Positions 1-64,000 of a DNA stretch of 64,000 bases are shown here, one piece after another; within the stretch, counting starts at the first letter, position 1; the number at the start of each line of letters is the position of its first letter. Source of the DNA: Aplysia californica (Eukaryota). Below the pieces are notes generated by a model. The model was not told the origin of the DNA. It was given only the letters and a program-made list of their open reading frames with translations, and searched no databases. Where the stretch lies: assembly GCF_000002075.1 (NCBI RefSeq), contig NW_004797711.1, positions 358,538 through 422,537 of the forward strand. Direction: 5' to 3'. The position numbers were made by a program, and so were the translations under genes.

Positions 1-569
1 AAAAAAAAAAGAAGAAAAAAAGAAGACATGGATTCGATTCCTTTGCTGAGAAGTTATTTAAATGTAAGCGAGTACCTCCAACTGTGCCAATTGTGGATGG
101 GATCGAGTCGGGTCGGGTCGGGTCTGGTAGGGTCGGGTCGGGTTGGATCGATCGCCCGATTTGTCGCCTGAAACAAAATTTTGAAGCGACAAGTCGGGCA
201 CGATCAGCTTGAGCCACGATATATAGCCGCTTTGCGCCCTCAATCTGGCTAGCAAACCGACCCGACTCGATCCCCCTATGGTCACCCCGTAGATCTATAA
301 TGTGCTAGTATATCATTATGCTGTATTCCACGGCCTCTTGATTGGCCTTAGCGGGCAAGGTAGAAGAACTTCGTCTCTTTAATAATTGTCTAGATCTAGC
401 TGTATTAATGGGCGCTCAAAACAAAAATGTAAAGAGCAAGAAACAAAACGAAATTAATAGATGTCTTACATGTGTGTCCCATTTCCTTTATTTCACTTTT
501 AATTTTTTATTTTTTGTAGGTTATTAGGACGGAATAATGGCTCTTCGTCTTTTCATACAAAGGGTGGTG

Positions 570-618
<49 letters not shown>

Positions 619-1177
619 CCTCTCTCTCTCTCTCTCTTGCCTGTTTTAACTCCCAGTGGAGCACAGCCATCAACAGCATTACTCCAGCGAAGCCTGTCCT
701 AAGCATCCTTTTCTAGCTGTTTCAATTTCCGCTTGTACCGCTCGCCTCCATGTCATCTTTGGTCTTACACTCCATATTTTCTCCTTTCCTCGGTGATGAA
801 GGTCCTCCATCTTCCAGAGCTGGCGGTCGTGTTGCTTTTGCTGTTGATGTTTTTGTAGCTGCTTTTTGTTTTACGGGAAAGGGCTGCTACCCTTTGCCCA
901 ACCAGCTTTAGTCGCCTTCTACGACATGTACGGTACGGATACAGTGGTCCTCTTCTTTGCTCCCCCCTCTCTTGGACAGGGCCGCGAGAACCACACGGGT
1001 GGGTGGCAGATACATAGGCCTATTAGAACAGACGAGACGCTGCTCGTGGAAAGTAAAAAAAAAAAAGGGGCCGGACAAGTTGACAACATGGCTAGGAGCA
1101 GCAAGAACAACAGAACTGCAACGCAAGACAGAGTGAAGCGGAGGTCCATGATCGCCCACGCCAGTCGGCAAGGCACC

Positions 1178-1216
<39 letters not shown>

Positions 1217-1352
1217 CAGCATGGCATGAACACAACGCGATTAATGGGTCGCACGAGGCAGGGCTTTGGACACTTAGGTACGGCATGGACCAGAAAACTC
1301 TGGAATTAACTTAGTTGGCAATCAGCCCAGAGAACGAAATTTTACAGGATCT

Positions 1353-1412
<60 letters not shown>

Positions 1413-1884
1413 GGGTATTTCTTTTACCAATTGTATCGACATTGTTTTGTTTTGTTTTTTCTTGCTACATTACAACAGCTGGCCGACGTTATGCACTGGT
1501 TGGCTTTCATGCCCTCTCCACACTTGTCTTTGTCCCTCAGAGCTTCCATCAGGGGTGGGGAGAGGTTAGGAGGAAGGAGGGAGGGGGAGGCGGATTAAAT
1601 TTGAGCTAGTGACCCGTAACTCTAAGTGGAGTTAGCTGAGGCCTGTGTTGAAATCCCCCAGAGATAATACGTAGGCCCTACATATTTCTGTAAGAGACCA
1701 GGGACAAGATCTATGTTCTTGAGCATGGTTGGTGGATTGGCTTGGGCGAAGGGAAACAAAAAATAATGACTCTAGAGCTGATGAGAGCTTTCACTTACAC
1801 CAAATGTCTACGCAACACCCCCTCTGGTGAGATCCAACGCCAAACCCCCACAATCTGCCAAGAGAACACAATTTTACAGGATCT

Positions 1885-1951
<67 letters not shown>

Positions 1952-2039
1952 CGTTTGACGGACGAACTTTTTTGTAACGCAAGACAGTAAAGTTCCCGCC
2001 AACAAGGTAGCCTACATTCATGCGTGTGCCTGCCCCTGG

Positions 2040-2615
2040 AACTTGGAAGAACGTATTGGCCTGCCCTGTCCAAACTGCGGCCATGCTGCCTTTCATAGGG
2101 CCTACTCATTGGTGAGACTAGTGAGAGAAACAAAAATAATATTTTTCTCCCCGCCCACCTAACCCCTGACCGCACGCTGAGGTCAACGTAATGCGTTAAC
2201 AACAAGAAACGAGGTCAGGTGCGAGGGCCGCGGAAACGAGAGCGAAAACCCATCGACCTGGCCCACAGTCCAAATATAGTGCAAGTCTATGCGAGAGACC
2301 GATTACTACACTGTTATGTTGCGATGGCTGCCTCCACTCTCTCCACTCTCCACCTCGCTGACCCGCATTTTGGATGGTCTATTTTTGTCTTTCACTTCGA
2401 ACCGTTTCTTCTCCAGGCCAGCTTGAATCGTGACGCGGTTTCCCCAGATAGCAAGTTGCAAAACGCGCGTTGATTCGTCGAATTTTGTTTTGGTCGTGTG
2501 CACGGCGTTCATTGGTCAATTTTGACATATCGACCTACTTTCAACGTTCCAAACTACAACTCATAGCGTCGTTTTCTTGGTTCAGGAAGGTAGACAGACG
2601 TGCTGACGAATTCAG
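2040..2615 (+). promoter_or_regulatory. Putative promoter and non-coding first exon of the Lys/Ala-rich peptide gene
   Basis: CpG-enriched segment with several ATTGG (reverse CCAAT) boxes near 2055, 2108 and 2511, a GC-box-like CCCGCCC near 2150, and a donor CAG|gtaatg at 2615/2616. The next good acceptor upstream of the ATG is at 6876/6877. Confidence 0.5.
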
Positions 2616-3384
2616 GTAATGTTTCCCACTTACTTTTATGTCAATTGTTTTAAAAGTGATTTACAATGACAAGCATTGCCAGTGATCATAGAGTGTTTTG
2701 TGCCTTGGAGTGCGCAGTAAGTTTTAAAGTCACGTGCTTGGGGTGTATTTTTAGTGCGATTAGAGGCCAAATTACTCAATTTGCATGAAGTTTTTATCGA
2801 CTGCTACGCTTCACCCTGGGACGTAGGCCTACCTTCGAAGCCATTGGGGAAGTGGTCTGTGAATTTGCGGATCAGCTCAGCCCGAAACTGTGAGGTTGCA
2901 ATCTATTTATCAACAGCAGAATAAATTTGAGACTCGTTTTGTCTTGCAATCGTGACATCTGTGCATAATAGCAAGGTTTTCTGTTCCTGTTTGTGTTGAT
3001 AGCACCAGTGCAGAACTTGTTGATGTGTGTAAAAGGTCAAACTGCAAGCTTGGGCTTGGATAGGATTGTTAATGTTACTGTTTACTGAACTGTTGACATG
3101 GTTTGTGCACTGTTCAGCTATCTGTAGCTGTAGCTTGAATGGAGTTTTGATTTTTAGATCAAAATCTAGCATTTTACATAATTTTCCAGATCTAGATCTA
3201 TCGATTCCACGTTCGACTGATGTTCCTTTTAACTTTGGCCTTCCTACTTAGACTTAGACTATCACTATGGTATTTTTTTTACTTTCCCTCCCATCTCACA
3301 CTTAAGCTACCCATTTTTTACTTGATGCGCTGAACATGAATATCAACTTCATTTCTGTCGCAAATTAATAGTTTTTGAAATATC

Positions 3385-6057
3385 TGATTGAACGTTCGGA
3401 GAAATAGTGCCGATCTTTATTTCTCCGAACGGTTTCCGGCTTCCGGTCTCGTGATTTTTTGCCTATTTATTGCGAGAGTTCGACGCCAACTTTCATTCTG
3501 CCTCTGGTCTGGGAAGGAACACCGCATGGCAAGCCCGCCGACAGACAACCTTCTGTAACACCCACCACACACCCACCACCATCATGCACATGTACACACA
3601 CAAACTTATACACACACTAACTAAACATGATCAGTGGGCAACTTTTGAACGTATGACGAGCTGAGCTGTGGATGGAGAGACTGTGTGAGTGACAGAGCAG
3701 GTGAAAGGAAGAATGTACGAGTGTATCCACAGGCGACAGCAACTACAACTACAAGGGGACGACACTGACCCCCCTGGCCTGGTCCACAGCTCACGAACGA
3801 AAGGAATGCGGCTAAGGCAGTGTTTTGCTAATATTATTGTCCATGGTTCACAGGGTGGCAAGGGAATGAGTGATATTTTCTTTGTGTGTGCTTGGAGGGA
3901 GGGGGTGGGGTGTGAAAGTCATACGGACGGAGATGAGCCACACGAGAGAACACGGGAATTGAATGAAAGAGTGAAACTGAAAGAGAGGAATTTAACGACT
4001 CATGAGCCCTGGAGTGAATGGATCCTGTGTTTCTATTTTTGTATACTTTGAACTGTTACTGAATAAAGGCTGAAATAAAGCTCGAAAAACAAACACACAC
4101 ACGCTCCTCACTCTCCACTTACACACTTACTACCACACACTCACACATGCATACACACACACACACACACACACAGGAGCAAATGTTTAGGTCTAGATCT
4201 ATATCTATTTCAATTTTCAAGAGCTAGTCGAGAGATTTTTAGATGAGTGTAAAAACGTGAAAAAGAAAGGTTTCACAACCGAATGAAATCAAAATTAGAA
4301 CAGCCCATAAACAACCACAAAAATTAACAAATAAGGGCGTGAGTCAACTTGTCCGAAGAAGATTGGCTGTTTTAACTGTTCTCTAAATGTGCGTAATTTT
4401 AAAACAAAGTACAGGATATTACATGTAAATTATGGAATCACACACATTAAGGGGCCTGCCAGTGTCAGTACATGTAATCGGTTTTGGTGGAACATACGTT
4501 CTAACATAACACATTTAAATCTATATATATATATACATGTATTTAGAGTCTAATAAAGGTCTAGGAACATCAAATTAAATGACGTTACACTATACAACAT
4601 CCCCCCCACCCCCCCCCTTTTTTTTCCCCCAACAAAAAAAGAATTGATAGAAAAACAACACATCAGAACAATGACAAGAAAGAAAAAAATACACACTAAC
4701 AAAATAAAACACCACAAAGAGGGAAAAATAAAAGTTAACTGTAACATATTCAACAAATCAACGTGGTGACAGCAAGTGAGAAAGAGACCAAGTGAAGCTA
4801 GCTGAACTTTCTTTCAAAAGTAAAGAGGTTCGGTTTCTTTCTTTTTTTTCTTTTCTTTTTTTTCTTTGACCAAAAAATGCCCAAAAAATCGAGCCACGAT
4901 TGATTGGTCGCGGCCGCGACAAACGCAGGACGCAGATGCTAGTTCTATGTGTCGTTATCAATAACCCTCCGTAGATCTAGATCTAGATCTAGACAGCATA
5001 CGAGTTTACACCACACATTAAGTTCAAGAGCAGCACCCTTCATAGGCAGTGGCGTTGCGTGAGTTGGAGACATGGTGGTGCATAATTGGAAATTGAGCAA
5101 ATGGGCAATAGGCTTAGTAGCTAGATCTACTAGTAAGATTTCTAGAGAAAGTCAATTAGAATCTGCAGGATATTCCGTAATCTACATCTATCGATATTTA
5201 CAACTGTTTCTAGATGAAACCGCATTAAAGCTGCAATAACGTGAAATAATACTACCAACTCACTATGCTCACAATCTGAGAAGATTTAAAGATTTCTAAT
5301 TACTTCGTGCAGCACCAGGACTTGTTACACAATAGAGGGAGACAACAGTTTCGATACCCATTCTTCATTGAGTAACCGTAGACTCTACTAGCGTTGTAGA
5401 TAGGCTCGCGGAAACTTGGATCAAATTTTTAGCTTGCACCAAATTGGGGCTGCGAAGAAGAGTTTCAAGCACCTTTCTTCTTGTGCGGGAAGAACGTTGC
5501 CTAGATTTCTCTACAGTGACAAAAATAACTTTGGTGCAGAGATTTTGCTTGCTCCTAGTAGACGCTACCGCAAGCGGTGCGACGAGCATAAACCATCCTC
5601 GTTGTCTGTCTCTTCACTGGCGCAGCCAGCGGGTGATGGATCGCAAGGATGTGTACATTTTAGTGGGCTAGGCCTAGTGTAGATCTAGAGCACTGACTGG
5701 TTTAGAACTATTAGAAAGGGGGGGGGGGGGCAGGGTTAGGTGGAGCGCTTGCACCAATTGCACCAATGGCGCCCCGCCACTGTTCACTGTTCTAGCGAAA
5801 AACTGTTTGGAACTGTAGCATTTCTTATATAAATGTTTACTGCGGACATTTTTTGGACCGATTGAACCATATTGTATACGAACAATCTATGGTAGGCCTA
5901 TACTATAATTATAGATCTATATAATATCCGAAATTTGCGGGAAAGGATGTGATTTCAGAGTGTTCGGAGAAATAATGCCCAGCTTTATTACCCCGAACGT
6001 TTGGAGAAATAGTGCCTAGCTATATTTTCCCGAATGTACTGAGAAATAATGCCGGCC
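3385..6057. mobile_element. Non-autonomous DNA element with GTTCGGAGAAATAG subterminal repeats (same family as 40541-42580)
   Basis: TTCGGAGAAATA motifs in both orientations at ~3390-3430 and ~5960-6057. The right end is GCCGGCC. Confidence 0.45.
5047..5782. mobile_element. Old hAT-like MITE
   Basis: CAGTGGCG...CGCCACTG termini. The 8-bp flanks match only partly (TTCATAGG vs TTCACTGT). Confidence 0.4.
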
Positions 6058-6636
6058 TTTTTCTTAATCGAGATTATAGACATGCTTTGGCCCGGGGGGT
6101 TACAGGGGGGGTAAAAGAAAATCTGGCGTTACTGGCCCCCTGAAGCCCATAAAATTTGATATTTTACATAGATCTAGATTCTAGATTTGAAATTTTCTTT
6201 AAAATAATTGATTTGCTATAGTTAATGGCTTTATGTGTGATCTGCAGCAAACAGTACTGCAGTTTGACCCCTGAAGTTGTGCTTATTCTCTGTATGCGGG
6301 AGTTAAAGTAAAAATGTCCAACTTTAGTTTTTGTTTTTATTGAATTGTTTTTTTCTATCAATCATTCAGTGAGCCCATATTAGCAAGCACCACACATCTT
6401 TTATCTCTTCTACCTCCCCATTTTTTAAACTGTCTTGTACAGTTTTGTTCTAATCGGCTGTCCTATATATGGGTTTGACTATGGCTCAAATGTTCTGGTT
6501 GAATTGGTCTGCAGAAGTGCTGCAGAATTATTATAAATTATAAAGCCCAGGCAGTGCTTTCCTTTTTGAAAACCAGATCTTTATGTTGGTTGTTTTTTAG
6601 GTTTTGTTTTAAAACATTTATTCTGGCATTGTCTCT

Positions 6637-6834
6637 GTAAGCCTTCTTGATTCTTGTGATTTGAAATAAGTTAATACCCTGTGATGTAAGCCTTCTTGAT
6701 TCTTGTGATTTGAAATAAGTTAATACCCTGTGATGTAAGCCTTCTTGATTCTTGTGATTTGAAATAAGTTAATACCCTGTGATGTAAGCTTTCTTGATTC
6801 TTGTGATTTGAAATAAGTTAATACCCTGTGATGT
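6637..6834. repeat. 49-bp minisatellite x4
   Basis: TGTAAGCCTTCTTGATTCTTGTGATTTGAAATAAGTTAATACCCTGTGA, near-perfect copies. Confidence 0.95.
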
Positions 6835-6923
6835 ATCTTTCAACTTGGATTAAAAAATTCTCCTTTAAATTTCCAGACAATCCTGTTGTGACGTTCAAGT
6901 ATCAATTGCTTAGCTCTCTCATC

Positions 6924-9086
6924 ATGGCAGCAGCTAAAGGTCGTGGAAAGAAGGCAGCCGGAGACTCTGGAGCTGCAGCTAAAGCAGGTAGGATGTGAGT
7001 GGTGGACAGGTGCAGCTAAAGCAGGTAGGATATGAGTGGTTGACGGGTGCAGCTAAAGCAGGTAGGATGTGAGTGGTTGACGGGTGCAGCTAAAGCAGGT
7101 AGGATGTGAGTGGTTGACGGGTGCAGCTAGAGCAGGTAGGATGTGAGTGGTTGACGGGTGCTCTGGTGTGCTTCTTTGTCCCTAGTTGTCCTTCTTTGGT
7201 TCTAAATAGAGTCCAGTGGTGCACACCGTTGGGAACCAGAATTATAATTATGTCAGTGTGCCCAGTTTTGGATCATACATCCTTACAAGTCTTTGGGCCT
7301 TCCACTTCCACACCATCTTGCTGAGCTGGCAGGGTAAAGCTGATACAACTACTAACTACTCTAAGACAATTGAAAGTATTCAAGACCAGTAGTGGTCTGT
7401 GGGTGATTGGCGGGTGCTCTGGTGGGGTTTGCTCCTTCTTTCCTAGTAAATATCCTTTCTCTCCTCCTTCTTTTTTGTGTATGTAACTTTCTTGTAACAC
7501 CTCTATTCCTCGGCACTTGTATAACCTTTAAATTATGTTGCAAGAGCAAGTGGCGTAAAACTGTTACTAAAACTAGAACCAGTTGTGGTCTAGTCTATGT
7601 CGTGTAGTTAAGTGGCAGACCCCTGACACACACGCAGAAACTCCGTCACCTGGACACAATGCAAATTGTGGGTATGTCATTAACAAAATATTATTAGCCT
7701 TTCTCATTTGTGTATAGCGTTTAGCTTGGCATATCCACCTGTGTTGATGCCTTTGCTTAAGATGCCTATTACAATTTTCTGTTTTATTGTTATTATATGT
7801 TCATGGCAAAATGTGGTCAGTATTGAGCTTATCTGGCAACTCACCTCTAATAACTTTCCTTCACTTCTGTATGATAAAATTAGCTTTGAAAAGAAATTTA
7901 TTAATGCAGTTTGATTGAATTATATGATTATGTGGACTTCCAATGCATTTATCATAATTTTGTTGTGAGGTGTCGTTCGAATTTATAATATTTTTTTTAT
8001 AATACCAGGAAATGTGTTTTCTATTCTTTTGTGAAACACTCACTTCTGGTTGGAGTTATACAGTAACCATGGCTTCTTTTTTGTTCCCAGCGAAAAAGCC
8101 AGCAAAGAAGGCAACAGCAAAGAAAGGAAAGAAAACAGGTAAGCATCTTTTTATCATAATTTTTGTCTAACTACATGATGTAAAAATAAGGAAATATGGC
8201 TTTGAAATGGTGGTGTCAAGGGCAATGGATAAGTTTAGTGACAGCAAAATTGAAGAGCATACGTATTGTATTGTTCTAGGTATGCCTTTTTGAGAGAAAG
8301 GCGAACAAATTGATTTTTAGAGAAGTACAATTGTAGTGGAGAGATCAGTTTGAAGAGGTATGACTTTTAGTTTGGTTGACACATGTCTTTCTCTTAAATT
8401 TATTTTGGGCTTAGTACTAACTCCAAGGTCAAGTCTGAGCTCTTCTACGGCTGTGTAACTTGAAAGACAGACAACAAAGACAGTACTGAATAAATTCCAG
8501 ACTTTCATCAACAGATGTATTAGGAGTATCCTAAGAATTAAGTGGCAGAATAAAATAAGAAATGGTGAGCTGTGGGAAAGGACAGGACAAAAGGATATAT
8601 AGAATTAGAAATAGGAGTAAGAAAGTGGCGATGGATGTGACACACATTCAGAAAACCCAGCGGAAACATCACAAGACAATCGCTGCAGTGGAACCCACAG
8701 GGAGCACGAGGCAGGGTAAGCCACGAGAAACATGGAGGAGATGTGTGGAAAGGGACATGAGAAAGATGAAGCTCACTTGGAAGGATGGCCCAGGACAGAG
8801 ATACAGTGGAAACCTGATATAACAGGGATTTTGGGAACAGAGAAAAAGTCCTGTTGTGTCAGATCTCTGTTAAATCAGAAATGCGAGGGAAGGAATCATT
8901 TGTGGACTAATCCAGCTGTATTATTCATGGATAGTTTCCCATGGTCTCCGCCTGATACATTACGTGTGCGTATAGCTAGGCTTAGTGCTAGATTGAAGTC
9001 TGCAGCTCACCGCAGCCCTCTCTCGCTTCACCTGCTGCGTGTGCTTGCAGTGGCGTGGCTTGCATGGGCTTGCTCCATCACTGCAT

Positions 9087-9125
<39 letters not shown>

Positions 9126-10516
9126 TTTATACACATTGTTAACAAGCCTTTGTCCCTGCTATAACCGATTGGGCTCCAATGAGGCCCTTTTCTTGGCGAT
9201 AACTTTTAATAGGAAGAAAGAGTAGGAAAAAACTAGGATTTTAAAACATCAGTTATTACCGGATCCCTGTTATATATATGGTTTCCACTGTAAATGGAAG
9301 GAGCCTGTATGTGGCCTATACCCTGCCAGGGGTGAAAGGCATTGATGATGATGATGATTATCTGTATGTCATTTTAAATATCATTTTAAATATTTAGTAT
9401 GGCTTGAGGATGTGAGTTGTAAGTTCCATGTCATGATGTTCTTGCTTTCTTTCTATCTGTTAACTTACTCCTTCTTATCCTTACTGTGAACTTTCTTTGA
9501 TCTATGTGGGGATTGTTTAAGGATGTCACTGGAGGCTGTGGTCCCGTCACAGTTTGGTCACATCTGATCAAGTCTGATTTTTTAAAGACACACTGGAAAA
9601 TATCTGGTCGCTTTTAAAAGGACAAGCGGGCTAACCCAGATTCCGGGGATTCCCAAAAATCTTGACCTACACCAAAAGTGGGCATTGCCCTACTTGAGAA
9701 GTTTGGTTTCATTGGTGTGAATATTTGTTTATAGAGAGAAAATTCTCCTTGTTTTTTAATGAAACTGAACAAGGGGCAAAAACTTTACCTTCGATTTTCT
9801 CAAAATAGCATTTTTCGGGATAGCCCACTTGTCCTTAAAAGCGACCATCTGTGAAGGACTTTTTAACATGAATTCCTTAACACGGGAGAGCAAAGCTTCC
9901 AACAGACAGTTGGATAGCAGCCTGAATTAGAATTGAAGCCAAGAGAGAGGCCACCTGTCCAAATGACCACTTCCCACTTCCCCATTTTCGTTTGAAGAAA
10001 TATTTTGTTGGCACTTTCCATGATATGTTGAAGAAAAAGCACTTTCTTCTCGACAATGGGTGGTCGTCTTGGATAATTTCGATGGTAGCTATTTTTTATA
10101 TTTTTTTTGGCTTCCTTGAGTAGTAAAACACTTTTCCAGAGTTTGATACTGCAAATGACACAATACAGGTGCTTTGCAAATGTGTCTTTTAGATAGTTTT
10201 ACAGTGGAATCTACTTAAACCGAAATCTGGGCGACAGCCAGGTTTTCTTCGGTCTAGCTGGATTTTCAGTTAAGATAGGTTGCTCAAATAGAAGAAAAAA
10301 TATGGGAGGTTTTTTTATTTTCTTTTGGATTATCGCTGTTTTCGGAATACCGTGTTTGGTTTAAGCTGACTCCACTGCATATCTTACAGATGATAATTTG
10401 TAAAAGCTTGTGTGTTAAATAAAAATGGTGTGATGTTCATTTCAGGAGGAGTAAAGAAAGCCAAGGCAAAGGCAGCGGCCAAAGGGAAAGGGAAGAAGGC
10501 CGCAGCAAAGAAATGA
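6924..10516 (+). CDS. 60-aa Lys/Ala-rich basic peptide, molluscidin-like (histone H1 tail-like); join(6924..6987,8091..8138,10446..10516)
   Basis: Canonical splice sites: ttccag|6877, GCAG|gtagga after 6987, ttcccag|8091, ACAG|gtaagc after 8138, ttcag|10446. Both coding introns are phase 1. The 183-nt ORF translates to MAAAKGRGKKAAGDSGAAAKAAKKPAKKATAKKGKKTGGVKKAKAKAAAKGKGKKAAAKK* (22 K, 21 A). KK dibasic repeats, a KKPAKK motif and no signal peptide resemble oyster/abalone molluscidins (recalled, not searched). Confidence 0.85.
6974..7158. repeat. 37-bp tandem repeat x5 spanning an exon/intron junction
   Basis: TGCAGCTAAAGCAGGTAGGATGTGAGTGGTTGACGGG units start at 6974, 7011, 7048, 7085 and 7122. 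Confidence 0.95.
8380..9358 (+). mobile_element. RTE-type LINE 3' fragment (interrupted by the MITE)
   Basis: Decayed RT C-terminal motifs (FINRCIRSILRIKWQNKIRN, GKPRETWRR) and a (GAT)n tail at ~9343-9358. Confidence 0.7.
8804..9290. mobile_element. Tc1/mariner (pogo-like) MITE inserted into an RTE LINE fragment
   Basis: TA|CAGTGGAAACC...GGTTTCCACTG|TA. Removing it rejoins the LINE frame (...AQDRDKWKE...). Confidence 0.75.
9605..9847. mobile_element. Short MITE, unclassified
   Basis: TIRs TGGTCGCTTTTAAAAGGACAAGCGGGCTA and TAGCCCACTTGTCCTTAAAAGCGACCA. Confidence 0.6.
10200..10378. mobile_element. Short pogo-like MITE; second copy in opposite orientation at ~27323-27503
   Basis: TACAGTGGAATC...GACTCCACTG ends. 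The internal sequence matches the reverse complement of the 27.4-kb copy. Confidence 0.55.
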
Positions 10517-11946
10517 GCCACTACCTTTAGCCTCTTTTTTTTATTTTTTGCACTCAACCTTGTTTTCTTTTATTCTGTACCATTATTGTTAGTTTGATAT
10601 TATGATTATACATTGTATTATATTATATTGCACCAATGATGGGCCTGTGTAAAATATCTCAAAATCGGAAAAAAAAACAGTTTTGAACGATGCTGAAGGG
10701 AGCATCAGGTATGATTGATCTCATATATGAATTTCCAATTTTTGCATTGTTTTTTTTTTTTTTTAAATGTTGCTTTTGAACAGAAAAGTTATTGAGAAAA
10801 TCTTTTTAATGAAGAAATGGGAAATTACATTGGTCACATTGTTGAAGTGCTTGTGATTGATATTTAACAGGTCAATGTCTTCATGTATTCATGGACTGTA
10901 CTTTTTCACTTTGTCTAGACTAGCTCAATTGTGTCTTTGTTCTTTCTCTTTCTCTCTCCCCCTCCCTCCCTCTATGTCCCTCTATTCTTGGTCTCTTTTC
11001 CATACTCACACTCTCTTGCCTTCGTCCAGCTAAATCCTACACATTGTATTTATCATTGCGTTGAGATATATATTATATATATACCAGTGGCCATATAGTG
11101 CCCAGTATCATGGATTTTTACACGTTTTATTCACCGTACACGTCTGGTCTACAGTTTATGCTGACTAAGTCAACATTCAGCTTAATTATTGAATACTAAA
11201 TACCCATTTTGGATACGGTAACCCCCTCCCCAGTATTTTTTAAGTTATCAAAATTTTATTATCCTGAGGAAAGTTGCACATCTTCATATATTATATATAT
11301 ATATCCATCCATCTATCTATCATATATTTGATCTTCATCTCATTTTATTTTTGCTTCTTGTAAGCATTCGTGTAATTAACCATTTTTTGGTTATAGTCAT
11401 TTTGTCCTCATTTGTTTTAACCTGCCAATCACTTCAAGGAAACGTGCTTGTTTAGATGATGTCAGCCCTCAGATGCAATAGTGACATTCATTCTTTGGGA
11501 AAATTACCACACTCGAGCATCGGAGGGTTGATGTGTCTGCGTGTCTGAAGTTATGTGTTTATTTTTTAAAAAAGTATTTTTCTTGTTGAAAGTTCGTTTT
11601 GGAAGGAAAAAAAAAGAGCTAAGTTTCAATCATCCTGAGTTTTGTCAGTGGCAATTGATAAAATTTTTAATGAAGTTTTACAATTTAAAGCATGGGAAAA
11701 TATTGTTTTGAAGGTTTATCTTTTAATCTTTTAAAAGAGGAGTCGTTGACGAGCGTTAGTAGGTCAGAATCTTTAGAATATAGGCCTTCATTTTGTTCTA
11801 GATGATTGTGTTTACCTTTAGAAAGTAGTTTTCAAGATGTCAGATGCACTGATTGAATCTCAAAGCACGTTTGGATGGACATACTTGGTTAAGTGTATGT
11901 ATGTGTGGTGATCATGATCAGTTACTTTTACACAAGGCAATATATT

Positions 11947-11952
11947 AATAAA
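11947..11952 (+). terminator. Probable polyadenylation signal of the Lys/Ala-rich peptide gene
   Basis: AATAAA followed ~25 nt later by a T/GT-rich tract, closing a ~1.45-kb AU-rich 3' region. Confidence 0.5.
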
Positions 11953-13139
11953 ATAATTGTCGTTAGTTGAACATTTTTGTTTGTTTTTCTTTTTTTTAGA
12001 TTAATTCAGATATATTTTACCGTGACCAAATACAGAAGATATATAATATAGTTGTTGTTACTGTATTAAGGTAGAAAAATGTTGATCTGTATTTGATCTG
12101 CGTGTCACCTAGCTCTTCGGTTTTGAAGTATTTGAAGTCACATATATACATGTATATATATTCGAATACAATATTTTAGGTCCCTAGCAACGCAATTTAA
12201 ATTTAGCATGTGGACTGCTTTGACCCTGTCTGTCAGAGGCAGCCTGGGCTAGTGTGTTGTTGGTAATACAGCTTTCCTGCAAAAGATTGAAAGACTCGAT
12301 AAATTCCCTTCCTAGGAATGGAACCCACGTCCTTAAAATTTTTCACTTCAACACAAAGAGCCTACTAAACATTAGACCACAGGCACAGACACTGGTTGGA
12401 ACCTCCTCCTCTGTCAAAGTAAGCATGATGTCTTTTGGGCCTTTCATGACTTTCAGGCTGAGGAGAGTGCTACAAAAATTTTATTTTGTAAAAATCCCCT
12501 TGTATTTTTGAGTCATAGATTAGATTTCTCAGAGTTTTCTAGCAACTCAACACCCTTTTCCAAGACAACAGGTTACTGAAGAGATTTAAACTTGAGTCGA
12601 ACTTCAGATGGGAAATCTATTTCCTTTAAATTTAAACTGGGCTGTCCTTACACAAACAGGTCTGTTTAGAAACTTACTCTCAACTGTACTGTAAGGTCAT
12701 ACCCATAGGTTCGAATTCCATCAGGGGCCTGAGGTTGTGTCCAAGGGAAAGGCACTTAACACAAATTTTCCTCTTTGTTGACCCAGGTGGGAATGGGTAG
12801 GCCTGCCTGCCTAAAGACAGACAGCGAATGAAAGATCTTGCCAGTTTTACTTTTACCTGTATTAACGCATCTTGCACTGTAGGCTACTGTATGCTTCCTG
12901 GGAAGCCAAGAATGTTAAAGTATTCTACGGTCTGCTGGGGTAATTTATGTTGTAAAGCACGTAGAGCATGGTTATACGCTATATATAATATGTAAAAATT
13001 AATGCAATTTTATTATTTTTATTTTATAGAATAGAAATGTCTTGACGACAGAGATGATCACTAGTCACCTCCACTGTAGTCAAGTAAGAGACTGGTGCTG
13101 AAGCTGACTGCTATTGTCAGGCCAGTGTGCAAGTGTAAA

Positions 13140-13710
13140 CGGTCTATTTATTACATGTACAGGCCGACCGGACAGGTTTTAGACAGTAGGCAAGCCGTAC
13201 GGCTGGACAAAATCGAGGAAACTTGGTTTATTAATAATATTACACGCCACAATCGACCTGAAGGCGGCTGCACCTCGCGAGCAAAATATGTTTGACACAC
13301 TAGGCCTAGTCTGGGTGAAACTTCACACACATGTGTGCACCATGGCACGCAAAACATAAAAATGTGCTGGAATGGAAAATCTTTTAAAAATTTTAAAAAC
13401 AAAATAAAACAACTCACTCGAGAGTGAGAGCCATTGCCGTAATTTTGATACGCTGATTCTGAATCTGGTATTAATTTTTATCTACGACGTGATTTTCCAT
13501 AATTTTGAAATTAGTTCAATTGTCTCCAGTGCAGCAAACTTCAAAGGCCGGATGTCAAATTCACAGGCAGCGGCTATGGGTTCTCTTACATCCAGCCGGC
13601 CATTCGCCGGAATGTTCGCCTACGGTTTGAGCCACATTTCTTTTTACATGTTACGATTGGCCGTACGGCCCCGAAACCTGTCTGGTCTGCCTGTACGTGT
13701 AATAGGCCCT
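13140..13710. mobile_element. MITE, PIF/Harbinger-like ends
   Basis: Imperfect TIRs: TATTACATGTACAGGCCGACCGGACAGGTTT on the left and AAACCTGTCTGGTCTGCCTGTACGTGTAATAGGCCC on the right. Confidence 0.55.
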
Positions 13711-13861
13711 TTAGCGCCAGAAACCTTGACTTTGCTTACAGGAACTTACAGTACACTTTTTCACACATACACAACTTCCAATCTATGTCGACAAAGGCCC
13801 CTTTTTGGTTCAAAATCAGCAACCAATCATGTTTTAAGTTTTAGAAGAACATTTAAAATTT

Positions 13862-16287
13862 GGGTGACCTTATTTAGGCCACATATGGCCTAAATAAGCT
13901 AAACCCCCCTCCCTTACCTTATTTGGGCCACAGGTGGCCTAAATAAGCTAAACCCCCCTCCTTTACCTTATTTAGGCCACAGGTGTGGCCTGAATAAGCT
14001 AAACCCCCCTCCCTTACCTTATTTAGGCCACATCTGTGGTCAAAATAGCCAAACCAACGTAAAGCATTGTTTTCTTTACAAGTTACGTTATTATCTCTTT
14101 AAAAACTCTTCACATTCATTTTCCTTCACAGCCGTATCGTACATGACATGTGATGTAGAATCAATTTAAGGTCCTTGGAAAGGTGACCAGAAAATAACAA
14201 AATTATTTTATGATCTTCACTTGCACTTGCAATTTTTTGGACAAATTAAAGTCTACCTAATTATATTTTCCCCCCTCATTTTTCTTCACTATAAATGACA
14301 ACTGGCATGTATTGTTTTCAGTTATTATCAAGAAAGTGGATAGGCGGACTACGGGGTCTATCTAGCCAAAAGGATAGGTGGTCCCCAGGGTCTACCTAAC
14401 AAAATGTCAGGTTTTAAGATGTGAACCCCGGAGTCAGCGTAGTGAAATAAGTAGATTTAGGTTTACCTAAGGATCGGTGGACCCCGGGGTCAACATAATG
14501 AAATAAGTAGATCTAAGTTTATTTTATAATAGGACTGGCGGAGCCCGTGGTCAAAGTAGTGAAATTATAAGTAGATATAGGTTTAATTAAGGATTGAAGA
14601 ACCACGGGGTCAATGTAGTGAAATCAGTAGATCTAGGTTTAATTAAGGATTGGTGGACCCTGGGGTCAATGTAGTGAAATAAGTACATGTAGATCTAGGT
14701 TTAATTTTAAGGATTGGTGGAACCTGGAGTCAACGTAGTGAAATAGGTAGGTTTAAGGTGAACCCCAGGGTCTACCTAACGAAACACTAGTTAGGTTTTA
14801 GAATAGGTGGATCCTGCGGTCACCGTAGTAAAACAAGTAGGTTTAATCAAGGTGTCCCGGGGGTCCACCAATCCTTAATTAAACCTTCTTAATCCTCTAT
14901 GGCCTTGGTGACTCCGGGTTCCACCAATCTTTAAAGAAACCTACTTATTTCACTGCGGTGACCCCAGGGTCCACCTGTCCTAAAACCTAGTACCAATCCT
15001 TACTTAAACCAAACCTTATTTCACTACGGTGACTCCGGGGTCCACATCCTAAAACCTAGTATTTCGCTATGCAGACCCCGGAGTCCACCTATCCTCTACA
15101 GGACTATACTATTATTATCAATTTGCAATTTTCATTGATTAGCATTTTTGTTTAAATATAATATTGAATCAGAGTGCAGGGGAGACCGAGGCGCCCGGTC
15201 GATTCGGTGGTCGGCTTTTGTAGATCTATGCATTTTTTACGGAAAGCCGTATTACCTAACCCTATTACTAGATCTATTAGTGTTGTGAAAACTTCAACCT
15301 CTACAGCTCAGGCGTCAAAAGATGCAGGTAAATAATAATAGATCTACGTCCTGAAGTTTCATAATTTATTTTTATACAGAATAACACAGTACACAGTCAG
15401 TAGTTTTTATTTCATCGAGTTATAAAAATGGCCTTCGTTTAAAAATTGCCTTGTTTTCAGAAACAAGTTTTAATAGTTCTAGTTCTACCTAATCGATTTT
15501 CATGCGAATTCAACCATTTTGATGATCTTTCTTTTCCTTTTAAAAAGATGTAGATCTAGGCCTGTCGGATGTGGCAGTGCGAATAGCACTGAGTTGTTTA
15601 GATCTAGATCTAGACCCATCAAAACACGAGGCTTCGTGGCCGATCACAAAAGTCTACAGGGCTTATCGAGGCCGATTCGCCCTGCCGCGAGCACGTTCAC
15701 TAAACTGCCTACTAGATAGAATCTACTACCAAATATTCTCCACACGATCTTTGCTACTACTACTACTAGGCCTACTAGCCTACATGTACTACTACGAGAC
15801 AGTACGAGAGAGTGTCACTCAGGCAAAGATAGTGTAACTTTGACTCAGCCACGTAGTATACACACTTTTTATACCCCAAATTTAACCCGAAAGTCCATTC
15901 GGAGGATTTGACCTTTTCACTTGACCAAAGTGTGCCAAAATGGTAGCCTAGCTTTTGCCCCTCCATGAAGGAAAAATCCGGCCCTCATTCAAACCATTGG
16001 AATTGAGCAAAATTTTGCGTTTTGTGCTTTGTTCTTTACAATATTCATTATGGTTATGATTTATAAGTTGTACACTGAGGCAAAACCATACTAAATGAGA
16101 AAGGGGCACCATTATGAAAGTGGAATGAACTCAGTTGCCTGAAAAGGGTAGTTTGAACATGTGTGGCCTAAATAAGCTAAACCCCCCTCCCTTACCTTAT
16201 TTAGGCCACAGTCCACTGTGGCCTAAATAAGCTAAACCCCCCTCCCTTACCTTATTTAGGCCATATGTGGCCTAAATAAGCACTCCC
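13862..16287. mobile_element. Non-autonomous Mutator-like (MULE) DNA transposon, 2.4 kb
   Basis: Perfect 9-bp TSD TTAAAATTT (13853-13861, 16288-16296). GGG-starting TIRs share CTTATTTAGGCCACATATGGCCTAAATAAG, and there are subterminal ~50-bp repeat arrays at both ends. No transposase ORF. Confidence 0.8.
14336..15097. mobile_element. Foldback-type element of inverted tandem arrays, nested in the MULE-like element
   Basis: ~55-bp units (GGATNGGTGGACCCCGGGGTCAANGTAGTGAAATAAGTAGATCTAGGTTT) repeat on + to ~14845 and then in reverse complement to ~15097. Confidence 0.6.
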
Positions 16288-19200
16288 TTAAAATTTATGC
16301 ATTCCCCCATGGTTGAAAATGGTGAAATGGTATGGGATTAACACCTCTATCAACAGTATTAGGTTATTTATGAGGCGGGACTTCCGAGTTTAACGTCCAT
16401 TTCTGAAAGGACCGAGCCAAAAGGGAATACTGTGTAAAAGTAAAATACCTTTCCCAAAGACACAATGTAGGACCGAGCTGAGGTTTGAACCCGCAACCTC
16501 ATGATTACGAGTCCGGTAGCCTTACCACTAGGCCACCGACGCCACCCACTATGGTTGTTATTCTTCATCTAATTGAAAATACACAAAGTAGTCTATGATG
16601 AAACAGAGGTGTTGTGTCACTTGATGCATATAAAATTGAGAGCACTACAAACTAGTTATTTTTGCATTGTTGTACTGGTATTGAAATAATAATAATACCA
16701 GAAGGGTCAACACTCCGCTCGAATGCCATTTTTGGAATGTACCGGGTAGTGTGTTTGTGTGGGGGTGGCGGAGAAGAATTTAGCACACATACTTCATCTT
16801 AAGATAATCTAAATTAACCGAACAACCGAACACTTCACAGTAGGGATGAAACCCTCAAAATGAGTAGGCCCACATTGCTGAATGGACTCCTAAGTTAAAT
16901 TATAAATTAGATCTAGATATATTATCATATCTGCCCCTAATTCTATGCACAGCAGTCTTTAAATTAAAAAAAAACAACAACCTAAAAACTCGTCCACTTT
17001 GTCCATTCCGCTGGATCGGAAAAGTCCGAAAAGTAAAGTAAAGTCCATTCCACAAGGTAGGCCTATTTATTCAGCAGAGTTCCCGGCAAAAATAAAACAT
17101 GAAGCCAAATCTCTTTCTAATCACTCACATTTATTACCCGGTACGTGTATTCTGTTTCTTTACATAAAATTCAAATGAGCAGCCACACAGAAGACCGACA
17201 AAAGCTGACATGAAGTAGGCTACTCTCTTACAAAGAATTCTTGGTACAAGAATTTCCTACAATTGTATGACTACGACACTCTTCGGTTCTATTACCATCA
17301 GACACATGGTATAAAGTGGATAATCAAAATGGCAGATAATTTTGTCTTGAGATCGCAGTAAAGAGGAAGGAAGGAAAGAAAGAAAGGAGGAGGAAGATTT
17401 GCTTTTAGTAGAGGTTTTTCGGAGCTCGCAACTGCTTAATAAGGTCATACGAGCGCCAAGGGGCGGATGTCAACAGAGAAGTCCTTACAGGGAATCAGAC
17501 TTACTCTGCTCACCTCTCTAACTTCAACAACACAAAGTCTGCTTCGACTATCAAGGCACCCCGGAAATAGCAGTGTACAAGAGCGTGACAAACATGATAC
17601 AAAAGAAGTAGAGGAAAAATGACGATAGTAAGGGTTAGGAAAGAAAAAGCAGCAATTCCCTGTTGCAGTTCAGACACAGTTATGAACATGACATTGAAGA
17701 AATCAGTCCATTTACAAATTACAATTTCTACTGTAAGAAACTTGAGATGTTAATGTCCCCGTCTTTGGGAATGGCCGGGGACATTAACATCTCGAGTTCT
17801 TATGCACAGTAGAATTGTAATTGCAAATGGGCTGATTCATCAATCAATGTCATGCTCATAACTGTGCCTGAACTGCTGAGAGAGAAGCACGTTGATACAA
17901 TAACAGTCATTGAGTGCAGGGAAAAAGCAAGACAGACAATCAGACGGACAGACAGAAACATTAGAGGGCGTAAGAAAAGAAGTAGGGCCTACTGATGGTG
18001 TCCTCAAATCACCCGCAGAAAGGAAGGAAGGAAGGAAAAAAGGAAGAAGGAAGGAATACTAAAACTAAGACTAGACAATACACCAAAATAAACATGTGTC
18101 ACAAAAAATGTACCGGCATGAAGGACTCATTTTAATGTACTTATGTTCAAAGGTCCCGTAGCAATGACAAACTTCACCACTGGTCTCACACTCACAATGA
18201 GCATTCCATAGACTTTCTGGTTGAATACAACAACAGTGAATATTCCGAGTAAAAAATGTATCATAATATTCATAAATAATCAAAATGGAAAAACACTTCA
18301 CCCTGAGGTCAAAGTAAAGGAAGGAAGGAAGGAAAACTAAGTCTATACATGGAAAGTAAACATGTGTCACAAATGATGATGTAGTTTTATCAGAGCACAG
18401 ATATTTCTCTGTCAAAGACACACTTACTTAATTGATCTCACAAGAATTTTGTCATCCTGACCGATAATGAATACAATAACAGCGAATATTCCGGGTACAT
18501 AGGCACACATGTCACATCACATACCCTCTCACTCTCTCCATCTCACCCCGCCCCCTTCACTTTCACCTTTTTGTTTTTTCTTCTCCAGACTCACTCAATC
18601 AATCCTTGCCTTTCAAAAAGTTGATCAACATCAAACTAAGCACTCATTTTACACACCAGTAATCATAATACAGACCTGCCTTTTCGAAGTTTTCGTAATA
18701 TTATGAAAATATGCCAGAAATTTGACCCCATGAAGAAAATACGAATGTACTATGATTACGAAAATCGAGCCAACTTTCTATGAATAATTAATTCTACGAC
18801 TAGAAAAGGCTGGAGAGAGAGTACCTATACCAATGACCAAGTCATTAGCCCCTCATAACTCAATGACTTGGAATCAGAAGCCTTCTCCGTGCAAATAGTC
18901 AACTGCGCATAGAAAATGTAAGTCTTGTAAGCTGTCACTCAAATTTTTATTCTTTTACTTTTATTTTTTTTTAGTGGGCCCCTATTTCGGTGAAGGAAAA
19001 TTATACTTTTACAAATTTTCAAGTCAAATTGCTCATTTTAGACCATTTCATTGCCAATTTTTAAATTTAAAGACTCAACTAGGCAGGTCTGTCATAATAA
19101 TAATAATACACCATGTAAAAACATGATAACCAATGCATAAAATGGTTTGGACAGCTGTCGTCAAGACCACCGCCAGACAGTACAGTATAGCAGCGAGAGC

Positions 19201-19844
19201 AACAACTAGAGATCAGATGGACACAAAGTTGTTTTTTTTTAGTAGAGGTTTTTCGGTGCTCGCAACTGCATAAGGTCATATGAGGGCCAAGGGGTGGATG
19301 TCAAAAGAGAAGTCCTTACAGGGAATCAGACTTACTCTGCTCACCTCTCTAGCTTCAACAGTACAAGGCCTGCTTCGACTATCAAGGCACCTCAGAAATA
19401 GTGGGTCACAAGAGTGTGACAAACATCAGCAGTTCCCTGTTGTAGATCAGGCACAGTTATGAGCGTGACATGATGAATCAGCCCATTTACAATTCTACTG
19501 TGTATGAACGAGAAATGTCCCCCACTTTGGGAATGGCCTAAAGACACTTCAGTCACAGTCAGTCACTCAGTGGCACCGCCGGGGGGGAAATGGACACAAA
19601 GGAAGAGGCAGCACCAAGAAAAGACGGATAGAGGAGAGGGGGTCAGAGAAACACTAAATAAAAATAATTCAACAGGCGATACAACAAACAATTTATGAAA
19701 AACGTTTGCTTCTCCCCTCGACACTATGAGGTCACAGAGGCCGGGATAGTAAAGTAGGTAAGTAGAAACAAGATTTGTACTAAAGTACTAATAATAGTAC
19801 TCAATAACATTTTAACAAAAATATATATATAATATAACACATAT

Positions 19845-20317
19845 CTGTGAGGTGGCGGGGTGAAATCAGGCGCTTGTCAAAATTATAATCAAAGTAAAGA
19901 AATTGGCTTCCGCAATTTTGAGAATTTTAATTAAATTTTGAGTTTTTGTGGCTCAACACCTTTTATTAATAGTATGTCCATTAAAGACCACATTTCTGTG
20001 TGGATTTTACGGAAAAACATTAATTAAATGTACAAAAAAATGTAAATTTTCAGTTTCCACGGACTCTCAAGTAAAGGTAATAAATAATATTTGGCAGCCA
20101 TTTTCTAACTAATTTTTAATTTTACCTCTGAAACCAGGTGACTTCCACCTTCTTCATTTGCAAATATCTCAACTTGTATTCAAGATAAATGGATATTTTT
20201 TTCTCCCAAAGTAAGTTAGTAAGGCAAGGCTAATGGACAAGATTTAAGATGATACCAATAACTCTACATATGCCCAAAAATTGACGAGAGCCTGAGTCCA
20301 CCGCGTCGTGACACATT
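19845..20317. mobile_element. ~470-bp MITE; a second, interrupted copy spans ~31839-35270 in opposite orientation
   Basis: Imperfect TIRs (TGTGA..GGTGAAATCAGGCGCTTGTCAAAATT / AATTGACGAGAGCCTGAGTCCACCGCGTCGTGACACA). About 330 bp of the body aligns to the reverse complement of 31839-32177. Confidence 0.65.
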
Positions 20318-21774
20318 TGCATTATATCGTCCACCAGCTGTTAAAAGCCAGAAATTTTGAAAATTAACCCCCAAAAAATTAGTTTCTTAATTAATTTGTG
20401 GTATAGATGGTGATTAGATCTACATGTGCTCAAACAAAATTTTTGTTGAAATTCAAATTTCAAATGTTGAAAGAAAAAAATATGCAGAAGTAGGGGCCTA
20501 CAATTTGTTAAAAAGAATGAAACAGTTTTTTTCTATCTACTAAAAAGCTTTGTTTTACTGTCTTAGTACAGTCTTCTTAATGCATTTTAACAGCTTGCCG
20601 ACGAAATATTGGTATTACAAATTGCGTAGTATCTTACACCCATCGTAACTTGTGATGGTGATGATGCAAAGTGCAACATTTTATAAACAGAAAAAGTGCA
20701 GCACTTCCCAAAACCATTACGGTACTGTTACAGCAACATTCTTTCATCAAGTTGGGATATTGTCCGATTTCCTATTACTTAAGATAGAAGAATCTATTCG
20801 TCATTTCTTAACAGAAAAAGTCTAATAATTTCATACACATTCTCCTTTTGCGTTCTTTGCCCATTGCCACGGATGATGGAGCTAAACTAAAAAAAAAAGG
20901 AGCTCTCCTCACACTCTCCTTTTGAGAACGGCTCATGTAATACTATGAAATTTTGATTGTCAGTGAATTGAAACTGTTTTTGCCTTTCTATAGATCTACA
21001 ATTCATAAAGTCTGGAGTAACTAAAAAGTATATAAGACGATATATCCTATTATTTAATAGACCAAAACCAGATTATATTTATAATTTGGGGAACAGAAAA
21101 CAGCTTCTTGTATCCTGATTCTGATAGGAAAATATCCTGACAAGTTTAATACAGGGTAAACTTCACATTCTGCATCTCTTACCAGTATCACAGTCTGATC
21201 TTAATACTAATACATACACTTTTAAGACAATCAGAAACATAAAAGTTGTGATAATAAAACATAAAAGTTGTGATAATAAAACATAACAGTTGTGATAATA
21301 AAACATAACAGTTGTGACAATGCACGTGTATACAAGAAGCACAGTGACTGAACCATTCACACACTCTGCCTTACCCTGGCAGTAGCACAAAGTTGGAAAC
21401 AGAACTAGCAGGTCAAAATGGCCATAACCAGCCACCAGGCAGTTCCTCAGTTGACCAACATGACGCTAAAGAATGGAAAGAAGTTTTTAAACAGGTACAT
21501 GTTTTCTACACACCTCATTGACACAATTTAGAAAATTATTTACAAAGCGGGTTTTGACCCTGGCCGCCAGGCCAACTTGGGCTAAGAAGAGGTTTCCACT
21601 GTCGATTCCACAAAGTCAATGAACTAGGCCTATTGGGGAAACGTGGTATGGCCCAGTTTTTGACAGCACTGTCACTAAGCACGAAAACCCGTTTTCATTT
21701 TAGTAAGAGTTTCACGGCACTTGGAAAACTGTAAAGTTATATAATTGCCACAGATTAGTTGTTGCTAGAGAGTC

Positions 21775-22050
21775 TTCTTCTATCCCGTGGTTGGGGCAAC
21801 CGTTGGGGCACCACTGCATCGGAAAACCAGCTCTCGCCATCTATTTTTGTCCTCTGCTTTCCTCATATTGTCACCCATCGTCTTTCCTGTCCACTCTGTA
21901 ATGTCCTCCCATCTCCTTCTCTGCCTTCCTCTCTTTCTCTTTCCTTGCAGGATTGTTTTGGCAAGTCCTGTGGATCTTGTGACATGCTCATACCATTTTA
22001 ATTTTCGTCTCTTCACTGTGGTCAGTAGATCTTCATATTGCCCCAGTGCT
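21775..22050 (-). mobile_element. RTE-type LINE 3' fragment
   Basis: LLTTVKRRKLKWYEHVTRS.GLAKTILQG...GRQRRRWEDI with a GAAGA tail. Confidence 0.8.
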
Positions 22051-23264
22051 AGAGAGTAACATACCCAAAAAAAAGGAGATTTAAGGATGGTGATAGATGC
22101 TTGACAGAAATGAAGGAGCAAACCACACTAGAGCACCCACCAACAGCCCTGAACCCCTTCACAAATTTTTCTTCTTCTTCTCGATGGCATCACACTTGAA
22201 GTCTGGTATATGTCATAAATTGGGCCGTCCTGCTCAGTACATCCGTCGGCCCGTGTATAGCTTCTCTTGTAGCGTCAGTGGGGTTGGCCACGTTTCCTGT
22301 CTCAGGGCCCTGTGTGTCTTGCAGTGCTGAAGGATGTGTTCAACAGTTTGGTCCGCCTCTCCACACTGGCATTTTGGTGATTGTGCTAGTTTAAAACATC
22401 TGTACATATGCCCCTCACGAGTGTTTATGAAGGAATGCTCAGTGACTCAGTGGCCGGGGAAACATTCAAAGACCTGCTGAGCTTAACAAGATTTTGCTCA
22501 GATCCTGCTCAGACCGAGGATAATCTTCTTCATGGGCAGGTTGCCTCTGGAAGAAGAAGACGATTTTCTAAAGACAGCGAACTGTGTCTGTTATTTGAAA
22601 TTCAAAGTCAATGACATCGTGCCAACGCCGGGGAGTGAGTCATTGCTCACTGTTGTAATATAAGGGTGTTGTCTTTTTCATTCTATGCCTACATTACAAT
22701 TTTGTCCTACATTGAAGAAGATTATGTTGGTGGTGCCATTTCCTTCGCTCTACAACCTAACTTACAATATATTGACAGTGTTTCATAACTAGATCTATGA
22801 GTCTTCAAACTTAAAAAACAACAAATATCTCAGAATGTAAAAAATGTGATATCACCTGTTTTTTCCATTGAGCCCTTCAAAAATTACCCTTAACTCACTC
22901 TTGACTAACAACGGCACTCATATGATCGTACGCAGTTGCAAGCGCCGTAAAACCTCTTTTTCAACTTAAAAAAAACACCTCTTGACTAACTGTCTTTGGT
23001 GACTCATCAGCACTCTAGTTTCATTCACCCCACCCTCCTTAAAAAGTAAAAGATAGATCACCCTTCCACTCCTCATAAAAAGTAAAGATAGGATCACCCC
23101 CCCCCCCCCCCCAGAAAAGACAAAACAAAAAACAAAAAACAACAACAAAAAACCCCAACAAAACAACCCCCCCCCCCCCCAACCACAACCTTCATCCTCA
23201 CTGAGTCCTCCACTTGATCAGAAGTCAGACACCTGAACTTCATCCCAGGTCAGGAGGTGAGAGG

Positions 23265-23636
23265 TCATCTGGTAAGGGACACAGGGAACGGCGTGAGTCC
23301 GTACAAACCATCCTCTCTGACCTCAGTCTTGTACGTGCGCAGCGTGAGGCCCGTAGCAGACTGTCCAGTAACCAGGTCAAAGCTGTAATAGTGCAGAGGG
23401 CACACGACCTTGAAGCTGCCGCCGATGTCTTCAATGTCTCCCTGCTCCAGTGGACCGCGGGCGTGCGGGCACGTGGAGTTTGTCAGGAAGAATTTGTCTG
23501 GGGCCACGTAGAAGAGCGCTAGGCCCTGGCCGCCCTGCATGTAGACTTTCCGACATACTTTCTGTTTTAATTCTTCTACGCCACCAATGAGATGCCACTG
23601 GAGATCGGAATCCAAATTCTGAGGTGACTTTGCCAT
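23265..23636 (-). CDS. RFESD: Rieske [2Fe-2S] domain-containing protein (RFESD-like soluble Rieske ferredoxin), 123 aa, intronless CDS
   Basis: The ORF MAKSPQNLDS...PVSLTR* has both Rieske ligand boxes, CPH (C-x-H, followed by GPL) and CPLH (C-x-x-H, followed by YSFDLVTG). The ATG is in good context (atcATGG). The orthology implied by the symbol is tentative. Confidence 0.85.
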   Translation of the reverse strand: MAKSPQNLDSDLQWHLIGGVEELKQKVCRKVYMQGGQGLALFYVAPDKFFLTNSTCPHARGPLEQGDIEDIGGSFKVVCPLHYYSFDLVTGQSATGLTLRTYKTEVREDGLYGLTPFPVSLTR

Positions 23637-23689
23637 GATTCCTTCCAGTAAGTCGATCGACACTTGCGCACTATTTTTATACTAACAGT

Positions 23690-24150
23690 CAGTTAAGAAA
23701 ATGTTACTTCTACTCCAAGTGAGCACTTGTGTTCACAATTCAACATCCACAGCAGTTCAACAATAATGAAAATGTTACCTCTTCGAGTAAACACCTGCGC
23801 ACAACTTCAGTTTTACAATAATTTACATCAAAAGCAGTTAAACAACTGTGAAAATGTTTTTTTCTCCCCGAGTTGACACTTGCGCAAAGTATCAACAGCA
23901 GTTTAACAATTATGGAAATGTTACTTCTGCAAGTTAACACTAGCACACAATAGTACAATAATTTACATCAACAGCAGTTTAACAATTATGGAAATGTTAC
24001 TTCTGCAAGTCAACACTAGCACACAATATCACAATAATTTACATCAACAGCAGTTTAACAATTATGGAAATGTTACTTCTGCAAGTTAACACTAGCACAC
24101 AATAGTACAATAATTTACATCAACAGCAGTTTAACAATTACGGAAATGTA
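23690..24150. repeat. 76-bp tandem repeat (3+ good copies plus degenerate ones) between the SWI5 stop and the Rieske start
   Basis: CAACAGCAGTTTAACAATTATGGAAATGTTACTTCTGCAAG... units at 23893, 23969, 24045 and 24121. Confidence 0.9.
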
Positions 24151-24268
24151 ACTTATGAGAAATATTTCACACACACACACACAAAAAAGTTTTAGAAAGA
24201 AAAGTCCATCTGAGACACTAGAGACAATCAAACTACTACATGTAACCTATTTTCAGTGCAATCTATTT

Positions 24269-27200
24269 TCAGTCATTTAAATTCAGTCCATACTTTTCAT
24301 ACAGATCCTTTGTCTGCACGCCTTCAAGCACAGCTGTAGAGAGATCAGACAAAAAGCACATGGTTAGAAATAGTCAGACGAAATGAATGAAAGTTATTCC
24401 ATATGTCCCATTATCCCTTTAAAGTAACAAATATTTGCGGGGGGGGGGGGCAGGAAGCAGGAGTATTACTAACCTGGGAATCAGCATCTGTTTAGTATGA
24501 TTTTTTAAAAGTTTTACGGCGCTCGCAACTGCATAAGGTCATATGAGCGCCAGAACATTAGAGGTGTTACAAGAGAGTAACAAACATATAAAAGAAGGAG
24601 GAGGAATAAGGACGATAGATGTTTGATAGGAAAGAAGTTCAAGCAAACCACACCAGAGCACCCGCCAACTATCCATTGTTTCGTATAAGATAACACGTGT
24701 CTATAAAAATCTGAACAAAAGACTTGTTACCCAGCACACACTGCCAATAGGATTCGATCAGACTGAGTTGTGGCCAGTCAGATTTTCCTTCACGGAGATG
24801 CAAAAGCTACCATGTGGCACAATACGACCAATTAGACTCTCGACTTTGAAAACCCAAATACATTTGATTATGAAGGTCAAAGTAGAAATCAAGGACAGTT
24901 CCATCAAATTATGCCAAGATGGAAACTTTTGCTGCATTCATGAAGGGAAATCAAATTCAAACTAGCGCCAACTCCTATCAATGAATTATATTGGGAGAGT
25001 TCACACTGTATAAATTGTATACAACAGAGTAGTTCACTGTAAATATTTAACAGAATTATCTTCCAAAGACCCCCGGGAAGGATAGAACCATTCACTTGAT
25101 GTCATTTCACAGAAAAAATAATGCGCCTTACTAACTTCATCCTGCCATTCACAACAAAGACAATATTTTATTTTGTAACAATCAAGCAAAAAGTCAACGC
25201 CCTACACCCTAGAGTAAAATAAAAAACAAGTTGTAAAAACGAAGCCTTCTACTGGCTAGCGTTGATTCAAAGTTCAGGGACTTAACAAGAGAACTTTTAA
25301 CAGCAACACTAACAGAACCACATTACATACATTAGCTCAAAGGCTTATAGAAATCTCTAAATATCCTATAAACGGCAACACTTACAGAACAATGTTCATA
25401 GCTGCCAACTTATCAAAACCAAAACTGACACTAACCCACTTGCTACCACAGACATCGTTATATTTACAGACAGCCTTTCAATACTAGAGACACTTGAGAG
25501 TGGGACTGATGTGAACAGAGATATATCACACTGGATTTGGAGTCTACATCATTTGATAAGTAGGCACCAGATCAGAGTAGTCCTACAATGGATTCCTGCC
25601 CACACTGGGATACCGGGAAATGAAAGAGCTGATGCTCTGGCAAAGAAAGGAGCTAGCCTCCCTCAGCCTGAAATTCCTACTGATTACACCACCTGCTGCC
25701 AGATGATCAAGTCAAACCTCAAGGAAGAGTGGATGAACGATTGGGCCACAGGTACAAGAGGAAGGATGATGTATGGCCACATGAATAAACCACTGGTCAA
25801 AGATCCAATCAATGAGTTGAGGAGGGGAGATCAATCTATAACCTTCCAACTTAGAACACAACATGTACCCCTCAACCAACATCTCAACCGAATTGGAGTA
25901 AAGCAGTCTGCTGCCTGCCCACTATGTGACTACCCCTCAGAGACAGTGGAACATCATCTGTTCTTTTGTAGAAAACTGATTTAAGGGGATGTTTTCTTCC
26001 CAAGCTACCCCACACATCTAACTGCCTCTACTCCTCAAGACAACAATTAGAACAGACATGCAGCTATTACCGAATGGCATCATGCAGAAGAGTTAACGCT
26101 CAGAAGCTACAGGATCGCTAACAACATCAACATCAAAACAAAAAAAACTACTCTATCCTCAAGGCAGGTCAAGACTCTGGTCATTGACCAAGTTGTCCCC
26201 CTCCCAAACCCGTCACACTGCACGTGGTTCTCTCTGCATTCCATAAATCCGTGCCCTTATGGTATGGGACACAACTACAACAGACTCATGGGCTTTGTGC
26301 TCATTATTATTTGCCAAGTCCATAACTTTTTTATAACCATCTGCAAGTGCGAGAAAAGTTATACTAAAAAACAGGGAATACATATTTTCCAACACAAAAA
26401 TGATGGACTTCTGCACTAAGGCCCTAAAAATATTACATTAAATACAGCAAAGCACAGATAACTCAATACATCAGGGACTGACAAATGTGTGCAACACATC
26501 CATAATTCGGGTAAACTTTGCAACAAAATATCCAAGAGACATCAGCCCGAGAATGGCAAATTGTACAAGCTATCTGTGATTTCGAGCTTTCCAAGTTCAT
26601 GTTATCTGTGCCCGACTGTACGTTTTTAAACTGATTCCGTCCATTCGGCCGCTGACAGCGGCTCTGCACTTTTCCGCTGCATCCATTCGACCGCTGTGAG
26701 CGGCTCAACGAAATCCGAAACAAATGAGCACTTTTTAACTTAGTTCCTACTTTTTTTAGTTGTCGAAAGGAAGTAGAACTTGTAAACAAACCTGACCTCA
26801 ATCTCTGAGCGCCAATATCGATCGAAACTCCGGGAAATTTTCTATGTAGGCTAGATCTAAGGGTAAACAACGCGTAGCCTGGTGTAATAAAAAAGCCCTT
26901 CAAAGAAAGATATTCAACTAAATTTGTGAAATGCTTACATAAATGTGTGCTCGGGTGATATCGTTACAAGTTTGTGTTGATTCCTATGGATTATAAAGAC
27001 TCGTAGAGCTGAGAAAATGCGGTAAGTCGTAATTTTTGAAGAGGTGTTGCGCAATTTTTTTCCCCCATTCGTTTTTGTCTGACGAAAAATACAATACAAA
27101 CAGATTATAGATCATTGTTATTGATATAAACAGATTCCTCTATAGATTCCCATCACTTTGGTATATGACAATACCTATTAGAGTAACTTAGAGCTTCACA

Positions 27201-30200
27201 GTAATGCATTAAATAAATGCACCCCAGGTCTAAAACTGAACAAGGAAAAATAATTATGTCTAGAGCCTGAAAAAATCATGGACGGAATCAGTTAAGTACT
27301 GGTTGGGAGCTATCCACATCAATCTACAACGGAGTCAGCTGAAACAGAACACAGTTAACCCCCCAAAAAACAGCTGAAAACTGAAAGAAAAGAAAATCCC
27401 CAATTTTTTTCTTCTCTTTGAGCAGGTTTACTAAACCGAAAACCCGGTTAAACAAGAGAAAATTTGGCAGTCCTTTAGGTTTTGGTTTACGTGGATTCCA
27501 CTGCAGTTCAAACACTGACCGATTCTTCCAAGCAGCATCTGTCCTATATCCTTGATCTCGTTATACTCGTGCAGCTTTTCAATGTGCGTCTGGAGCTCAC
27601 TTTCTCTTAACCCTCTGTAGGTAGAAAGAAAAATAACAGGTTTTTGGGGGTTATTTTTTTCAGTCTGAGTAAGTAAGAGTTTTACAGCATTTGAAACACC
27701 CTACATCATACAAGAGGTGCCAAAGATTAGAGGTGTTACTAGAGAGTAACATACAAAGTGTAAAGTCAAAGAGCGAAAAAGGAAAAAGTAAGACAGACAG
27801 ACCGCAACAACAGTCGGAAAGAAAAGTGGAGTGGCTGAGCATGGACGGCATCAAGTATTCCATAAAAAATCTTTTTAAAAAAAGATTTAAAGTATTTTCA
27901 AAAAATTACAACTTTGAAATCATGTTTAAAATTTATAAACAATCACCACAACAAAAGGCTGTCATGAGCCTAAGCTATGATAGTGGCCCATAAGGGATAA
28001 AAAAAATCTAAAAATCTAGGGACACGCCTTGGCACAAAGGGGCAGGCTGCACTAACACAAAACTACAATACTTTGATGCTGTCCCCGTGGTCTTATGCAC
28101 CCCGCATAATATTTAGGAAAATTTGATCATTTAAAAAATAATTTCTGATTATTTTCCTTTATCATTCTTTGTTAAAATTAACAGAATTGCATTATAATTT
28201 CACATTTTTGGGCTCAGTTTGCATAATTTCATAATTTTTTTTGCACAAAACCCACGGGGACTGTTTGATGTTAAGTAATAGGGGCTGCAAAATATCATCA
28301 CGAGGGACTCGATTGGCCCATAGTATAGGCCGAGAAGCTGAGACTCCTGGTCCACAGCAGAAAGGAGAACTGAAGAGGACAAATGTGGAAAGAACATCAC
28401 TTGCCTGGACTCCAACTCCGTGATATCTTCTTTAGTCTCTTGCAACTTTTTCTTGAGATGTTCAATTTGTTGCTTCGCTTCCGACGCTGAGGATGGGGCC
28501 TCTCTCTGTGAGCACTGAAAGCAGACCCAGAAGATACTTTTAGGAAATTTAAACCACAGTTGAGTAAATGGCTTAACTTAAAAAATGAAAATGTAGGTGT
28601 TTTTAACCCCCTCCCCCCCCTCGAGACAATTTAGGAGGCGGGCTTCCAACATTGCCTGTCAGGGCCAAACCGTGATAAATGGGATATAATATAAAATCCC
28701 AGCAGAAAGACCCGGACACTCAATAAAAATTCTCCTCACTTGGGAATCAAACTCAGGTCTCCTGTGGGCGACAGCAAAATGCCTAACTGCTACACCACAG
28801 ATACTGGTCCTTAACTTTAAAAAAAAAAAAATTAATGAAAGGTTAAGCACAAAGGCGAGACCCTCATACATTAACAGTAGTGTCCTGATAAATCTCTACA
28901 TTTGGGAAAAAAAGGCAAGCTCTTAAGACAAGCAACAAAACTATAGATAGGCCTACACATGAAAAAACCCAAAATAACCTTGGCTCCTCTTAAAATCTAC
29001 AATTGAAAGAAGTCACAAAATGGCAGAAAAACAATATGCAGCCCACATCTAAATACTGACAGTGAAGTCTGCCCTTGTAAAAGAAAGGGGGGGGGGGGGG
29101 CGCACCACCACGAAGACCTGCACAGTGACATTCCAAAAACTAAAGTCCAAGAAATCGAAAAGACAGAGTACACCAATATCATGAAAATACAAATTAAGGC
29201 CTCCAACTCCCACCAAGAATACTTCCAGAACGTGAACAATACCTTAAGGGATAAAGAAAATATCACTGAGCAATGCATGGTGGGCGAAAAGCACTGGGCT
29301 CACTGGACCTTACAGATTTCTTGATTTCATGGTCGCCTAAGTTCACATTATCTATCATCAACAGAAAGTGCGTTAATGCATGAACCAGATAACACAAGCG
29401 TTCAACATTGCAGCTGTTGTCAACAAAGATTTACAAGGAGCTGGCAGGAAAAAGAGTGGCCTGTAAATCCGGGTCAAAGGATGATTTAGTTTTAGTAAGA
29501 GTTTTACAGCACTTGCAACCCAATTATGTCATATAGGAGCTGAAGATTAGAGGTCCTATTAGAGTATATTATGAAGAAAAGAAGGAATGGAAATAAGGAT
29601 GATAAACATTTGATAAAATAAAGGAGCAAACCACACGAGAGAACCCCCCAACAACCATCCAAAGAAAGAAATGGATAACTAAATGTGGGATTCAAGACGC
29701 ACACTGACACTCAAAACTTTGGGGCATCTTTAACATAACCAGTGCAGTCAAAATTCTAAACTCTCCATCTCATAGTCATAGATACAAATAGCTGGGATCT
29801 GTTCATTTTTTTCTATCCCCAAGTGCAGTTCTAACTCCCAAATCTATGCTTGCAAGCTTTAATTAGTTTTATGCCTCTAGTCTACTTTGTTAGTTTGCTT
29901 GTTAGATTAAAGAGAAGTCCACCCAAACAATAATGGTCATTTAGTGCTGGGAAGAATTACGAGAGAAACACACGAACAACAGAGGGAAAGAAAAGAAATA
30001 GGACCTACCAGTAGTGTCCTCCATTCACCCGTGGTCTACCTTTGAACAGAATTTGAATTCCACCCACAGAGATAGGAAAAAAATAGGAAAAAAAATTCTA
30101 ATGTAGGTGTTTCTACACCCTCATTGACACAATTTAGACTTTTCAGGAGGCAGGTTTCCCACAATGCATGTCAGGGCCAACCAGATCTGAGATTGAGAGG

Positions 30201-33200
30201 CTTACATCACTTACAACTTCCCAGCAGAAACACTGAGATACATAATAAAACTTCTCCTCATTCGGGAATCAAATCTGTGTCTCCTGCATGCGACAGCGAA
30301 ACACCTAACCACTATACCACAGACACTGGTCTAGAAAAACAGTGCTAGCAAAAAAAACCATGAACAAACTAATTCAATCAAATTTAATCTCAATTGTTGA
30401 TCGCAGAGGTACTTACAGCTTTAGTCAAAGGCGACTTAAATTGCTTTGCAAGAGGGGACTTGAACTGTTTCACACTGGTCGTGCTCTTGAAAGCAGCACT
30501 GAAAATAACATGATTGCTGAGATTAACACAAATGATGGATAAAAACACCAACCAACAGAGTAAGGGATAAAAACATCATTCGGAACACAAATATTCAGAG
30601 TAAAAGGAGATGGGAATACAACCCAGAGTCCGGTGATGGCATCTGCCCCACAAGCTTACTTAACAGACAAGGCCAAAGCTCATAAAATTCACACTGAGGA
30701 CAGAACAAGTCAAATAGACCCGTTGAGGAATTGTTGATGATATAATGACATGTAGGCTATCTGAATTAAAGCTTAAAAATTATAAAGCTTCTTTCACCAA
30801 AATCTCCAAGGCGGAATTGTGCATGATGCAAGCAAGCAACGCGAGTCTCTAATAGCATGAAGCAACAGATAAACTGCATTATAAACTATATCATGTAATA
30901 AAAAAAACAGAGCTCCAAATAAGAGAAAAAGGGGACTCCATTGTGAGTAAATATATTAACATATCATTCATACCTTTTATATAATCAATAATAATCATTC
31001 TGTTCTGAGTAAATTAACACAAGAAATGATAAGAGTTGTAATGGTAATGGAATTTACACTGAGCTTTTAGAGAAAGGAAATTAGGTTTTAGCTGAACTGA
31101 CAGGAAAGATCATTTATGTTGTCTTGACCAACACTTCCATCCAACAAATACAGAGAAGATCAAATATATATATATACATCTGCACCAGAACGAAGAGTTT
31201 TTGCCTTCAAACAGAATAAAACCAGAATGTAAAATTAGAAAACTAACAGCAGCACATGAAGCCAAGATAACAGGTCTGGCCCTACTTATTTAGAAGTCAT
31301 TTTACAACATCTACAAGTTCGCCGGTATCGGGGCACAGAATACAAATATATCAGACACTTTACTCCATCATTTTACCACCTTACAGTGTCTTACCATCAG
31401 CATTTACTCCTGATAAGAATCAATTCTTTTCTTTATAAACATTGCAACATTGCCATTCACAAGGTTCATGAACAAAAAGAAATGCTCTAGAGTAAAGATC
31501 TAAGGAGGAATTCAACTAGATAACCATCCTCGTCAACTGCCCCCCCCCCCCCAAAAAAAAAGTAATGCATAGTTTTGAAAAAAAGTAGGCCTAATTAAGT
31601 GTTTTGGTTACAAAGTGTGTAGTGCATTTCAAACTTGATCTAAAAATTAACCATGTAAAACCACTTATTATATTTATTGAATTAATAAAAAATAGTACTC
31701 AATAAAAGCAAGGGTACCCAGAATTCCTTTTAAGTTTGAAACACCTGCTGAACATCGGAGTCTAATTGAAAAAAACCCCAATACAATAGGGTGGATAAAT
31801 TGTTACAGTATAAATTTAATGAATAATGTTACATCACATGTCACGATGCAGTGGAATCAGGTGCTCATCAATTTTTGGCCATGTGGAGATTTGGGTGTCA
31901 TCCAAAAAGTTGTTTATTTTTGTCTATCTTTTGATTTAAAAAAAAATGTCCATCTAACTTGAAAAGAAGTTGAGACACTTCTGATTTAAGGAAGTGGCGT
32001 CGCCTGATTTTCCAGAGATAAAATAACTTATTTAATAAGTAGTGAGAAAATGGCTGCCAAAGTTTGGTGACTTCTATAGTTGATTAAGAGTCTTTGTGAA
32101 CTGAAAATTTACATTTTTTGTGCCTTTAATCAATGTATTTCAGAAAAATCCCCACAGAAATGTGCTATTGAACTGACGAGTACCAGTCATTTCGTCACAC
32201 GGTCATTTCGTCACTACCGTGCCAAATCCACAAGAATTAAGAATAGATTCAAAAACTGTAAAATATGTATTGACAATATTGAAATATCTCTAGTCAGATC
32301 AACAAAGTTTTTAGGTATCATTGTTACTGCTGAGAAGTGTGATTGGCAAGATCATATTAGTTCTGTTAAAAATAAATTAGATGTACTGCAATTTTGCTAA
32401 AAGCTAGACCCTTGCTTTTAAATGTGAAGCCTTACGACGGTACTAACTCTTTACCAGACATTGTTTTCGCCTTATTCAAACTATTTTTCAACTATGGAAC
32501 AGCTCAGACGAAGATTTAATTTACATTAATAATTTATTTAACTTTTAAAAAAAAGCTTTAGGCTTAAGTTACTTAAAAAACAAGAGGACACGGCCAAACG
32601 ATTTCGTGTTTAAATTGATGATTGAGAATAAAGACTGCGCTGGTGCTGATCCTCCCAAACTTTACAAGCATGACAATTTCGGAGAGAAAACGAAGTCATT
32701 TCGTCACACATAACTGGGGTGTGACGAGATGACCTCAAACCACTAGGTCAAATCATCAAATCAAATCACCAGCATGATAAGTTGAGTCTAGCCTAAGCTT
32801 CAAGTCCACACCAACTAGCAACTCGCGAAGCCACTCGTGTCAGACCCCCTCATCCTCCCCATCCTGCTTGCAATCCGCGAAGCCACTTACGTCAGAAAAA
32901 GAGAGAGGGGGGGGGGGAGAGTGAGAGATTCCACTCACAGTGTCACTGCGCGGCGTAGCGCTGGAGTCTGCTCTATTAACCGAAGGCTTGCGAGCAGCGG
33001 ACAGCCGTCAAGTTTCAAATCTCGGTCGCAGCAAAGCAAGTCCCATGAGTCCCATTGTCTTGCTTTGTGCCAGTGACTTGCTCACAGCCCGGCAAGTCTC
33101 TCGGCTCCCATTTTTTGCTTTGGCTCCCAGTACCAGCTCGCAACCTGGCAAATCACTTGGCTGACTTGTTGTAGCAGCGAGCAGCAAGACCGCTTGCAGT

Positions 33201-36007
33201 GTGAACTCTGAACCGTGGAGGAAGGGAGAGGCTGTGCTTGTTTGGTGCAAGACGTAGAGAGCCGAAGTTATTTTTAACTTCCCGCCGCTGATCAGCTTAG
33301 CGAGTGGATAAGTGAGAGGGAGTGTGGTATTGCAGTAACAGAGACCTAGGTTTCTGGTAGTAATAAGAATAAGTAGACTTAGATTACCCTAGAATGGAAA
33401 ACTCCAGGGGTCGTTGTGATTGGCTTTTGTATCGTATTTATGTAACCTATTGCATGTAGATGTTTTACATTCACAGTGACATTATACAGAACATTTAGGA
33501 GACGGGCTAGGCCTACTTCAACCCAGTGTCAGGGCCAACCTGGGCTGAGAGGGAGCAATGCACTAGCAGAAAGACGGAGGTTCTCGGTAAAAATTTCTTC
33601 CCATACAGGAATTGAACTGAGGTCTTTTGAGTGCGACGACGAAGCGCTTGGCTCGTGCACATTAAAAACACACAGGCCTTTGCATCGTAAGAATAGCCGA
33701 TCCATTATTAATTTTTAAGTGCATTGAATAGAGCTTTTTATTTAGCAATGCCAATCGGGCTTTCACGCACGGCGAAAATTTGTCCCCGTTTACGGGCGAT
33801 TTTGCGGACCCAGCCGAAGTGTAGGTGACTAACTTTGTCAACCTCGGTCTGCTCTATTTCCGAACCAATCCGAATGAAACTCGGCAACCAATCAGAAAAT
33901 AGGGCAAACTAAATATATGTGGACGTTGAAGTTCGTACACATAAATTAACCTATACTTTTGGTGTCGGGAACACTTTTGCATCGTGTACACCGAAAACTA
34001 TAAGGAGTTTGAATTTCAACGCCCAGATGGTAATAGATCTATCTATCCTCTATAGTGTGCTCAAATTTGAACGTTCTGTGTCAAGTAGTTGTTTAGACCC
34101 GATCATAAATGCACAACTACCCCCCTATCCAAAGCGGCTTCGCACGGAGACCGGCCATTTTCCCTTCACTCTCGTGGCAAATGTATGTGACCTACAAATC
34201 CCCGCTTGACTATTCCGGGCCCGTTCATTGGTCACTTGAAATAGGGCAATGGCGCGCGCGCGCATCCGGTTGTTTTTCTCTCTATTCCCCTGTAACATCG
34301 CAATGGGGGTATTCCGAGGCGAGGTTATCTCGTCTCGGGGTGTTCGCGTCTCAACGGGGAAACGGAATTTTTAATTGTACGGCATGCTAGATTGAATTAA
34401 CTTATCTTTTAAGGTTGGCATGGTCTAAAGTCATCATAAAAAGCTTTGCAATTATTTAGTCACGCTGCCGACATATATTCTTAAAGATCCCAGGTTGTGA
34501 TACGATGCTATAAATAAAATGTATTAAAAATGGACTCATCCCGACACCCCTTTTTCGCAAAATCGTAATGTATGTATACCAAAATTTTAATTATAACAAA
34601 ATAACTACGAAATGGGTAGTAAATCTGACTGCAGAAATTATTTCTACATTCAAAAACACATCGGGTAGCCAAGTTTCTCTCGAACACTGATTAGTTACCG
34701 AGATATCGTCGATTTTCTTACAGAATCTGCTACTGTTTTTTGTTTTTTTACCAAACTTTTTAGGAGTATTTTCCTATATGTGGGTCATCCATATTTTGCC
34801 GACCTTTACAACCCCATAACTTTTTTATTTATGAACCGATTCTTAAAATTCAAGAAGCATAATTCTTAGAATTGAAAATTCTTTCTTAGGTACCAAAATA
34901 AAAAGGGCTAAAGTGAAAATTTAAATTTTCATTGGCATTGCTATTTTATTTTTTACGACCCGACTATGGAAAAAAAACAATCTTGCACTTTTGGTGCAAG
35001 CCTCTCAAAGCAAATAACCAGAATCTTCTGTAATATGTACTGAGCCCACAGCCATGAGAGTCGCGACGTCACGACGCAGTAGAGCAAGACTGTCTGAGAG
35101 TCACAATTCACCGGAAGTTCCCCCGGTAGCAAGCGGGAGGCAAAGCAAAGCACAAGCCTGCTCGCAAGCCTCTAGCGCAAGCTGTCCGCTGCTCGCAAGC
35201 CTTCGATTAGTCGAGCAGACTCCAGCTGTCTAATTTTGAAGAGCGCCTGATTTCACCATGATGACTCACATTTAATGATTTATGTATAGATCTACATATG
35301 ATCATAACATTTGTGAAATTTCTCCATTGTATAGAATCCCAAATCTCCACCATTTGTGAAAAACCTGTGGTTTAGATACAGACAGCAGACTGTTTAAGCA
35401 GTGACCTGTACCAGGTCAGTCTGTCTATAATGGCGAGGTAGTGTGCACTCCATTCTGGCTCTGGTGACTGACTGGTACTGGTATGGTACGAAAAAACAAC
35501 TAGCAACTGTCACAATTCAATCATCAATGCTGTGTCCGGTGTTTTTGATGGCAGCACAATGATGCTCATGTAGAGTGCAGTAGAGTATTAGAGTAGGACT
35601 TAGCCCAGTAGGACTATAATTATATCACCCAGTGGCTCATCTGAACTGACTTGCTAAAGCCAAAGGCATAGGCATATCTATAGTATAGGTGGGTTATAGG
35701 CCCACGTCTGCCCTACTCACCAAGCAACAAACAATGAAGAAATGAATGTACAGCTTTAAAAGTTTCACTGATGACCGATGAAGCCATGGGCATGGATGAT
35801 GGTGCGACCCAGGAACGGGTAAAACTGCGTGAAGAGTGTACTAAACTAAGATACTAAGTCGTCTAAGTCTAAGTGGCCAAGGGTAAACATACATACAAAG
35901 AAAAAGCTTTAGCTTTAGCTAAAATTAAAGCTTCAAGTAAACCAGAAGGCCTCGAGTGAGTGCAGGTCTTTTTTGTTTACATACCTTCTCTTCATCTCAC
36001 GAACCAT
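24269..36007 (-). CDS. SWI5: DNA repair protein SWI5 homolog (SWI5-SFR1 complex), 124 aa; complement(join(24269..24333,27520..27614,28405..28514,30417..30498,35985..36007))
   Basis: The spliced translation is MVREMKRSAAFKSTTSVKQFKSPLAKQFKSPLTKACSQREAPSSASEAKQQIEHLKKKLQETKEDITELESRGLRESELQTHIEKLHEYNEIKDIGQMLLGRIAVLEGVQTKDLYEKYGLNLND*. It contains the Swi5 signature HI.KLHEYN.IKD.GQML.G..A...GV.TK.LY..(F/Y)GL. Exon phases (2,0,2,1) are all compatible. The first coding exon is the least certain. Confidence 0.92.
25441..26135 (+). mobile_element. LINE 3' fragment with RNase H and CCHC finger (I/Nimb/Ingi group)
   Basis: IVIFTDSLS...LQWIPAHTGIPGNERADALAK (RNase H), then QLRTQH...CPLC...ETVEHHLFFC and a short CAACAT tail. 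Confidence 0.85.
32960..35226. mobile_element. Non-autonomous DNA element with 46-bp TIRs in SWI5 intron 1
   Basis: GCTGGAGTCTGCTCTATTAACCGAAGGCTTGCGAGCAGCGGACAGC (32960-33005) is inverted at 35181-35226 with 3 mismatches. Confidence 0.7.
33739..34950. mobile_element. Helentron-associated (HINE/pearl-like) or other non-autonomous element, nested
   Basis: Perfect 13-bp inverted repeat TAGCAATGCCAAT (33743-33755) / ATTGGCATTGCTA (34931-34943) within T-rich flanks, with no TSD. The class is inferred. Confidence 0.45.
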
Positions 36008-36363
36008 GAAAATAAAACGTAGCCAACGTTCGTTCGGCAAACAAATTTACACACTCCTCCACCACCACGATTCGAGTTCGTTCGGCCTCCGTTCAGCTCA
36101 GTCTGTGGTGTTCTCAGTAGTCTTGTCCCCAGATATCCTCTACTATTCACGCAGAAACGAACTCAGAGGATCAATATTTGGTTTGTCTGGATATTTTGCC
36201 CCTTTCACTGCTCCTGGTTGTTGTCGGGATTTAGTTTATAAGTCATAAGTTAACAACACATAGATCTAGATCTAGATCTAGATCTAGTCATAATACATGA
36301 ATGTAGAGATATTTTTGTTTACAAACAAACCGCCGCTTTCATTTTTATTCGTTTCAGCCAAAT

Positions 36364-39300
36364 CAGAGACTCTAAAATATAGAGACAGGAAACGAGGTCT
36401 CGCGGTCCGTGACAACAGTGCATTTGCGAACGTGACCGCTGAGACGCGAGCTAAAAATAACCAGGCGCGGTATCGACAGCGAAGCGCGTCGCGTCTAGCC
36501 TAGGCCTAGCCTAGGCCTTATCGAAACGAAGCGCGTCGCGTCTAGCGGGGCCTAGGCCTAGCTTTCTGCAGCTTAGGCCTAGCGCAATCAGAGAACTGGC
36601 CAAGGTTGCATTTGTAAACAATGCCTCTACAATTACAATTCTATACTCTTCTGGTCTACAGAAAAGGTTACACATGTTGATGAAAACAGGACAACAGATT
36701 TTAAAATTGAATTCTAGATCTAGGCCAAGTTATAAAATAATGTCGATCTAGCATAAAACCAAAACATGTTTTGATAATGTAGACCGAAAACTAGATCGAG
36801 ATCTAATTATCTAGTCGACAGTGTCAGTAGTTACATAAGAAAAAAAAAGTCATCAAGACTCTAGATCTAGATTCTAGATCTATAGGTTTCCATTTCCAGC
36901 ATAATAAAAATATGCCTGCCTTAGCCTAAATAGATCTAGATCTACATGCGTTGATCTAGATATCTAGCTTACAACATAAGCAGTTTAATTTAAGATAGCC
37001 TTCCCGGGAAGCTGAGAATGTTTCGGAGTGTTCTATGGTCTGCTGGGGTAATAATATAGTGTAAAGCACTTAGAGCCTGCTGTTGAGCGGGGATATGCGC
37101 TATACAAATGCTATCTATTATTAGCCTAATAAAGGTTAATACATTTTTACTTATTTTACTAATTAGTTACATAGCCCTGCATGGGGTCTGTGGGTAGGGA
37201 AGAGTTGGAGAGGAAAGAAAGAGAGCATGCAATAGCAGATCTATATATCCCTATAGGCAAGGGTGAGAAAAGGCAATACAGACTGTAGAAATAGAAAACA
37301 GATTTCGTTTTGTGTAGCCTAGGCTAGGCATATATGGATAAAAACAGGAATACAAAGCGACAGATCGAACTCACCAGAGTTATAAACATATATAATGCAT
37401 CTTTCATGGATTAATAGCATTTTACTGAAACTGGCTCTTACAATTAAATGGGTGAATGTGACAGTCTTTCTTAGACTGTATTGCTGTATGCATTGTCTCT
37501 TGCTGATTCTTTTGTATATTGTGTCCATACTTCTCTGTCAGGCACATAAATTTGGGACATTACAAAATTCAAGGGTGGTCCTGACAGGCTCAAGCTAGCA
37601 CTTCCTTACTTAATCATAATTAATTAAGTAAGCTTTGTAATTTCTTTGTTTCTTTAATTTTGTTATATGTATTCCGTAGTACATTTATTACAGCAGGACA
37701 TTGTCTTCTTAGATGTCAAGGGGTTTTTTTTCTTCCACTTTTAATTTCTTCTTCAAAACTCTCACATCACATTGCAGACACTATTAGATCTTTTGTCATG
37801 GACAGGACCTGTATCCTTTGGAACTGGCCTGGAGGGAACAATAATTATTTATTTTGGAGGGTTTGGAACAGTAAACCGCATGGCCACAGCATTCTGCACT
37901 AGAATTGTTCAAGATGCAGATTTCCAAAGGCAGTAGTTCAAATTGCTCAGCGCACAATGCATTCCCATGGTACACATACAGGTAACTTATGCTATTTTAA
38001 GAACCAAAGTCAGCCTTCCGATTATTCATTACCCACTTTTTTAAACATCAGAAATAAATTATAATTTTTTGGTAGGGGTGCGAAAAACTTAGATTGTAAC
38101 ACAGAGTTTTACAGCAGGCCTATACAAAAGACCGGTGCTCAAAATAAATAATACACTGTGGTGGCCCATATTCTCACGTGTGCAGTTAGATTCTAAATAT
38201 TGCAAAATTCATAGATCTATACATAGAATATAGGTCTACTCATTTAGTTTCATTTCATAAAAGAGAAATATAAGTGCTTGATGGATTAGATCTAACAGTT
38301 TTTAGTGAGTACATCTACCGGAGATTTTAAAACTAAATTTTTTTTGGGATAGAGTTAAATGACATTCATCCCACATCTAGATCTAGTTTTCATACAATAA
38401 AGTTGAATCTTGCCTGGCATATTTGGATTGGTTTAATTCTGATGAGAAGCTTGAATTTAAAAAAAAATTAATTACTAAATAATTATGTTTCACTACTCTA
38501 TCTAGTCAGTTCTGCAGAGATGGAGTCAAAGCGCCACATAGCCTACAGANNNNNNNNNNNNNNNNNNNNNNNNNNNNNNNNNNNNNNNNNNNNNNNNNNN
38601 NNNNNNNNNNNNNNNNNNNNNNNNNNNNNNNNNNNNNNNNNNNNNNNNNNNNNNNNNNNNNNNNNNNNNNNNNNNNNNNNNNNNNNNCCCCCAAATCAAT
38701 ATGAAGGCGATGATAATGTAATTTTTAACTTTTTAAAAATGGAACTTATCAGTCTCAAACTGATGAAGAAATAAAGGGGAACTCAGTGCTGGGTGATCCC
38801 GCAAAAATTCTTTCAGATCACTGGGTGAAACACTTTTTTGGCGTGTTTTCTTTTCTTTTTTTTTTAGGAAAGGCGGGGGGGGGGGGGGGGGGGGGGGGGG
38901 GCGCTTTACTGCGCCTGCGACAGCATAGGTCTCATATGAACAGGCGGGGCACATTAAACTTTTTCAGTTTGGTAAGAATTTTTAATTTTGCCCAGGTGGG
39001 GGCCAAAGTTTAGCCTACTCTTTTGATTTTAAGAACACCAAGGGATCCTTAACTTGCGCAACTTACGGGACCTCCAAGATTTTTCGCCCTTATCCGAGAA
39101 GGCTATGTGTTAGATCTTACTTACCATAAGATCAGGTGACTGAAAGAGACAGCAGTCAGATAGAAGGGGCCAATGAGTGGCAATAGTACAAATGTAGTAG
39201 TAGTAAAGGCTGCAGAAAGAGCCAGGAGCCCCAGATGCGCCACAGGAGGAGTCAAAAGGGGTGTGTGAGTGGGGGGGGGGGGGGGGCAGAAAGTGAGGAG

Positions 39301-40312
39301 GAAAAACAAACGACAGAACTTAGAGCTGGGCGGTGAAAAGAGAAAACTTTAGAGAAGAAAAATGTCTGTCCCAGTCATGTTTCAAACCTATTGAATGAGA
39401 GGCAAACACTGTAACCTAGGCTCTAAACTCTATAGACCACGGTCAGAGCCCCCAGAAAAACGTGTTTTATTCGCTAGCTATAGATCTAGATCTAGATCTA
39501 GTAAGGTTTAACAATGTTTCGTCCTCCTGCCCATGCACTGGCATGACGTGACGAACTAAGGCTAATCGACTGCACTGTCGCCTGTGCTGTGAAGAAGTAG
39601 AGGAAGGAGTGTAGTGGAGACAAACATTATACATGTACTAGGTCTATGCTATGATAATAAGCCCCAAGGATAGATCTAGATCTAGATCTAGATCTGGTCC
39701 TAGTAGGCCCACTGCATTAATTAGGCCCTTACTTCTAGACCTAGACTCTAGATCTAGATCTAGATTCAGTACTAGATTCTAGATCTAGATCTAATTGACC
39801 TGGACACTGATACTAGATCTACAATCTATCATCTAATTTAGATCTAGAGATCTAGATATCTATATCTAGATTATATCTAGAATCTAGATCTAGATCTAGA
39901 TCTAGATATCTATATCTCTAGGATTCTAGATTTAGGTCTAAAGTCTAGATCTAGATCTAGGTATTCTAGATCTAGATCTAGATCTAGATCTAAATCTAGA
40001 TAGATCTCTCTAGTCTAGTTAGGCCTACACAAGAGAAAAACGATATTATGTAAGGTTAATGAAAAAGTACATGTGCAAATTCTTACATTTCAGGGTCCTT
40101 TGGAAAGCTAACTAATGCTAGGTCTGGTATTTATGCGATCTTGAATTGGCACGGACGCAGACTGCCGCAAAACACCACTTACACTTGCAGGTGACTTGCG
40201 ACTGTCGATAGCCGCCATTAGCTTTGTTTACCGCGCCTCGTTTCACAATCAGCTGGTGACCTGGATACGCGAAAAGAGGCCTCGTTTCCAGTCTCTATTT
40301 TTAGTGTCTCTG
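36364..40312 (-). mobile_element. Decayed THAP-domain DNA transposon (P-element-like or hAT-THAP), ~3.9 kb
   Basis: Imperfect TIRs CAGAGACTCTAAAATATAGAGACAGGAAACGAGG (from 36364) and CCTCGTTTCCAGTCTCTATTTTTAGTGTCTCTG (to 40312). A 7-bp direct repeat GCCAAAT flanks both ends (36357-36363, 40313-40319). Frameshifted THAP remnants lie on -: PDLALVSFPKDPE (~40090-40130), then CLKKWVMNNRKAD, LCAEQFE and LVQNAVAMRFTVPNPP (~37855-38050). Confidence 0.8.
39478..40020. repeat. (AGATCT)n palindromic hexamer-rich tract
   Basis: Dense TAGATCTAGATCTA runs. Shorter runs recur throughout the window. Confidence 0.9.
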
Positions 40313-40540
40313 GCCAAATCAAGGGCGGTAATTCACAATTCAAAATTCACAAATTACATTGAAAATCCATAGACATGTAGGCCTAGTCTAGCCTAGATAG
40401 CTCACTCCCAGAGCCGCCGCTCTGCATACATTTTCTATAAAGTTCTGACTTTGATGTAAAGCATTTATGCGCACCATGGGCACGAGCGACACCCAAGACA
40501 GAAGAATACCGAACAATCTAGGATAATAATAACAAAGTGA

Positions 40541-40998
40541 CTATTTCTCCGAACGCTCGGGAAAACAAACTTGATCTCTATTTCTCCGAATGCGTTTCCG
40601 TTCTCTTTGGTTATTTGAGAGATTTCGGCGTAATCTTTCATTCTGTCGCTCTGCGAGGACTGCGAAAGCATTTTTTTTTTTTTTGCATCGAATTCAATTT
40701 CTAAAACTAGAGATTTTTAAATGTCTGAATATCCAGATAGCACTTCAATATTATTGTGATTGGGGCAACACTCCCGGACTAGATATCTATATAGGCTACC
40801 TACTTAATTTGAAAATACCTTCAGTTTGTACTGCGAGAAAACAAGACTGCTCAATTACCTTTTTGGCTGTAAATTTTGCATTTAGTCACCCCTGAAGCAA
40901 AAACTAAAATCCTTCATTTAAAAAAAATCCATCATAAAAAAAAATCCCTCCACGATACGCTACCCCCCCCCCCCCCCCCCAACTGGTTCACACCTTAC

Positions 40999-41090
<92 letters not shown>

Positions 41091-42580
41091 TCGCAAATAA
41101 CCAACAAATTTTGAGAATGTAAACCGATCGGAGAAATAGAGTCGTCTCAATAGTCCGCTATTTAGCGGATTTCCGCTACCGCTAGTTCTTCCGCTAAACT
41201 CCGCTACCGCGACAGCGGGCCAATCAGAAAGAGAGTTGTGGGGAGCAGGGTGACTGCCAGGCCCCGGGAATTTAAAAAAAATCGCCGAGACCCGCGAAAA
41301 TACATAAAAGATCTCAAATATTTGAAAACCAAATCCAGTAAAGTCTTAAGTTAATTTCTACCGGTCGCGATTGTGACATTAATTCGGCTCTGAGAGTACG
41401 TTTCACGCGAACTAGTGGTTTTGGCGGCAAGCGGAATTGTGTCACCAATGCTCGACTAGAAAATCAAGATCTACTTTCGCTTTCGTTACCACCCAGAAAT
41501 TTGTCAGTAATTGTCTGATAACAGAACGTTTATTGTAACATGCAGGTTCGGCATTACAAATGGAGTGTCGCCATGAAAATAAATATTCGTTACTGTGCTG
41601 TCACTTGTGGGGGCAACCAAAAAAAAAAAAAAAAATGAAAGTTATACAAGCGTCTTGTCGGGCTCGCCATTGTGACCGGTCAATGAACCTGCGCGCATTC
41701 TGAGCGCTGCGAAGTACAGGACTCAGAGATGGGGGGAGATTATTGATTTTTTTAAAAGACGCACTCGGGGATAGGGGGAGGGCTGGACGCAACACCTGAG
41801 GACAAAAACAGACAAACTGAAACTGAAAATAAATGTTTAATGTATAGAATTTTGATTACTACTTCAGCTCTCTGCGTTGGTGCAGGCCTTGTATGAAATC
41901 GGGAACGGTCATAACTTGTAAACGAGTTATGGAACTTAGGGGCCTGAGTGTTCGCGTTTCATTGGATTGGGGACAGTAAATTAGATCTCTATATTTTAGC
42001 TTTCTGTTCAAGATTCGCAGATTTTCAGTATCACTGCATCTTGCCCTCCCACAGTTCTTACACCTCTCACACTGAATAGGTCTACTTGAGCTATTCTACT
42101 GTACTTTGAGTTTGAGCATTAATTTTGTCTTTCACGTTTATTATATAGGCTTATATATATATGATATGAATCATGACAGTCGATATTCTGGTTCCAGGCT
42201 CAAAACAAGATTCATTTCTATATATAGTTTATGTATACAGGCGAATATGATGAAGGGAAAATATTAATAAGTCACACAAGACCCCAGGCGCCACCACTTT
42301 CTGTACGTAATCAAGATTGTAAATATTTACTTCGTGACTTTTACTTGAAATTATCTTCCAAACTCTCAAATTAGTGTGAAATAACCTTGCAGTGATAAAT
42401 TGATGGGTTTTTTTTCTCAGCATTGTAGGGCTCAACAGTATAATAATAATGGGTGTTTCGCGAAAATGGGCTTCTGTGGCGATCTCCTGGAAAGTTCCTC
42501 CTTTTTTGGAATTCTGAGTTGAGACCCATGAATAGAGTTCAAGTTTATTTTCCCGAGCGTTCGGAGAAATAGAGCCGGCC
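40541..42580. mobile_element. Non-autonomous DNA element, ~2.0 kb
   Basis: ~43-bp inverted repeat CTATTTCTCCGAACGCTCGGGAAAAYAAACTTGAWCTCTATT at ~40541 and ~42531-42572. The right end is GCCGGCC. No TSD resolved. Confidence 0.6.
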
Positions 42581-42680
42581 TAATTAGATAATATAATATA
42601 ATAATAATATGGGAAAGGAGGTAATTACATTTTAGCTCCTTGAATATGGACCGGACAAGCCCTGGACCGGGGCCTTCTAC

Positions 42681-43026
42681 NNNNNNNNNNNNNNNNNNNN
42701 NNNNNNNNNNNNNNNNNNNNNNNNNNNNNNNNNNNNNNNNNNNNNNNNNNNNNNNNNNNNNNNNNNNNNNNNNNNNNNNNNNNNNNNNNNNNNNNNNNNN
42801 NNNNNNNNNNNNNNNNNNNNNNNNNNNNNNNNNNNNNNNNNNNNNNNNNNNNNNNNNNNNNNNNNNNNNNNNNNNNNNNNNNNNNNNNNNNNNNNNNNNN
42901 NNNNNNNNNNNNNNNNNNNNNNNNNNNNNNNNNNNNNNNNNNNNNNNNNNNNNNNNNNNNNNNNNNNNNNNNNNNNNNNNNNNNNNNNNNNNNNNNNNNN
43001 NNNNNNNNNNNNNNNNNNNNNNNNNN
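42681..43026. other. Assembly gap (others at 38550-38687, 46851-46985, 53983-54127, 57128-57453, 63098-63256)
   Basis: Runs of N. Confidence 1.
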
Positions 43027-45347
43027 AATAACGCTATAATTTCGTGTAATTAACTAGTTGACCCCCTACAAACTATAAACAGGACATCTTGCAGCAAATA
43101 ATATGTGCTAAAGCTGGCAGTGACATTAATTAATTAAAGTAATTATAAAAATATCCGTATAACTCGACCGGCTGGGGCCTAAAAAAATCATCGACATATC
43201 ATTAGGCCTATGACTTTGTGACTTTGGAAAATACATGTCCCACTCACACACAGGCCACTTCGCGAAAAAGATTTGGAAAGTATAATAAGACTGACAAATT
43301 ATCCATCATAGCCTATTTCTTGTTGGGCTCATTAAGGAGCTTAATTAGATAGAACTAACTTTTAATCTCCTTGGTTGGGCCTTAAAAATCTGGTCTCGTC
43401 TTTTCTTTAGCCAAGTGGGCTCCGCTGAATTCGGGAAGTCTGCGAATCCGGATATATCAAAACACAGATTCGGCGAGTTCGAACTGAGGTCAATATAATA
43501 AAAACACTCACCCATTGAGAAAAATTCTGATTCCCAATCTAGGAGGTTTTAAATAATATTCTAAAGCCTTTGCTCTCGATATAGCTGAGCATTTAGATCG
43601 TGAGAATTCTTCACATGTGTACTTCGAAGAAACGGAATGTTCATTAATTGACCGAAAATCGAATAACTACCCAGCCCACTTTCTGTTTCCAGGAAACGAG
43701 AGAAAACTGGAACTGGAAGTAGGCTAGATCAACCAAGGAGCTTGAAGTAGATCTACTAAGTGGAAGGCAGAGGAAGGAAAGTCGTGAAGCGATTGTGATT
43801 GAAGTGGAAAAATTCATTCCTCTCGAATTGCAGCGAAGTGAAAAGCTCTGTGGGTGCTTTTAGTATAAATTGAGTTTTGATTCATTATCATTGCTTTTTT
43901 TAGGGGCGTACACGTAGGCCTACGCCGACGGGCAGAACCTTGCTGGGAAGATCTAATTAATTAGATCTGGATCTAGATCTAGGACAAGCAAGATCAAGAG
44001 GAGCCTCGTTAACAGTTCCAATGGCGTCAACTATTTCCCTTTCTTCTGTCATTCAATGGGATTGCACAGGCTAAAAAGAGTCTATAAAATGTTTGTTTTT
44101 TTAGATATCAGTACTCACACCCTTCTGGAAAAGTGCATATCTTACTTTTTAGATATCAGTACTCACACCCTTCTGGAAAAGTGCATATCTTACTCTAGAT
44201 TCTAGATCTAGATTAGATTCTAGATCTAAAGACATTGTTCTAACTTTCTGCTTGACTCATTCAGTTACATTTTTTTTCAGCATTTTTTTGACGAAATTAA
44301 TTTGTGTGATTTTGAGGGTGCACGGAAATAAAACAGCTTGCAGGATGGTGAAGTAGATCAATAAGTAATGTTGTAGTGACAGTTATTATATCAGTGTAAA
44401 GGTAATTGAATGTTGATATTTACTCATGTTTCAAAAGTAATAGAATTGAATAAAAATAAGGAAGCAAACGTTGGTCGGTTGGACCCGCTTCAAATTGCCA
44501 ATATTGGCTATAATAATTTACAACATTCATGTTCCTCAGTTACCAACCAATAGGCCTATATCAGATAATATTGGTGATGATACATCGAAGAATAGTTATA
44601 AGACTTATAGGGAAATATGTTATGTTCATCTAATGTGTTGAGGTGACATGAATAGCTTCCTAGCCAAGTAGATCTAGATTCTAGAGCTTGTAAAGTAATA
44701 TTTGACCCCTACGCTCGTTGAGAATGATGGCATTATACTCTTTTTAATAAAAATTCCTATATATGCTTGTTTTGTTATTCACATTCCTTGAAGCAATGGT
44801 GCAGTTTCATATGAAAACAAGATGAATGTCTGTAGGTTACAAACCTTTTTTTGTAGCCATGTTGAGTAGCAGCCTTTAATAAAAGTAGGCCTAAACAAGG
44901 TGTGCTGGGTGCAAATCTTTCAAAATTTAGACAAGTTAAAAGAAAAAAAAATATTAAAGTGTATTTTATGCCCTGATCAACACAATTTAGAGCAGGCAGG
45001 CTTCAACCCTTCTTGCCATGGCCAACCTGGGCGGAGAGGGATACAACTTCCCAGAAAAAAGACTGAGGAGATACGCGATGATTATTCTCCCCACTCGGGA
45101 ATTGAACTTGGGTCTCCAGCATGTGACGGCAAGATGCCTAACTGCTACACACCACAGATGCTGGTAAAGTTGAACAAAATTGGGGCTTGAGTTTGTCAAA
45201 TAGATGAGGTCGTGCTAGGACTGACTAAAGAAAGCCAAACAGCTTTGTCAGAGAAAAGAAAGTTGATTGGTCCAAAGTGTGGTTTGTTATAGTGCCAGTT
45301 GAGCAGCAATACTGAATCAAGGAACAATTTTTCTTGTTAATGTTTTA

Positions 45348-45587
45348 CCTATCCGTACGTCGTGTTTTACTATCGTATCCATATGACATGGGGAACTCTG
45401 TGCCTCCACTTTCCAAAGAGGACATTCACTCGTTAATCCGATCCGTACGCTTTGCATAGCAGTCTGTCAAAATGATTTTTTTGAGAAATACTGAAAGTTT
45501 CAAAGAGATCTTTGTACTAGAAGTATTCTAAAATGTGAAGAATACAACCCCGCGGGTACAAAATGACCCCAGGACGTACGGATAGGG
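45348..45587. mobile_element. piggyBac-like MITE
   Basis: CCTATCCGTACGTC...GACGTACGGATAGGG|TTAA; the left flank is TTTA. Confidence 0.65.
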
Positions 45588-45832
45588 TTAATAAGTGAGC
45601 TATAGTATAGGTTGAAAAAGCCTTGAGCAACTTTCTCTCACTAGAAAAATAGAAGGCAAAAGAGACATGATGTTTATCTCAGTTTGAGAACTTTAACAGA
45701 TGTGTGTTGGGTAAAGACCATGATAATGTATATACTAGGTTTTTCTAGAGCATCTGAACTGAAAAACTTTCTTGGAGAAACATAAATGCGGATCTCTGTT
45801 TCAGATCTAGCACTTGGAAGTAGCAGTATATA

Positions 45833-45960
45833 GTACATGGGATGATGGTAAAGTGGGGAGGGGTGTACATGGGATGATGGTAAAGTGGGGAGGGGTGTAC
45901 ATGGGATGATGGTAAAGTGGGGAGGGGTGTACATGGGATGATGGTAAAGTAGGGAGGGGT
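45833..45960. repeat. 32-bp minisatellite x4
   Basis: GTACATGGGATGATGGTAAAGTGGGGAGGGGT units. Confidence 0.9.
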
Positions 45961-46157
45961 GACATATAATCCTTCCTCATTGTGCTTTCTAAAACATGCC
46001 TGAACTGAGTACTTGTCGATTTTGAATAACTTAAAAGATTTTTTCAGTCTATTTTGAATTACTTTTTCTAGTTTTCAGTCAATATTGAATCATTTTGTCA
46101 TCTTTTTGATGTATTTTTAATTACTTTTTCCTCTTTTCAGTTGAAAGACACACTATA

Positions 46158-49100
46158 ATGGAAGGTACCCCAAGCCAGCTTGACCTGTTGAGTAGATTCG
46201 TCTGCGTTGGATCTGAAGACGGAACATATACAGTGACCACACAGAAAAATAAGCAACAAAGTCACAGTAAGAGAAAGTCAACCTCTACAATCCTATTTTC
46301 TGCTGAAACAGAAAAACCAGAAGTTTTAAGTCCTTTCCTAGCATCAACTGAGGAGAGTTTGAGGGCTCTTGACAAGCTAAGGAAAGTATTTAAAAGAAAA
46401 TGGTACATCAGTAAGGACCCTCTGCTTTCATCCCTTGCAAGAATTGTGCGTTCTTCGGTCCCCTCCAATGAGAAAAATCATGAAAATGATGCAGTGAGAG
46501 ATCAAGCGTATAAGCTTGCACTACAAGTTTGCGAGACTTCAAAGGATCTTTTCACCTTTGTTAATTTAGATAAATTCTATGGGAAGCCCAAAGTAGACGG
46601 TAAATGTAAAGTGGGATGGGGGCGAGGTTTAAGGACTATGATTACAGAATTTTATGAGTCCAAGCCAGCGCTGAAGTTAGCTCGAGAAGTGATGCACTGC
46701 AAGCAAGCTCTGGGATTTACACACCGTGATTTGATCAGACAGTGTCACCTGCACCCCAGCAAAAAAGGCAGAGGTAAGGCTTCCTATTGGCTTTTGATGA
46801 CTACATATTGCTCTTCGGTGGAAGAGAATTTATTTTTTGTGTTTCTGTGTNNNNNNNNNNNNNNNNNNNNNNNNNNNNNNNNNNNNNNNNNNNNNNNNNN
46901 NNNNNNNNNNNNNNNNNNNNNNNNNNNNNNNNNNNNNNNNNNNNNNNNNNNNNNNNNNNNNNNNNNNNNNNNNNNNNNNNNNNNNAACATCCATCATTCT
47001 TGTGAAATTTCTCCTTCTTTTCTGTGTTTGTTGCTCTCTGGCAATACCTGTAATCTTTGGCTCTTGTATGACCTAATTGTGTTGCGAGGGCCATAAAACT
47101 TGTACTTCAACATGACAAAGCGTGTCGTGCTAGTCGGTTGGTGGGATCAGACAGACCTACCACTCATCCTTTTAATTGTGGAATGACAAACATGGACTTT
47201 TCTCAAATGTAGCCTTTATTTTTATATATATATATATATATGAAACACAGTATCTATCATAGACTCACCACTGCTCAAATGTACATCTCTGATATATGTA
47301 CATAGCATCGTCTCTGCTCGAATGTACATGTACAAAAGTGTGTCATCTCTGCCTCTTCTCCCTTCTCCTTCCTTCCTCTTTATTGCGGGTGATTGGAGGA
47401 TGCCGCGGGTAGAGCTGTCTTTCTTTCTTTTGTCTTTTTTCCCAGCACTAAGTGGCCATTTATTTGGTGATTGGGCTTCTTTTTGCTCAAACTAAATCCT
47501 TTTTACTCTTTCATCAAAGACAAGTGCTTTGCGATATTGAAATAATTTATTTGTTTCTGATGGGTAAAAGCATTTTACTTGAACAAAAAGTAAACCCACT
47601 AGCTACTGTTTACTGGGATTTTTTTTTCCGCACACTCTTTTATTTTGCATTTGTCCATTTTATTTTAAGCAAATGTTTGGAATTTGGGATTTGAGTCGCC
47701 CAGTGTCATGTATGTATTTGGGTTCCAATGCAGTAATGCCGCCTTTTCACATTTGTGAGGGATTTGAATTCGCAGATTTTAAAAAGAATCGTGAATTCAA
47801 GTAGCACACGTTAAAATAAAATAAATAAAAAGTACATAGTATCTGTTGAAACAGTGGCAGTAGCCTTGTTAGGTTGATGAACCATATTTTAAACTTGTGT
47901 GGGTTAAATCGTTGCAGGTTGTTGGGTGCGAGTGGTTGGAGGGCACCCCTGATAGGTCCTACTTCTTTTCTTTCCCTCTGTTATTTACTTCCTGTCTTAC
48001 TTGCTTTTTCTGAGTACTAAATGATGTGCTTCTCTTTAACTTTAAGCAAATAAAAGTGGTAGGATCATACATTATTGGTTTACTGGTATCTGGTGTAGGT
48101 GTTGGCACTTCTCTGTTGTAGAAGACTTGAGTTCTTTTCTGGAGGGAGGAGACATTTTTATTGAAACTCTCGATCTTTCTGCTGGGATGTTGTGTTCCTT
48201 TAGCCTGAGTTGGCTTTGATTGGCTTGGTCGAAAGCTCTCTTCCTAAATCATCTAAATAGTGATCATGGGGGTGTAAGTGAAAAAAACCACCTACATTTT
48301 TTAGAAAATGTTATCGTTTCGATCTTTCAGGCAGAGCTGAAGTAATGAATTACTTGGTGAAGGATCAGCAGCTGGTAGACTCCAAGATGGAAATGGACGA
48401 AGAGGCTCAAGCAGTGATGACCTTTCTCCAGGACGTGCACCAGCTGAAAGGAAACTTTGGAGACAACAAGGACAAAGTGCGCGTCCTGGTGGAGAAACAC
48501 GGCCTGACCAGCCAGCAGGTGCCGCCCAACTGCCTGCAGTTCAAAGAGGTACTTTACTTTACTTACTTTTCCGATCCAGCGGCTATTTGGGTTCTAGCCC
48601 TTCGGTCTGTCAATATGGCAAAGAATTGACAGGTTTTAATCAGCTGTGCTTTGTCGCTGTATAGAGTATTTCCGATGTCTGGGGAGGCAGGTAGGTAGGT
48701 GCTACACAGGTTGCAAAGTGCTGGGCAGTTAAAGAGGTGGTGTGGTACTGTTTCATCCTGGCAGTCGCACAACGGGCAGTCGGGTGGGGTATCCTTGCGG
48801 ATCCTATTAAGGGAGGAATTTAGTGGTATGTGTTGTGTTCGCAGGCGAAAGATCGTTACTTGTTGTCTTCTACTCAGGGAATTTATTGCATCTTTAGAGT
48901 TGGGGGCTGTCATGTGTGCAAATACAGTTCTTTCAGTTTTGCCCATTGCCCATCCATTGAGCCACTGTTCCCTGGTGTTGCATTTGATGATGTTCTTGGC
49001 TGTCTGTTGTGATACTGGGTTGTGAGGTTGTGTTTGTGATGCTCCCTTCTTGTCAAGGGTGTCTTCTCTAGTTCAAGGAGGTAAGATTAGATAAGACAAG

Positions 49101-62149: not shown

Positions 62150-62842
62150 GGACAGAGGTGGTGACTATAGCCCAGGACAGAGGTGGAGACTATAGCCCAG
62201 GACAGAGGTGGAGACTATAGCCCAGGACAGAGGTGGAGACTATAGCCCAGGACTGAGGTGGAGACTATAGCCGAGGACAGAAGTAGATGGAGACTATAGC
62301 CCAGGACAGAGATGGAGACATTAGCCCAGGACAGAAGTAGATGGAGACTATAGCCCAGGACAGAGGTAGATGGAGACTATAGCCCAGGACAGAGGTAGAT
62401 GGAGACTATAGCCCAGGACAGAAGTAGATGGAGACTATAGCCCAGGACAGAGATGGAGACTATAGCCCAGGACAGAAGTAGATGGAGACTATAGCCCAGG
62501 ACAGAAGTAGATGGAGACTATAGCCCAGGACAGAGATGGAGACTATAGCCCAGGACAGAAGTAGATGGAGACTATAGCCCAGGACAGAGGTGGAGACTAT
62601 AGCCCAGGACAGAAGTAGATTGAGACTATAGCCCAGGACAGAGGTAGATGGAGACTATAGTGAAGGACAGAAGTAGATGGAGACTATAGCCCAGGACAGA
62701 GGTGGAGACTATAGCCCAGGACAGAAGTAGATGGAGACTATAGTGAAGGACAGAAGTAGATGGAGACTATAGCCCAGGACAGAGGTGGAGACTATAGCCC
62801 AGGACAGAGGTGGAGACTATAGCCTAGGACAGAAGTAGATGA
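62150..62842. repeat. Minisatellite with interspersed short and long unit variants
   Basis: GGACAGAG(G/A)TGGAGACTATAGCCCA and GGACAGAAGTAGATGGAGACTATAGCCCA units, roughly 25 copies. Confidence 0.95.
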
Positions 62843-64000
62843 AGAGAACTCCTGTTGGTGGCCTCTACTCCGGTACGGGGTGAGACAAGCTGCTGATGAT
62901 GTTTGGTCTGAGAGACTCTGATGAATTGTACATTGTAATTTCCTAGCCCTTCACGGCCTTCATTGTGTCGATTTGTTTATATATTTGTGTCAAGCTGGGC
63001 ACTGGTGTCTGTGCTGTAGCGGTTCCGTGCTTTGTCGTGGCCTGCAGGAGACCCAAGTTTTATTTCCGTGTTGGGAGAATTTTTATTGAGTATCTTGNNN
63101 NNNNNNNNNNNNNNNNNNNNNNNNNNNNNNNNNNNNNNNNNNNNNNNNNNNNNNNNNNNNNNNNNNNNNNNNNNNNNNNNNNNNNNNNNNNNNNNNNNNN
63201 NNNNNNNNNNNNNNNNNNNNNNNNNNNNNNNNNNNNNNNNNNNNNNNNNNNNNNNNGGCCATGACAGGCAGGATTTGAAGCCGCCTGCCACCTAAATGAT
63301 CTAAATGGTGTTGATGGAGATGTAAAAAAACACCCACTGGTACATTAATAAGAAAAAGCAACAGACTCTTGTTGCTTGGATGTGCTGTTGTTTATCAAAA
63401 AACGAGGTCCATTGTCCACTCCCCTTCCTGGGTAGTTGGTGGGTGCTCTAGTGTGGTTTGCTCCTTCTTTCCTATCAAATATCTATCATCCTTATCTCTC
63501 CACCTTCTTTTCTCTGTATGTTACTTTCTTATTACACCTCAAATCTTTCACTCTTGTATGACCTAATTTTATTGCAAGTGCCTCAAAACTCCTTTTAAAT
63601 CTAAACTAAACACTACCCTTGGTGCTGAAGCAGACAGTACACACATTGATAAAGATGATATTTTTAAATGCTTTCATGGACTCTTTTGGAAGCAGGCTGC
63701 TTGCTTAGACCCTACCTGTCTGTACCTACCTAAGTTGAGTGGGAAATGGCGTTACAGCAGGCAGATTTAAATACTCAGTAAAAATAATTTCCCCACATGG
63801 AAGAGGATGTCCAGACCTCTGATTTCAGCTATGAAGTGCCTGACCATCATATGTAACAGATTTTTAGCATTTAAACTTTTAAATTTTAGAAATATTGACC
63901 AAAATCAGGCCGTGCTGTGAACTGTTGATATTGAGAATAAAAGCAATTTGTTTCGCGCGCTCATATGACCTTGTGCAGTTGTGAGGGCCGTAAAACCCTT

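What the first reader, a model, noticed from the sequence alone, without database searches (positions are those of the whole stretch)
23265..24333. Intronless Rieske ferredoxin ORF immediately behind the SWI5 stop codon: possible bicistronic or shared transcript
Seen: the Rieske ATG (23636) is 632 bp downstream of the SWI5 TGA (24269) on the same strand. I found no AATAAA or ATTAAA on the minus strand in between, and most of the spacer is a 76-bp tandem repeat. Just upstream of the ORF there is a plausible acceptor (tttcttaactgactgttag|23681), from which the frame is open in phase 0 into the Rieske ORF, followed directly by TATAAAAA (23681-23674). Three inferred alternatives: (a) a bicistronic SWI5-Rieske mRNA; (b) an alternative last exon spliced from upstream SWI5 exons (exon 2 ends in phase 0 and would fuse in frame); (c) a retrogene with its own tiny TATA promoter inside the SWI5 3' end. 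Any of these would link a recombination mediator to an Fe-S electron carrier.
Basis: partly seen in the sequence, partly recalled or inferred. Interest (0 to 1): 0.72.

Follow-up and report, generated by a model that had tools for sequence, protein, structure and literature searches.

The report
Conserved SWI5–Rieske two-gene transcript in snails
In the sea hare Aplysia an intact, intronless iron-sulfur (Rieske) protein gene sits 632 bases behind the stop codon of the DNA-repair gene SWI5, the same two genes are neighbours in two distantly related gastropods, and the SWI5 message likely runs through both genes, which would make it a two-gene mRNA of a kind well known in flies.

Summary
A 123-aa intronless Rieske ORF with all four cluster ligands starts 632 nt behind the SWI5 stop (Aplysia californica, by the SWI5 hit). 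The neighbourhood is old: in Bulinus the two genes lie on one strand, SWI5 first, 98 nt apart; in Plakobranchus they have consecutive accessions on one scaffold. Sequencing runs hold the spacer: 15 transcriptome-sized runs carry 0.72-0.76 of its words, which fits coverage without a gap; in the one such run laid, spliced SWI5, spacer and downstream UTR have similar depth (44-58), but with an unexplained trough over the ORF. No read or contig spans both ORFs, so one shared mRNA is likely (about 0.7), not shown. The exon-2 fusion is not supported; a young retrogene is not supported (gastropod-wide clade, no close parent). The 'acceptor' and 'TATA' both lie in the last degenerate copy of the 76-bp repeat, and the missing poly(A) hexamer is what chance gives (P 0.34). 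Nothing links the two proteins functionally. Verdict: a likely new, conserved molluscan member of the known dicistronic-locus class.

The parts
35985..36007 (-). SWI5 exon 1, coding part (ATG at 36007); 5' end of the exon inferred near 36329
   Evidence: sequence; joined model translates to the 124-aa RefSeq isoform X2 P0009; 345-nt first exon inferred from contig-12 bookkeeping
30417..30498 (-). SWI5 exon 2 (ends in phase 0)
28405..28514 (-). SWI5 exon 3, followed by a GC donor
   Evidence: X5 contig 12 record 428-537; donor GCAAGT
27520..27614 (-). SWI5 exon 4 (core of the Swi5 domain)
   Evidence: 95 nt equals contig-12 record 538-632; PF07061 match
24269..24333 (-). SWI5 last coding exon with TGA
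   Evidence: X5 contig 12 record 633 onward
23637..24268 (-). 632-nt spacer (SWI5 3' UTR / intercistronic region); 7 ATGs, 5 of them ATG-stop; no canonical poly(A) hexamer; folds no better than shuffles
23642..24154 (-). locus-specific 76-bp tandem array, 7 copies, most diverged next to the Rieske ATG
   Evidence: found nowhere else in G000 (which skips very common words)
23674..23700 (-). candidate acceptor (AG ends 23682) and TATAAAAA (23681-23674), both inside repeat copy 7; function untested
23265..23636 (-). intronless Rieske [2Fe-2S] ferredoxin ORF, 123 aa
21058..23264 (-). inferred shared 3' UTR; X5 contigs at 22381-23086, 22016-22135 and 21500-21802 (running on below 21500); candidate ATTAAA signals at 21150 and 21058
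   Evidence: the 3' end itself was outside the laid stretch

Best explanation
An intact intronless Rieske ferredoxin ORF lies 632 nt behind the SWI5 stop on the same strand, the pair is conserved in other gastropods, and the main SWI5 mRNA likely runs unspliced through the spacer and the Rieske ORF to a shared distal poly(A) site, while the Rieske protein is likely made mostly from a shorter mRNA with the same 3' end that would start inside the SWI5 3' UTR. Shown: both ORFs, the spacer, its repeat, the conserved adjacency. Inferred: one molecule carrying both ORFs (about 0.7 taken alone). Inferred more weakly: the internal start (candidate TATA 23681-23674, start near 23649, 13-nt leader), because scanning across a 124-codon ORF and 17 upstream ATGs should be inefficient. 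The linkage would persist because the two genes overlap in their transcription signals (SWI5 needs the far poly(A) site, the Rieske start lies in SWI5's last exon), not because the proteins work together. The protein is predicted to be a soluble [2Fe-2S] one-electron carrier; its partner is unknown.
For: Adjacency: Bulinus Btru_020977 (SWI5) 1250563-1265786 (+) then Btru_020978 (Rieske) 1265885-1267363 (+), 98 nt apart, next listed gene 15 kb on (PMC8861042 supplement rows); Plakobranchus GFN81439.1/GFN81440.1 on the same 1,392,073-nt contig. Coverage: 15 of 18 holders are transcriptome-sized (49-136 million letters, 5 studies) with word shares 0.72-0.76, against 0.82-0.90 for the 3 genome-sized ones; gap-free coverage predicts 0.73-0.79, a gap 23661-24110 at most 0.60, an absent ORF at most 0.59. 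X5, the 1 of those 15 that was laid, is cDNA-like (spliced SWI5 contig; 0 depth in intron bin 24888-25371 against 83 in X1) and has depth 51.8 on SWI5, about 48 (residual estimate) in the repeat and 57.9/47.6/44 downstream of the ORF. Contig 12 ends at 24111, inside repeat copy 1, where identical copies would break a contig. For a second, shorter mRNA: 17 ATGs upstream of the Rieske ATG; spacer fold z = 0.34; Bulinus Rieske TPM 2.9/1.1 against SWI5 0.9/0.5; only 45 of 159 fly dicistronic loci are exclusively dicistronic and those have spacers of -34 to 319 nt (PMC4528330 passages).
Against: No read or contig spans both ORFs, and contigs show neither strand, start nor end. X5 depth falls to 28.6 and 10.8 in the two bins over the ORF, where one unspliced mRNA predicts about 43 and 55, and no X5 piece over 23195-23920 is listed; the tool warns that records are filtered out, but I could not resolve this. 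Word shares record presence only, so minor read-through would give the same numbers; 14 of the 15 runs are RNA by size alone. A gap only at 23661-23890 is less firmly excluded (P 0.06 without polymorphism loss, 0.0007 with 10%). Depth does not step up after the ORF (52 to 58), so an internal promoter must be weak in X5. The TATA is repeat-derived. The Bulinus TPM ratio may be 3' bias, and whether its model ends are CDS or UTR ends is not stated. A second Bulinus SWI5 (Btru_011526) has no listed Rieske neighbour (file cut when stored). Plakobranchus strand and distance are unknown.
Confidence: 0.4

Rival explanations
1. Obligate dicistronic mRNA: the Rieske ORF has no promoter of its own and is translated from the SWI5-led mRNA by reinitiation or internal ribosome entry.
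For: Flat X5 depth before and after the ORF (52 vs 44-58); 98-nt gap in Bulinus, inside the -34 to 319 nt range of exclusively dicistronic fly loci; 114 nt of the Aplysia spacer plus 5 nt are non-repeat, so the ancestral spacer was probably short; good start context (A at -3, G at +4) at the Rieske ATG only among spacer ATGs; a cellular IRES is described in Aplysia (egg-laying hormone mRNA, PMC3760813 passages); both RefSeq models fall in one co-expression module.
Against: 17 upstream ATGs and a 124-codon first ORF; no structure signal (z 0.34); the spacer sequence tolerated a 500-nt repeat expansion; the module has 2387 transcripts and also holds the neighbours KIFAP3 and DOLPP1.
Confidence: 0.27
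2. Two separate mRNAs: SWI5 ends in the spacer at a non-canonical signal, the Rieske gene has its own start, and spacer RNA is minor read-through.
For: Depth trough at 23436-23919 could be a 5' taper; variant hexamers AATAGA (24267) and TATAAA (23681) are present; NCBI lists the Rieske protein as a separate record.
Against: Predicted bins (45, 28) do not match the observed (28.6, 10.8) either; SWI5-level depth continues into the repeat (about 48); the two raw-read poly(A) runs show 0 depth in 23920-24403, though they barely cover the locus at all; a 98-nt gap in Bulinus leaves little room.
Confidence: 0.2
3. Shared pre-mRNA in which the Rieske ORF is mostly removed as a 3' UTR intron and kept in a minority of transcripts.
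For: An acceptor-like AG at 23269 (top 1% of window AGs) and about 10x retained depth reproduce both trough bins (28.5, 10.0 against 28.6, 10.8).
Against: Fitted after seeing the data; one filtered contig fits as well (27.3, 11.2, two free ends); the pyrimidine tract is explained by conserved Pro/Val/Ser/Leu codons; no such joint among the 15 shown of about 600; a long low-depth contig over the ORF should have been listed and was not.
Confidence: 0.07
4. Alternative last exon: SWI5 exon 2 splices to 23681 and gives a 173-aa fusion.
For: Phase-0 donor and open phase-0 acceptor.
Against: Unbranched SWI5 contig; none of the 5 other hits (67-216 aa searched) has a SWI5-like N-terminus, and Met1 aligns in all 11 rows; acceptor is repeat-derived and middling; the fusion would lack the Swi5 domain.
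Confidence: 0.03
5. Two-gene operon resolved by spliced-leader trans-splicing at the AG 45 nt before the ATG.
For: Same-strand short spacing and an acceptor-like AG just upstream of the ATG, the anatomy of chaetognath operons (PMC2481426 passages).
Against: Searches gave no paper reporting SL trans-splicing in Aplysia or molluscs (listings; 0 hits for the mollusc terms in PMC7986045); the AG is repeat-derived; no poly(A) signal before it.
Confidence: 0.03

Closest known systems
Drosophila dicistronic loci (FlyBase release 6.04: 159 pairs; PMC4528330, passages read)
   Same: Two small, unrelated, conserved ORFs on one strand with a short spacer; mixed dicistronic and monocistronic forms are the common state there (45 of 159 exclusively dicistronic).
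   Different: Here in gastropods; no spanning cDNA seen; Aplysia spacer (632 nt) is longer than the -34 to 319 nt of exclusive loci because of a local tandem array.
Soluble Rieske-type ferredoxins (PF00355/PF22543; best solved relative PDB 3d89, E 1.2e-12; RFESD family name)
   Same: CxH and CxxH ligand motifs, single domain, about 120 aa.
   Different: Belongs to a gastropod clade (99/95 support); Aplysia has two other, multi-exon small Rieske genes (G000 C756 and C196), and C196 looks more like vertebrate RFESD by a C-terminal motif that I recall, not tested against a named RFESD.
Retrogenes nested in host UTRs (recalled class)
   Same: No intron at the two positions where the C756 paralog has them.
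   Different: No close parent (50% over 46 aa to C756), no A-run of 7 or more downstream, orthologs from Littorina to Lymnaea; any retroposition would be very old and cannot be told from intron loss.
Trans-spliced operons of chaetognaths, nematodes and tunicates (PMC2481426)
   Same: Close same-strand genes, acceptor-like site before the second ATG.
   Different: No spliced leader known to me or found by searches in molluscs.

Membership tests
Rieske [2Fe-2S] ferredoxin | Pfam score above curated cut-off | tested here: met
   PF00355 38.1 vs 20.3 bits; PF22543 34.7 vs 28.4
Rieske [2Fe-2S] ferredoxin | Cys-x-His and Cys-x-x-His ligands | tested here: met
   C56 H58 C79 H82, conserved in orthologs
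Rieske [2Fe-2S] ferredoxin | binds the cluster and transfers electrons | not testable with these tools
   needs protein work
RFESD ortholog | groups with vertebrate RFESD to the exclusion of other Aplysia paralogs | tested here: inconclusive
   55-row tree held no named mammalian RFESD; two other Aplysia paralogs exist
Dicistronic mRNA locus | two non-overlapping conserved ORFs, same strand, short spacer | tested here: met
Dicistronic mRNA locus | one processed mRNA spans both ORFs | tested here: inconclusive
   coverage fits but no spanning contig or read; trough over the ORF
Dicistronic mRNA locus | no dominant poly(A) site between the ORFs | tested here: inconclusive
   no canonical hexamer, P 0.34 by chance; no 3'-end data
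Dicistronic mRNA locus | both proteins translated from the same mRNA | not testable with these tools
   needs ribosome profiling or reporters
Retrogene | lacks introns present in a paralog | tested here: met
   C756 paralog exon bounded by AG/GT at two positions that are continuous in the window ORF
Retrogene | identifiable close intron-bearing parent | tested here: not met
   nearest paralog 50% over 46 aa; proteins of that paralog's type fall in another clade
Retrogene | poly(A) remnant downstream | tested here: not met
   no run of 7 or more A in 23264-20800; target-site duplications not searched
Alternative-exon fusion gene | junction or fused homologs | tested here: not met
   unbranched contig; no N-terminal SWI5 piece in homologs; 0 of 30 Rieske relatives scanned carry PF07061
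SL trans-spliced operon | spliced leader on the downstream mRNA | not tested
   no 5'-end reads; literature searches blank

The most novel reading that the evidence does not exclude
The Rieske ferredoxin has no promoter at all: since the split of sea hares, sacoglossans and freshwater snails it has been made only as the second cistron of the SWI5 mRNA, by internal entry or reinitiation that in Aplysia works across a 500-nt array of ATG-stop repeats. That would be an obligate, long-conserved bicistronic mRNA in molluscs and a natural second-cistron element testable in Aplysia neurons.
Probability: 0.27. Interest if true: 0.68.

Novelty: new member of a known kind. Interest (0 to 1): 0.44.

Why it matters
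Two-ORF mRNAs are catalogued in flies (2.5% of genes), but my searches found no report of this pair or of a molluscan case. A conserved example in Aplysia, where bicistronic reporters already work in identified neurons, makes the mechanism directly testable. It also matters for annotation: an ORF inside another gene's 3' UTR is easily dropped, and read counts for the two genes are not independent. It does not, on present evidence, tie DNA repair to Fe-S electron transfer.

Tried and rejected
no RNA holder listed (no holder is on record as RNA); not counted for or against. Raw-read poly(A) runs X23 and X24 had 0-0.4 depth over the locus, too low to give strand, ends or joints. No fine-scale read lay of 22400-24400 is available, so the trough and any joint at 23681 or 23268 remain open. 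JGI metagenome scan gave 8 loci at 32-47% identity, none a gastropod-level ortholog; not examined further. Spacer folding: no structure beyond shuffles, 13 of 20 folded as well. Stop-codon readthrough rejected: 632 is not a multiple of 3 and the frame into the ORF closes at 23684. Horizontal transfer from bacteria rejected: the ORF nests among animal proteins and its clade follows host relationships (55 of about 160 relatives chosen by me, trimmed to the domain, midpoint root). A possible SWI5 first exon at 32461-32436 was dropped in favour of 36007-35985, which matches RefSeq X2. Supplement searches with no relevant hit: PMC8079154 (12 of 32 files searched), PMC10795318, PMC8414863; PMC11296145 had none readable. 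PAP2 search did not place DOLPP1 in the window. ESM Atlas gave only generic Rieske clusters. Seven look-ups of earlier findings returned nothing. No structure or complex prediction was run, since no binding is claimed.
Full report
Observation. The minus strand carries a single-exon 123-aa ORF at 23636-23265 that passes the Pfam Rieske cut-offs and has the ligands C56, H58, C79, H82. SWI5 has five exons (36007-35985 coding part, 30498-30417, 28514-28405 with a GC donor, 27614-27520, 24333-24269); the model gives the 124-aa RefSeq isoform X2 of Aplysia californica. The spacer is 632 nt. It has no AATAAA or ATTAAA, but 1.07 are expected, so P is about 0.34. The 76-bp array has 7 copies, 24154-23642, and ends 5 nt before the ATG; it was found only at this locus. 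The acceptor is middling (8.2% of 3964 AGs score as well).

The protein. Orthologs at 56-66% identity occur in Lymnaea, Bulinus, Plakobranchus and unnamed ENA/Logan records, and at 40-49% in Littorina and Batillaria. They form one clade (99/95) that follows host relationships and sits among animal Rieske proteins (55 rows of my choice). All 11 aligned rows share Met1. Aplysia has two other small Rieske genes, both multi-exon (C756, C196). The window ORF lacks the two introns that bound the C756 exon, but the two are only 50% alike over 46 aa and no A-tail remains, so this is an old gene that lost or never had those introns, not a recent retrocopy. P0006 is a complete ORF on a 97.8-kb ENA contig, which suggests (inference) that it is intronless there too; P0031 stops after the first ligand motif in what looks like an intron read-in, so some relative may keep an intron.

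Conserved adjacency. In Plakobranchus the ortholog is GFN81439.1 and SWI5 is GFN81440.1, on the same 1,392,073-nt contig. In the Bulinus gene table (PMC8861042, supplement rows) SWI5 ends at 1,265,786 and the Rieske model starts at 1,265,885, same strand, SWI5 first; the next listed gene is 15 kb away. Both have transcript support there (TPM short/long 0.9/0.5 and 2.9/1.1). That is 2 of 2 other species where both partners could be located; for Lymnaea, Littorina and Batillaria I had no SWI5 accession, and for Elysia, Biomphalaria, Physella, Pomacea and Haliotis no located Rieske ortholog. A second Bulinus SWI5 has no listed Rieske neighbour (table cut when stored, file 6 not searched). The lineages involved split some 200 million years ago or more (recalled).

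RNA evidence. Of 18 runs holding 23000-24500, 3 are genome-sized (shares 0.82-0.90) and 15 transcriptome-sized (0.72-0.76, 5 studies); none is on record as RNA. Coverage without a gap from the SWI5 last exon downward predicts 0.73-0.79; a gap at 23661-24110 allows at most 0.60 and an absent ORF at most 0.59; a gap only at 23661-23890 allows 0.69 and is less firmly excluded. I laid 1 of the 15 (X5). It is cDNA-like: an 855-nt spliced SWI5 contig at depth 51.8, and no depth in a unique intron bin where the genomic run has 83. That contig is unbranched across all junctions and stops at 24111, inside the first repeat copy. Residual depth over the repeat is about 48, and contigs downstream of the ORF have 57.9, 47.6 and 44 and run on below 21500. 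Against this, the two bins over the ORF have only 28.6 and 10.8. One unspliced mRNA predicts 43 and 55, two separate mRNAs 45 and 28; a filtered contig or a mostly skipped ORF both fit. The tool states that records are filtered and that a dip is no finding. No molecule spanning both ORFs was seen, and strand, starts and ends are unknown. In Aplysia sensory neurons XM_005104921.2 (which I match to this ORF by inference from accession offsets and the Bulinus best hit XP_005104978.1) and SWI5 XM_005104909.2 share a co-expression module (PMC8195618, supplement rows and section 3.2); this shows expression, but the module has 2387 members including other neighbours.

Mechanism. The simplest reading is that SWI5 uses a poly(A) site beyond the Rieske ORF (candidates 21150, 21058), so its mRNA has two ORFs (about 0.7). 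How the second protein is made is open. Seventeen ATGs precede it on the model mRNA, the spacer has no special fold, and most fly dicistronic loci also make single-ORF forms (PMC4528330 passages). I therefore favour a minor shorter mRNA begun inside the SWI5 3' UTR (0.40 for the whole model) over obligate reinitiation or internal entry (0.27), two separate mRNAs (0.20), ORF skipping (0.07), exon-2 fusion (0.03) and trans-splicing (0.03). An IRES is described for another Aplysia mRNA (PMC3760813 passages). The gradient of repeat decay suggests that a short ancestral spacer, like the 98 nt of Bulinus, grew by local duplication (inference).

Comparison and novelty. It works like the Drosophila dicistronic loci and meets the anatomical criteria; the spanning-mRNA criterion is inconclusive. 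Searches for SWI5 + Rieske + bicistronic (0 papers), RFESD + SWI5 (1, a mouse brain study by its listing), dicistronic + SWI5 (0) and bicistronic/polycistronic + mollusc (1, a frameshifting review by its listing) found no report of this pair; the library lacks most subscription journals, and unread supplements may bear on this. Searches on trans-splicing in Aplysia or molluscs gave nothing positive (listings and passages only). No evidence ties SWI5 function to the ferredoxin. Verdict: real, conserved, a likely new member of a known class; interest 0.44.

Noticed in passing
window 28404-27615 (-): SWI5 intron 3 is a GC-AG intron, confirmed by the spliced X5 contig.
   Followed up: yes
window 27519-27431 (-): RefSeq SWI5 isoform X1 (XP_012941623.1) reads on into intron 4 and lacks the last exon; it would not carry the Rieske ORF if it ends there.
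   Followed up: partly
window 23290-23268 (-): Strong acceptor-like tract ending one base before the last codon-stop of the Rieske ORF, followed by a 16-codon ORF whose ATG overlaps the Rieske TGA.
   Followed up: partly
window 24120, 24044, 23968, 23828 (-): Four repeat copies each carry an ATG followed directly by TAA, overlapping a TGA.
   Followed up: partly
window 32461-32436 (-): ATG-led stretch with a GT donor in the right phase for SWI5 exon 2; possible alternative first exon, unsupported so far.
   Followed up: no
window 46110-46850 (+): TROVE domain exon (RO60-like), divergent from SWI5.
   Followed up: no
window 25361-25984 (+), 48566-49072 (-), 22234-22446 (-): LINE fragments (RNase H, zf-RVT); the third, by resemblance only, lies inside the inferred shared 3' UTR.
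   Followed up: no
P0028, P0035, P0045, P0058: A related animal subfamily fuses the Rieske domain to DUF455 (PF04305), e.g. in Lytechinus.
   Followed up: no
L009 1456-1373 and 1112-1032: The C196 Rieske gene has two near-identical copies of one exon 344 nt apart.
   Followed up: no
Bulinus Btru_011526: Second SWI5 model annotated with a THAP domain (PF05485), probably a merged model.
   Followed up: no
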